A DNA stretch of 63,118 nt, filler included, from Choristocarpus tenellus KU-1152 (GCA_964200185.2; 6 parts of 6 records of this genome joined end to end with filler, not necessarily neighbours in it); one strand, 5' to 3'; numbered from the whole stretch's first letter, positions 1 through 63,118 are shown. Translations and numbers: made by a program. The notes: generated by a model not told the origin, from the letters alone.

Positions 1-3000
1 GTAGGCACGCCCCCTGGAACGCCGCCAGCCCCGACGGAGCCTGGTGGCAGGCTTGCTGGTGCTTCCCCCACCAAGTCCTTACTTGACAACCCACTTGATT
101 TCGCTCGAGCAGGGGGTGTCTCGCTTACCCCGTCTCCAGACCCACCCGCCCCGGCGGCCCGTCTGCGGACGAGGCCGCCCAGGCCACGGTTACGACTACG
201 ATTTTCCTCTTCTCGGACAGCATTAACCTTGGCACTGTAAGCAGAGGTGACAGAGGAGGAGTCCTTACCAACATGAGGCTTGAGAACGTTCCGGAAGTCT
301 GACACGCCCTGCGATGGGGTAGACAAGAGGATGGAAAATGCGCACCAGGGGAATGTATCGTGGGAAGGGGGAGTGTTAGGCGAGGGGGGCATGGATTCAA
401 TAGCAGCACACGATTTCCTCGTCAGCGGTGCTGCAGTGATTCAAATTTCAATATCTTTCAAGCATGACAGGGGTCTCGTTGCAAGGTACAGCATTGTATG
501 ATGTAGGTGGTGCACGAGGATCAAGTCTGAAGCAGCCATTTTGAACCTGTTCTTGCCTTCTTCTCACACAAACTCTGACCATAGAACAACAATATAATTG
601 TGGGCATTAACTGAGTTCTTGAATCTAACTCACTTACTCTGCTGAAGCTCATGCAGTTGCAATTTGTGGGGGATGAAATGCCCCTCACAACCAACCCGCT
701 GACAAAAACCTCTCTCCTGTCAACCCCTTAGCAGTAAAACACGAAGGTATCTACCGGAGAATGAATAGCACTAACATCAGCAGTATAGTCTATCCTATAA
801 TAATAATAATAATAATCACATGAGAGTACAGAGTGCGAACTAACCTACTGCAACTGTTCCACAATCACGATCTAGATCTTTCACAGACCCCTCCTGCGTG
901 TCATCCACTTGCCCAGACCAACCATGTTGTTTCCACCAAGAATGCTATTGATCGATACAAGACAACACAAGCACACAATCAAATGCCACTTAATCGACAC
1001 GCCTCCTCACTCACCTCGAGTACAACCGCTTAACTTCAATTCAATGAACAATGCCAACAGAGCATTTATGGTACAACTGCCCGGAACAGAGCCTTTCCAT
1101 CGCCAAGGGCGTGCACAGCCAATACAAAAAAATCCAACTGAAATCTGCCATTTTCAAGCAATGCCATTGAAGCCCTTGCACCAAGAGGGGATGCTGGTCC
1201 AAACCCTTCCAACACAGTCACCTGCGTGGCAAGGGCCACAAGGAAAGGAGCCAGCTCAGGTAGAACATTGTCATCTTGCAGACCCTCTCCGTCGCCTATG
1301 CTGTATTTCTTGACCAGGATACTGTTCTCAGGCTGGTGGCGTATCATGGGGGTGGGTGATGATACCAACAAGGGGTTACAAAGGAAGGGCAATCACATTT
1401 GTGACAGTAACATTTGGGCGTATGGTTTTGCTCCAACCAGGGAGGCATTGCACGCAAGGCCGAAATTAATGCTGTGCTTCCCTTCTATTTTTTTTTTACC
1501 ACATACAGCACACATACCATTTATTGTTGCAAGCACACATCGCTTGGACAGGGTTAGGGTTGGGTGGAGGCGAGTGGCAGTTACACTACCAGTAGTGGAG
1601 ACCATCGATAGCCCTGGGATAAGTGGGATAGGAGACACATACCAATGAAGCAGTCAAGGTGCTCAATAACACACAGCCAAACAGACCCGATCCAAACTCT
1701 TGAGTACACAGAAGAGGAGGGAGAGGCGTTTCAAAAAGGATGAGACATACACCCCCCAACCGGATTCAAACGGCACACGCTGCCCAGACCTGCTTCCTCT
1801 TTGTGGTACATCGCCGTATGCCTTGTTCTCTCATCACACATGCTCTCACCCCCAATTGGTTACTGCTTTCACTCTCCCATCCTATGACACAAAGATAACA
1901 CACCTGTAAGGAAACGCTATCAGGGTTGTCGTCCACCATCACAATGTGTTCGATGGGCCGGTTCATGCAGCTCAGATCCTTGATGTGTTTGCCCCCTTCA
2001 AACTTGGTCGCATCCCGGTACAGTCGATACATGATGTAGCCATTGGGGTCCAGGCTTGTGATCACCTGGTCGTTCAAGGCCGTTGCGGGTGGACTCGGTG
2101 TTTTTTGTGTCCGGGACAGATGTCTTCATCATCGTCGTCGTCGTTGTTGCTCTTGAAGACTCGACACTTAGGACACACACGTAAGCTTGTATATCATGCA
2201 TGTTATGTCTACACTGTGTCGCAAGTCATCGGCTGGGAAATGCATGGGTATTGCTTTCCTTCTGCATCCCCGTCGAAATGAACCCAACCCTAACCCTAAC
2301 CCTAAATGTTGAGAAGGCAACCCGAAACAACATCTTGGACAGTTTGAGGAAATGGAAGAGCTTGCCCCTCCAAACAGTATCCACCCCTCAACGTTGAGCT
2401 CAATGAATGGCAACATACCTGGTCAGCTAAACCTCCACTGCTGTCTGTGAAGACCACTATCTCATACAATTGGTGCATCTCCTTCAGGAAGGCATCCACA
2501 CCGGGACGCTTTGCTGTACGCCACCTATGTGTGTGTTTGGTGGGGGAGGAGGGGGATGAATACACTCATGGGTACATGGCGTTCCTTCCCACACAAGTCA
2601 TAACAGCCGATGTACCTACAACAATACAACATAAAACCATGGTGGAATCTACCACCGGGACGAGGTCAAGTCTCTTTTCCTCTATCACTGCAGGACACAG
2701 CAATGGCAAAACAAGTGATATTGTGCAAACGCCTCCTTCCTCTTGTAGAAGCGGTTGCTACTTACCCATTCTTTCTGTTCCACTCTGATGCGACAAGCGT
2801 GCCTTCCAAGTCAAGCACCAGAGTTGGGGGGCATGGTGTGCCAGGGGGGGCCTGAGGCGGAGGCCAATTTGGAAGTAGCTTTTCCCTGCTTGGTTCTGTG
2901 AATGGCCTGGCGATCTTTTTTTGGATCAGGGGAAAATAGCAGCGTAGAGAGGGGGAGGGGCCTATTTATCCAGACACAAAGAAGTGAAGAGGACACTATA

Positions 3001-6000
3001 TATAGAGAAGATCAACTTTATATATCAGGTTAGGAAGACAATAAGGAGGGACTTGTCGCCGATGAGGTGTTGATCCACCAATCAGAACAAGGCGAAATAT
3101 TTCTTCCGCCTTGAAAGTACGTACGTCCATGGTCATCTGGAGCAGACTATCGGCACACCATAAAAAAAATACGCCATTTTAGCAGGAGAGCCAGTGTGTG
3201 CGCCACGACGGCGGCAATTGGACTCCTCGTGAAAAAACGGGAATTGGACAGAAGGTTCAAATTACAAAAAATATGTCTACCATGGTCTTAACTGCAGTGC
3301 CAAAGAAGCACATAGAGATGGAGTCATGTGAGGCACCTCTGACACCTGAGTCTACGCCTGAGTCTACACGGCCTGCCAAACAGAGACGCGCGCGAAACGA
3401 TGATGGACAAGCGGGTACCTTGAGAAAGAATAACCTGCCCTGCTTGTCCCACCGATGGTAACAATATATTTCAATAATGCTGTCACCACCGTGCAAAACT
3501 CAGGAGGCCCGAAGCTGGTGACGATGTGCTGACGGGACTGGACGGGTGCCATTGAGCAAGTTCGTGTCGAGCAATGCAGAGAAGGTGCTAGAAACCCCCA
3601 AAGCAACTCTCATCAAGCGATTTGGTTGACCTATCATCCCAAGTGCTCTGGGAGTGGAAGTTTGAGGTGTGAGGCACTATCAGGTGGGTGGGCGGTGTAC
3701 GAGAGGTGTTGACCTGCCCAAGGTTCTATTCACGTATGTCCAGAAGCAATTCACAAGTCTTGTTGAGTGTAGCTGAGTTTCGTTCCTGCCCTACGTAGTA
3801 TTTTTGATGTCCTAGAAACCTTTCCACCACAAGACATGAAGGTTGCGTACAATCAAGATTTTTGTGGCGTTTTGAAATGCTGGAAAGTCACCCCATATTA
3901 CATTTCACGAGGTTACAGAATGCTTTGCACGGTTCAGAAAAACAATAGAGTGGTCGCGCGATCCCGTTTTGTATCTCAAACTGTGTTCTGAATGTTCTTA
4001 GGCCGTCGGCAAAAATGCGCCTTGGACCTCAATAGTCCTAGTGTCGCACAAAGAAAGCTGTTTATTGGTTGCCTCGTTGCGAAGAGAAATGTCTCTCGAT
4101 AACACAGTGAGACTGTCACATAGTGAGACTGTATAGGGAAAGTACTCACGTGAGTATCATTTGCACAGTAGCAGCGATGAAATGAACAACAATAATGATG
4201 TTGTTTGCTTGCCCTGCAGAAGTGCAGGTCAAAGTGAACTGGCATTGGAAAGGTGGTAGATGTGATCCCTATCCAATTTAAGCAGGGGCCCACACATTAA
4301 CACCTTCCCTTTATTCCACACCATTTGTCAAAAAGTGACCTCTACAATCCAGCAATAGTTCAATAAGCACACTACAGTGCAGTAATTGTACTCCCTTAGG
4401 TGTCAGTCACGGTGTGGCTCCTGCCATAGAGCAATCCTATGATGTAAGAGTTTGAGAAATGAAACTGTGGTACGGGTAGTGTACATTATAGACTATTACT
4501 GAGTGTAATTATGGTGGGCAGGAATTCTATGACAAAAGAGGGTAAAGTGATGGATATCATGTGTTATTTCATGGTACAAAAAACGCTGGAAACGTTCTGC
4601 CCTCTAATATTTCGTGTATTACACAGTAATCTCATGATATCCTACACACCTAGATGAAGTGGACAGGAAGGGAGTGTCACCAAACATAAAAAAAACATAT
4701 ATTTGTTGTATTTGGCATATATATACTCTCATTGACACCTCACGCCTAGAACAAAAACGAGTTTAGTTAGGAAACACCACAAATTTGGGTGCACTTTCTG
4801 GTCTCTTGAAATTGAAAAATGATGAAGCACTACAAGCCATTTCGAGATTCAACGTTCAGCCTTTGAAAATCCCTGTCTTTGAATATCAGAGCACTCTGAT
4901 TTTTTTCATGGAGGTTCTTTGTATTTAAATAGTCGGTACTCAAATTTGAGCCATCAACAACTGAGGCAAGGGTTTGATGAAGAGATACATGTTTTCAGAA
5001 GATCTTTATTGAGTGGGGGTCATTAACTTATGATATCCTATGGTACCCTGTTATCTTCCGACAGTTATGGTGTCACGACTCTTAGATAACGTCAAAGTCG
5101 AAAGATTCACTATGATCTAACATCTCCTTCTCCTCCCTCCTATATAGCTACTTATTGGGGTATCGACCTGAAGCATTGATGTTTTGAAAGCACGGAGCAG
5201 ATGCACCAAATGTGAAAATTTGATGCATTCACATCGACCCTCATTACTATTTCAAAGGAAACGACACGAACAATAATCGCATCTCATCAAAGGTTCTACC
5301 AGGACATCTCAGCAAAAGCCTTCACATATACTTCCAATTCCGTATGAAGCTTTGTGCGCGCTATTTATACCCATACATACCTCAGCAATCTGAGTCGTGA
5401 GCCAGGCCAAAGCACTGTCGATCACAGTCCCACGGAGGACTTGCCCAACGTCCCCTTCTTTGTATAGCCAGATCCCTCCCATCGTGGCCAAACCAGCCGT
5501 CGCGATCAATAGTCCTCTTCCACCTCTGTGCTCACTTGCCACAGTACCCGTCACCCTTGTGCCTCCTCCGCTATCCGTCCCCACAGTAGCTGACCCTTGA
5601 CGCCCTGCCTTCCTCGCTTGCCTACTAGCCAGGATCTTGGCCTTTGACTGTTCCGCGGAAAGTACCTCTGCCTTAGACACCTGTAGATTGGGCTTACTGT
5701 CTTTTCCCGCCTCTGTCAGTGATCGCTGCGGGACCCTCCTCCGACACGCGTTCACTGTGCCCCGCCTGCGCTACGATTGATTGGGTCGGCAATAGGAGTG
5801 AAAATGTTGAGGGTTAGAGGCATGCAAAAGAGATGAAGATTCAATAGGGAGAAGAGCAGAGGAAAGGTAGCGCTCCAGCAACTTCTAATAAGCTCAAATA
5901 GACCCTCGGTACCACTGGATCAGTACTAAGAGTGACCGTATAGATATCGCATTTACACGTCAACCAACCACAGGTGCTGCAAGTCGCATTGCTGGTATGA

Positions 6001-6260
6001 AATGTTCTCTACCATAGAGCCAAAGCCACCATAGCGATCAGCTGCTCAATGTATATACAATGACATCGATTTTAATAATTGGTCAATAACCTCAAGCAAT
6101 CAGTGGTCAAGTTTACAGAGGGCGAGGTCCATTGCAAACGTAAGGACCTCCAGGGTTGGCCAAACACTTCTCGAAGGAATATAACAAAGCACGTGGCATT
6201 ATAGGACGCTTGCAACCTCTTAGCTGACCTTCGGGCTATCACTGACGCTCTCGCAAGCAT
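1..6260 (-). CDS. TIM50: Mitochondrial import inner membrane translocase subunit TIM50 (FCP1/NIF-fold); 3' end runs off the window
   Basis: Phase-consistent exons 6260-6217, 5765-5381, 2914-2766, 2524-2419, 2065-1904, 1332-1222, 308-<1. Arg-rich presequence (MLARASVIARRSAKR), one TM segment (LLIATAGLATMGGIWLY), then PFTEPSREKLLP..PTLVLDLEGTLVASEW..GWRTAKRPGVDAFL..YEIVVFT..YRLYRDATK..HIKDLSCMNR..IVMVDD. Confidence 0.93.
2286..2305. repeat. Interstitial telomere-type repeat (CCCTAA)x3 in a TIM50 intron
   Basis: aaccctaaccctaaccctaa read directly. Confidence 0.85.
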
Positions 6261-6450
6261 CTTGAGGCCGCAGGCTGGTCACCCTTGAGCTGCCAAGGGG
6301 CAACCTTTTAACAAGAACACTTGGGATAGTTGACCCTGAAAAATGCCCCCAAACGCCTTCAGTGTATTTGGTCTATTGTCAACAACGTACTCGTCAACTT
6401 GTTTTCCTCTCACCTAATAAACAGCAATTCTACACGTACAGAAGTGGAAG
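6261..6450. promoter_or_regulatory. Putative bidirectional promoter between TIM50 and purple acid phosphatase
   Basis: Only 190 bp separate the divergent start codons (6260 minus, 6451 plus); no specific motif identified. Confidence 0.6.
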
Positions 6451-9400
6451 ATGAGGACCAAGGCTCTACAGCTGTGGCTGATTCTGCAAGCATTTGCACT
6501 GCGAGTTGGTCTGGGGCTCGTTACGGGGGTGAAGTGTCCACCGAGGGTAAAATGCCCAACCACAACAGTCGATGGTGTTGTGGTAATGGCGGAACCTGAG
6601 CAGATTCACATCTCCCTCGCGGCCCCGCGACCAAGGGGGAAGTATGACATGGCGGTCTCTTGGGTCACCTGGAGTTCATCTAAGACGCATGTCTACTGGG
6701 GAAAATCTATGGAGGATCTGGACTACTTGGTCGAAGGGCATTCAACAAGTGAGTTGAATCCACGGTCAACCATAGTGAGGTTTCCACCCAAATATACCGA
6801 ATAGCCACGGAGGTTGCATCGTTACCACTCATTTTTAAAAAGTGAGTATTATAGGTATAACTGCAGCTCGTTTCGTCAACGTTGCCGTTTTCACTACCAT
6901 ACTACTGCACGTTGTCCAGTCATTTGTCGAATCATCAATTCGTATAGCAAGGACTTGACACATTCTTTGAACACCAGCTACAGTTGACGTCAAAAGGAAC
7001 CGCAATGGAAATTCAGCTCCTGTACTAGTTGTTCGTCACTGCTTTCGCTCTGTTCCTCAGGATGCACTTGTCAAGTAGGGTGCCACCCTAAACGGACGAC
7101 AGTGGTGTAACGGAACTTTTCCAAATTTACAAGATGGCCACTACCCTGTCCCTCCCCCCGAAGCTGCACAAGTAGAGCTAGTAGAGAACCCTTATTTACC
7201 GATTTTTCCCAATGAAAAAGTGACTGAACACCTACGCTTACGCACATTGCACGGGCCTTAGCTACGGATTGTTTTACTCCGAATGCTAACCCTATCCTCG
7301 CACCAAATTGCAGGCTACTCCTACAACCACCCAGACTACCCTGTCTACACTAGTGGCTTCTTGCATACTGCCACCATAGTAGGGCTTGAGCCCTCCACTC
7401 GTTATTTCTATTCATGTGGAGACACAGAGGAAGGGCTTAGTGAACCTCGCTCATTCAGGACTCCCCCTGATGTAGGTCGAAGTCAGGCAGTGACTCTAAG
7501 CATCCTGGGTGACCTTGGACAGACCACGGATTCCAAGTGAGTTTGAGCCAAAATTCTTGGGTTTCACAGAGCCCTGGTTATATATTTGATATGTATCGAG
7601 GGGTAGGTAAAATGGTTTTGCTTTGTCGTTAGTGGCCCGACCTTCTCGGAATCAATCACTACCTGAAAACTAATCTCCATTACCTACGTTTTTTTCTGAC
7701 TGTTCTAATTTTACCATCTATGAACTCCAGGAAATTTAAATGGTCAGGATTTTCTATGTAGTCCAAAGTGGGGGTGAGGAACTATGGGTGGGTTCATTGC
7801 GGAGTAGATTGTATATGTCGTTGAGACTTTGTGTAAATAAGACATGCTTTGCTTGGAGTACCATCAGGTTTTTCTCCACCTGGGATGTATTGCTAACAGA
7901 GATGCCATGTGATCTCATTGAACGTTGGTTCGGACTCCCATGAGCTGCCCCATTGCCATCGTTTCACTTCAATGTGCATAGTGGTTGTTGTGGCCCTGAA
8001 GTACTCCCTTTTTCTACAGCATGTAGTGCCCATATGTAATGAGGTTAGCATCTCCATCAACTCTCGCCCTCCCCCCTCCAATGTTGCACCAAAAAGGAAT
8101 ACTCTTGATGCCCTTGGAAGGGATGCATCACTGGATGTTGTGCTGCATGCTGGGGATCTGTCATATGCAGACTGTGATCAGGTGTAGTTGGGGAAGGGGA
8201 AAGCCAGCATATCCTACACACAAGTCACTCACTTTGTCTTCCCTTTACCTTTGCATTGAGCTTGGATCCAAGAACTTATGTACCTCTGAAACCAGTTTTC
8301 TGTTGCAATACTCTTTCCATGGAGAATGCGAGAAAACAAGGAAGATGGGTCAGTTCTCACTGTACCCCTTGCCTTGATGGTGTGAGCACCTATGTATGTA
8401 TATTTACTAGTACCCCATTTTTGTCATAAACGAGCACTGCAAGATACCTAGCGCTAACCATGCATACCCTCCCTGCCTCCCTGCCTCCCTGCCTCCCTGC
8501 CTCCCTTCACTTCCCTGCCGTCTCCACCCTTGATGGTAACAGCCCCGCTGGGACTCATTCCTTCGATTGCTTGAACCAGTTGCATCCCGCTTACCATGGA
8601 TGGTCAGTGCAGGAAACCATGAAATAGAGTATGGGTCGGAGGATGGAACTCCATTCACCTCCTTTGAGGCGCGATTTGCCATGCCATCGGTGGGGCCTGC
8701 TCTACGCAGCATGGATTGTGGTGTTGGGGGGGGGCTGGATGGCAATGGTGGCCTTGAGGCCTGTGGCATGGGCCGGATGGAGGATGAGGAATTGTGGGGG
8801 GATCATTTTGCAGAGACTGCTCTCTCTGCATTGGAAGCCAAGGCAGGCATGGACTTGAGGCCTGCAGAAGGTTTGAGTCGAAGAAGCCGAGAGGGGCATG
8901 CCATTGAATTTTTAAGATCATCGCTGGCTTTTTGGTGGCAAATATTTTTGGAGCATTTAGTTCACCGGTGTGGATTGCATTATGGCTGTTCTGTGACTAG
9001 ACTCAGCCTGCATAAGGAGTAGCTCATCACTACCAACACCCTTTTTCGAATGTTTTCATCTTCTTCAAGCAAAGATGACAAACCCCTTGTAACTAAAAAC
9101 GGTCAAATCATACACCCCTCTCCTATTGGTTACTTTGACCCTCTGCTGAACTCAGAAGCGACTGTGGAGGACAGTGAGATCAAGGCTGAAGGTGTAGCAA
9201 AAATTCAATGCTGCCCATCAGAATGGTCTGGAACGTATGATTTTGGGAACAGGTGCAGTAAAGTTTGGAAGGGGTTGGGTGAAGGAGGGTGCATTTACAG
9301 TGTGTAAGAGAAAGTGTTTGTGCTTCTTGCTTTTCTTGTACATACCTCCACTGATGATTAGACCTTGTGCATGTGCCCACTGTCTTGTTCTCTGTTGCTG

Positions 9401-12400
9401 TGATGTCTCACACCTATTAATACCGTTCCTTGAAATACAGATTGATACATACATTTCATACAGGTTTTGAATAGCACGGGGTCATGGGGGTATTCTCGAT
9501 TTTGTACAAACAACACAATCCAGAGCATGTATTTATTGCTGCCAAAGCAGGCCTTAGCACTCAGATAGTCCTTGCACAATTCAGTCTATTAATAAACAAA
9601 GGATGGTCTATCACCTGACCACCCTGGTTCCTCCCCTCCCTTTCTGTCCTGGCCCTCTATTCCTGTATATCTGCACTCTCATACAAACTGGTGCATTCCA
9701 CCAGCTTCTACAGCTTTGACGTAGCATCAGTTCATGTGGTGATGATCAACCCATACACTGCCTCTGGTAAAGACTCCACCCAGTACAACTGGCTGGTAAA
9801 GGTGAGGCACGCTCTTCTTGTTGATATTTTGACCTGCGATATGAACCCCCTCTCCCCACTCCCTATTTTTCCAGCTGCTGCCCCACCCTCTACCATGTCC
9901 CTACCTGCCTCGAATGCTTGTATGTGATCCTTGACCCTTCATTGATTGTGCTTGGTGTGCGCTAGCCATTTGGTACTCAAGAGAACACGTTACTTTTCAC
10001 ATTACTTTTCAAGCTCTGCCTTGGTAGTCGTACTTCTGATATTGCAATGGCCACACAAGGGCTTGATTCAATTGGCACCTTGATATGATGTACAATTTGT
10101 TCCAAGCGATCCATCATGCACAGTTTGGATAGATTTTGGTGGAGGTGCTTGTTCCTGGTGATGGTGTGTTGGTCAAATCCTGCTCTCCTCGACTGTGGAC
10201 TTTTGATGTGATCTGGTACAAGGTACTTGGCAGAGATGGAGAGAGTGGTTTTGAAGAAGTACAGCCGGCCTTCATGAATCTGTTGTTGCAGAGGCATGTC
10301 ATGTTACTCCTCACCCGAAGGTAGAGGTGGAAAGCAAAGTGGATACCAGCTACATGAGAGTCTGTAGAAGTGTTACGTGTGATGTACAAAAATCCCACTC
10401 CTGCTCAGTAAAGCCTTTTTATGAGAGCATTACATTGAACCTGTACAAGGTGGGAGTCTGTGCCGTGGAACCCACTTTTAGCACTGGTGTTGCGTGATTT
10501 TTTTGTATGTAAGAACTGCACAATTCTTGACAACCATATTGGAACATTTTTGTCCTCTTGCTGAAACCTTTTCATCCCTCATGTGCTGCTAGAGATGACC
10601 TGGTAACCCTTATTTGTTGAAGTTTGTGATGTAAACAGCATAGAGTACACGAAGCAATGCAAGGCTTGTATTGAGCTGCTGTGTGCATGCAATGTGAATC
10701 ACCTGGCACTTTGCCCCAATACCTGCTCAAAGTTTTCAAAACCAAAATCTTACTTACTGCATCTAAACCCATGTGTATCACACAGTAAACCGAATTTCAG
10801 GCCAGGTTTATATCTTGCAGTATTTGTATTCCCATTTTCAACAAAAGATCCACTTTTATCCCCCCCCCTCCCCTACCACACACACACCTTCCTTCTGGTA
10901 GGACCTTGAATCTGCAGATAGGTCTGTTACCCCCTGGGTGGTAGTGGTAATGCACTGCCCCTGGTACAACACAAACCTGGCGCACCAGCTGGAACGGCAG
11001 GCTGGAGCAGCCATGAGGTCCATGGAGCCACTCTTGTTCCTGCACAAAGCAGCTCTCGTGGTGGCTGGCCATGTTCACGGTATGTTAGTTACTACACTCT
11101 TGGTGGTGTCTGGCAAAGATGTTTCTGTGATGGGGCATGGAAGTGGAGTGGGGAGAAAAAGAGGTGTAAATTGTGTCCCTGAGTTAGTTGAGCGAACGGG
11201 AGGGGGTTAGGGTTAGGGTTAGGGTTAGATTGCAGTAGGGGGGAGATTTGTATCTGTAACAGTTGGTCTTGAACAAGCTATGGAGGCTACTGGGAACGCA
11301 GGTTGAGTGGAGTGAGCTGGGTGTTTTGGTGTGGTAGTCTATTATCTTTTTTCGCATTATTTTTCTTCCACCGTGGTGGATAATGTTGGAAGGCGAGTGG
11401 GTGCTAGCGCTAGGTGTTGATGTGTGATGGTTTGCTGGGTTGAAGCTACAGGCATCAGGGCTCTAATCGCAGCTAGAGGCAGAAGGTTAGAAGTGATGCT
11501 GTGGAAACTCATTTCCCAGTAGGAAAGGCGAAATGTGAAGTGACTTGCTGAGTCACGGCTTCCACCAATGGAAACCTCGGGGAAACCTTGCACGTGGAGC
11601 TGGTCACAAGTATTATGTTACAGCTTTCCCCCCCCCACACTCAAAGCGGTGGGCAAGGGCTTGTACTTACCCTCTGTTGTAGAGCCTCTAGAGGGTGTGT
11701 TTACATCAAAAGCATATCGCATATTTCCTAGTGCTTGCTATCATTGGCCCTCCACCACAAACCCACACAGAGATACCTAGGATCCTTCCACTGCTGGCTA
11801 TGAACCTGTATACATGTATGTATGTGTGTATATATATACTGGTGTGAAGAAGTCTCTTTTATGTCCTGCCTATTGGATTGTACTCAGAAGGGGTGCAGTT
11901 TGCCTGTCAATTAGGTGTCACACTTCAACCTGAGATCAACACCCAGCCACTGTAACTCACCACTAACTCCACTACCGACATTGTTCGCCTATGGCAGCCT
12001 ACGAGCGTACTCATCCAGTTGTGGGGTACAACCACCAGGAAGGCGGTCCTGTTCATGTTACTGTGGGGGGTACTGGCAATAGGGAGGGGCATGCAGGTAT
12101 GTGGGTGCAAGGGAGGATTTGCAGGGGCTATGAAGAAGTACTTTGCTCTCTTTGCATTGATTGTGGTTTGGTGCAATGTCATAATGGTTTGGGAAGCCTC
12201 TGGAGGGTTAGGGTTCTCAATCTTTTGGTTTGCAACTTCATTTTTTGTGTTGTGAAGTAAGGTTTGTTCCTTTCTTGAGATCGTCTTATTTGGTGGGATA
12301 TGTTTTGTTCAGTTGTGGGCAATGTACTGACCATCACTCGGTAGGCATTATCCTGTTCCTGAACTCTGTGTTAGTTGAAATATGAAGCAGCATTTGGAAT

Positions 12401-13380
12401 AAGAGGCAAGTGTTACATTTGGTGCCTTGCCTGAGAGTATCTCAATCAATTCGCAGGCGTTTATGCAAGCCGTTCTGGGCTGATGAGTGTTGGACCTTGG
12501 ATGGCTTACACAGCTTCAGTCCCCATTTGTTGCTTCATATGACCAGCACTGAGCAACAGTGTGGCTGACACAGACAGATCAGCAGCAAGGAACCACAACA
12601 CACTTTGAGACGGTTAAGGGTTGACTGCAATCTCAAGCCTTGTGAGTTGAATGATTTGAGCATGGTTTTGACTTATTGGCAAGAGGGCATGCTCATGAAG
12701 GGTGACACTAAATTCCCTTTTCCCTCTCTCCCATCCTTGGCCCCTGGTCCAAGTAGATCAATTTTACTCTGCTCCGGCCTGGAGTGCTTATCGTGAGGGC
12801 ACCATGTTTGGGGTTGGGCGGTTATCTGTTCGCGACGAGAAACTGGCTCTTTGGGAGTGGACGGTGAGCTGTCTAACGCTAGAGTCTTGGCACAGGTTAT
12901 ATGCCTTCCCCACCCCCCTTGCCATTCCCCAATCCTCAAGTTGTAGAAACTACTGCTGTCCTCACCATGTACTTCACCAACTGTCCTACAATTAACTCAC
13001 CATGTCATTCCATCTCGTTTCACACTCCCGGCCATGGCCTACCTTGGTCAGTTAATTGTAGGGCTGATGCTGGAGGACATTCCTGTTTTTGTTTTTGTAT
13101 CATCTCCTCCCGTCGCACAGACTTTTTGTATCATCTATTGTTTGTTTTTATTTCCATTGTGGTTGTTTCTAGTGGTGGAAATGAATGTCCACTCCCATCT
13201 GAACAACGGGGACCGTCTCCTTGGGATGATTTCATATCTCTAGCTCCCCGTGCTCCTCTCTTCCAGGTGACAGAGGAAGGGGACAGGAGTGGACTGGTCG
13301 AAGATTCAGTTTGGATAAGTAACCCATACAAGGTTGGTGAGTATGTAGATTCCACGCTCCCCACCGTTGCAGGATCCTAG
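6451..13380 (+). CDS. Purple acid phosphatase (metallophosphoesterase with N-terminal FN3-like domain), probably secreted
   Basis: Ten phase-consistent exons 6451-6748, 7314-7536, 8097-8181, 8543-8870, 9075-9252, 9705-9801, 10902-11079, 11998-12096, 12757-12863, 13267-13380. All five PAP metal motifs present: GDLG, GDLSY, GNHE, VVMHCPWY, GHVHAYER. Also PEQIHISL and a hydrophobic N-terminus. Confidence 0.95.
8470..8504. repeat. Short tandem repeat (CCCTGCCT)n upstream of PAP exon 4 acceptor
   Basis: ccctgcctccctgcctccctgcctccctgcctcc. Confidence 0.8.
11204..11228. repeat. Interstitial telomere-type repeat (GGGTTA)x4 in a PAP intron
   Basis: gggttagggttagggttagggttag. Confidence 0.9.
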
Positions 13381-14689
13381 GGTAAAGCAGCAGCGGGGCT
13401 GTCATGGTGACTCCCCACTCCATCATGGACCTAATTTAACATAATGAGGAGGGTGAAGAGGTTGTGGAGAGGTGTGGCATATTGCGACCACATGGGGGAG
13501 AAGGAGATATAGTGTCGTTATGTTAAACACCTGCAAATCATTACAAAATGTGCTTTAAGGTCTTACTCTAGATTACCCTAGCATATTATCATTTCTGTTG
13601 GGGTGTGGAAAGTGCCTATCATTTTGCTCCAGATATGCACTAATCATCCCGCCCATGTTCTATCCCTCCCTGGTATGTTATTTCTTTCTTTTCTGTTTTT
13701 GTTTTGTTTTTTACCCTTGGGAGATTGTTAGACATTGACATGGGCATGGCTGAATCAAGGGAGGGTTGTGGTAGAGAGAGATCAGCACAGAGGGGTTAGT
13801 TTGTTGATGTATTAGAGGTCTTCCAGTCTAGTTCTTGTGGGCTGTTTCATATCCTCTGAGAACCAGGAGTGTCTTAAGTAAACGATATTTTTCATGTCTC
13901 ACAAGGTGTTGATGGAATTTTTTGTTTGTATTGTATTGTGTTTAATCTCATGTTTTGCCTGATATTTCGTACTGCATGTTGCTTCTCAGCAAAACTGTGT
14001 ACTTAAGGTGCCCCGTCACTGTATACAGTAGTACTTTAGAGTTTGTTCATTCTTGTAAGATTTTCTTCTTCTTTTTTCCTTTTCTTCTCAATCTATACTT
14101 CTAAATGTAGAGTGCTATTAATATGCCATTTTCTTCTCCAACATCCACGGCCATTGTGATGGGAAATGAGCGACACAGTTCACCCTCCTTCCCTGAGAGG
14201 AACTGCTCCACTTGAACCTTCCTGTTTGTGTTTGTGCATTTTATCTTTATTTTTTTATCAAGGCCAGCACGTGAAGAAAAGTCAAGAATGGTGTGGTCAG
14301 CAGTATGGTATGACTCCGAAATACACCGATTACGGAATGGTGCATTTAGCTTCAACCGTTTGGGGGTATACCTCAGATTGCTGTTCTTCCCCTCTGACCC
14401 ACAAAATAGTTGGCGGAAATGTCCGGTTTTTGGTTAAGATGAGTGAACTATTGGCAAGTTGACTATATTTTCTTCTTTTGAAAGCAGGTGATTTTTTTTG
14501 GTGCCATACCAGGATTACGTGCTCCTGGTCTTACCTCTTGATGTAGATATCAAAGACGGCGGTGTTGTTAGACAAGTAGTTAGTACGTTAGCATCTTGTT
14601 TAGTTAATAGCAGATGTCTTACCTATGTATGTAGAATATAGAGTGTGGTTGGTGTAGCCCTGTCTCAAGCTATGTGTTCAGTTAAGGCC

Positions 14690-14930
14690 TCAGGCTGACC
14701 CAAAGTCTTACCTGCGTAATGCGATGCTCATTCACTCTCTTCTGTTGAAGAACACATAATGTTGATGTTGTGCACTTCCTGCAGCTTAACACTTGCCAAT
14801 ATTGGCCAATGGGTTGTTGGCAGTACTGCACGAAGGGGAAAGGAGAGCACTCCAAACGCACGTTCTGTGAGGCAGGTCTGACTGACTGCCTTGCTGAAGC
14901 AGAGCACACTAGGCCCACCCACAAGTCTCA
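14690..14930 (+). mobile_element. Short 3' fragment of a decayed LINE
   Basis: Resembles by eye the 3' parts of the LINE copies at about 16.1 kb and 30.6 kb; boundaries approximate. Confidence 0.35.
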
Positions 14931-15949
14931 TACGTTTCATGTTTTTTGCTGTGTATGAGGTAGTTGGGTGGAAGCAGAGTACTGGGGAAACAGGGGTGAT
15001 TTGGAAGCCTAGGTTGCTTGGTAAAATCACTGCCACGACACAATTTTCCTCCACTTCACATGATTTTTTTTTGAATAGATGGAAGGCAACTGCTTGTTGT
15101 TGTCTGCCAGAGTACTTGGAGTTTTTAGAAAGTTGTGTTCTCGCCTACTGACTTTCTAAAGTGTTGGAACTGCAACGTAGAATGAGGTCGCGACGGTAAA
15201 GAAATGTGGCAGACAATTGAAAAAACGGCAAACGCTACTGAGAAGAAAAAACAGATGGTGAGCGCAACAATACTATTTTTGACATTGTGTAGGTAATTTC
15301 ATACTTCAAAATACATAACTGTGTATGTTGTCAACCCGTGAAAGTTTGTTGGTGTCACAAGAGAGTCTTGCAAAGAAGATGTAGGGTTTTCCATGGCAAT
15401 TCTGAAGATTCAAGAAAAGGAAAGTTGACAGTTCACAGGTCTGTATATTCTGCTCTGATGACTTCTTATTTGCTAAGCAATAATACACGCCTCTTTGACT
15501 TGGAGGTTGAAATAAATTATAAATATGCACAATATGTACGATGTACATAATACTGAAATAAGAGCTAAGAACTGACGAAAAAAACTATAAAGCACAACAT
15601 TTTCCCTCTTCTTATCATTATTATTATTTTTCACATTTTTAGTCGGAGGGGTCCTAGACCTTTGGGAAAGGTAGTTGGAAGAAAGCAATACACAAGTGCC
15701 TGAAAAAGAAAATGCAGATGAAAAATAAGAAAAGAAAGTAGCAAAAGGAGAAAAAAAAATAGAACTCACTCGGTGTACCTACAAACGGTAATGAAGATAA
15801 ATCCAGGTGTAATGAACTAAAACTCAGCACTAGGGATAGGACATCATCACCATCGTCACAAATTAGCAGAGATCCTGTACAAAAATGGGGAAAAATAAGA
15901 AATATTATTTAGTGTCACACTCTGTCCATCCAATCCAAGACATCAATCG

Positions 15950-18130
15950 CCATATATCAGACAGGGAAAAGAGGGACACAAGGAGAATCAACAAAAAAGA
16001 TAGAAAAGGCAGTAAGAAAAGAAGCAGATGGTGATGATTGCGTTGATGCCCTGATCTCCTTGGACTACCTTTAGATGCTGCTTTACCAAGACCTACACCA
16101 GCTTTCATAGCTTCCCTGGAATGCCACTCTTCCAAGCTCTTTGTGCCGTTGACCACACACTCGTACCCCTGTTCTGGTCTGTTCGTCTTGTACTTCATTC
16201 CTCAACCATGATCATCTTCCAGGCAGACCGACGGGTTCTTCTCTTGTCCACCTTGCCTCTGTTTTCCATTTGCAAGTCTCCCAACTATATGACCATAAAT
16301 AGTGTATGCTCATCCCTATGTACATGAGAGGTCTCCTCTTTTCCACAATTGACGCAATATTGTCGATCTCGTTGTTCACAAGGATATCTTGGTATGGCAA
16401 CATGTGATTGGTGTGTTCCTCTTTACAAAAGTCCATATGGTGGACCCGGTTATGTGTACAAGCCACACAACCAAATATGTAACAGGAACTCAAGTACTTA
16501 AGCCTTGAGCACTCAAATCTCAAGTTCAAGTTACACAACTGAGATTCTGACATAGAACACTTGGCTGTACTTGTGGAAACAAAACCAGACTTCTTGAAAC
16601 TGTTGACTGACCTTGGCAGTGATATTGACTTCATAATTGATGGTGCCTCCAAGGCAAAACAAACTTGTTGATGATCTGCTTGTAGTTCTGACCCAAAGCG
16701 CGGATCTGGATATAATGTCTGCGACTCTGTTGGGAAGTACATGGCACATGGTTTCTTCCCTCAACTCAGGCACCCTCAGCCTCAATGACTTGACCACCTT
16801 CATTATTGCGGTCACCATTCTGGTTAAACTTCCTTAGGTCTGAGGCACAACACCTACATCGTCAGTCTAGAGCATTCCCGCAGTCGTAATCCTCTGACTT
16901 GTAGTTTCTTGCAGCTCCCTTGATGACAACAGGACCTTGAAGACGACTGGGTTGGTATTGATCCTTTTAACCGCTGTGCTTAGTACTGCAGTGAAGATGG
17001 TTTTGAACAGGATGGGGGCAAGACTATACCCTTGCCAAAGACCTTACCTGACCTCAAACCAATCCGCACACTCTCATCACCCATGCAGATGCACACCCAT
17101 ATTCCGTCATGGAATTGGTGGGTGACTGATATGATCTCCTTAAGCACTCCAAACTTGGCAAGTACAGTCCACAGGAAGTCGTGGCAAATAGAGTCACATA
17201 CTTCATGTAGCAAAACAAAACACATGCAAAGAAGAACGTACTTTTTTCCAGGCTGACCTCCTGGGAGGAACATAAAGTGTACATCATGTGCACTGTAGAG
17301 TATCAGGGAAGGAAACAACACTGTTCCTCATGGAGTATATTCTACCATTCCAAGTAAGCTCCCAGTTTTCGTGCAATGATGTGTTGAGAAGCACATTGCC
17401 AGGATGTCCCTGTAGTTTCCACAACTTCTGCAATTATTTTCCTTGAGGAGAACTGCGACGATTGCATCCTTCCAAAAGTGCGACACATCTAGCCGGTCCC
17501 ATACAGTCAATACAATCTTGTGGAAACTCCGGAGGATGAATTCATGCTCATTAAGAAGTTTCAACATTTCATCTGGAAGATGATCAGGTTTCATTTCCTT
17601 TCCATTTGCCATGGCCCAGATTGCTTCAGTCACTCCCACTAGCACTGGTGCATTCGCAAGTGCAACGAAAGAGGATCATTGGTGCAGGGCATCAGCACTA
17701 TTGGATTGAGGGTGACCACCTTGTTATCGCGGAGTACTTCAAATTGTCCCTGCCACCAATCAATGATGAGTCATTGCTCTATCGGTAGCCTGTCAGACCT
17801 GTGGCGAATGTGTTGGGAGTCACTCTTTCCTGTCCTCTCTACCTTGAAAAATTTCGGGTTCGTTAGAAACCCGATCGATTCCTACCATAAATGTACCCTT
17901 CCATCTTTCTGGTGTCAAGAAAGTCCTGTAAGGCAGACACCTCACTCGTTTGACTTGTTCCCCAGCTACTTTCATAACCGCCTTGAAGATTGCGTTTGGG
18001 GGGTCCGTTCACTATTGTTGCCATGCTCATTCGCAGTCCTCCCAGTCTTCTAAGAAGATTATTTAAGTCTGCTCACTTTAACATCACCTTCCTGGGAATA
18101 ATTTCCATGTGGGAGGAGACAAAGCTTCCT
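15950..18130 (-). mobile_element. Decayed RTE-like non-LTR retrotransposon (RT region plus 3' end)
   Basis: Frameshifted RT motifs: WKDAIVAVLLKENNCRSCGNYRDI; ML*TDDVGVV (YADD box, 16858-16869); RMVTAIMKVVKSLRLRV..ETMC; FCLGGTI. No introns, many stops; boundaries approximate. Confidence 0.85.
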
Positions 18131-18615
18131 AAGCAACTCGAAACAAACGGGGTGTGAGTGGAGATTCAACATTCTTGATTGATGTAGTTACACCGGTAGA
18201 AATTTGCTGTGTAGAGTGCTACTCCAGAGTATTTTTGAAACTAGTGAAGACATGACCAGGATAGAAGCGAGGAGAAGAGGAGAAGAACACATAATCACAG
18301 TAGATCATAGCACATCTTGGTGAATATCAAACCAATGAGAAACTAAAAACGATGTGTGACTTTGAGTAAAGGGCACACATCTAACTTCAGCAAACTTCAC
18401 ACATATCACTGCACCAGCAACGTAATTGCATTTCTGGGGGATTGCTTATACATCGTCTTTCACCAGATGTTGTCAGTCTCCTGTTCAGATGACCATCACC
18501 AAAGCAACACATCAAACTCAGCTGCGACGAACGGTGTTGAACATCATTCCATTTCCCACAGCCAACATGTTAAAGTATCCCCAAAATCATCAAAGAGGAT
18601 AAAGGTGATAAACCC

Positions 18616-18715
18616 NNNNNNNNNNNNNNNNNNNNNNNNNNNNNNNNNNNNNNNNNNNNTTAATTAATTAANNNNNNNNNNNNNNNNNNNNNNNNNNNNN
18701 NNNNNNNNNNNNNNN
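18616..18715. other. Artificial contig-joining spacer N44-TTAATTAATTAA-N44
   Basis: Exactly 100 nt, identical to four other spacers; the 12-mer puts stops in all six frames. Confidence 0.97.
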
Positions 18716-19412
18716 GGGTAATGGGCTACTGCCATGGGCATAAAATCTGAAGTATAAGTGATCATGGAGGACGTACGTACTTGGCTGTCTATTATAATAA
18801 TAATTTCTTCATCATTGTGACTACTGTGGTAAATTTTGACTACTGATTACCAATCTACTAACACATTTTATCGTGTTGAAAAATATGTACTCTAAGAAAG
18901 GGGTTTTTTACTTGCCCCTACTCTCTCTTTTATAGGTACACCAACTGTAATAGCCAAAGTATATATATACTTGGTGTATGAAGTACTATGTATTGATCCT
19001 AAGAAGTGCCATACTACCTAGGATAGGATAAGAGTTTTGGTTTGAAGTGTATTGCGTAACATAAAAAAAATATTACAGCAATGTGTTTTTCTTGTATTTC
19101 GACAGGAAGATTACGTCTGTTTGTAAGGGAGGAAAAAGCGTTGAGGCCGGCGTAAAGGAAAGTCATATGTTGTTAATATATATTTACCAGTGTACCATCC
19201 CACCCTGCCAACCAGCTTATGTTTTTATTTTGTCAAATTGTATCCACTCCTGCCTCCATGAATAAACCAGAAGCATGTGTCAATCTATGGCTGTTTACGG
19301 GGGGTTTTCAATCCTACTGCACTTTAGTGTCATGTGATAGCAGGCGTCATACCCACTCTTTGCATACATGCGAGCTGATACAGACCCATTTTGCACCACC
19401 TAATTGGGTCTC

Positions 19413-19439
19413 GTGTGTGTGTGTGTGTGTGTGTGTGTG
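19413..19439. repeat. (GT)n microsatellite
   Basis: Read directly. Confidence 0.9.
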
Positions 19440-19544
19440 CTCATTGTGCTCATTGTGCTCCCTCTCATCACTGTTGATTTTACTGAGCCCAATTACAGCC
19501 GTTTGTACATTTAAAATATATACTACATTGTTTTGTTTTCCCAG

Positions 19545-20317
19545 GAGTACTCGCTGGTGAGGGAGAGAGGGGAAGATCACCTCCTGCTGGACGTCCGTTC
19601 AACTGTCCAGTTTGATATGTGCGCTCTCCAAGGTGCCATGAACATACCCCTCAGGGACCTAGAGGTAAGTTGTGTGATACAAGCAAACCAGAGTCAATAG
19701 AAGGGTAAGGCACTAAAGGACGAGGGTGCTCAGTAATCGTACTCAGTATAGGTAAAAACGCTTGTGAATGGTCTTCTATTGTTGGAGCAGTGCCATGTCA
19801 TGTGAAAACTCGGTAATTTATTCAACATACAGTGTAGCACTGAAAGGTGTGTGGGAAGTGCAAGGCACCCAATCCATTATAGCTCTAGATAGATGGATTT
19901 GGTTTTTGGTAAAAGGGCTGTAATGTAACAATCCAACCTGAACTGCTCAAGTTCTTGATTTCACCAAAAACATTATGTTGTGCTTAGTGCTCAGAAACGT
20001 GACTTTTGAGCTTCAGACACATACTCATGCCTTCAGGTCTCTGACCTCCAAAAACTCCTGTTTTTATGCTGAACCTTTCTTGCATGTATGTCAAACTCTT
20101 GTACCCCTTCCGTTCATGACTGCAGCTGTCTCTTTCCCGAGTGGAGGTATTGAGCCGGTCTGGGACGGTTCCCATTTATTGCATGTGTCGAAGGGGGGTG
20201 GACTCGAGGACGGCAACTATCCTCCTTTCCAACAAGGGATTCGATTCAGTGAAGGATGTTGAAGGTGGCCTGCAGCGCTGGTCTAGGGATGTAGACAAGA
20301 GCTTCCCAACATACTAG
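19545..20317 (+). CDS. MOCS3: Last two exons (rhodanese domain) of adenylyltransferase/sulfurtransferase MOCS3/UBA4; upstream exons not located
   Basis: Exons 19545-19664 (EYSLVRERGEDHLLLDVRSTVQFDMCALQGAMNIPLRDLE) and 20126-20317 (..PIYCMCRRGVDSRTATILL..VKDVEGGLQRWSRDVDKSFPTY*). The CRRGxDS loop and the GGLxxW..VD..FPxY C-terminus are typical of MOCS3/Uba4. Not present in the ORF track. Confidence 0.92.
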
Positions 20318-22604
20318 TGGCCAAAATTGTCTTAAGGCATGGGTAGGGTGAGAATTGCAGAAGGGGTTCAGGCCTACCCGTTACTTTTTTGTTTGAAGCT
20401 CGAGCTTATTGCAGTCGAAGATACGTGCCATAGGTTGGCTATGTATCGTTTTGAAGGAATGATCGGAAGGATGGAAAAGAGATTTAATGCTACCATGTGA
20501 GAGAAGTTGTGGTTTCATGGAAGGGACTGACGTTTTTGCTCAAACATATTCTAGTTGAATTGTAATAGTGGCATTGAAGCGTGCATGTAGAGGAGCATAC
20601 CATAAAGGCCGCCAGTGTGACTGCTAATCGACTTTTGAGCTGGCAGGGGTACACAATACACATGGTATACATACATGCATACAAGGTAATACAAATTGAG
20701 ACTTACCGAGCCTTGAGGTCATTTTATCTTGTATATTTGTAACTGAGAGTGATTGGACAGACAAGTAATGTAAGTTGATCTCTTGTCTTAATACTTTGTA
20801 TTATAGGTATCATTTTAGCTGTTTGTTTTTAATGAAATGCTGTTTCCTCTTGTTGGAGCAGTTTGTTCGTTGTTGCTTCCTACTTCCGTTCAGCAGTTTG
20901 AACAGTTTGGGGGCTATGAATACACAAGATAGTACAATTTTTTCATTGTTTTAGGGGTCTTGCAAAAAACCATTCTTAGGTTACTCTAAAATCTCCTCAA
21001 GACTCGATTGTCTACCACCTATTCTATGCCAACCGCTGTGAAGCTGCAAGAAATGCCTTCCCAACAACGTTTTTTATAGAAGCATATACCCTAGCGGGCT
21101 CTGACTAATCCAGAAATTCGGGAATTCGGCCAAGCGAGGAATCGGAGGTTGGTGGAGCATCGTAACACTATGCATTTACCCCGAACAACAGCACAATGAG
21201 TTGAGTACATGTCATCAACAGTTCAATCTTTGTCATACCATACTTCCGACTAAACTGAAACTCTAGTTTAAATGCTGCTTCCCGATGTGTTATTTTTCCT
21301 CATCCGTTCAAATTGTTCAAGCTCATACTGAACAGGGTTAGCATTCATAGCGATTCTTGCTCATTAGAGAACCAGGTACCTGCTTTTATGGTGAGATACA
21401 ACCTAGTGCCACGTAAACGTATCTAGCCCTGGACATCAGCAAGTTACGCTCTATTTTTTTTCCTCGCGGTATTTTGATCAGTGTGCAGTTCATCATCGAG
21501 ATAACTTGGTCATTATCTACATTGGTCTGTCTTCCCAGTGGAACTGAGATCTGGCCATATGCGACCCAAGAAGAGCTTTGCCGCAACCATCCAGTTTATA
21601 GCGTGTGACTTTGCTTCAATCCTTTGCTACAATCAAATCACAGTGAGATCCAAGAACTGGATCTGGTGAACAAGTAGTCCAGTCGAGTAGGTCAAATGCA
21701 TCCCTTTCAACGGAGGTAGATTCTATAAGGGCTGTTGTTGTGGAACTTTTTTACTTTTGAGGAATTTTAGAACAGAACGGGCAACATGGAACAGGGTAAA
21801 ATATTTATTTAGGATGGCGGGACAATTTTTCCCACACCAAGATGCTGAAGCAAGGTAATTGCGACTGCACTATTGAACCACCAGGCATGAAAAAAAAAAA
21901 TGCTACGAAGTACTCATATTCTCCAATGTGAGCATGGTTCCTCCTCTCTGTTTGTAAGGGTGTGGCCAGGTGAATGAATACATTGTATAAATATCTAAGT
22001 GACCACTAATAATGAATCGAACTGCCTCTATTCATGCCTTGCTTCTCCCCCGTTGGGTTCTTGTCATCCCTCCACTTGTTGTTCCACCTCCTTCAAATCT
22101 TGTGCTGGACTCGGCTCGGCGTCACTTGACAATGAACAAGCCTTTCCACCTCGTTCTTTGTCCATCGTTTTTGTGGCATAACGACAGATATATAGCATGG
22201 TACCTCTCAGGTAGGTGTACAATCTGTGGTGCTTGCCATGTGGAATTCAGATAGTTGAACCGGATTTCCGTCGAAAGAAGGCTGGTGTCAATGGAATTTA
22301 AATATTTGAAAGAAATTCATACGAGGAAATTCGTCCTTGATCACTGATCCAGTAGAAATACTTAGTAGCGACAATCTCGCTCATACCCAATATTACTTGA
22401 AATAATAGGACGCCAACAGCATCAACACACAAAGTCCTATGGGAAGGGGGGGGGGGGGGTGCGGATTAGATAAGCTAGCAAAGAGTGCTCTTGCTTGCCT
22501 CTTCCTTGCCACATGAATTAGGCTGACTCTTGCTGTTTTTGGAGTTGGATTTGACGACAGAGGTTTCAAAATAGTGACTCGGTGATATTGATGGTTCTCA
22601 TTGG

Positions 22605-22780
22605 CTCAAAGTATCTGGGGAGGGGGGTGGCGGCTGTGTACTTGGGATCAATTTTTTCATGTTGCGATTTTTGGGTGATTTGGTTGCATACGTCGGATGG
22701 ATAATGTAAGTGCACTTTTCCTGGTCATGGCCCAAATAGACACCCCACCCTGGTGTAGACCCCCCCCCCCCCCCCCCCCC
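22605..22780 (+). mobile_element. MITE family A copy, truncated at contig end in poly-C
   Basis: Begins CTCAAAGTATCTGGGGAGG and aligns by eye with the complete copy at 41881-42046. Confidence 0.8.
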
Positions 22781-22880
22781 NNNNNNNNNNNNNNNNNNNN
22801 NNNNNNNNNNNNNNNNNNNNNNNNTTAATTAATTAANNNNNNNNNNNNNNNNNNNNNNNNNNNNNNNNNNNNNNNNNNNN
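22781..22880. other. Artificial contig-joining spacer
   Basis: N44-TTAATTAATTAA-N44. Confidence 0.97.
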
Positions 22881-22886
22881 CCGGCA

Positions 22887-22911
22887 CCCCCCCCCCCCCA
22901 GATACTTTGAC
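22887..22911. mobile_element. MITE family A terminus at contig start
   Basis: Poly-C followed by AGATACTTTGAC, matching the family TIR. Confidence 0.6.
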
Positions 22912-23608
22912 CCTGAACCAGCAATACCGTAGCCTCACAACCCCTTTACACTATTGATGTAGTTCTCTAAGACCTCAATCTAAAATACTATTTAGTGCTT
23001 ATCGGCACTTGCACCAGTACCAGCAGCCAGTACAGAGCATATGATCCACAGTACATTGTACACTCAGTTGCCCGTAAGAGTACATGCCTGCTTGGCGCTA
23101 AACCACCGCACAGAATATAAACACACAAAAGGCGAATCGCCTATTAATATCTCACCCTGTACAAGACATCGTCGACAGAACACTCAACACGCCTTGGTCG
23201 GACCAAGGCAGGGGAACAGACAGAGGGAGAGGAGGCAGGCAACAACATGCTCAACCAATCACGTGCTACCTTGCACACAAAAAAATAAAATACACACACA
23301 CACACACACCGCAACAACAAAAAAATAAAATACACACTGCATCTCCGCGTCCCACAACTCACACCTTCCAACCAACAGAAAAAAGCAAAAACGCACGAGC
23401 ACATCCTTTTCCCTCGTGCGCACGCACACAGCAGCAGAGCATTGACACCACCCAAAACCATGCGGAGAGCGTGCTACAAGTCCGGACCACTTCATCACTG
23501 AAAGCAACACACATTGTGCCATCGCAAACGCCTCCAAAAAAGACGCCACAACCATCACACACAGCCGAAAATTCTCATCAGACAACTGCCGCCACTCTAC
23601 CAACCCAC

Positions 23609-26394
23609 CGCTCCTTCCGTCATGCCGAACAACTGCTGCAGGGCAGGTGAACTTCGTGCTACCGTTGTCACCATAGCCGTGCTCCGTAGTGCCACTGCGC
23701 TCCTTGAACGCTCTGAGGCGGAGAGACACGATAGATTACCAAACTGCAAAATGCAAAGAAGGTGATTTTTCCCTTTTTTTAAAGTCTCGCAAGGGTCGCA
23801 CCTCATTACAAAAAGAAAAAGCAAAACAAACATATTTTGCTTTTTTTACAAGTTGGTCTCTTCTCTTTGATGGGGCTTGGGTCTGCGCATGCACTTGGCA
23901 TCAAAAGGAATACCAATGCGTTAGATGTACGCACCATCAGAAAAAAACGCACTAGATTTTTTTGTTTAATCAATCCAGACCTCATACTAATCTTCGAGAG
24001 CTGTCCGAGATTTTGATGTATCAGGCACCCCCCCCCCTCCTTTGCCTAACGGATGACAAGCTGCTTCAGCAAGCAACAACAACAATGATTAACCAAGGGC
24101 ATAATCTATACCACCTCCCTTCCCCTACTCCCCATTGCACAAACGCCAGACTTTCATCAAACTCCTCCTGTCCTCACCTGCCAATTGTGTGTGCTCCCGA
24201 CAAAGCCACGATCTCCTGATCGGAAAATCCCATCCTGTGGAAAACCCTGCGAAGGTGACTCGCAGCGTCCTTGCTCCCATCCCCAAAGGGTGCATTGCCA
24301 TCCGGTAAGTTCCCCTCCTTAGGGCATTCACTTGGCAGTTTTGTGTCAACACGCCCATACCGTATGGGGATCTTGGGACCTATACGGAGTTTGGAAGTGA
24401 GTTGGGAAAGACAGGGGAGGTCAGGGAACCAGAGATAAGGGCTACGCACTTTGTTACATCCTGTCACAATTCCTTGTAGTAGATGTGTAGTTTTCCCAGG
24501 CTCCACCCAAGTCTCCCCCTTTTAACCAAATCAGCGTCCTCTCAACTGCTCCACATCTCCATCCCATTATCACTCATGGAGAACACTACTTTCACCACAA
24601 TTTATTATGTCGTCTTTACATTCCAGGTGGATGACCTCTTCCCCCTGCTTGTCGCTGAGCATGGTTAAATACGCCTACAAACAAGTCTTTAAGAATATGT
24701 CAATATCCTCGTGTGTCAGTGACTGTTCAGAGTGCATGCCTTCAAGGCGAAAATTACAAGTCACAGCACAAACGCAGGATATTATTGTTCCCATCATACC
24801 ATCAGTCTCCACCTCAATAACAGCTGAAGTTTATTATGCTGACTGATCCCTATTCAGTCCTTTGTAGCAAACTTACCCCCCATGAATTCCACGGCCTCTG
24901 CACTCGCCATTTGCATGAGATCAGCCCAACTGACAAAAGGATACTTGAACTTTAGTTTCGATGAAACATGGCAGATGGGGTGGGGGGGAAATAAGCATAG
25001 GGTTAATGCATGGTGCAGAACACAATCTCAAGGAGTAAATCATAGGAGCATGGAACACACTTCAAGATTTTGTGTTGAAGAGGCCATGGATTCAATGACA
25101 CAGCTTCTAACGTCTTTGGCAGTAATGGTTCGATATACAGACCGTGTCAGTATCACCTTTATCTTTCTGAGGTATCCAAGAGCTTTTGAGAGGCCAGCAT
25201 TCGCACCGTGCATAATCTCCGGGTCAAATCGAATACTATACATTAACAGTGGGCCGGAAAACAGGGAGGATCGGATAATGTATGCGTGTGAGACAGCGAG
25301 CGGTTCAAAGTGGCGAGCACGGTAGTTGAGACTAGAGTAGGGGTGTGGAGGCTGGAATGTTCACATCGTACGTACAAAGGTTGTTGAATAGTTTTTAAGG
25401 CTACTGCTGTGCCACCACCTGCAAGCACGGAAATGGTAGACAGGCTTGAGGCATTGGTGCGTTCGCTGATAGGCGTTCGATGTGAAGTCAATTCGAGGTC
25501 GTCACGAATCAAACAAAGAAAACAATATCGCAACATTGTACCCACACCCATCGTAACATACACATTTCCAAGACTACAAAAGCACCCCAATGCAGTATCG
25601 GCAAACAATGCTGTAGAGATAGAACCCACAAAAAGAGTGCGCTACACAAACTCAACCTTCCATTGGCGCCACCACACAGCGGCCATTCTTTAATTGACGC
25701 GTCGTACGTGCCAGAGTCATGCCAGGCCAGGCGGATCAAGATTGGTCCTGTATCCACGCGATGGGATAGGGACATTGGATGTAGATGAACGAATCCATCA
25801 ATGTTTCAACGAAACCAACAGCAATGAATTCTATAGTTGAGTTCATTCTTTGGTGTGCATCGTGTCAAGGGTAGCGCCACACATGGATGACTTCCCACAT
25901 ATTTTGGGTCATGAACCACAACACATTTGCACTCTGGAGTAGCTTTTGGTGATGAGAGAAATCAGAAGGTGAGATAGTGAATCAGCATTCCTGGCCACAG
26001 CAGTACTGAAAACTAGCACAACTAGGTGGAGCAAGGCACTGTGTTGTTTAGAATCGCACCACAGTTGAGTTCATCAAGCAGGGCTTTAATGTCTCTCTGG
26101 CAATCCCGGAGTGTTGCCTTTGGTTTCCGCCAGAGAGAGAAAAAGAAACCAAGTAGAACCGCGATAAGCGCAAGCCCTACCCCCAGATATCCCACCATAT
26201 TCTAGGGAAGGTTGAGTCCTAAGTAACAGGGATGGCCTCTATGTGAAATCCTCAATAAATCCTCTTCAACATCACTTTGTACAGAAATAAATATCCACAA
26301 TGAAGTTGATCTATGATTGATTTGCTATATATCGATGGATCGATTGATTACACGACCATTAAATCAGTAGTAGGACCAATACGTACACTGACAT
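23609..26394 (-). CDS. APX: Ascorbate peroxidase (class I heme peroxidase); C-terminal exons not found before the contig end
   Basis: Exons 26117-26060, 25747-25657, 25235-25157, 24949-24877, 24379-24178, 23712-23609; tentative first exon with ATG at 26394. Motifs: [17 protein letters not shown] (distal R/W/H), [50 protein letters not shown] (proximal His and ascorbate-binding Arg). Confidence 0.93.
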
Positions 26395-26739
26395 TTTGTG
26401 ACGTATGTTTTATATATATATTGTAGTAGTTGGTAGTAGTAGTGCAAGGATTGCTCGAACCATTAGTGTTGAATGCAAGAACCGAGTGGGTGACGTGGTG
26501 GTATTGATGCGACCGGTCTGGTCTTGTTCATGCGATGTGATTGGGTGGGCTATAAGAGATAAGAAGAGGTGGGATTCTTGGCTTAAACTGTCATCCTTAC
26601 TAAATGCAAGTCTTCTTGTGGGGAGGAGAAGACCAAACAGTAAAATGGAGTGGGTTTGGCAGTGAAGGGACTAATAATTCCAACATGAGTTATAGTAGAT
26701 TTCCTTGATGAACAGGTGATGAAGGTCCGATCACGTGAT

Positions 26740-28540
26740 GAAAGGCAGTTCTATCGGATTACGTTTTGTTGTGGGATATACCCTTACTGAAGAGACTTTG
26801 GAGTCAGTCAATGGATGCTTCCTGGTCGAAGTTCCGCATGGTCGTGCACCAGACTCCCCCCAAGGATATACTCTTTATTCTGATGGACGCGAATATACTC
26901 GCCCTGGAAAGAGAGGTGAGGGAGGGGAGAATCACCATAGCAGGATTCTTGGATGAGTATAATAACGAGATGTGTTACAACAATTGGTGAGCACCTGTTG
27001 ATGTTTGCGGTGATGAACAGACTTCCACTTGTCAACACTTTTTTTCTATGTACCCAACGGAAAAGGGTCTCGTACGTACTTCATGAGGGGAAATGTGGTA
27101 TCTTCGTCGTGATTACGTCCTTACACATCAGACTGGCTGATGACCAGGTACCTAGTTTGGAATGAATCACTTTTGACAGCAAAATCGGATCATCGCATCA
27201 CATCAGTATCGTTCCGTCTCCTTGATCGTTTGGTCCCAATCGTAACATGTGACAGGTTGGGAAGCAAGAGATACATGCATCAACCAACAAGCGTTGATGT
27301 CTACGTGACCCCTGAGGTCTGCACTAGGTAACATGACTGCTAAAAAGTTCCTCCTATCAGCAGAGGCAGTGTCACTCAAAGATACAGCCGATGCACCTGC
27401 CAATGTTGACAATTTGGCATTTTGATACACAACCCATTTCTGTTAGACACTGCCTCATAAGTACTTCCACCCCCTTCATGGAGGGTGCTGCCTATAGGGT
27501 TGGTGTGTAAGTAACCAAGCTCATGGAGGGTCGGGAAATGTATGTACACCTATTCATGCGTTTATCGAAATACAGAAAGAATATTGCTCTGTAGGTCATG
27601 ATCTCGTGTGGGTTGTGATGACCAAAATTGGCATACCTCTGAAGATCTCCGTCATCCGTCAATTCCATGGTGGTAAATATGAGGGGATGAGTTTGCATGG
27701 ATGATGGTGAGTGTGTGCAATTTACCTTGGGAGGTAATGCTATTTATCAGTTGTGAAGACAAGAAGGTGTGGTGCCTCACACGACCCCCTTCGCTGAACG
27801 TGAAAGAATAGATGGAATCAGAAGAGTGATCTTTGTGGGGTATCTTCTACTATTGCTTGTTTATTGTTACTTGTCTCGTATGTGGGTCAACGGTTACGTC
27901 AGAGAATTCTAATTGCAATACCAAAATCCATACATAATCCAGATGTACTATTTCATTAGTTACATCCCATGGACTCAATTCGACGCAATAATCTCACATA
28001 TACAAAATAAGGTACACCTCACTATTGTCCTGTTTTGCACAGATTGCACGCACTATTTCGAGGTTGGGCAGGACCTTCGACAGGGACGCGTTCTTGCTCT
28101 GATCCTCTTCAACATCTTCACTGAAGTGCTAAGTGTGGTAGTTAAGTAGGTCACCTCTGACCCAGCCATCTCCAAGAGAGCGGCATTAAACAATCCGATT
28201 AGAGGAGGAGCACCGGGGAGTGGGACAATACTTGACCGGCTTTTGCGGGGTATGTTTTATGCTCATGATGCGGGCATGTCTCCAAGACCCAAGGGAGTTT
28301 GATAGGTAATGATGAGTGCTTGTGAAGGTGGTCAGATAATTCGGTCTGACTGTATCAGCATTATAGAAGACACTTGTATATATTTGCCCACCTAATCAGG
28401 ATGCCCCAACCATGCAGAATCAGAAACTGGACCAGACCTACAAGCAGACTGAAAAGTTTGCTTACCTTGGGGAAACCATTAGCTACAATGCTGATATTAC
28501 TGTTGAGATCAACTAGATAATTTAGAAAGAGCCAAACTAA
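26740..28540 (+). mobile_element. Decayed RTE-like LINE with APE endonuclease and RT fragments
   Basis: Endonuclease-like pieces DILFILMDAN, GEHLLMFAVMNRLPLVNTFF, SDHR. RT pieces FEVGQDLRQGRVLALILFNIF, GMFYAHDAG (YADD box, 28258-28269), YKQTEKFAYLG. Frameshifted; boundaries approximate. Confidence 0.85.
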
Positions 28541-28705
28541 CTGAGAGGTAGACAGGTTTGTCACCCTTTTGCATTCTAAGACATAATCTTACCCTTTGCA
28601 ACAATCTCTATTACACTGTGTTATGTACGCAATAGTGTGCGTAAAATTGATATTCCCCCTCTCCACGCACAAAGTGACACCACAATCAAGCAAAGCATAT
28701 TTCTT

Positions 28706-28760
28706 CAATTAACAGGGGATTCTCAAAATTGAGGATGGAGCGGGACTATGAGGATGGTTG
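28706..28760. repeat. Dispersed repeat at contig end, homologous (reverse complement) to 56619-56672
   Basis: Reverse complement ccatcctcatagtcccgctccatcctcaattttgagaatcccctgttaa versus ccatcctcaatgaaaagctccatcctcaatttttgaaatcgactgttaa. Confidence 0.7.
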
Positions 28761-28860
28761 NNNNNNNNNNNNNNNNNNNNNNNNNNNNNNNNNNNNNNNN
28801 NNNNTTAATTAATTAANNNNNNNNNNNNNNNNNNNNNNNNNNNNNNNNNNNNNNNNNNNN
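28761..28860. other. Artificial contig-joining spacer
   Basis: N44-TTAATTAATTAA-N44. Confidence 0.97.
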
Positions 28861-28930
28861 CCAAAAATCGCGACATACAAAAATGGACCCCAAATGAACA
28901 GCCGCCACACCCCCTCCCAGATACTTTGAG
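28861..28930 (-). mobile_element. MITE family A partial copy (reverse orientation) at contig start
   Basis: ccaaaaatcgcgacat...cccagatactttgag is the reverse complement of the left part of copies 22605 and 41881. Confidence 0.8.
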
Positions 28931-29526
28931 CCTATACAGACACGGAGAGAGAGAGATTCATCAGATGGTTATCGTTCGGCAACCTTGTTGGAACAAGTCT
29001 TTCTGAGTGCGAGTAATTCTTGAGACAGGTGTAACTGCTCACAAACCGCAAAGGATTCAAGCACATTAGAGGATGTTGCTACAAGGTACACTCAGGAGAG
29101 AAAGAAAGAGCAACTTCTCAACACCTTTGTCTGAGCCATAGGTAGGTACAAATCACAGCAATACAAATAGAATGCAGTCCACACTTCCATCCCAGTCCCT
29201 TGTGTCCCACAGTTCCAAATAAAAAAGTTTTCCGCGTGTCAGAATGCCCGATGAAGGAAAGTCCTTACCCCCATACACCTATAGACCTTGATTATACATA
29301 CCCTCACATTATCAACTTCGAGTAATAGGAAATAGATTGCAAAAGAGATCATCGGGATGATTGATTGCCTACACATCACTTTCTAGCATGTCGGGAGGAA
29401 CCATATCTTGCTGGAATAATAATGCGAACAGAGAGAAAGTCAATGCCAGATTGGTGACGAACATAATTAACTGAGGGTACAGGGTGCAAAGCAAGTCAAA
29501 CATCCCTTTGAGGGATACTGATATAC

Positions 29527-29875
29527 CCGCTTGTGGCATTTGGATGCGAGCAAATCAAGTAAGTACCCCCAGACGATTGTGGGGAAATGAACTGGATGCG
29601 CCGCTTGCCCTCATGCAAAATGAAAGGCAGGTTCTGCTCTTCCATCATTTTTGATGTTGGCCTATATTTATTATTTCATTATATATATTCTTTAATAGAG
29701 TAGGTTCTGCTACACCAACCAACCTACGACCCACAAAAGCAGTCTCGTTTGAGATTCAACCATAGTCATGGGTCAACAACCCCAAAACAGAAAAAAGCTC
29801 ACCCATATGTTTGCAATTTAATAGGTTCACCACGCTTCACAATATTGTAGGAAGGAATTGGGAATTGGTGCATGT
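29527..29875 (-). CDS. Putative spliced gene of unknown function (partial model)
   Basis: Phase-compatible exons 29875-29803 (GG|gtgagc) and 29661 to about 29527 (tag|G) give MHQFPIPSYNIVKRGEPIKLQTYGPTSKMMEEQNLPFILHEGKRRIQFISPQSSGGTYLICSHP. A possible further exon lies near 29078-28987. Family not recognised. Confidence 0.4.
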
Positions 29876-30399
29876 CTTTGGTAGTGTCCATATGTAGCAG
29901 TTGACAAAGGTGTCGTAATGAAATGCAGAAGAAGGGTTCAGCGAGTAAATGGAACTGAGCAGTAGTCCAGAGTAAAAGGGCTATACCCCCAAGTGTATGT
30001 ACTGAAAGGGGTGCAGGAAACGAAAATCGAGGGTGCAGGAATTGGGTGTATGTGATAATTCATCTTCGGGACGAACGCCGTGTACCGCAAAATATACTAC
30101 TTCGTACAACATTATATTTCATATCCAAACAACATCAATGACGATGTTCTGTCAGGGGTAACATAGAAGGTAGAGAATTCAACAAGCACATAGCAATCAT
30201 AAGAAAGGCCTTCCACTAATCAATATTCTTTCTAGTGTATTTGAAAACAAGAGCCCAACTCCGTCTACACTAAGAGCCTAGACAATAATACTACTTCTTA
30301 CATTTGATCTGAAAACAACCTAGGAACATATGATGTCACACGTAACTGAAAAGGCCTTCCTAGATTGGCACTACAAAGACAGGCTAGAAACAGGGGAAG

Positions 30400-31760
30400 A
30401 ATCCCACAAGTTAGTCAAGCTCCACCTCGCCCACCAGCCCAGTACCAGTACCTCCACATTGAAGCACATGGTGCGCCTTGAAATTGGAACCAAACCAATC
30501 GAGAAGTAGACAGGTTTGGACCCTTATGGATTCTAAGCCATGGAAGACCCCAATAAGAAAGGCAACACTCAGCAGGAAGGGGTAAACGTGCATATGATTG
30601 TGATTTGCTTGGACTGCCATACCTGCTGCTTTGACATGACGCAGGCCACCTACCCCAACTTCTCTACTGACATGTCGCTCATCCATGAAGCTCTTTGTTC
30701 CATCAACCACACACACGAACCACCTCTATTGATTTGTGACTCCTTTACTCCATCGTCGACCGTGATCCCAAACTTATCAAGGCTGTGGGGGAGACACATG
30801 TCGTGTTAAACTATTTTACATTTCCCTCATTTTCGGTCTATTTTATTTCATTTTGACTCGAAGATAAACAATTTTTCAAAGCATCTCTGAGTTAAAACCA
30901 CCTTCAAACTTAGGTTGATTGCAACTTGTGACTTGAAATTTTTCACTATCTTTTTAGGGCAGTGTATGATCGGTGTGTTCCTGTTTGTAACATCCAGTAC
31001 AGTGAAGGAGGGATTCGAAATGATGTCAGTGAACCTTTACATAATGGACCTGGTGTAGTGCCCATGTCATGCAACAATGAAATTGTAGGATCTCAAGTCC
31101 TGAGTATTCAGATTTGAAGTCCAATTACTACACACTCTCTGTGGTTCTTTCCTAAAGCACTAGGTTGTATTTGTGGAAACAAACCTTGTTTTTTCTTAAC
31201 AATGGACTGATCTCAACTGTGGTATCTTTGCCACTCCTAATGGTGTCTCCAAGACAAACAAATCTGACGGCCTGTTTGTAGCTCTCCTCTGAAGGCAGGG
31301 ACGGCATATGTCTGTGACCTTGTTGGGAGGTTGAAGGCACATGGTTTCTGTCTTCAATTCAGGTGTGATCAGTCCAAATTTGACCTAGCCACCTTTACAA
31401 TCACGATTATCGTTTTGGACGGACTTCCTTGGGTCCTAGACACAATTCCCACGTTATCAGCACAGATAGAGCATACCCCATTGGCACCCCTCAAGTATTT
31501 CCACCTGCTGTTGCCTGCCCCCCTCTGATCTGGTCATTTGTCACAGCTCTCCTGATGATGATAAGGTCCTCAGAGAATACTGGGTCAGGGTTGACACTCC
31601 TTATCCACTATGCCTATCATTGCAGCGAAGAAGGCGAAGGACAGAATGGGGGCAAGAGCACAACCCTTGACGAAGGCTTTGCCTGACCTCAATCCAGTCC
31701 ATTCACTCTCCTTCATTGCATTCCATGAAACTGGTCGATGGTTGAGAACATCTTCTTAGA
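30400..31760 (-). mobile_element. Decayed RTE-like LINE (RT C-terminal half and 3' end)
   Basis: ICADNVGIVSRTQG (YADD box), TETMC, YKQAVRFVCLG; 3' part (CVVDGTKSFMDERH) matches the 16.1 kb copy (CVVNGTKSLEEWH). Confidence 0.8.
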
Positions 31761-32475
31761 CTCTGCAAACTTGGTAAGAACAGACTACAAGAGTTTGTGG
31801 TCAACGTAACCATATTTTCTCTGAGGATCAATTGAATCACATTAACAGACAGACGCATCTATCCCCTCTGAGCTCCTGGAGGGCATGTATAGCCTACATA
31901 ATGTCCATTGTGGAGAGCCAAGGCTGGAAGTATTGCTTGTGATGGAGTAACTTCCCCTGTTGTTGATAAGCTCCAAGTTATTGTGTAACAACCTCGAGAA
32001 GCACCCTTCTAGCATGTGCCACCAATGAGATGCCTCTCCAATAAAATTTTCTGTAAATTTGAAATGTATTTTTAAAAGCTTATATAGTTGCAGCCTTACA
32101 TACATGTACTACTTCTTGTTCTATACTTGCAAGTCACTCATAAGTCGCAACTCAGCACACACACAATTAAATCCTCTATAAATCCTCAAACCACAGAGAG
32201 TGCCGATCAATACTCAAAGCCAAATCCAACTCGTATTACATCTGTTCAACTCATGTTCATTGCCGTACTTGGAAGTAGTGCATGGTTATTTCACTATCAA
32301 GTCAATCTAACTTATTATGCCAAGCAATTGTGCACATTGAAGCACTACTCTTATGCACATCTGGTCTACAACAACATCACTCCACCATAAGTCCATTGCT
32401 GAAGCAAGATTCCTCATGGAAACTCAGTGGAAGAGCAGTAAATACTAGAGCAGCACCGTAGCAGTATTCTGCATG

Positions 32476-33410
32476 TCACAATCCAAAGACTCGTGAAAAG
32501 TTACATCGCACTGCATCAGCAGCTTCCTGTACAATAACATCAACAAGGTGAGAGTAGTCAGACAATAGAGGCAAAGAAAACCCATGACAAAATAGTGACT
32601 AGATACAAAAGAGGATAACATTGATATTAAAAAAAAAACCAAGGCCGCTGAACCACATCAGTCAACCACAATATTAAGTTGCCCCTTACCCCAGGATCCC
32701 CTGCACCATAGACTAGATAGCTACCTCAGGTGTCATGTTTTTCACTGCAGCAATAGCCTTCAGGCCCCTGGGGATGGTGGCAGGTTCATTGCGGACACCT
32801 TTGTCCGGACTCATGTAGGGAGAGTCTGTTTCTGTAGAGGAAAACATTGTTGAGTAGGACATATCAAGTGGGGTTGTGGTTTAAGACCAACATGTTCATT
32901 GGTACAAAATGAATCCATAGATGTGTCAATTGCTGAGCATTTTTCCAAAAGCGATACATCAATATATAATACTAATGACAATAATAACAGTCACTTATAC
33001 ATAGGGGACGGGGAAATTGACAACATAAATACTACATTAGGATATCATTCATTATCTATGCTGACAAAAGGAGTTTGTAGTGTAGTTTAGGCTTGTGCTT
33101 GCTGCATTTTAAACAATCTGAGAGCTCCACATTAACCAATTGTTGGTTTGTGGTACCACAAAGATACTGCGAAGAATAGGCTATTGTTGTGCATTTCAAC
33201 GATAGTAAAGGTTGTAGGACAGAACAGAGCACCATCAGCATCATGCAATCAATCCTGTTGAGTAGGTACTATAGAGGGCCTCTCACTACTACACCATTGG
33301 CTTCAGCAGAGAAATACCCCCATCACAACTTCAAAAAGTGAACCCAATCACCTCTGCACATCATCCCCTCTCAAGACAACAAACACAAACACAAATGGAT
33401 ATAGATGGAT

Positions 33411-33445
<35 letters not shown>

Positions 33446-36400
33446 TAGAGAGAGACCAAGCCCAAATCTCTTCTTGTGAGCAACAGAACTACACCATGTA
33501 TGTGAAACCTCCACCAAAGTTAACACACACTCCTTGGGTCCTCAACCTGCGGCTGCCTATCCATCACATCCATGCTTGTTGAAATTTAGGATGGATACCT
33601 GCTTACAAATGTATTTTTCAGTTGATTTTTCTATGCATTGAATAAAACTATTATACAAGTACTGCACATCAGAAGTTGAAGCATTTCAAATGTTCAGTGT
33701 AACGTAAACATGTGCTGACTGTATTGGACGGACCTAAACCATGAGGCCACTTGACTAAACATTGCCAGCTCTTAATAGGGCAACATACTCTCAAAACAAT
33801 CCAATACCTGTAAGGATGCTGTCCATGGGCACTTTTTTTGCCAACTGACGAAAGCTATCTGCACGCTCCACAACACTGGGGATTGATACCATGTAACCTG
33901 CAGTTGGAGGGCAAGGTCATCCAAGAGTTCAGTGGGATTTATCACAAAAGCATCACGCATTTCACTTCCTGCACATACATCAGCACACATAGCTCTTCAA
34001 CTTAGCCCTAACTGAAGCCATAGCCTTAACCCCAACTTAACTTAAAACAAGTATTCAGTATCCAATAAGAAATCACCAGGTACCAATGGTGACCAATCAA
34101 AATGGCCTACAGGGAGTGTTTCCAAAATTACTTCTTTTTTTTCCTAATGGCGATGGTATACTGCATAGAGCTTTGTCCCGACAATAAATCAATTGATAAC
34201 ATGGATTATATACGGTCCACAAGATATGCCAAACAAGCTTATTCAAGACGTAAGTTTCACTTCCTACACGACCAACAATAACTGCAAGAGACCACTCCTC
34301 TTTGGCAAGGTGTAATCTCAACATCCATGGCAACACGCAGTTGTACCTCATGTTTAGGAGTTTCTTTTGTCTTGATGTTTTGACATATTTGGCACAGCCA
34401 CTAGTGTTTTCAAGGTTACTGGAGCACACTCAAACAAGCAAAACTTAATGAAGTTTATCAGTAGAGATAGAGAAGGAAAGACAGCAAGATGTATCCTTAC
34501 ACCACAACTCACCTGCTTCTGCAATCTTAAGAGCAAGTTTGATCTTTCCACTGTAGCAATGGAAGATAGCCTTCGACACACCTTCCTCAATGAGCATCTC
34601 AAAAACTCGAGCCTCTGCCTGAGGTCATAAAGAATGTTCAGTTCTACATTCACGATTTTTTAATTTTTGTCACATATTTGTGTGGTGCTATCAAGGGTAC
34701 AAAGGCTGTGATAAAACATCACTACTTTTCAACAACAAATTCAGCACTAAACTAAGCGTTCACAGGACAATAGCAGTAATGTTGTATTGGATGGGAAACA
34801 ACAGATTAACAGACCAATCCCTGTGCAACACTCCAAGAAAAACCCCTTGATCATATCCATTGTAAAATTCATCTCAATTGTAATGATCAACGTCCTCATC
34901 AACCCCTCTGAGCACTAGCATGCTAACAACCAACTCCAGAGTACAGATGCTGTGGACCAAAAACCAAGAGGATAGATAACCTGTCCTAGACAAGATGAGG
35001 TGACTGTTCTACCTTTCGAGAGTGAAGTATCACGGGCAGGTCATGCTTCACAGAAACTCTTAGCAGCATCCTCAAGACCCTCTCCTGCTCCACAAGAAAG
35101 GAATCATCAGACAAGTAGAAGCGATCCAATCCACACTCTCCCACAGCCACCACTTCTCCTCTAGCTGCAGCCTGGTCAATGAAGTCTATCTCAGCATCAG
35201 TATCAAACCTATCATGTCACAAATTCAACAATTTGGTGGTGCCAACAGCACGAAAGTGGTACATAGGGTAGGGTAGGTTTGGAGGAGGAGGATGGGTTCT
35301 ACAGTAGGTGTCATGAAAGTGTCGTGGCTTATTTTGCATGTGGTGTGAGTATAGGGCATCTCTTCATGGGGCAGTAAGGTTGACACTATGACAGAGTGTC
35401 TCTGGCCATGACACATGCATTTCTAGTGGAAGGACATTTATCCACTGTAACAGTACTCTAACTAAAATAGTATCCTTTCAGCAATAGTTTTACTTTTCTG
35501 GTTGGTTGGGATGGAATATACATGATCAGCAGTGTTCAAAGTCAATCAGCAGTCTTCATCATGCATGGTAGAGCCTTTGTAGTTGGGAGGAGTACATGAG
35601 GGTCCCACCTAGCAGGGGCTGTAAACCTCTCCGGCAAGTGACTCCACATATCTGGGGTGATGACACTTGCCGCAGCATCAAGTGGATATATCCCAACTGC
35701 AGGAAGAAGGTGACTGTGACGACTGCACAGTTGGAGCACCTCACGGTTGCTGGCTGGGTCCAGTCCATTTACAACACAGTATTCTAGACCTGCAATGACA
35801 AAATTGTATATTGGTACAAGAAGGCATTCAAGCTGTCAGGACAAGTGTCTAACCTGCACAACAATGCCAACATATGTCACTATAGGGCACTATCCTTCTC
35901 ACATGGAACAGTCAAGCTAGAAGATGTCCCCTAGTTTGAGAGACACTCCTCCTTTGTAGCAACCAATGTGACGAAGGGGTCACTGAAAATATATTGTAGT
36001 GTGCTGCGGCTGCATTATCTTCTAGTCTTCTGGGTGTTGTGTACCATACATACTTCGAGCATTAAGCGAGAAGAAATTTATGTTCATGGATGTCTGCACA
36101 GGCAATATATCCACCACACTGATGAGCGAAGAGTGGACTCAACAGCCTAATGCACGTTTTGCAAATGTATGGTTGCATGGTTTCCACCAACTCCAGTGGC
36201 TTCATAGGCTAGTGATCACCAGATGGTATGCATCATGAGCAATCCGGGCATGTGTAAAATCGTCCACTTCCGAATTCCATAAACATTTTGACGACTACAA
36301 CGTCCCTACAGGCTCACCAGAGCGAGTCAGACAAGACCATCGCTCGTTCATTTCGAATCATCACAGAGAGCAATGATCGGAGCAGGTTGCAAAATTTGAA

Positions 36401-36793
36401 ATTATGGTAGGAGTTCACCAGACAGACAGAGACATAGGTTCAGTAACCATGCATATGTACCCTTGTGCTGCAGCAAAGATTGAGGTGTTGCAACAAGGTT
36501 GGTGCCCGGCGGGTGTAGAGAGACACCCCAAGAGAAAAACAGGCAATTTTTCAGGGTTGTCATTGCCGACATGTTCTTAAGACAAGTCCACATGGGTCTA
36601 AGAGTGACCCTCGCCCAAACCCACCTGATATTCTAGCCCTGTTTGCAACAATATCCTCCTCCCCCTGAAAGCGACAATGGGTAAGGTGGCAATGGACATC
36701 AACGTAATTCCGAATATTGGGAGCTGTCGAGAGTGCACGCGCACCCAACCCCCAAAGAGCAGTCCATAAAACGACGGTGCGACGACTGTTCAT
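32476..36793 (-). CDS. tatD: TatD-family nuclease with N-terminal extension
   Basis: Seven phase-consistent exons 36793-36625, 35789-35609, 35208-35013, 34618-34513, 33897-33808, 32831-32725, 32526-32476 (stop). Motifs YVDVHCHL, AVGIYP, VAVGECGLD, LPVILHSRKAE, IFHCYSG, LTETDSPY, RNEP, NFSRVFGL*. Confidence 0.95.
33411..33444. repeat. (TAGA)n microsatellite in a TatD intron
   Basis: Read directly. Confidence 0.9.
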
Positions 36794-37157
36794 ACGGAGA
36801 ACAGCCTTCGAAAAGATCTTCAGCTACGATGACTGACACTACAAAAAGGTTGGGTTGAGTAACAGGTAGTACCGGCGACGAGTTCAGAGTAAGTGGGAAG
36901 GAGACCCAAATCAGGGTTTCAGGAACTCTGTAAGAGGTTAGATAGGGCATTCAACTGCAGGAACTGGGGTGCAGGGGGGAAGATAGGTGGAGAGGAGGTA
37001 AGAGGCCAAGACTGAGAAGTTCATACGTAACATCCAACATCAACTTTCACATAGTTTTTCCTTGCCGTTTAAAAGTTAAAAATCGGATTGATCAATTTTC
37101 GCCTCGTCGTTGTGGGATAACCTCACACATGACATGCCTTTGCTCAACTTAAGCACT
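36794..37157. promoter_or_regulatory. Putative bidirectional promoter between TatD and Abitram
   Basis: 364 bp between the divergent start codons. Confidence 0.55.
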
Positions 37158-38951
37158 ATGAAGCGGCCACATAGCGAGACAGAAGAACCACAAAGCGAGT
37201 CATGCCCTTCTTCGTCCCAAAACACCTCGCGAAGATTTGGGGTTAAACGTCTCCCAAAGCAACACCTGCTCCTGTCCAACTCAGCGTTACCAGGATGCAT
37301 TGTTCGACAAGGGTTCGACTGCGCGATTCTCACTGGCCTGAAGGGCTCAGATGGACTTGAACAGTGCCTCAGTATTCATCCCAACGGTCTAGCGGTAGTG
37401 CAACTAGCGCCAACACACCCGGCTGTGGGAACAGGAGATAGGTGAGAGTTCCTCCCTATACAAGTATTTGGACTGTAGCAAACTTCCGTATCTGACAGGA
37501 CCACACTTAACATTCCCCTCCCAGCACCGTTACCCAAGTAAGGTTTGGTGAAGGCCAGTACGATGTCCTGGCCAGTAAAAAGGTCGTGGGAAAGAAGAAA
37601 AAAGGAGCGATGCAAATATACCCAAACTCTTTGCTGTGCACCATCCATACCCAGGGAGGCAAGGAGTATCAGGTGCGCCTTCATGGCGAGGAGATTGTAT
37701 TAGCCCCCGACCCAAACGTCTCGAGGTTTTTTCCTGGGGAATGAGTGGTGTTTGTAAATTTTCGACTATGGACGAGGGCCCTCCAACTGCTATTGTTACA
37801 TCATGGTGTTTTGTCCACATCGGGTTAGTCCACAATAACAACGCTATGGTACTCGGCAATTTTTCCGGCAGAGCTCATTGCATACACCCTCAACAGTGGT
37901 ATAACGCCCACATATCCATTCCAAGGTGTGTGCCGGAGTTTCTGGCGAGTTGATGGAAGTAAATACGGCTGTGCTCGACGAGCCTGGGATTATCAGCTCT
38001 AACGTGAGTGATAGTAAAGTCTGTCGTACACAAACTTCTAGGACTGTTGAAGATATTTTGCAACAACCATCCAGATTATACACACAGGTCGACACCTCAG
38101 CTCAGCAGGGGACTTTGGTACCAATCAAGAAGTGCATACTGACATCAAACGTTGAATAAACTGTAGCCTCTGTAGTGTTGAATCCCATTACCAATAGTGT
38201 GGACAAGATTTTAATCGGCCCTACAAATACTTTTGGTGGAAAGGTGGATATTGTGGTGTGTTTCTATGTAGTCCCTGATACCTATCTATCCAGCTGCAGA
38301 GAGCAAAACTTCTACTTGCTAAAGGTTAAATGTGCTTCCATTGCCTTGCCTAGCAACAAGCTGTTCGAACTGTTCATTGAGCTAATGAGTACATCTGTAT
38401 TTGGATTAAGTGGATTGAGACACTTGGAACAACCATGTCTTATTTGACAACCAGACTCGAGACCTTGACAGTACTTTTTAATCGTGTCACAATTGCATTG
38501 TATGATGCACCACCACCTTTGTGCATATATCCCTACTATACATGAGTTGTTCTATCTAGATACTTGGTGTACCAAGTATTGGATACTGGCAATGTATTTT
38601 CAAATGAAATTTGTTCAATTGTATCATCTACTATGTGCAAACCGGTAAATTCGTGCTTGATATTTGTGCCTAGACGTGCCTTTTTGTCCAAGAGGTCACT
38701 ACACTTGGAGGTGCAAGTTTAAGTTTGGATATCATGACCTATACTGCTCTAGTTTTTCATGATAGAGCACTCAAGGTTGCACCCAACAATACAACTCACC
38801 ACACATTTTCTGATGACCCTTGATCTGTCCCTCTCATGAATCCTACGTACCTCAATTGCAGCCACTTGGGCGTGGATGGTTTATAATAGTTCGACTCAAG
38901 CCACGGGATCAAAGAAGACTTCTGGACGCAATGGGGCCTGCAACTCCCTAG
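37158..38951 (+). CDS. ABITRAM: Abitram/FAM206A (Simiate)-like protein, glycine-cleavage H-protein-like fold
   Basis: Exons 37158-37441, 37525-37672, 37926-38003, 38862-38951 (stop). Translation includes EQCLSIHPNGLAVVQLAPTHP..VVGKKKKGAMQIYPNSLLCTI..VCAGVSGELMEVNTAVLDEPGII..PLGRGWFIIV, matching the family pattern. Start codon is the most plausible ATG. Confidence 0.85.
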
Positions 38952-41515
38952 TGATATTTTTTATATATTTTTATATCGAGTATTTTATGGTGGCAAGGAA
39001 GCTTACCATTGTTGTTTATTCTTGATGCTACTTCAAGATCGCGTCTTAGCCCTGTGTTGCTTGTTGTGTCTCATGTTGGTTGCATTGGATATAGTAGCTT
39101 AAATTGGATTGTTGATGAGATGCAGACTTCATACTCTTGAGTGCTTGTGAAGGAAGCGTAGCATTTATGCCTCCCCGAGTATAGTCTTGCAAGAGACCAA
39201 TTGCATTTATTTTACTTCAAAGTAGTTTATTTGTAGAGGCACACCGAAGATATGTGTACAAATTCTGTGCATGATCAACCAAACAGAAAGAGAGAACTGT
39301 TCTCTTGACAACTGGTACATACAGTAGGAATAGAAACCTGTGGTTGGTTAGGATGTGATTAACAGGGGATGGTTGTTGTGGCATGTTTTGATGGGCAGAA
39401 TTGAACGAGGTGATCAGTCTAACCCTAACCCTACTCCTCTTCATTTCACAATAAAATAGTTGGAGTAATACATATTAATCATTTAAGGGTGCAGTACGAA
39501 GATATCCCCCCCTCCCCCCCCCTGCTTGAAGTTTGTTTGAGATCGTAGTCTGATTGCTCGTGACCAGCATCACAGGTGGAGTGTTTTTGGTTGTATGAAC
39601 CAGAGGCTGTCGTGTGTGTTAACCTGTGCTTATCCGCAAAAGATATATTGTCGTAGATTCAATCTATGAATCTTGTTTCAACCTCTGCTCTGATGGTTAC
39701 GTGCAAGTGCAAGGTCAGCAGCAAAGAGCAATTCCTATGCTGTAGTGTAAGCTTGACTACTGTGTGCAGCATGGATTGATGCACCCCAGTAACAAATCAT
39801 TGTCAGATTTTATTTGTAAAACTAGTAATATGCAAGAAGTATTCTCATGTTTGCTATTGCTAAGTCTAATTTGGAACATTCTCTGTTTAGCCAGTAACTC
39901 CATTGTGAATCAAGCACAATAACTGAGCCTCCTCCACTCTAGGTCAAGGTGAGGCCAAGGGGTATTATGATTGCATGCCCCATCTCTCTATGTTGGATAG
40001 GTTTGGCCAATGGTATCCTAGAGGGTGGGAGGATTTGGACCAGGTCCTCCATTTGGGACTTGATGGACTGTTGTAAAACACCCTACTTTGATGCCCATTT
40101 TGTGGGTAATTGTTTTTAGAATTTGGTACATGGGGTGTGTGTGGAGAAGGAAGGTGTGTCCTGATGAAGGAAACTACCCTTATATCTGACGCGTTCACTC
40201 AAATGTAAATGAAATGATAATCACTTCAGGATCAGAAAATCCCTGAATGAATGCTTGACCCCCCTCTAGGATACTATGGACCTCTTCTATCCTTTTGTTC
40301 CCATTTCTGACCTGTCAAGAGTCTGTCAACAAGTGAACTAAAACAGCAATGAAATGACTTGTCCAAAAGGTGCAGATTATGAATGTACCATCAATAGAAT
40401 GTAATGACCCCTGTGGTTAGAAAATCAGTGCAGAAAGTTTGATTGTTTCATCCAAAAATTTGAGGGAACATGGGAGTACATGACATACAGAGGAGGGACT
40501 AGAGTAGGTCAACTACTGTCAACATGCATGTAAGGTAGGGTCTATATGATACAGAGTTAAATGTCAGACACCCATGTAGTCACTAAATATATATATATAT
40601 ATATACATATTTCTCCTGTGAAAAATATCCATCTCTGAAGTTGGTTGAAGTAGGAAGTGCATTAGGAATTAAGACCGTATCCTGGAATATGGTGGGCCTA
40701 CATAAGCTCCTGTTTGGTACGGATGATGTGTATTCGTGCTTCAATACTGGGAAACGTATACCAAGTGCACAGAGTCGCCTACAATCCTGTCCTGGGGTCT
40801 TCTTTCTGACTTCTGACATGCTTTTGGATTATCCTGAGGAGCACAACATCATACTATCCACAACCTACAACATGAGGAATAGTGCCTTGTAATGTCCTGG
40901 TCTCAGACTTCACTGCCATTTATGTACACAATAAAAGGAAAATGAGGTAGCAATACATATTTTGTTCAGACCTACCAGAATCCCAAATCCTTGATTTCTT
41001 CAGGTAGACATCTTGCTGACATAATTCTTCCAGGTACTATTTATAGTTTGTCCCTCCAGGTTACATGGTATAGTACGAAATTGATACCATTTAACAGTTA
41101 CTTGTATTAGTGTGTCAGACAATACCACCCAGAACATCGACTTGACCTGTTATTGTATTATTATGGCCTTGAAATTTTGTAGATGTCAGGGAAAGAGCCA
41201 AACCTGTATCGCAAGGACACCTATAAAAATAGCACTTGTACTTGATGCATGTACAGTAGTAGAGTAGGAGTAAGAACTATTTAATATTAATATTGTACAG
41301 TATTTGTACATAAATAAATGAGAGGTGTCACCACAAAGATTTCGGTTTCACGTTGTTTCGAGCGTTCTTGTGGCTACTTTGTTGGTACGTGCTGATTTTG
41401 AAGGGTGTTTACTACTACTGTGTGCTGCCGCTTGTTCCCCTCTAGCACTTTCTGGCGAGGGGACCTCGTCTACTGCTCATTCACAACTCCTACTTTCAGT
41501 CAGAGTGGCACCATA

Positions 41516-44500
41516 ATGCTCAATAGGAGGAGCTCAGTTGCAAAAAACCAATTGCTAAACCTTGCTTTCGAGGATGACCAGGCGGAGCCGATCCCCGATG
41601 AACCCAAGGGACTTCCTGCGAACCTCTTCAAGGAGGGGTAAGACATGCGTCGAGTTGGGAACTTTCTCAAATTGATGCTCTTCTGTTACCCCTTATTTAT
41701 TTGAACCGTCTGTAAAGGACCTCTCAACACGAACAAACATCCCCTGCATTGTCAGCATCCGAGAACATGCTGCGATCCTTGGAATGACTTTACCAGAGGA
41801 CGAGCAGTTCCTCTGGGTCGCAGAGGAATCTCTCTTGGCACCTTTGCCGGAAGGTGAGAGTCAGAAAGTTCGCATTTGGCCTCAAAGTATCAGGGGGGGG
41901 GGTGGTGGCTGCCCATTTTTTTATGTCGCGATTTTTGGGCGATTTGGTTGCATCCGTTGGATGGATAACGTAAGTTCACTTCTCCTGGTCAGGGCCCGAA
42001 TGGACACCTTGGTGCAGTCCCCTCCCCTCCCCCCAGATACTTTGAGCGTTGTTGCCTAGTCAAACCACTAGAATTTAGAATAGAGACTGGGTAACCCCTT
42101 GTGTCATATTGTATAGGTGGCTTGCATACATAGCAACTTGGGTACTATAAACTGTGAAAGAAATAAAGAAAACATACAGAAAACCATGAGAAATCATAGG
42201 GCAAGTGCGTGTCGATTTCCACCCTTTGGAATCTTTGTCTACTATCTCATCGTCACTATTATACGCAGGGTGGGTTCAGCTTCGGGAGGAGGATTCAGGA
42301 CATCCATACTACTACAACGAGGTGCGATGTATGAAAAATGAGTTTGTCATTAGGATCCTGCCACGAGTACCTGCTTACTCCTTTTGATTTCATGCACGGT
42401 ATTAACCACTAGTATGGCAAGAACAGGAGACACAGTGGTGCGGTGTATTTCAATTGAACACATTATGACACGAGGGGGAAATACACTGAATGGAAGGTCG
42501 ATCTAGCTCTCAACAACATTGAACAATATTCCTTGAGATGTGGACTCCAACAAGGAGGTTTCATCAGGTCTGAAAGTAAGGGTTGGAGTCACATTGTCTG
42601 TACAACAATGTATGAATTTTTGTCGCTCTCAATGGTGTAGAGGTGTTGAGTTGTGAAAATAATTGCAGTGTGTTACGGAGAGTGTGATCAATGTAAGCAT
42701 GTTATATTTCAGAGCTTGTAATGACTGTTCACTAAAGGGAAATCGAAAATGGTCAAACTCTCGAAGACCCTAAAAAACACATATTTTTCCAAAATTGTCA
42801 GTAGACCTAGCCATAGAGCACATCAAGCATTCTTCATATGCTTCATTTGACACATATCACTTTCTTCAATCTAGTTCTCTTGGAAGGATCAGGAGAGAAA
42901 CTCAAACATTAAAAAGAATAATCCCAACAAGGCAGCAACTGCCAGAGTGTTTGCAAAAGAGAACCTGAAGTGTAGCACATATAGTGTTGGTTTTAGATCG
43001 AGTTTTGTTTAGGTGGTAATGGTGTTCTGGGTAGCTAGATACACCTACAGTAGGTGGCGTTTATTCTACTGCCACTATGTAGTACATTGTATATATACTC
43101 TGAGAATATACTTGTCCAAGTATCCTGAAGTAGTTCAGTGCATCTCAGATTTTAGGGAAACACACATGGGCATAACTGGTGGAGACTCTTTCAATCTTGA
43201 CAAGTGCCAAAGATGATGCAAAAACATTTACTCAAAAGTATTGTATGGTATCAAAGCGGTGCTTGAGCTCTAATACTGTACCTCTCTATTTCCTTCCTTT
43301 GCTGTCTATGGTGCAGGCATCTGGTACCAGTCGCTGGGAACACCCAAGGGATGATTTCTACAGGGATCTTTATCATCACAAGAAGGCAGGTTTGCATATC
43401 ACACAAATATGTATGGCTAGTCGAAGTGACCTTTTAAACTCAGAATATTTTCACTGGAAATCTGACTAATATTGATATCTGTTACCTACTCTTGTAGGCG
43501 GAAGTACATCGATCCTCTTCCACTATGTCCATGCCCATGCCGCCTGAGCCTCCTGTACTTGAGGCTAGTACACCTGCACCAAAAACAACAGCATGGGGGG
43601 AGGAGGACCCAAGGTGCTCACACCTATGCTGTAGTGTTGCACTTACCAATCAAGACAAGTGGGAAAAATAGGACAAGAAGGACTGACAGGGAGGGGAACA
43701 TCAGAACATTTCGGCAGTGATCGACTTGTTGCACTGTATGCATGCTATCCCCTTGTCAGCTCAGTTGACTCTCACTCCCACCTTTGCCTCCTCTTGCCTC
43801 CCCTGAGAAACAAGATCAGCAGAAGATAAAGAAAATCAAGAAGGTGCTCCTCCTGTTGGGGAAAGTGACATGGAATGCCAGAGGTAAGCACGCATTCAGC
43901 TCTCTCGCTCTCTCGCTCTCTCTCCCTCCCTCCCTCCCTCCCTCTCTTTCTTGGTGCGCTTGTTGCTGTACAGTTCTACTAGTATTTTAATATATTTCAA
44001 TATCATTCAATATCATTCAAATACTGATTCAATTGAAAGGACAACAGCAGTTACCAAGACAAATGCCCGTGTGTGATTGAGCATCCCTTTTGCAGGTTGA
44101 AACACACAAGCACAAAAGAGTTGGAGCGTCTGAGAAAACAAGTTGAACGCCAAAGGGCATCAAAAGAAGTTATGCTGACCAAGCATGAGCAGATTACATG
44201 CACATTGGAGCAGGCAAAGGAGGTAACTCAGCCTCCATATCTACTTGTACATTGGGCCTATCATGTGCTGTGTGCTAAACATACAAAGACCAGATCAATG
44301 AAGTTCAACAATGGGTATGTTTACTTTAGTTGGTTTCTTATTCTAAACGTAGGATCTAGAGGAAAAATTGGAGGCAGCCTTGGATCAACTACGGGAGGAG
44401 CAGTGGCATTCCAGGACTGTGACCTTGGAGAGGGATAAAGCAGAAAAGGCTGCAGAAAAAACTGCACACAAGTTCGAGGAAGTTACAAGCAACCTGGAAC

Positions 44501-47500
44501 GGAAGCTTGAAGAGGAGAAGAAAAACTATGGTGACCATGGAAGTTCCACTCTTGGGTCTTTTGGCGGACTTGTACATTCTACACAATGTTCCAAAGCGTT
44601 GATGGGGTGTTACAGCATTCAAAATGATTCTACGTACTTGAAGGAATTATTTGTTTAGGCAGATCAGACTATTTAGTTGTTTGTGACTGTCAGTGTTGTC
44701 AAAGATTTTGGCACCTCCACATTTATTTTTTGAAAAATTGAATGAAGGATTCAAAACGCCTCCAACGAGTTCGGTACTCACATGCTTCTGGCATGCATCT
44801 CCTTGTGTACAACAACAGCGTGTGAGATGTGTTATTTGGAATACTTGGAGCTAACTCTCTACATGCAACGAGGGTGCAGCCAGATATCGATTCACGCACA
44901 AGATAACACTCCTGTGTAATTGGGTTGTCCCTTTTGTACTGTTATGAGTGACTTGACTCGATTGAGTGATACACAGAATTTTGCACGGAGGAGATGTCCC
45001 TGGCTCCACCACACTATATTAACAGCATCCTTTACGTTAACAAATATTGTTGTGTTCACTGCAGTGTTTGAATAGTGCATGTGGAACCCAAGGCATTTAA
45101 GAGGGTAGGGCCTCATCCGTTTGGGGTCATAAATCCAATGTTGTGATTTTGATGAATTTTGGCTATCGTGTTTGTTATCAAGTGTCAATATCCTTGCTCC
45201 AGACAAACCTTCCATAGTTGTATACAATTTAGGGTTAGGGTTAGTGTTGTAACTGTGTTCACACAGAATACCAAAAAAGGGAATAAAAAAAAAAGTGGGA
45301 AGCCAAGCCCTGAACGGACAAACAGGGCAAAAATCCCTAACCCTCCTAAATGCTTTGAGCCATGGTGCATACAGTGTATATAGTGCACTGTATAGTAGAG
45401 TGCTGTGGAGGTTAGGGTCAGGGTACCTGTCCATCAGATCTCAGTGCTTCTGATATTTGTTTATTTTGATGCACATGCCATTGATTCACAGGAGATCTTG
45501 TGGCAAAGAACGAGGACATGTTGAGAGAAACAGATAGCCTTCGTGTCCAACTAGCAGAGACAGCTGAGGTGAAAAGGGACTATCTGTGAGATCTTTCATG
45601 CTTTCCCACTGCCTGATTACACCCATTGCTTCCCTAAGAAATATTTTTAGGAGTCAACAGCTGGCATCCTTGTTCTCTTGGTTCAGCATCAGTACCAAGT
45701 ACTCACAAGTACTTTCATTGCACGCAGGACACAATAGAACCGAAGGAATAGAGTGAGTTCTGTCAACTTGATTCTTGTTGTTGATGCTATACACCACTTC
45801 AAAGTATTATTTATGCAATGTACCAGTTCTTCCAATTACTTCTCTGTGTTGCAGTGATGGCACAATGACCACATTTGGTCATGGCAGATATTTCTCTATC
45901 ACTGAAATTTTGCTTATTTTTTTGTGTCAATGCCTGTCTGACTTCACTTCACCACTCCACGCACTTTACACTCAGCAACCTTTGCCTGCATTGATCAGAA
46001 ACAACTGCTAGAAGAGAAGGCTCGGGAGCAAACCAAACTAAGGCAAGTATGCTGTGTGTTACGCTGTTAGCATCTATCTCATTAGAACTGACATTAGAAC
46101 TGACTTGTGAAAATACCCATGGTTATCTGTCTTGGGCATTCTTCACCCCCAAAGCAAATATGTAACTTGGTTTGCTATGAATCTTGACTATATGTAACTT
46201 GATATCAACCGCCATCATATGCCTCACATGCTGCATCATGCTCACCCACTAAAGAATGGAGGAGGAGCGCCAAGAGCACCAAGACCTCTGCAAGGAGCGA
46301 GAGGAGTTGCAGCACATAGTGGAACAAGAACGGGCTAAAATTCACTTCCAGGCGAGGCCTCATCACAGCATGCATATATCTGTACATGCTCTGTTTTGTT
46401 GTGCACAAACGCTTGAAGTTTGTTGGCCGGTTGGTGTTGATTCCTGTACAATCTCTTGAGTCTCGGGTGGGTCTCACTTGCAACACTTGCAACATGCAGT
46501 GCACAAGTAGGGACAACTGTTAGGGTTAGGGTTTCACAGTATGCCTGTTGACTTGCTCATGTTGTGGCTACACAAGCCATGACTAAAGTAATCCACTGAC
46601 TGGACCATGACAACATTTGCAGACCCAATAGCACTTATAGTTCTGGTGCTTGTGGCTACTTGGCCACACACAGTAGTATAGTAGAGGTTCTTCAACGTTG
46701 AGTTACTTGATTCAATACTGCTACACATTTAGCTGTAGAGATCAATACCACGTTGATATTATTGTACTTGTGATAATCTGATAACCAAAATACAATAGGC
46801 TTTTATTGCAAGAAAGAAGTGTCCTTAAACAAGGAACCGAGTATTTTCAACACTCTTCCATGCTTTCTACACATCCAGCAGAACAAACTCTGCACACAAT
46901 ACTCATGTACAGGTGCAAGAGAGGGTGCGTGACCAAACAAAACACTTTCAGCAAGCCCAGGATATTCTTCGCCAGGAGGTTGAAATGTTCAAGTGCGTGT
47001 AACAGCAATGTGTTGGCTATGTATGGTCAGTCTAAAATTTATAGTACAATACTTTGTATCCAACTACTTGCACTGGAACAAGCGCCTCACCATTATAAGG
47101 GATTCAGTGTTTGTCCATCTGAAAAAATATTACACTGAGCCATCTCAATTATCCCTTGTGTTTCAGTCACCACTATTCATCCCAAATATTGTTTAGGTTG
47201 TAACCTGTCCGATGTATTGGCAATTATTCCGTTTGTGGCATGTAGCAATCAATTAATGTCTCTGATTTTGAAATACTCTGGAATAATAATACCTACACAA
47301 GATCTTTAACCAGCATAGCATTGAGGAGATGTCCCTATCTGCCTAAGTGTGATAGGCTGAGGGTCAAAGGGCTTTTACTGTATTTAAGACATGACCATTC
47401 AATGGCAGGCAAGCCTTTGAATTTTTCAAAGTGCACAAAATCATCTTTACTGGGGGCGTCTACTCATGGTTTGGTTAAACGGTGCTATCTTCTTTTAATG

Positions 47501-50500
47501 TATATACTCATAATGCTGTACATTACTTGAACAACATACAAAACTTCTTCCAAAGGAGAAAAGAAATGTGTGCTTGAAAGATAATTATATTTCAGTCCAA
47601 ATATTCATGTCATATGTCAAGTGATCAAAAAGAGTGCTGTGAAATTTGCCAATTTGGGTTGTTATTAATTGTTACGTTATGGTAAAACATTTGACATTGC
47701 GCCATTACTTACCCCTACAAATAATAGAGGTTCCAGATATGTCTTGATAGTAACCATTGGAGTAATAGATATCATAAGCATGGTTTTGCTTTCTGTCACA
47801 TGGACTCTTCAAAACCAGGAATATATAACCACAAATTCTAAAGCAGTGATGCCATACTTCGAAAGTAGAAAACTTCTCTATCCTGATCCCAATTTGAAGT
47901 ATCTGAATGTAAGTCTCTGTATGAGCCAAAGTTTAAAGGCTGCAATGATTGGATAGAGTGGTTCCTCCACCTTTTCTTCTTATATCCAATTGAACAAAAC
48001 AATTGAAACAATTGAAACAATTGACCAGAACTGAGCTGAACAAGTCCCGTGAAGAGACTGTCGTGGCCAATGCCAGATGTGAAGCCATCCAGGCCAAGAG
48101 TGATGCCAGGTGCAGTTGAATTGAGTCTTACAAGGAGCATACAAGAAAACCAATCTTAGTTTCAAACTACTACACAGTAGATGCTTGGCTTTTCGTTAGG
48201 TGTGGCAAAGACATATCTCAGTGTTGTACACTTGCTTACTCAGGCTGAACACTATGTGGAGAGTTGTAGGCATTGTGAAAGCACTTGTGAGCGGATGCTA
48301 TTGATATGATACTGTTGATAGATCTGTTCATGTATATGCTTGGAGTGGGGAAACAACTGTTGTTCAACTTCATCCCTCTATGCATAGATTATCAGGTTCA
48401 CCCCATTGTGTGGACCATAGTGGCAAACAGTCCCATGTAATGCTAGTAGTACTTTGGACTATTAATGAATTCGATTGTTCTTAACTCAAATTGTTGGGTG
48501 ACTGTTGTCTCTGGTCCTTGGATGCTTGCTGCAATACTTTTTTCTGAATTGGTTGTGTTCTTTTTTCCTTGACGTTGAAACAGAAACATATATCACCATC
48601 ATATATCATCATCATATATCATCATCATATATCACCATCATATATCACCATCATATATCATCATCATATATCCCCATCATATATCACCATCATATATCAT
48701 CATCATATATCATCATCATATATCACCATCATATATCATCATCATATATCATCATCATATATCACCATCATATATCACCATCATATGGAGTCCAAGAATA
48801 CTCCTCAGGGAAAGTGATTCAGGTTGAATAGCCTTCATGTGGACAATGACAAATACATGCACGCATATAACCCAGTGCAAGCATCAGTGCAGTAAATGTG
48901 TGTAGCTAATCTGTGTATGTACTACAGTACATTTTATATTATTATTATATTGTACTTAGAAGTACCATGAGTCAAAGTATCTTAGGGTTAGGGTAGATCC
49001 CCGTCCGTTTGGGGGTCGAAGTCCAATGTTGCAATTTTGATGTAATTTTGGCTTTTGTGTTTGTTAGGAAGTGTCCATATCCTTCTTCCGGATATACTTT
49101 TTGATAAAGTATACATTTTGATAAAGTATACATTTTGATAAAGTATACATTTTGATAAAGTATACATTTTGATAAAGTATACATTTTACCTACTACTCCG
49201 AAACATTTTGGAATAGGTAAAAATGTCATAAAAAAACGAGGGGAAGCCAAGCCTCAAATGGACAATCAGGGCAAAACTTGTAGCCTCTAAGATACTTTCA
49301 CTCCATGCACGGTAAAGTGGATATTGGTGGGTACCCTGTAACTGTAGGCTACACAATTTGTTTTGTTTTTACCTTGTAGATGCACCTAATAATCTCCTGA
49401 ATGTTGAAGTATATTTCCACTACAGGCCAGCAAGGCCATACTTGTTGTTCTCCCAGTTGATGTGCTCTATGACATTAGAACCAGCAACATTGACACACTC
49501 AGCTCTGAATTGCACATACTTCAATCACTTCATATATCTCTGACCACAGTGCTATTATAGATTAATGAAAAAATTGCACACTACCAAAGATATTGCTTGA
49601 GGGAAAAAACCCAACAATGATTGAACTTTCTAACTCCATGTTCCGCATGTTACTGATTTGAAGTAGTTCACTGTATGTTGGCAATACGTCCCCCCTTTAG
49701 TACAGTAATATATGTATAACAAGCATAGCGCGCCTTGTGCTCTGTTTGTGTGAGTAAAGCATTACTTCTCCAGGTAACATTGTATTGATTCTTCCCCATG
49801 CCTGACTAGAGCATTGGAGGCAGAGATTGCCAACAGCAAAGTTGGACCAAAAGGAGAAAAGTCCCACCAACAAACATTGGATGAGATCGACGGACTGCAC
49901 AAAGTCCTGTCTGAGGTCAGTGGTTTGTCAGTATTTTGTTCAATTGACATTTAATACAAATGGAGAATTCAAAGCAAAGGCACCTTGATGATTTGAGGAA
50001 GAGAGACCTCTACACCTGCATATTGAATAAATTAATAATTCTTTAACGAGGAAAGAGATCAGGGAATTTGGGTTCTGATGATAGCAATTTACTGACTGAA
50101 GAGTGGGTTGGTTACATGTTGGTTACCTGTCCCCAGTTGAAGGAAATGTGAGATCAAAATCATGCTATGATTGTCTTGGAAATGCAATGCATATAACTAA
50201 TATCTGTTTGCTTTTGAAACGGAAAATAAGCAGACTGAGGCACAGCGTGATGCGCTTATTGCTGACCTCATTGCCAAGAACAAGATCATTGAACATTCGT
50301 CCGGACTGCAGAAGGCATTGGATGAGGTGCGCTAGCTTATGTTGACCCAACTGATTCCTTTACACAGGCCTTGGGAGCTAAACAATAGAGGGCAATACAA
50401 CTGCCCTGCAGCGCTTGGTGCAGATTACTATCACCATACTACCTTAGTCACATATATATATACATATATATTAGTTTTGCGTGTATTGTCAGCTAACCCT

Positions 50501-53500
50501 AGGTCCTGGGACTGTATTATGACATTTGTCTCCCAATCCTGCAGGCACAGTGCGGACTTCGATCTGCCAATGAGCGATTTGATCGAGAATTGCTCCAAAT
50601 AAATGGAGAGATGGCAGATGTCGAAAATGCCCTGGAAGAAAAGATAATTGAGTGCAAGTAAGCCGACAATCTTATTTTCCATTTCTTTGACCAAATATTT
50701 ATTCTTGATTCAATGCATTTTGATCATCTCAAAGTCCAATGCACACATGATCAACTTTTAGTAAAGTAAAGGACCTAACATGTAGATGGAGGCATGATAA
50801 CTCTCCTAATTGCAGGAACAAGATGAAAGAGTGGGGTGTCTCAGGAAAAGGGACTATGGAGACTTAGGATTGCTATATGGAGCAACCCCATGCTCTCAAG
50901 TATTTATGAGCATTGTATAATTCTCAAGCGCAACTTCTGAATGAACAAGTAGAGCAGGATTGAGTCCACACAGTATGATGTATTCAGCCTTAATCCTCCT
51001 GACTATGCCTTCCCTGCACATGGCACTCTTATTTCCTGTAGGGGACTGCACACAAGCATCTCAGAACTGGAGGAATATAAACAAAGAATTGGAGCTACAA
51101 TTACTGCCCATATTAAAGAGGTCAGAGGTTTCTGTTGCTGGTCCTTGTTTAGATTAATAGCACATATATCGGTATCAGAAAAACCACATTGAACTATACA
51201 TGGCACAGGGCAAGAAACAACTCTGTATCTCCAGATAACCTTTGTGCAGGCAGAGCCTCAAGTCATGGTAGAAGGCATGTGAGATGTCCCTAAGTTTGGG
51301 TGTCTTTATGATACCTCATCCACTGCCTCCCTCATTGATAGTTTCCCACTGATCTCCAACAGTCAAGAATATGTGTATTTTTTCATTGTTGCTCACAACC
51401 TTGTTGTGCTTGTTATGCTGACCAGGTACAAAACTTCTCCAAGGAAAAGGTACACCTTGAAGCACAGTTGGCAGAGGCTACAGCTAGAGCAGATCTAACA
51501 GCACAAAGGGTTGCAGATCTGCAACGTCAGGTTGACTTGGCCGATGGATTGGAGAGAGATTTAGTGCGCCTTGGAAGGGAAGCCCAAGATCTGCAGCGTC
51601 AGGCAGATGTTAAGCTGAATGAGATGCAGGTGGGTATGTGCTGTACACAGTTATTTGACCTAGCAGTTTAGTAATGAAGCTACAAAATACTATAGTTGTG
51701 TCACACCAAAATGTAGTTGAAGTGCTGAGCACCAATGCACCTGTAGCTCCATTTGTTCAAATCCATACTCCTTTTTCTAGAGCACCTGAGATTAGTTTGC
51801 TCTACATATTTTATGTTGTGTGTTGTTTAATTATGTTTAGATGATCTTTGAAGTATGCCTTGAAATACGCTCTTTGAGTCTGTCCTTCAAGATTGTTTTC
51901 CTTGCACATTGGACACGAAAAATTGCACAATTTTGCTGTGATTTGAAGAGTGCTGTGGTTTGTGGTTTGAAGAGTTGTGGTTGACTTGCGTTCGGTGCCA
52001 CCTGGCCATATTGTATCCACATCTCCTTGAGTTGTCTGGCAATTCAACAGGTATTCGTTTTGCACTAGATTTCTTGAAGTACATTTCTTTTTGGTGATTG
52101 GTAGCTGGATTGTGCACCCTCTTGATCATCTCGTGTAGCACATGCTGATATATGTATATATGTATATGTATATATGTGATATATGGCGCTGTTATGATCT
52201 ACATTCGGCTATAGTGCTACACTACGTGATTGAGCTAAATTATGTTCACCTGTCTCAAACCTCCATCAGCAAGAGGTTGGTGCTGCAAAAATGCGTGCAG
52301 ATGATGGAGATCGTCTAGCCCAAGAATTAAGGCATCGCTTGGCTGAGGTAGAAGGGCGGGCATCTCAGGAGCAGGTGTGTCCAAATATTGGTGTTAATAG
52401 TATGCATGGGGAATAGATGGTAATATAAGCAACACTTTATTTCTTATTGGTATAGTAAAACACAATGATACGATCTATACATATAATCCAACCTTGCTCT
52501 CAAAGTACACCTAAAGTGGTGAGTGTTACTTCCTGTTCCACTGTTTGGTATGCAATATTCCCCTTTGTTTGGTTGTCACTATACATTTCACATGTCCTGC
52601 CCACATATCCAGGAGACAAGCAGTCGCTTGACCGATCGTGTTGCTTCACTTGAGGCCCAACTAGCTGAAAGTCGAGCTACCATCCTAGCTGCAGAGGTTG
52701 AAAGGGGTCGCTTCAAGGTGGATTTGGACAATGCTGAAAATATCGCAGGCAGGGCCAAGGGGCTTGAGAAAATGCTAGCTCAGGCCCAAGCAAATGGGGT
52801 AAAGCTGAGTGCAGATGTTGATACAGCTTCTCAGACTATCAAGGTATGTTTCAGTAGGCTCGAAGGGGTAACATATTTTCTGTTGGAAGCAAGCCTTCAA
52901 GCTGGTACTGACTTTGTCCCAAAAGAAAAAAAAGAAGCAGAGTCAGCAGTTTTTTCTTACTACTTTATCACATTTCTACTTACAGAGTTTGGCAAGTTAA
53001 AGACATGTTGACACTGCCCAAGCCCCATTGATAACAAGTAGTTTGTTTTTGTTGTAGGCACGCCAGACTCAGTACATAGATGCATACCACTAGCTTTGTA
53101 CTCATGCAGAGTTTGGAGGCCAACATGGAGAGAGAGCGAACAATGTGGGCTCAGACAAGGAGGGACCTTGAAAAACGGGCAGAAGGAGCAGAGAAACTCT
53201 GTCAGAGCCTCAGGGAGCAACAGGCAGGGATGGAAGGGCGCTACCAACAGGTGAGGAATGCCATCTTGTTGACTTCTAGTGGAGATCAATCACCTCCAAC
53301 ATATAATGCAAGTTCTGATAGAAACATATTGGTGACCTTGGATGTGATTGCTCAAGTTCCTGATTTGGTGTTCATAAGTCAAAGTTGGTTTATTTTGTAG
53401 TTTTAGTGGGCAGAAGTTGTTACTGTAGATGGTGTGTCTGCCCCCCTGATTTTGTTTCTATCTACTAACACTACGGTTGTTTGTACTCTTCTCATGTTTG

Positions 53501-56040
53501 GTAGGAACTGGACAAAGCCAAGGAACGTGAGGCTGGAATGTGGTCTCAAATGCAACAGGTACCAAATCAAATCGATTAAAGGCACATTTGAATCTGTACT
53601 CCCTGAGTGCAAGACTGCTTAGGTGATACTGCAATACATTCCAGCGGCATTGAAGATATCTTGTCTCTATACATCGCCTTTGTTGAACCAGCAATCAATC
53701 TATAGGGTCTTTCACATAAATTTCTCAGTCAGCAGTCGCAAGCAATTAGTCACACAGGAATACTTCTTCTTACATGAAAGGTCTAACAGAATCTGTATTG
53801 CATTAGAGTGCTGTGCTTTTTTTTACTTCTTTGGGTTGACATACAATTCTCAATACCTCAAAGATGATTCGACAGAACTACTTATACTAACCAACCCTAA
53901 CCCTTTTTGCCTATAGTTCTCTGGGGTATGAGTTAATTATAGGAAGCCTTTTGCTAAGAAAGGCACATTGGTGTCGATTCCGACTTCTTGAAGTGCACTT
54001 GCACAGCACCCAACTAACCAGGGTCTAATGGACCCGATCTGGTGCTCAGGTTTCAAGCAGCTTTGCAGCAGTAGCGACCACACAAAAATCTGGTGAGGAG
54101 TCCCTAGATGCCAAGGTGAGCAACCTTGAGCAGCGCCTGCGTGATTCGGAGAGACAGAGTCTGGATGCTCAGGTGGAGATGCAGCACTGCAAGGAGAGAG
54201 CCCTGAGGGATATCAAAGACCTTGAGATGGAGGTAGAGCAACTGAAGGAGAGGTTGGTCAGGTTTGTAATTAACCCTAAGGTTGGTCATGAGGTAGTTGA
54301 GCATATTGATCCTGGAGTAATATCTTACATGAAGTTGGGGAAGGTGCTTTATATTGTGCATTATGGCAATAAATTACAATCTCAATGGTATTAACTACCC
54401 ACTATGCCCACCATATATGGCTACATCCAGGGGGCTCTCTCTAATAAAGATGGCCATAACTTGCGAATGAATGCTTGAACTATTTCAGTTTTTGCAAGAT
54501 TGTTAACGACCTCATGGAAAGCATCAATTCGCTCTTGACTTTGCTTTGGCAGTGATGCAACTATTATTCATTTAGATGATGATTAGGGAAGAAGACCATG
54601 ACTCAGATTCGAAACTTCGTATTGTGACCTTAAAGAATGCAATTTTCCCATCTTAGAGTGTGCTGATAGGGTTATGGTTACCTTATTACTCCATTCTATT
54701 GATTGAGAACAATCAAAATAAGTTAAGAATAAGAGCTGCTGCAAACTAATACTTCACTGATGACCCCCGCCACTGCAGGAAGAAAGACAAGTCTACTGCA
54801 CAGAGAGTGAGACTTGAAGAGGAATGTAGAGGGTTGCTAGAAAACCTCGCACAATCAAGGGCCACTGAGGAAGGACTCAGGTACAACCTGACCTTGAGAA
54901 AAATATTTGCCAGGCTTCCTTCAATCAGTTCTTACACCTGATCCTTCTCTCACAAGAGTATGTCGACTTCCTGAAATGAATACTCTTGAGGCAACAGTTT
55001 GACTCTTGCTCATCAACACCTACAGGTTGAGATGTGAGGAGGCCAGTGCGAAGGTCAAAGAAATTGAAGCTAACTTGCACAGGGTGGAGCAGAGCAAGAC
55101 AAAGACAGACCAAGAGGTCGCTATCTCTTTTCTTTTTCTTTATATTACATTACTCTGTAATATGCAGTATCATACACTATCATACAGTGTCACACAGTCT
55201 GCACTATTATAATCTAATAGTACTGATCTTACCTACATGTACTATAAAGTTGTACCTGGCCTAACAGCAATGTTTTTGGCATATTAGTGTTCAAAGGCTA
55301 AGAAGGCTAACGCAAGATTAGTGACATGAGATAGAGAAAATGCCAAATGTCAATAATGCTGTATGCTCCTTCAAATGAGTTAATCCATCACTCCTCTCAG
55401 CTTGCTTCCTCTCAAATGTGCTGCACCACACTTCCTCCGCAGACACAATGGCATTTGAGACTCTGTGAACTGCACTCAAATCAGTCATATTCTTAACAAA
55501 TTGATTGCACCATTACTCCACCCCTTCACTATCAAACTTCTTCTTTGCAACACCATTGGGTAAACGTTCAGCTTGTCCGTTTGAGAGCAGAGGGAGAACG
55601 ACTCACGTCAGAGCTAAGACACGTCACTGGCACTCGTGAGAGGGATGCCAAGCAGTTCAGATCGCACATTTCAGCAGCTGCTTCCAAGGTGTACATGCCA
55701 CAGCCTGTCTTTGCCATCAACTCAGAGCAACTACGCAATGAATTTGTGTAGAGTCAGTATATCCTATTTGTTGGAAAGCATTTCACAATTTGGGTAAGAG
55801 TTTCACCAAAACCCCCCATAGAAGTACTGTATACCTGCCGATAGTTTCCAAAACTTTAGCCTTACTAGGTATTATGCCTATCCCTTACTTCATGGTTTTA
55901 TGGTGATCTCTTGCAAGGAGAGTGTGGATGACAGAGACCAGAGTAAGAAACCCGACAGCCATGTGTCCGAGGCACGGTGCCAGGTTCTGCAGGAGACAAT
56001 CATCCGTTTGGAGGGGGATCTACACAATCTCAGGACCCAG
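41516..56040 (+). CDS. CEP164-like protein: N-terminal helical bundle plus WW domain, then long coiled coil; truncated at contig end
   Basis: Exons 41516-41637, 41756-41853, 42269-42321, 43317-43389 give IREHAAILGMTLPEDEQFLWVAEESLLAPLPEGWVQLREEDSGHPYYYNEASGTSRWEHPRDDFYRDLY. About 20 further mostly E/K/Q/R-rich exons follow (e.g. 44353-44531, 45492-45568, 45999-46042, 46255-46351, 46913-46992, 48029-48109, 49810-49915, 50234-50326, 51426-51629, 52613-52843, 55918-56040). True orthology to CEP164 is not established. Confidence 0.85.
41881..42046 (+). mobile_element. MITE family A, complete 166-bp copy in intron 2 of the CEP164-like gene
   Basis: Perfect 11-bp TIR CTCAAAGTATC/GATACTTTGAG, with G-tract and C-tract inside the ends; four other partial copies in the window. 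Confidence 0.85.
45087..45359 (+). mobile_element. MITE family B copy 1 (intronic)
   Basis: Imperfect TIR CCCAAGGCATTTAAGAGGG / CCCTCCTAAATGCTTTGAG; interior aligns with 48971-49301. Confidence 0.75.
48587..48786. repeat. Intronic tandem repeat of CATATATCA(C/T)CAT(CAT) units (13-16 nt)
   Basis: Read directly; generates the spurious His/Ile-rich ORFs 48505 and 48569. Confidence 0.92.
48971..49301 (+). mobile_element. MITE family B copy 2 (intronic)
   Basis: TIR GTCAAAGTATCTTAG / CTAAGATACTTTCAC, sharing the AAAGTATC core with family A. Confidence 0.8.
49099..49187. repeat. 17-bp tandem repeat TTTTGATAAAGTATACA x5 inside MITE B copy 2
   Basis: Read directly. Confidence 0.93.
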
Positions 56041-56056
56041 GTGGGTTCGACAGTGC

Positions 56057-56507
56057 TTAATGCTAAAAGTATGAATATGATTAATGCTAAAAGTATGAAT
56101 ATGTCTAAAAGTATGAATATGATTAATGCTAGAAGTATGAATATGTTTAACTCTAAAAGTACGAATATGATTAATGCTAAAAGTATGAATATGATTAATG
56201 CTAGAAGTATGAATATGTTTAATCCTAAAAGTATGAATATGATTAATGCTAAAAGTATGAGTATGATTAATGCTAAAAGTATGAATATGATTAATGCTAG
56301 AAGTATGAATATGATTAATGCTAAAAGTATGAATATGATTAATGCTAAAAGTATGAGTATGATTAATGCTAGAAGTATGAATATGTTTAATCCTAAAAGT
56401 ATGAGTATGATTAATGCTAAAAGTATGAATATGATTAATGCTAAAAGTATGAATATGTTTAATGCTAGAAGAGTGAATATGATTAATGCTAAAAGTATGA
56501 ATATGTT
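56057..56507. repeat. 24-bp minisatellite ATGATTAATGCTAAAAGTATGAAT, about 19 copies, running to contig end
   Basis: Read directly; starts 16 nt after the donor at 56041. Confidence 0.95.
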
Positions 56508-56607
56508 NNNNNNNNNNNNNNNNNNNNNNNNNNNNNNNNNNNNNNNNNNNNTTAATTAATTAANNNNNNNNNNNNNNNNNNNNNNNNNNNNNNNNNNNNN
56601 NNNNNNN
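56508..56607. other. Artificial contig-joining spacer
   Basis: N44-TTAATTAATTAA-N44. Confidence 0.97.
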
Positions 56608-57169
56608 TTTTGGGTCAAGCCCATCCTCAATGAAAAGCTCCATCCTCAATTTTTGAAATCGACTGTTAAATGGACAGCGAGCACCCCCCCCCAGAAAATT
56701 TGAGTCACAAAGTGTAAGGAGTACAGACACAGGTAGAAGGGGTGGGGTTTGGTGTTTGGTGTTTGGTTGATTTCTACAACATCGACGTCTTCGCATCGAT
56801 CGAGTGACATAACTCTTGTTATTTCACTGTTCATTATATCCTCCTTTTTCTATTTCGCACAAAAACATATCAAAAAGTGGTAACAACTAACGTTGCCTTA
56901 TCAATAAATGGTACGATATAATAACGTTCTAGTTCGAGGTATAGTCATACTTTAGATTACGTTCTTAGATTATATTACTGTTGGATTCTTGGGATGCTTA
57001 CCTAGCTCCCCCCCCCTGGGGAACAGGAGTAGTTAGATGGGAAGCTAAGGAAGACAGTAGTACAATATTTGATTGTGGTGAAATAACTGATTATTTGTGG
57101 TTTCCACACTACTTACAATTTTTTATAGTGTTCTTACGTTTGGGATATTTCTTTAGGACTAATAACGAC

Positions 57170-57965
57170 ATATATATAGTTTTCATTGGTTTCCCCCCTG
57201 ACACATCTGCAAAATGTCAGAGGGCATAATATTAAAATTACCTTAAACCATCGAAGTTTTCAAGGAGGACCATGACAAAATGTTTATTTCATAAATTGAT
57301 ACTTTACGACATAGTGAAAGACTGGTGGCGACAAGGAATCAACCCGACTAGAACTATTATTGAAGAACACGAATGCATCATACACTATCTCCTATACATA
57401 TATTCATGTGAAGGGAAGGGAAATAGTTACTACTAGTTATTTTTACTTTATAGTGAAGGGTAGATGCTGTACTGTAGTAACTATAAGAGTGACAAGATAC
57501 TGCGATAAGTGGTGTTTCCTCCCATCAAGCAGTATGTTGTATATAATATCTCGACTTTTACAGCGGTCGTTGTGATATTATTTTGACTTTTTCCTTGGCA
57601 CATCTGGAAAATGTATAATATATTTAGGTGTTGATTCACAACTGAGCACGACGTTGTACGGGTATCACCCCAAACCAAATCATACCCCACATAGATAGGT
57701 AGATAAGATATAGTGGAATGTTTCATGTTACTCCCTTGACACATCTATCTGGGAAATGTTAGAGGGCATAAAAATATTGTATGCTATGAAAATATTAAGG
57801 GAGTGTAGTTTAGCCGTTGTTAAAATAGTAAACAGATTTTAGAGAGATATCTTTCACATTTTCGACAACTAACTGTTACTTCCTTACAGGTGTTGATGAT
57901 ATATAGTGGTTTGGCTTCTTCCTGACACGTGTCATATGGAAAATGTCAAAAAGGTATAAAAATAT
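57170..57965 (+). repeat. Four degenerate direct repeats of about 60 bp with irregular spacing
   Basis: Core (C/T)TGACACATCT..G(G/C)AAAATGT(C/T)AGAGGGCATAA near 57198, 57595, 57736, 57922. Confidence 0.7.
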
Positions 57966-60133
57966 ATATTAAAACAATGTTATCCAACATGTGAATTAGT
58001 CAATCAAGATCAGTAAGAATGAACCACACCACCGTTGTCTTGGTACAAATCCAGTAAGGTTGAACGGAGGATGCACAGGTAATGCGATCTGCGAATTTGT
58101 CTTGGTAATTTGTCTTAGATAATAAGGAATTATTTTAGGCGATTATGGATGAACATATTGCGGTGACCCTAGTAGCACTACTATTTAAACTATAAACGTT
58201 GACTGGTATGTTTCTTAGTAACTACTACTGGTATTGTGTATGGAGTATTTTGTAGCGGATCATGGGCGCCACTGGAGGCACACGTGTATGTTATTGCAGC
58301 ATGCCTCCTTCAATGGAAAGGAAACATCTCCTCCCTTTCATAAGCGCTGGAAAGGAGTACAACAGCAGCTGCTTGTTGTGCGGGAGAGACCGAAGCCACA
58401 GCCTGATCAAGTTGCGCGGTGAGAACGGTTGCTGTAGATAGTGTTCTTCATTTCCTGGTTCGAGTAGAGGCGCTTCCCCTAAGTAAGGGTTTCCGTTGTG
58501 GCTGACGAAAACTGCCCAGCACACTTACTCCTTCCTACCTTAGCCTTGTATGTTCTGTAAGGATTCTACGACTTGAAATGCCAGTCCCTCATGCAACCCA
58601 CCTTTTGATAATGCTGTCATGATGTTGAAGCCTAAGTGGATATGATTGGGGTGTAAGATAAAGTGTGGAGAAGGAATTTGAACTCTTTGCGCCTCTCAGA
58701 AGATGGCAATCTGAATTCACCTGATGCAGCCGTGTTTACACTATGGGGACTCACATGGAGAGAAAATGAGCTCAATGGACTATATTCTTGAGTTCTTGGC
58801 AGCCTATTAGCCGAAATTTTGCTTTGTTTGCTACAGCACAGTCTATACAACCTTGGTACTGATCAGCACTGTGGTCCAAGCCGTTGTTGTTCTTGCTCGA
58901 CCTTTCTTTGCAATAAAGTAGAAGGCTGTTCGAGCCGCCAGTTATATATGCAATACTGAAAAAAAGTATGAGATTTATGGGGGGGTGGACTGCTGAGAAG
59001 GAATGCCACATTACCAAAATAACGCCCTCGACTAGGGTGGCATCCTCTCACAGTTGCCAACTCGAAATTATCCACTGGAAATCTTGCTGCCCGTCCAGTC
59101 TTCCTAGGGAGGGTGTGACACAGTGCGTTAGAAGGATCAGTTGGAGTTATCTTGAGAACGAATAGAGTTAATTCTTGGTGAGGACTTTCGGCTGGGTGGG
59201 CGACCTCCCTGACAGGAAAGGACAACGTCGGAAGGCCGGGGTGGAGGGTGGGGAGCAGTCGTCAGAGGTGTAGAATAGCTGAAACTGGGAGAAAGTAACG
59301 ACTCCAGTGATGTTGCACCAGTGGCTTAGGGAGAGATGTGTCCCAACAGTCGCCACACTTGTCACTGAGGATGCCGACTTCACATGCCGCAAGAATAGTC
59401 TCAGCTTTGAACACCTTGTCAGGTGAGATATGTGACCGACGTGACCACTCAAGCTGTACAAAACGAAAATTTCAACGTGAAGTTGTGTGACAGGAAGTAC
59501 TGTGTGTCACCAGCTCCAGGTCTATGTCTGTGGACCAAAGTTATTCAAATGATGAGATTCACCTGTCCTTTCCTCTCTAGAGTCCTGACAATTCTAGCCA
59601 AGGCAAGAGTAGTCTAACTCTGACCAGTCAATCTAAGCAGGTGAATTGTCTGCCACCCTGGTGACATTCGTATGTCTCTGCCTGCTCCAAAAGAACGACT
59701 CTTGAAAAGTGCTTCATTCCACTTAATTTTGAATGTTTTGCAGGGTGTCGAAATGGCAGGTTGTCATAGCACAACATACATACATCAAACGGCCAAGATA
59801 CTCTCACAAAATCCCGCCAGGAGGTTAAAGAAGATGGGGAACAGTGGTGAAAAAGTCGATGCAATTCATTTGCGACAGACATAGTCACTCTCACGTACAT
59901 AACGTCTTTCACTCATGATCCCTTCATGTTACTGGAAAATACCTCCATGAGGGATGTTGGCCGGTACATACAACAAACATGTGTGTTTCCTCCTTCTGAT
60001 CTGAACTGTGCAAGCACCCCTTACCTCTACCCTCATCGAAATGTTCTTGCCCGTCTTCTCCCTCAACCCCCAACCCCGCTACTTCCCCCCCTTACCCTAG
60101 TTTACCTCATTTTTTTTTCACCCTGCATGCCTG

Positions 60134-60233
60134 NNNNNNNNNNNNNNNNNNNNNNNNNNNNNNNNNNNNNNNNNNNNTTAATTAATTAANNNNNNNNNNN
60201 NNNNNNNNNNNNNNNNNNNNNNNNNNNNNNNNN
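60134..60233. other. Artificial contig-joining spacer
   Basis: N44-TTAATTAATTAA-N44. Confidence 0.97.
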
Positions 60234-60331
60234 GGATAATGTAGGTGCCCCTTTCCTGATTATGGTCCAAATGGACCCCCTGGTGTAGACCCCTTCCCCC
60301 CCCCCCCCCTCCCCCCCCCCCTCCCAGATAT
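60234..60331 (+). mobile_element. MITE family A right half at contig start
   Basis: ggataatgtaggtgcccctttcctg..ggtgtagacccc..cccagata matches copies 22605 and 41881. Confidence 0.75.
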
Positions 60332-60783
60332 GTTTGGTCACAGATGAGGTGTTAGGTAGCAGTTAAGTACTCGCATATTCCATGCCCGATTGGAGAGGGA
60401 TAATTAGTTTGACGGGGGGACAGGCTGGCCTCTGTTGGCAGGTGTGACTCTTTGCTCTGAAGGAGGTGAATCTCAGGCCTTGGAGTATATGTCGGAAGCC
60501 CTTTAGTTAGGAGTGTGCTATTCTACTCTCAGTGGTTTCTCAAAATCGGGGGCATCAGGGGGACCAATATTGAAAGAGATGACTCTTTACTTTTGTCTAT
60601 TATGATAGGGTTGGGGTTGTGGACTGCACTACGCCTCTTGCTTAATTAATTCAAGGCAATTTGATTGCCCTTTCAATGTTGTCTAATTCTCAATTAGGTT
60701 TAGGGTGTCCTAATTTGCTCGTGCTGTTAACCCTTAGCCCCCCACCCCCACCCCCACCCCCACCCCATTTCTCAACCACATAG

Positions 60784-63083
60784 CCGGAGCTACTGACTTT
60801 GGGAGACGACATGCATGTTGGGTTTGCTTCTAGCACCTACTGCAGCATTTACACCTCTCCGAATTCGTTCACGATGTCCAGGACATCTGTGGGGAACAGG
60901 TTGGTGGTGTGATCAAGGTCCATTCTCATCCCTTTTTTTTTCTTAACGATATTAACGACGTGGCAACTGCCCACTGTTTCAAATACATATATATATATAT
61001 ATTGTTTTTTATTATTAAGACTGCAAAGGGAAGTTAATTTTTTTTTTTAAGAAATCCTGTCTCAGGTGTCTGCTGTTCTCTCACCTGGAAGGGGAGTACC
61101 TCGAACCCTCTTTTTGTTATTCTTATTGTTACTGTTACCACGTTAGTCCGAGAGGGGCCTGAAATGAAAACCTACAGTCAAAGACTAATGCGGAGGACGA
61201 GCAACAAATTTCGAATGCAACAAGACAGAAGAATCTTCTTTCTATTAAAAAAAGAAAAGAAATGGGAGACACGAATTGAAAGTCGGAAAACAAGGGCGTT
61301 ACCTGGTCATACACCCCCCCCCCCCCCCNNNNNNNNNNTTTTAAAAAAAAAAAAAAAAAATGGCGCACCCACCACCAAAAATACCACAACAGCGTCCTTC
61401 CCTCTCCCCCCCCCCCCCCCCCCCCCCCCCCCTGCCCCCTTCCCCACTTCATACTGGATACCTATGCGCATTTGTGGTTCTCAGGGGCCTCAACGGTGCT
61501 GGGTCTGTGATGCTTCCGGGGGCAACACTTCCCGCCGGGGCCGCGGTTGGACCCAACACCCGATTGTCACACGATGACCCCGTGCGTGAAGACGCCCTTC
61601 ACCTTGGAACTCCCGAGCCGATGGTGGCAGGCAGGTACGTTTCTCCTGCCCGGGACCTCTCTCATCTCGAGCGGTTCCTCTACATTGCAGCGCCGGTTCC
61701 ACTGTCGCTGCTTTCAGCGTCGGTTACACTTAACGCGGGGTTCTGGCCACTGCTGGGGATGGCATTCATTGCCAAGGAGCTGGAAGACATTCAGGCAGTG
61801 TGGGGGGGGGATAGGGATGGAATGGTAGGAGTTGGGGTGGAAGGATGGCGGTGGGTCCTCGCCGGGGGTGCTAGTTGGCTTGCCCCTCTGGCTTGGTTGG
61901 CCTTTGGGGCTGTGCTGATTGTGACAGGGGCGGCTGTGAAGTGGCTGGTGGTGGGTATGCAGCACTCTTCCATCACTCGGTGAGAGTGGGGTATGCAGCG
62001 TTGGGGATAGGGTGGTGATGAATGAGACTTGCTAGTGGAACGGCTAACATGCTGTAGAGACGTGGAGTGGAACCTGTATGATGTTGAAGTGGTTGATGTA
62101 TACCGAGGGCTGGGTCTTATTAAGTCTGCCAATGTACACCGAAGAGGGTTGGGCGGGGGGGGAGGTTGACTGTTTGTGGTGCGCTTTGGCCTTGGACAAG
62201 GGAACTATTCGTGGGATCTGTGCTTCTGGCGTTTGTCCTCTGGAGTGGTAGATAAGATGGACAGAATATTGTATGTTTGCATAACTTCAGGAAAACTATC
62301 ATGCGTGAGGCAGTGCAGAGCGCCTTCCAAGAACAGTACAAGTAGAATTGAACCTGAAAATGACCAACTCAGATACTACAATGCCGTCTTGATCGAGCAT
62401 TGTACCATTATACTCCCAACAGAGCCTGTGATATTCCCTATCATTTTGCAACTGTGCCTACCATTTTTCACAAAAAAAACAAAACATGCACTTCATTTGA
62501 TGGATGGAATGTCTGGGGCGGGGGGGGCGGTCAGACTTTGGTCTGTCTACCATTACAGGACTCTGCTGGTCCTCCATATCCAGGTGCAGGCCCACTTCTT
62601 GTTTGTAGATTGCCTACGAAGGGGAAGGCTATTTAACTGCTATGCACGGCTCTTGGGTGCCAGCGTTGGACGTGATGCAGATGTTGCTACCCCTTACTTC
62701 ACTGACCATGATCTGGTGAGGCTTCCTCTAGTTTGGTTGTTCTGATTGCATGAAGTCATGCCCCCACCATGCCTTCCCCCTTGCTTCTTTGCAGAAGGGT
62801 GGGGGAGAGCAGTTTTAGTTTGGTGGGGGTGGTGGGGATGGGAGTGGAAGGGGAAGGAGCTTCGATCTCGAGGCTGTAGATGGCCTTGTGTTCTTTGAAG
62901 TGGTGGGGATGAGAGTTGAAGGGTATATTTTGTTCTGGCAGGTTCTTTGGCAGCAAAAAAGCTTGTGTTAGCCCAACTCCCTGCTCACTCTTCCTGACCT
63001 TCTGTTTGATACTCCGTGGCTGGAGTCAGGTGTCCATCGGAGACCGTGCAGTTGTTGAGGAGGATTGCATCCCCCACCCACAG
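60784..63083 (+). CDS. Internal exons of a membrane protein with LbH/hexapeptide repeats, similar to the C-terminal region of Pls/PosA-type NRPS (TIGR02353-like); both ends missing
   Basis: Phase-consistent exons 60784-60899 (PELLTLGDDMHVGFAS..RTSVGNR), 61485-61979 (GAGSVMLPGATLPAGAAVGPNT..HLGTP, two hydrophobic helices, AAVKWLVVG), 62535-62715 (LWSVYHYR..LRRGRLFNCYARLLGASVG..FTDHDL), 63030-63083 (VSIGDRAVVEEDCIPHPQ). Confidence 0.8.
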
Positions 63084-63118
63084 GTAATGGTACAGTTTTT
63101 ATTGTGGCTCACTATACC

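What the first reader, a model, noticed from the sequence alone, without database searches (positions are those of the whole stretch)
60784..63083. Intron-containing eukaryotic gene with the terminal module of a poly-amino-acid synthetase (Pls/PosA-like NRPS)
Seen: four canonical spliced exons encoding LbH segment, two TM helices, KWLVVG, LWSxYxYR, RLLGAxVG and DxDLVxIGD. Known: this alternation of TM helices and RxLGxxIG/ExDLVxIG beta-helix-like domains forms the C-terminus of the bacterial membrane-bound single-module NRPSs that polymerise epsilon-poly-L-lysine or poly-diaminobutyrate. Inference: this alga-like eukaryote carries a domesticated, intronised homologue that may make a cationic homopolyamide or acylate an extracellular polymer. 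No adenylation or carrier domain is visible in the window. Similar terminal domains also occur in some other eukaryotic multidomain proteins, so novelty is unproven.
Basis: partly seen in the sequence, partly recalled or inferred. Interest (0 to 1): 0.8.

Follow-up and report, generated by a model that had tools for sequence, protein, structure and literature searches.

The report
Brown-alga Pls-like membrane acyltransferase fragment
This small contig of the brown alga Choristocarpus tenellus carries four expressed, correctly spliced exons from the membrane-anchored end domain known from bacterial poly-lysine synthetases, but its closest relatives attach that domain to a fatty-acid/polyketide assembly line, so it more likely releases or transfers a hydroxy-fatty acyl chain than builds a poly-amino-acid.

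Summary
Four GT-AG exons on the + strand (60784-60899, 61485-61979, 62535-62715, 63030-63083; 846 nt) are joined exactly at these borders by a 3172-nt, depth-65 spliced contig in a public run. The N gap (61329-61338) lies in intron 1 and the spliced contig skips it. The piece is a whole 2885-bp contig of Choristocarpus tenellus, and NCBI's model of this gene is P0001.

Homology to the Pls/PosA terminal domain is real. P0001 hits TIGR02353 at E 1.9e-17, and exon 3 alone at E 0.0024. The fragment maps to the end of the second beta-helix, the third transmembrane pair (TM5/TM6) and the start of the third beta-helix.

The poly-amino-acid reading is not supported. The nearest full-length relatives are FAAL-ACP-KS-AT-KR-ACP-terminal domain proteins: P0005 (E 1e-68) and a Nannochloropsis salina PKS. 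A genomic relative with the same intron positions shows KR, carrier and terminal domain in one gene. In a tree the fragment falls outside the classic A-T-type Pls/PosA clade.

The upstream part of the Choristocarpus gene itself was not visible. Function is inferred: release or transfer of an ACP-bound (3-hydroxy)acyl chain at a membrane. Interest is moderate.

The parts
60784..60899 (+). Exon 1 (116 nt, ends in phase 2): turns of the second left-handed beta-helix (C2) of the terminal domain. The preceding exon lies off the contig.
   Evidence: AG/GT borders. The spliced contig X3 is laid from 60782 and joined to 61485. tblastn with P0005 residues 2542-2594 gives E 1.5e-10.
60900..61484 (+). 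Intron 1 (585 nt as assembled), containing the N gap 61329-61338 flanked by poly-C (61314-61328), poly-A (61343-61360) and a 27-C run (61406-61432).
   Evidence: The transcript contig skips 585 nt, GT..AG. Homopolymers are listed. DNA contigs stop at 61328 and restart at 61447.
61485..61979 (+). Exon 2 (495 nt): last beta-helix turns of C2 (GTPEP = the family's GSPA motif), linker, TM5, loop, TM6, and KWLVVG...QHSSIT.
   Evidence: X3 record 13 is laid contiguously over 61482-61978. Exon-level relatives P0002-P0004 give E 1e-42 to 2.5e-39. It aligns to bacterial Pls-type proteins.
61663..61779 (+). First long helix of the transmembrane pair (TM5 in Pls numbering).
   Evidence: AlphaFold helix at P0001 residues 90-128. 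Kyte-Doolittle peak at 61675-61731.
61804..61878 (+). 75-nt G-rich in-frame segment (25 aa, GGDRDG...GGASW) in the loop between the two TM helices. It is present in the transcript contig but left out of NCBI's model P0001 and absent from relatives.
   Evidence: No placement of the skip has GT-AG, GC-AG or AT-AC ends.
61882..61953 (+). Second long helix of the pair (TM6), running into the invariant K-W of KWLVVG.
   Evidence: AlphaFold helix at P0001 residues 138-161. Hydrophobic segment 61855-61965. K157 is invariant and W158 nearly invariant in 39 sequences.
61980..62534 (+). Intron 2 (555 nt).
   Evidence: Skipped by the transcript contig, GT..AG.
62535..62715 (+). Exon 3 (181 nt): LWSVYHYR strand, two core alpha-helices, and RLLGASVG...DHDL at the start of the third beta-helix (C3).
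   Evidence: This exon alone hits TIGR02353 at E 0.0024. Exon-level relatives are 79-84% identical. The model shows strand 167-170 and helices 174-209.
62716..63029 (+). Intron 3 (314 nt).
   Evidence: Skipped by the transcript contig, GT..AG.
63030..63083 (+). Exon 4 (54 nt): VSIGDRAVVEEDCIPHPQ, the first turns of C3. The donor GTAATG follows and the next exon lies off the contig.
   Evidence: The transcript contig runs on 27 nt beyond 63083 into sequence that is not on this piece. It aligns to P0005 ...VGEDAVVDEQCTPHPQ.

Best explanation
The piece holds four internal exons of a large Choristocarpus tenellus gene. They encode the last third of a Pls/PosA-type terminal domain: the end of the second left-handed beta-helix, the third transmembrane helix pair, two core helices and the start of the third beta-helix.

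In the bacterial enzymes this domain is predicted (AlphaFold and RoseTTAFold, not solved) to be a pseudo-trimeric beta-helix acyltransferase sitting on six membrane helices. It takes the acyl thioester from the carrier domain just upstream and couples it to a free nucleophile.

In this algal lineage the assembly line that feeds the carrier is most likely not an amino-acid adenylation domain. It is most likely a fatty acyl-AMP ligase plus a type I PKS module (KS-AT-KR). The chain handed over would then be a (3-hydroxy) fatty acyl group. The terminal domain would serve as the thioesterase-free release step, transferring that chain to an amine or hydroxyl acceptor at a membrane.

Shown: the exons, their splicing and expression, homology to the terminal domain, position within it, and the fold. 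Shown only in relatives: carrier, KR and PKS upstream. Inferred: the donor, the acceptor and the chemistry.
For: Splicing and expression. Identity as a C. tenellus contig and NCBI model.

Homology: TIGR02353 at E 1.9e-17 and 62.9 bits, with 451 relatives.

Position: the fragment aligns to 1012-1268 of a 1334-aa A-T-terminal protein and to 2550-2798 of P0005.

Fold: pLDDT 86.7, with beta-helix, two long helices, strand, two helices and beta-helix again. TM-score is 0.61-0.66 to Pls/PosA-family models in the ESM Atlas. This matches the predicted PosA architecture described in PMC10522769.

Upstream architecture in relatives: P0005 is FAAL 59-590, ACP, KS, AT, KR 1710-1892, terminal domain 2122-2840. 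N. salina P0161 is a multi-module PKS plus terminal domain, and Stygiella P0074 is the same kind. A carrier sits directly before the terminal domain in five relatives.

The Logan contig with the same exon borders carries KR exons (Pfam KR positions 1-33, 51-90 and 113-160; E 6e-7, 1.5e-4, 3e-10), then a carrier, then the terminal domain.

Tree: window + Phaeothamnion + P0005 has SH-aLRT 98, adding Nannochloropsis 90, adding the plant FAAL forms 89. The 29 classic A-T types form a separate clade at 98.

The Choristocarpus transcript contig extends 2297 nt upstream of exon 1. If collinear with P0005, that is enough to reach the KR.
Against: The upstream 2.3 kb of the Choristocarpus transcript could not be read, so a PKS module in this very gene is inferred from relatives only.

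The closest named relative (Phaeothamnion P0006, 50% identical) is itself partial and shows only carrier plus terminal domain.

The tree rests on 254 columns, a quick search and several long branches, and it is unrooted.

No member of the FAAL/PKS-loaded clade has a known product, and no terminal domain of this family has a solved structure.

The organism behind the Logan contig is not known.
Confidence: 0.65

Rival explanations
1. One reading: the gene is a single-module NRPS of the classic Pls/PosA type (A-T-terminal domain) that polymerises a diamino acid into a cationic isopeptide homopolymer.
For: The terminal domain is homologous. Most of the 150 best relatives are A-T-terminal proteins of about 1300 aa. 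A fungal epsilon-poly-lysine synthetase shows that eukaryotes can have such enzymes (PMC7179176). Homologues in other eukaryotes are mentioned in PMC10522769.
Against: All A-T types score far lower than the PKS-loaded ones (at most 122 bits against 248 for P0005). They form a separate starred clade. The relative with identical intron positions has KR exons, not an A domain, before the carrier.
Confidence: 0.1
2. The gene is a shorter FAAL-ACP-terminal domain protein without a PKS module, like those of Marchantia (MpACOS18), Cryptomeria and some fungi. It would transfer an unextended fatty acyl chain.
For: Such proteins exist, and the two plant ones are the sister group of the algal PKS clade in the tree (SH-aLRT 89). 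Phaeothamnion P0006 shows only carrier plus terminal domain in its partial model.
Against: The three nearest informative relatives (P0005, Nannochloropsis, the Logan contig) all have a KR before the carrier.
Confidence: 0.17
3. The piece is a decaying remnant, a free-standing small TM/beta-helix protein, or bacterial contamination, and has no role in a megasynthase.
For: Only a fragment is visible. The contig is tiny and low-complexity tracts abound. No Pfam family is hit, either exon by exon or with the stored model.
Against: There are three GT-AG introns. The spliced contig has depth 65, against about 5 for the intronic contigs in the same run, and runs on 2.3 kb upstream. There is no stop in 282 codons. 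Exon 3 is 79-84% identical to relatives. Intron positions are shared with a relative.
Confidence: 0.03

Closest known systems
Pls (epsilon-poly-L-lysine synthetase, Streptomyces) and PosA (delta-poly-L-ornithine synthetase, Acinetobacter baumannii); NCBIfam TIGR02353 terminal domain
   Same: Transmembrane helix pairs alternate with left-handed beta-helix segments. The motifs GSPA, KW..G, LWS, RLLGA.G and D.DLV.IGD are shared. The predicted fold is the same. In relatives a carrier domain sits directly upstream.
   Different: Only 22-31% identical. The score is below the family cut-off even in full-length relatives (164-201 against 423 bits). The fragment sits outside the starred clade of A-T-type proteins. 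In the nearest relatives the loading part is FAAL + PKS instead of an amino-acid A domain. The linker after the beta-helix is shorter, and there is a 25-aa loop insert. The gene is nuclear and has introns.
Nannochloropsis PKS with terminal domain: N. salina NSK_004922 (TFJ83820.1, 6656 aa) and the N. gaditana fragments EWM29724.1 / EWM29704.1. These fit the 'PKS-Clade II' architecture of Balzano et al. 2019 (PMC6872974)
   Same: FAAL-ACP-KS-AT-KR plus transmembrane helices. The terminal domain groups with the window's fragment (SH-aLRT 90). The paper proposes that such enzymes make 3-hydroxy fatty acids.
   Different: About 28% identical in the shared part. The N. salina protein has several modules. 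I could not show that the paper's Clade II genes are the same genes. The paper's main text holds no occurrence of 'non-ribosomal' and draws transmembrane helices without naming a terminal domain. No biochemistry exists.
Phaeothamnion confervicola CAM9806510.1 (partial, 946 aa) and the metagenomic protein P0005 (2855 aa)
   Same: These are the nearest relatives: 50% and 38-43% identical over the whole fragment, forming a clade at SH-aLRT 98.
   Different: Both are unnamed and unstudied. P0005 is an intronless ORF on a contig whose neighbours (annexin, O-FucT and Nramp genes) suggest a eukaryote.
Acyl-ACP-dependent beta-helix acyltransferases LpxA/LpxD (comparison from general knowledge, not tested here)
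   Same: They are trimeric left-handed beta-helix enzymes that move a 3-hydroxyacyl chain from a carrier protein to a hydroxyl or amine. That is the chemistry proposed here.
   Different: They are soluble true trimers with a free-standing ACP. No sequence match was found here beyond weak generic beta-helix hits.

Membership tests
Pls/PosA family NRPS (TIGR02353) | Score at or above the curated cut-off (423.1 bits) of the terminal-domain model | tested here: not met
   P0001 (a fragment) scores 62.9 bits. The full-length relative P0005 scores 164.3, and the Nannochloropsis-cluster protein P0013 scores 200.9. Bacterial A-T types score 630-635.
Pls/PosA family NRPS (TIGR02353) | Three pairs of TM helices alternating with three beta-helix segments | tested here: inconclusive
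   The window shows one pair with beta-helix on both sides, exactly as at the C2/TM5-6/C3 position. The other two pairs lie off the contig, though they are present in relatives.
Pls/PosA family NRPS (TIGR02353) | An amino-acid adenylation domain and thiolation domain directly upstream in the same protein | not testable with these tools
   The contig ends 550 nt before exon 1, and the sequence of the transcript contig is not available. In the nearest relatives the carrier is present, but the loading part is FAAL + KS-AT-KR.
Pls/PosA family NRPS (TIGR02353) | The product is an isopeptide homopoly(amino acid) | not testable with these tools
   This needs chemistry.
Type I PKS with terminal domain (FAAL-ACP-KS-AT-KR-ACP-terminal) | KS, AT and KR encoded upstream in the same gene | not testable with these tools
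   Not visible for Choristocarpus. It is met in P0005, P0161 and P0074. KR is met in the Logan contig that shares the exon borders.
Type I PKS with terminal domain (FAAL-ACP-KS-AT-KR-ACP-terminal) | The terminal domain groups with those of PKS-loaded proteins rather than A-T-loaded ones | tested here: met
   Tree of 44 rows and 254 columns: a clade with P0006 and P0005 at 98, adding Nannochloropsis at 90. The A-T types form a separate clade at 98. Bit scores are 248 against at most 122.
Left-handed beta-helix (hexapeptide) acyltransferase superfamily | Beta-helix fold and hexapeptide repeats | tested here: inconclusive
   The model shows regular short strands at residues 19-68 and 213-246. Foldseek's best hits are gamma-carbonic-anhydrase-like/YrdA and hexapeptide transferases, but at E 0.06-0.6. 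The Pfam Hexapep model is not hit by the fragment.

The most novel reading that the evidence does not exclude
FAAL/PKS-carrier-terminal domain enzymes are found in brown and related algae, eustigmatophytes, a jakobid, liverworts and conifers. They may be membrane polymerases or transferases that couple 3-hydroxy or other hydroxy fatty acyl units to each other or to a wall component. In that case they would build ester-linked aliphatic surface polymers (algaenan-, cutin- or sporopollenin-like) by the same template-free mechanism that Pls uses for poly-lysine.
Probability: 0.12. Interest if true: 0.85.

Novelty: new variant of a known kind. Interest (0 to 1): 0.5.

Why it matters
The Pls/PosA terminal domain is the only known catalyst that builds a polymer from carrier-bound monomers without a template or a condensation domain. 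So far it has been studied only with amino-acid loading.

An expressed brown-alga copy groups with proteins in which the same domain closes a fatty-acid/polyketide line with no thioesterase. This points to an unstudied way of releasing or polymerising polyketide-type chains at a membrane, spread across several eukaryotic lineages.

It also gives a concrete candidate for the missing release step of the Nannochloropsis 'PKS-Clade II' enzymes proposed to start long-chain hydroxy fatty acid and diol synthesis.

The window itself adds only a fragment. The value is as a pointer, not as a complete system.

Tried and rejected
- **Family scans of single exons:** Pfam gave nothing, and NCBIfam gave only exon 3 at E 0.0024. 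Pfam also gave nothing for P0001.
- **Word-based protein searches:** They found no long Choristocarpus protein and no further full-length PKS-terminal proteins.
- **First upstream look-up:** it failed because my reference dropped a residue. It was repeated correctly.
- **Solved structures:** there is none for the terminal domain, only A-domain entries and generic beta-helix proteins.
- **Rfam:** nothing on the piece.
- **Literature:** I found no paper describing a PKS fused to this terminal domain. 'NRPS_term_dom' occurs in one preprint, on a dinoflagellate gene. No supplement of Balzano 2019 is held as text.
- **Cluster look-ups of the small exon-level relatives:** no organism names.
- **Rejected, bacterial contamination:** the gene has introns and spliced RNA.
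- **Rejected, hidden exon in the N gap:** the transcript and the alignment are continuous across it.
- **Rejected, NCBI's 75-nt internal skip as an intron:** its ends are non-canonical in every placement and the segment is retained in the transcript contig.
- **Joined peptide:** I did not build or search one from my own exon model, which would include the 25-aa insert. All joined-level searches used the stored NCBI protein P0001 by its id.

Full report
**What is in the piece**

Only 60234-63118 is real sequence. A protein search with exon 2 returned an NCBI entry, 'unnamed protein product, partial [Choristocarpus tenellus]' (P0001, 248 aa), recorded on a contig of 2885 bases, which is exactly the length of this piece. 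Piecewise comparison shows that P0001 is encoded here. C. tenellus is a brown alga.

On the + strand there are four exons, each bordered by AG and GT:
- E1 60784-60899
- E2 61485-61979
- E3 62535-62715
- E4 63030-63083

Together they make 846 nt in one frame. The split codons are AGG at E1/E2 and CGA at E2/E3. The only correction is that E2 ends at 61979 (...QHSSIT, donor GTGAGA), not at KWLVVG.

**Splicing, expression and the gap**

I laid the contigs of three public runs of the same organism on the piece.
- Two runs (X1, X2) cover the introns, so they hold the unspliced genomic form.
- The third (X3) has one 3172-nt contig at depth 65 that joins 60899|61485, 61979|62535 and 62715|63030, each skip ending GT..AG. 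Its intronic contigs have depth of about 5.
- The library type of X3 is not on record, but this pattern is that of RNA.
- That contig runs on 2297 nt upstream of E1 and 27 nt downstream of E4, into sequence that is not on this piece. The four exons are therefore internal exons of a much longer transcript.

The N gap (61329-61338) lies in intron 1 between a poly-C run and a poly-A run. DNA contigs stop at 61328 and restart at 61447, so its true length is unknown. The transcript skips it, and the E1/E2 join aligns without a gap to the nearest relatives. The gap does not touch the reading frame and hides no exon.

NCBI's model leaves out 75 nt inside E2 (61804-61878, a G-rich 25-aa stretch). No placement of that skip has canonical intron ends, and the transcript contig keeps the stretch. 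I therefore read it as a loop insertion that the annotation removed.

**What it encodes**

Taken exon by exon, only E3 reaches a family model: TIGR02353, the Pls/PosA terminal domain, at E 0.0024. Pfam finds nothing. For joined-level searches I used the stored NCBI protein P0001 by its id.
- P0001 hits TIGR02353 at E 1.9e-17 and 62.9 bits.
- Against 1.84 billion representatives, P0001 finds 451 proteins at E<=1e-3.
- Added to an alignment of whole terminal domains, it falls at 1012-1268 of a typical 1334-aa bacterial A-T-terminal protein and at 2550-2798 of P0005. That is the end of the second beta-helix, the third TM pair and the start of the third beta-helix.

An AlphaFold model built with 39 aligned sequences is confident (pLDDT 86.7, pTM 0.84). 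It shows beta-helix turns, two long helices, a strand, two shorter helices, then beta-helix again. This matches the layout predicted for PosA in PMC10522769.

The ESM Atlas returns Pls/PosA-family models at TM 0.61-0.66 over nearly the whole fragment. The PDB holds no structure of this domain, only weak generic beta-helix matches.

**What the rest of the gene probably looks like**

The best full-length relative is P0005 (E 1e-68; 2855 aa). It is an intronless ORF on a 27-kb metagenome contig whose neighbours (annexin, O-FucT and Nramp genes) suggest a eukaryote. Its domain order is:
- fatty acyl-AMP ligase, 59-590
- ACP
- KS
- AT
- KR, 1710-1892
- a weak second carrier
- terminal domain, 2122-2840

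Other relatives agree.
- Nannochloropsis salina NSK_004922 (6656 aa) is a multi-module PKS ending in the same domain. A jakobid transcript (4380 aa) is similar.
- The nearest named relative, from Phaeothamnion confervicola (50% identical), is partial and shows carrier plus terminal domain.
- A 22-kb Logan contig (L001/L002) holds exon-level matches with the same exon borders as the window.
- Upstream on that contig, on the same strand and in order, lie three exons that hit Pfam KR at model positions 1-33, 51-90 and 113-160 (E 6e-7, 1.5e-4, 3e-10). They carry the TGGTGGIG and YAAAN motifs.
- After the KR exons come a carrier exon and then the whole terminal domain.

In a tree of the shared region (44 rows, 254 columns, quick search, unrooted):
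- The window groups with Phaeothamnion and P0005 (SH-aLRT 98).
- Nannochloropsis joins next (90).
- FAAL-loaded proteins of Marchantia and Cryptomeria join after that (89).
- The 29 classic A-T-loaded proteins, including a named Streptomyces Pls/PosA protein, form a separate clade (98).

If the Choristocarpus transcript is collinear with P0005, its 2.3 kb upstream of E1 would reach into the KR. I could not read that sequence.

**How it most likely works**

What is established for the family comes from Pls and PosA (PMC10522769, and general knowledge of Pls). The terminal domain takes the thioester-bound monomer from the adjacent carrier and couples it to a free nucleophile, without a condensation domain or a thioesterase.

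For the algal clade the invariant unit is again carrier plus terminal domain. The carrier, however, is fed by FAAL-KS-AT-KR, with no dehydratase, enoyl reductase or thioesterase seen among the domains found. The chain on the last carrier would therefore be a 3-hydroxyacyl group.

I infer that the terminal domain is the release step and transfers this chain to a hydroxyl or amine at a membrane. Whether it does so once or repeatedly is unknown.

Balzano et al. 2019 (PMC6872974) described Nannochloropsis 'PKS-Clade II' enzymes with AMP, PPT, KAS, AT and KAR domains and transmembrane helices. They proposed that these make 3-hydroxy fatty acids on the way to long-chain hydroxy acids and diols. Their main text does not name a terminal domain. 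That architecture fits the relatives found here, but I could not show that they are the same genes.

**Comparison and novelty**

The fragment is a homologue of the Pls/PosA terminal domain, not an equivalog. Even full-length relatives score 164-201 bits against a cut-off of 423, and the fragment lies outside the A-T-type clade.

Terminal domains of this kind are already scattered through eukaryote databases. They occur in fungi, plants, a rotifer cluster, dinoflagellates, a diplonemid and a jakobid. A eukaryotic copy is therefore not new in itself.

The FAAL/PKS-loaded form appears not to have been described, within the papers I could search. The brown-alga copy is shown here to be spliced and expressed. 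I rate it a new variant of a known kind, of moderate interest. The window holds only about a tenth of the likely protein, and the function is inferred.

**Limits**
- The upstream domains of this very gene are not seen.
- The organism of the Logan contig is unknown.
- The tree is short and unrooted.
- There is no biochemical evidence for any member of this clade.

Noticed in passing
window 61804-61878: NCBI's gene model (P0001) removes 75 in-frame nt inside exon 2. No placement of the skip has canonical intron ends, and the spliced transcript contig keeps the segment. Relatives lack the 25-aa G-rich stretch, so it looks like a lineage-specific insertion in the loop between the two TM helices.
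   Followed up: yes
window 60290-60325, 60738-60766, 61314-61360, 61396-61445: Long C-rich homopolymers and (CCCCCA)n / (CCTCCCC)n arrays, plus an 18-A run, sit in the 5' flank and in intron 1. Both the assembly gap and the breaks between the public runs' contigs fall at these tracts.
   Followed up: partly
window 61689, 62646, 62487, 62809-62810: There are single-base differences between the assembly and the public runs. A>T at 61689 (transcript contig) and A>G at 62646 (X2) are both third-codon-position and synonymous. The others lie in introns. These are probably strain or allele differences.
   Followed up: partly
L001/L002 (Logan SRR23272286 contig 7944, 22146 bp): A relative of unknown organism carries the KR-carrier-terminal domain gene spread over about 15 kb or more, in many short exons. 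Its exon borders around the window's four exons are the same as in the window.
   Followed up: partly
P0149/P0194 (Marchantia polymorpha MpACOS18), P0097 (Cryptomeria japonica), P0118 (Hortaea werneckii): Land plants and fungi have FAAL-carrier-terminal domain proteins of 1700-2500 aa. In the tree the two plant ones are sister to the algal PKS-loaded clade. None seems to be characterised.
   Followed up: no
ESM Atlas cluster, row 3: A cluster of about 800-aa Streptophyta proteins annotated 'Catalase / hexapeptide transferase' matches the fragment's fold at TM 0.66. This suggests a catalase fused to the same TM plus beta-helix module.
   Followed up: no
L003 10001-18568: The nearest full-length relative (P0005) is one uninterrupted 8.6-kb ORF on a metagenome contig. 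Its neighbours include genes for annexin/TerD, O-fucosyltransferase-like, Nramp and a CHASE hybrid kinase. The source is probably an intron-poor protist related to the PX-clade algae.
   Followed up: no
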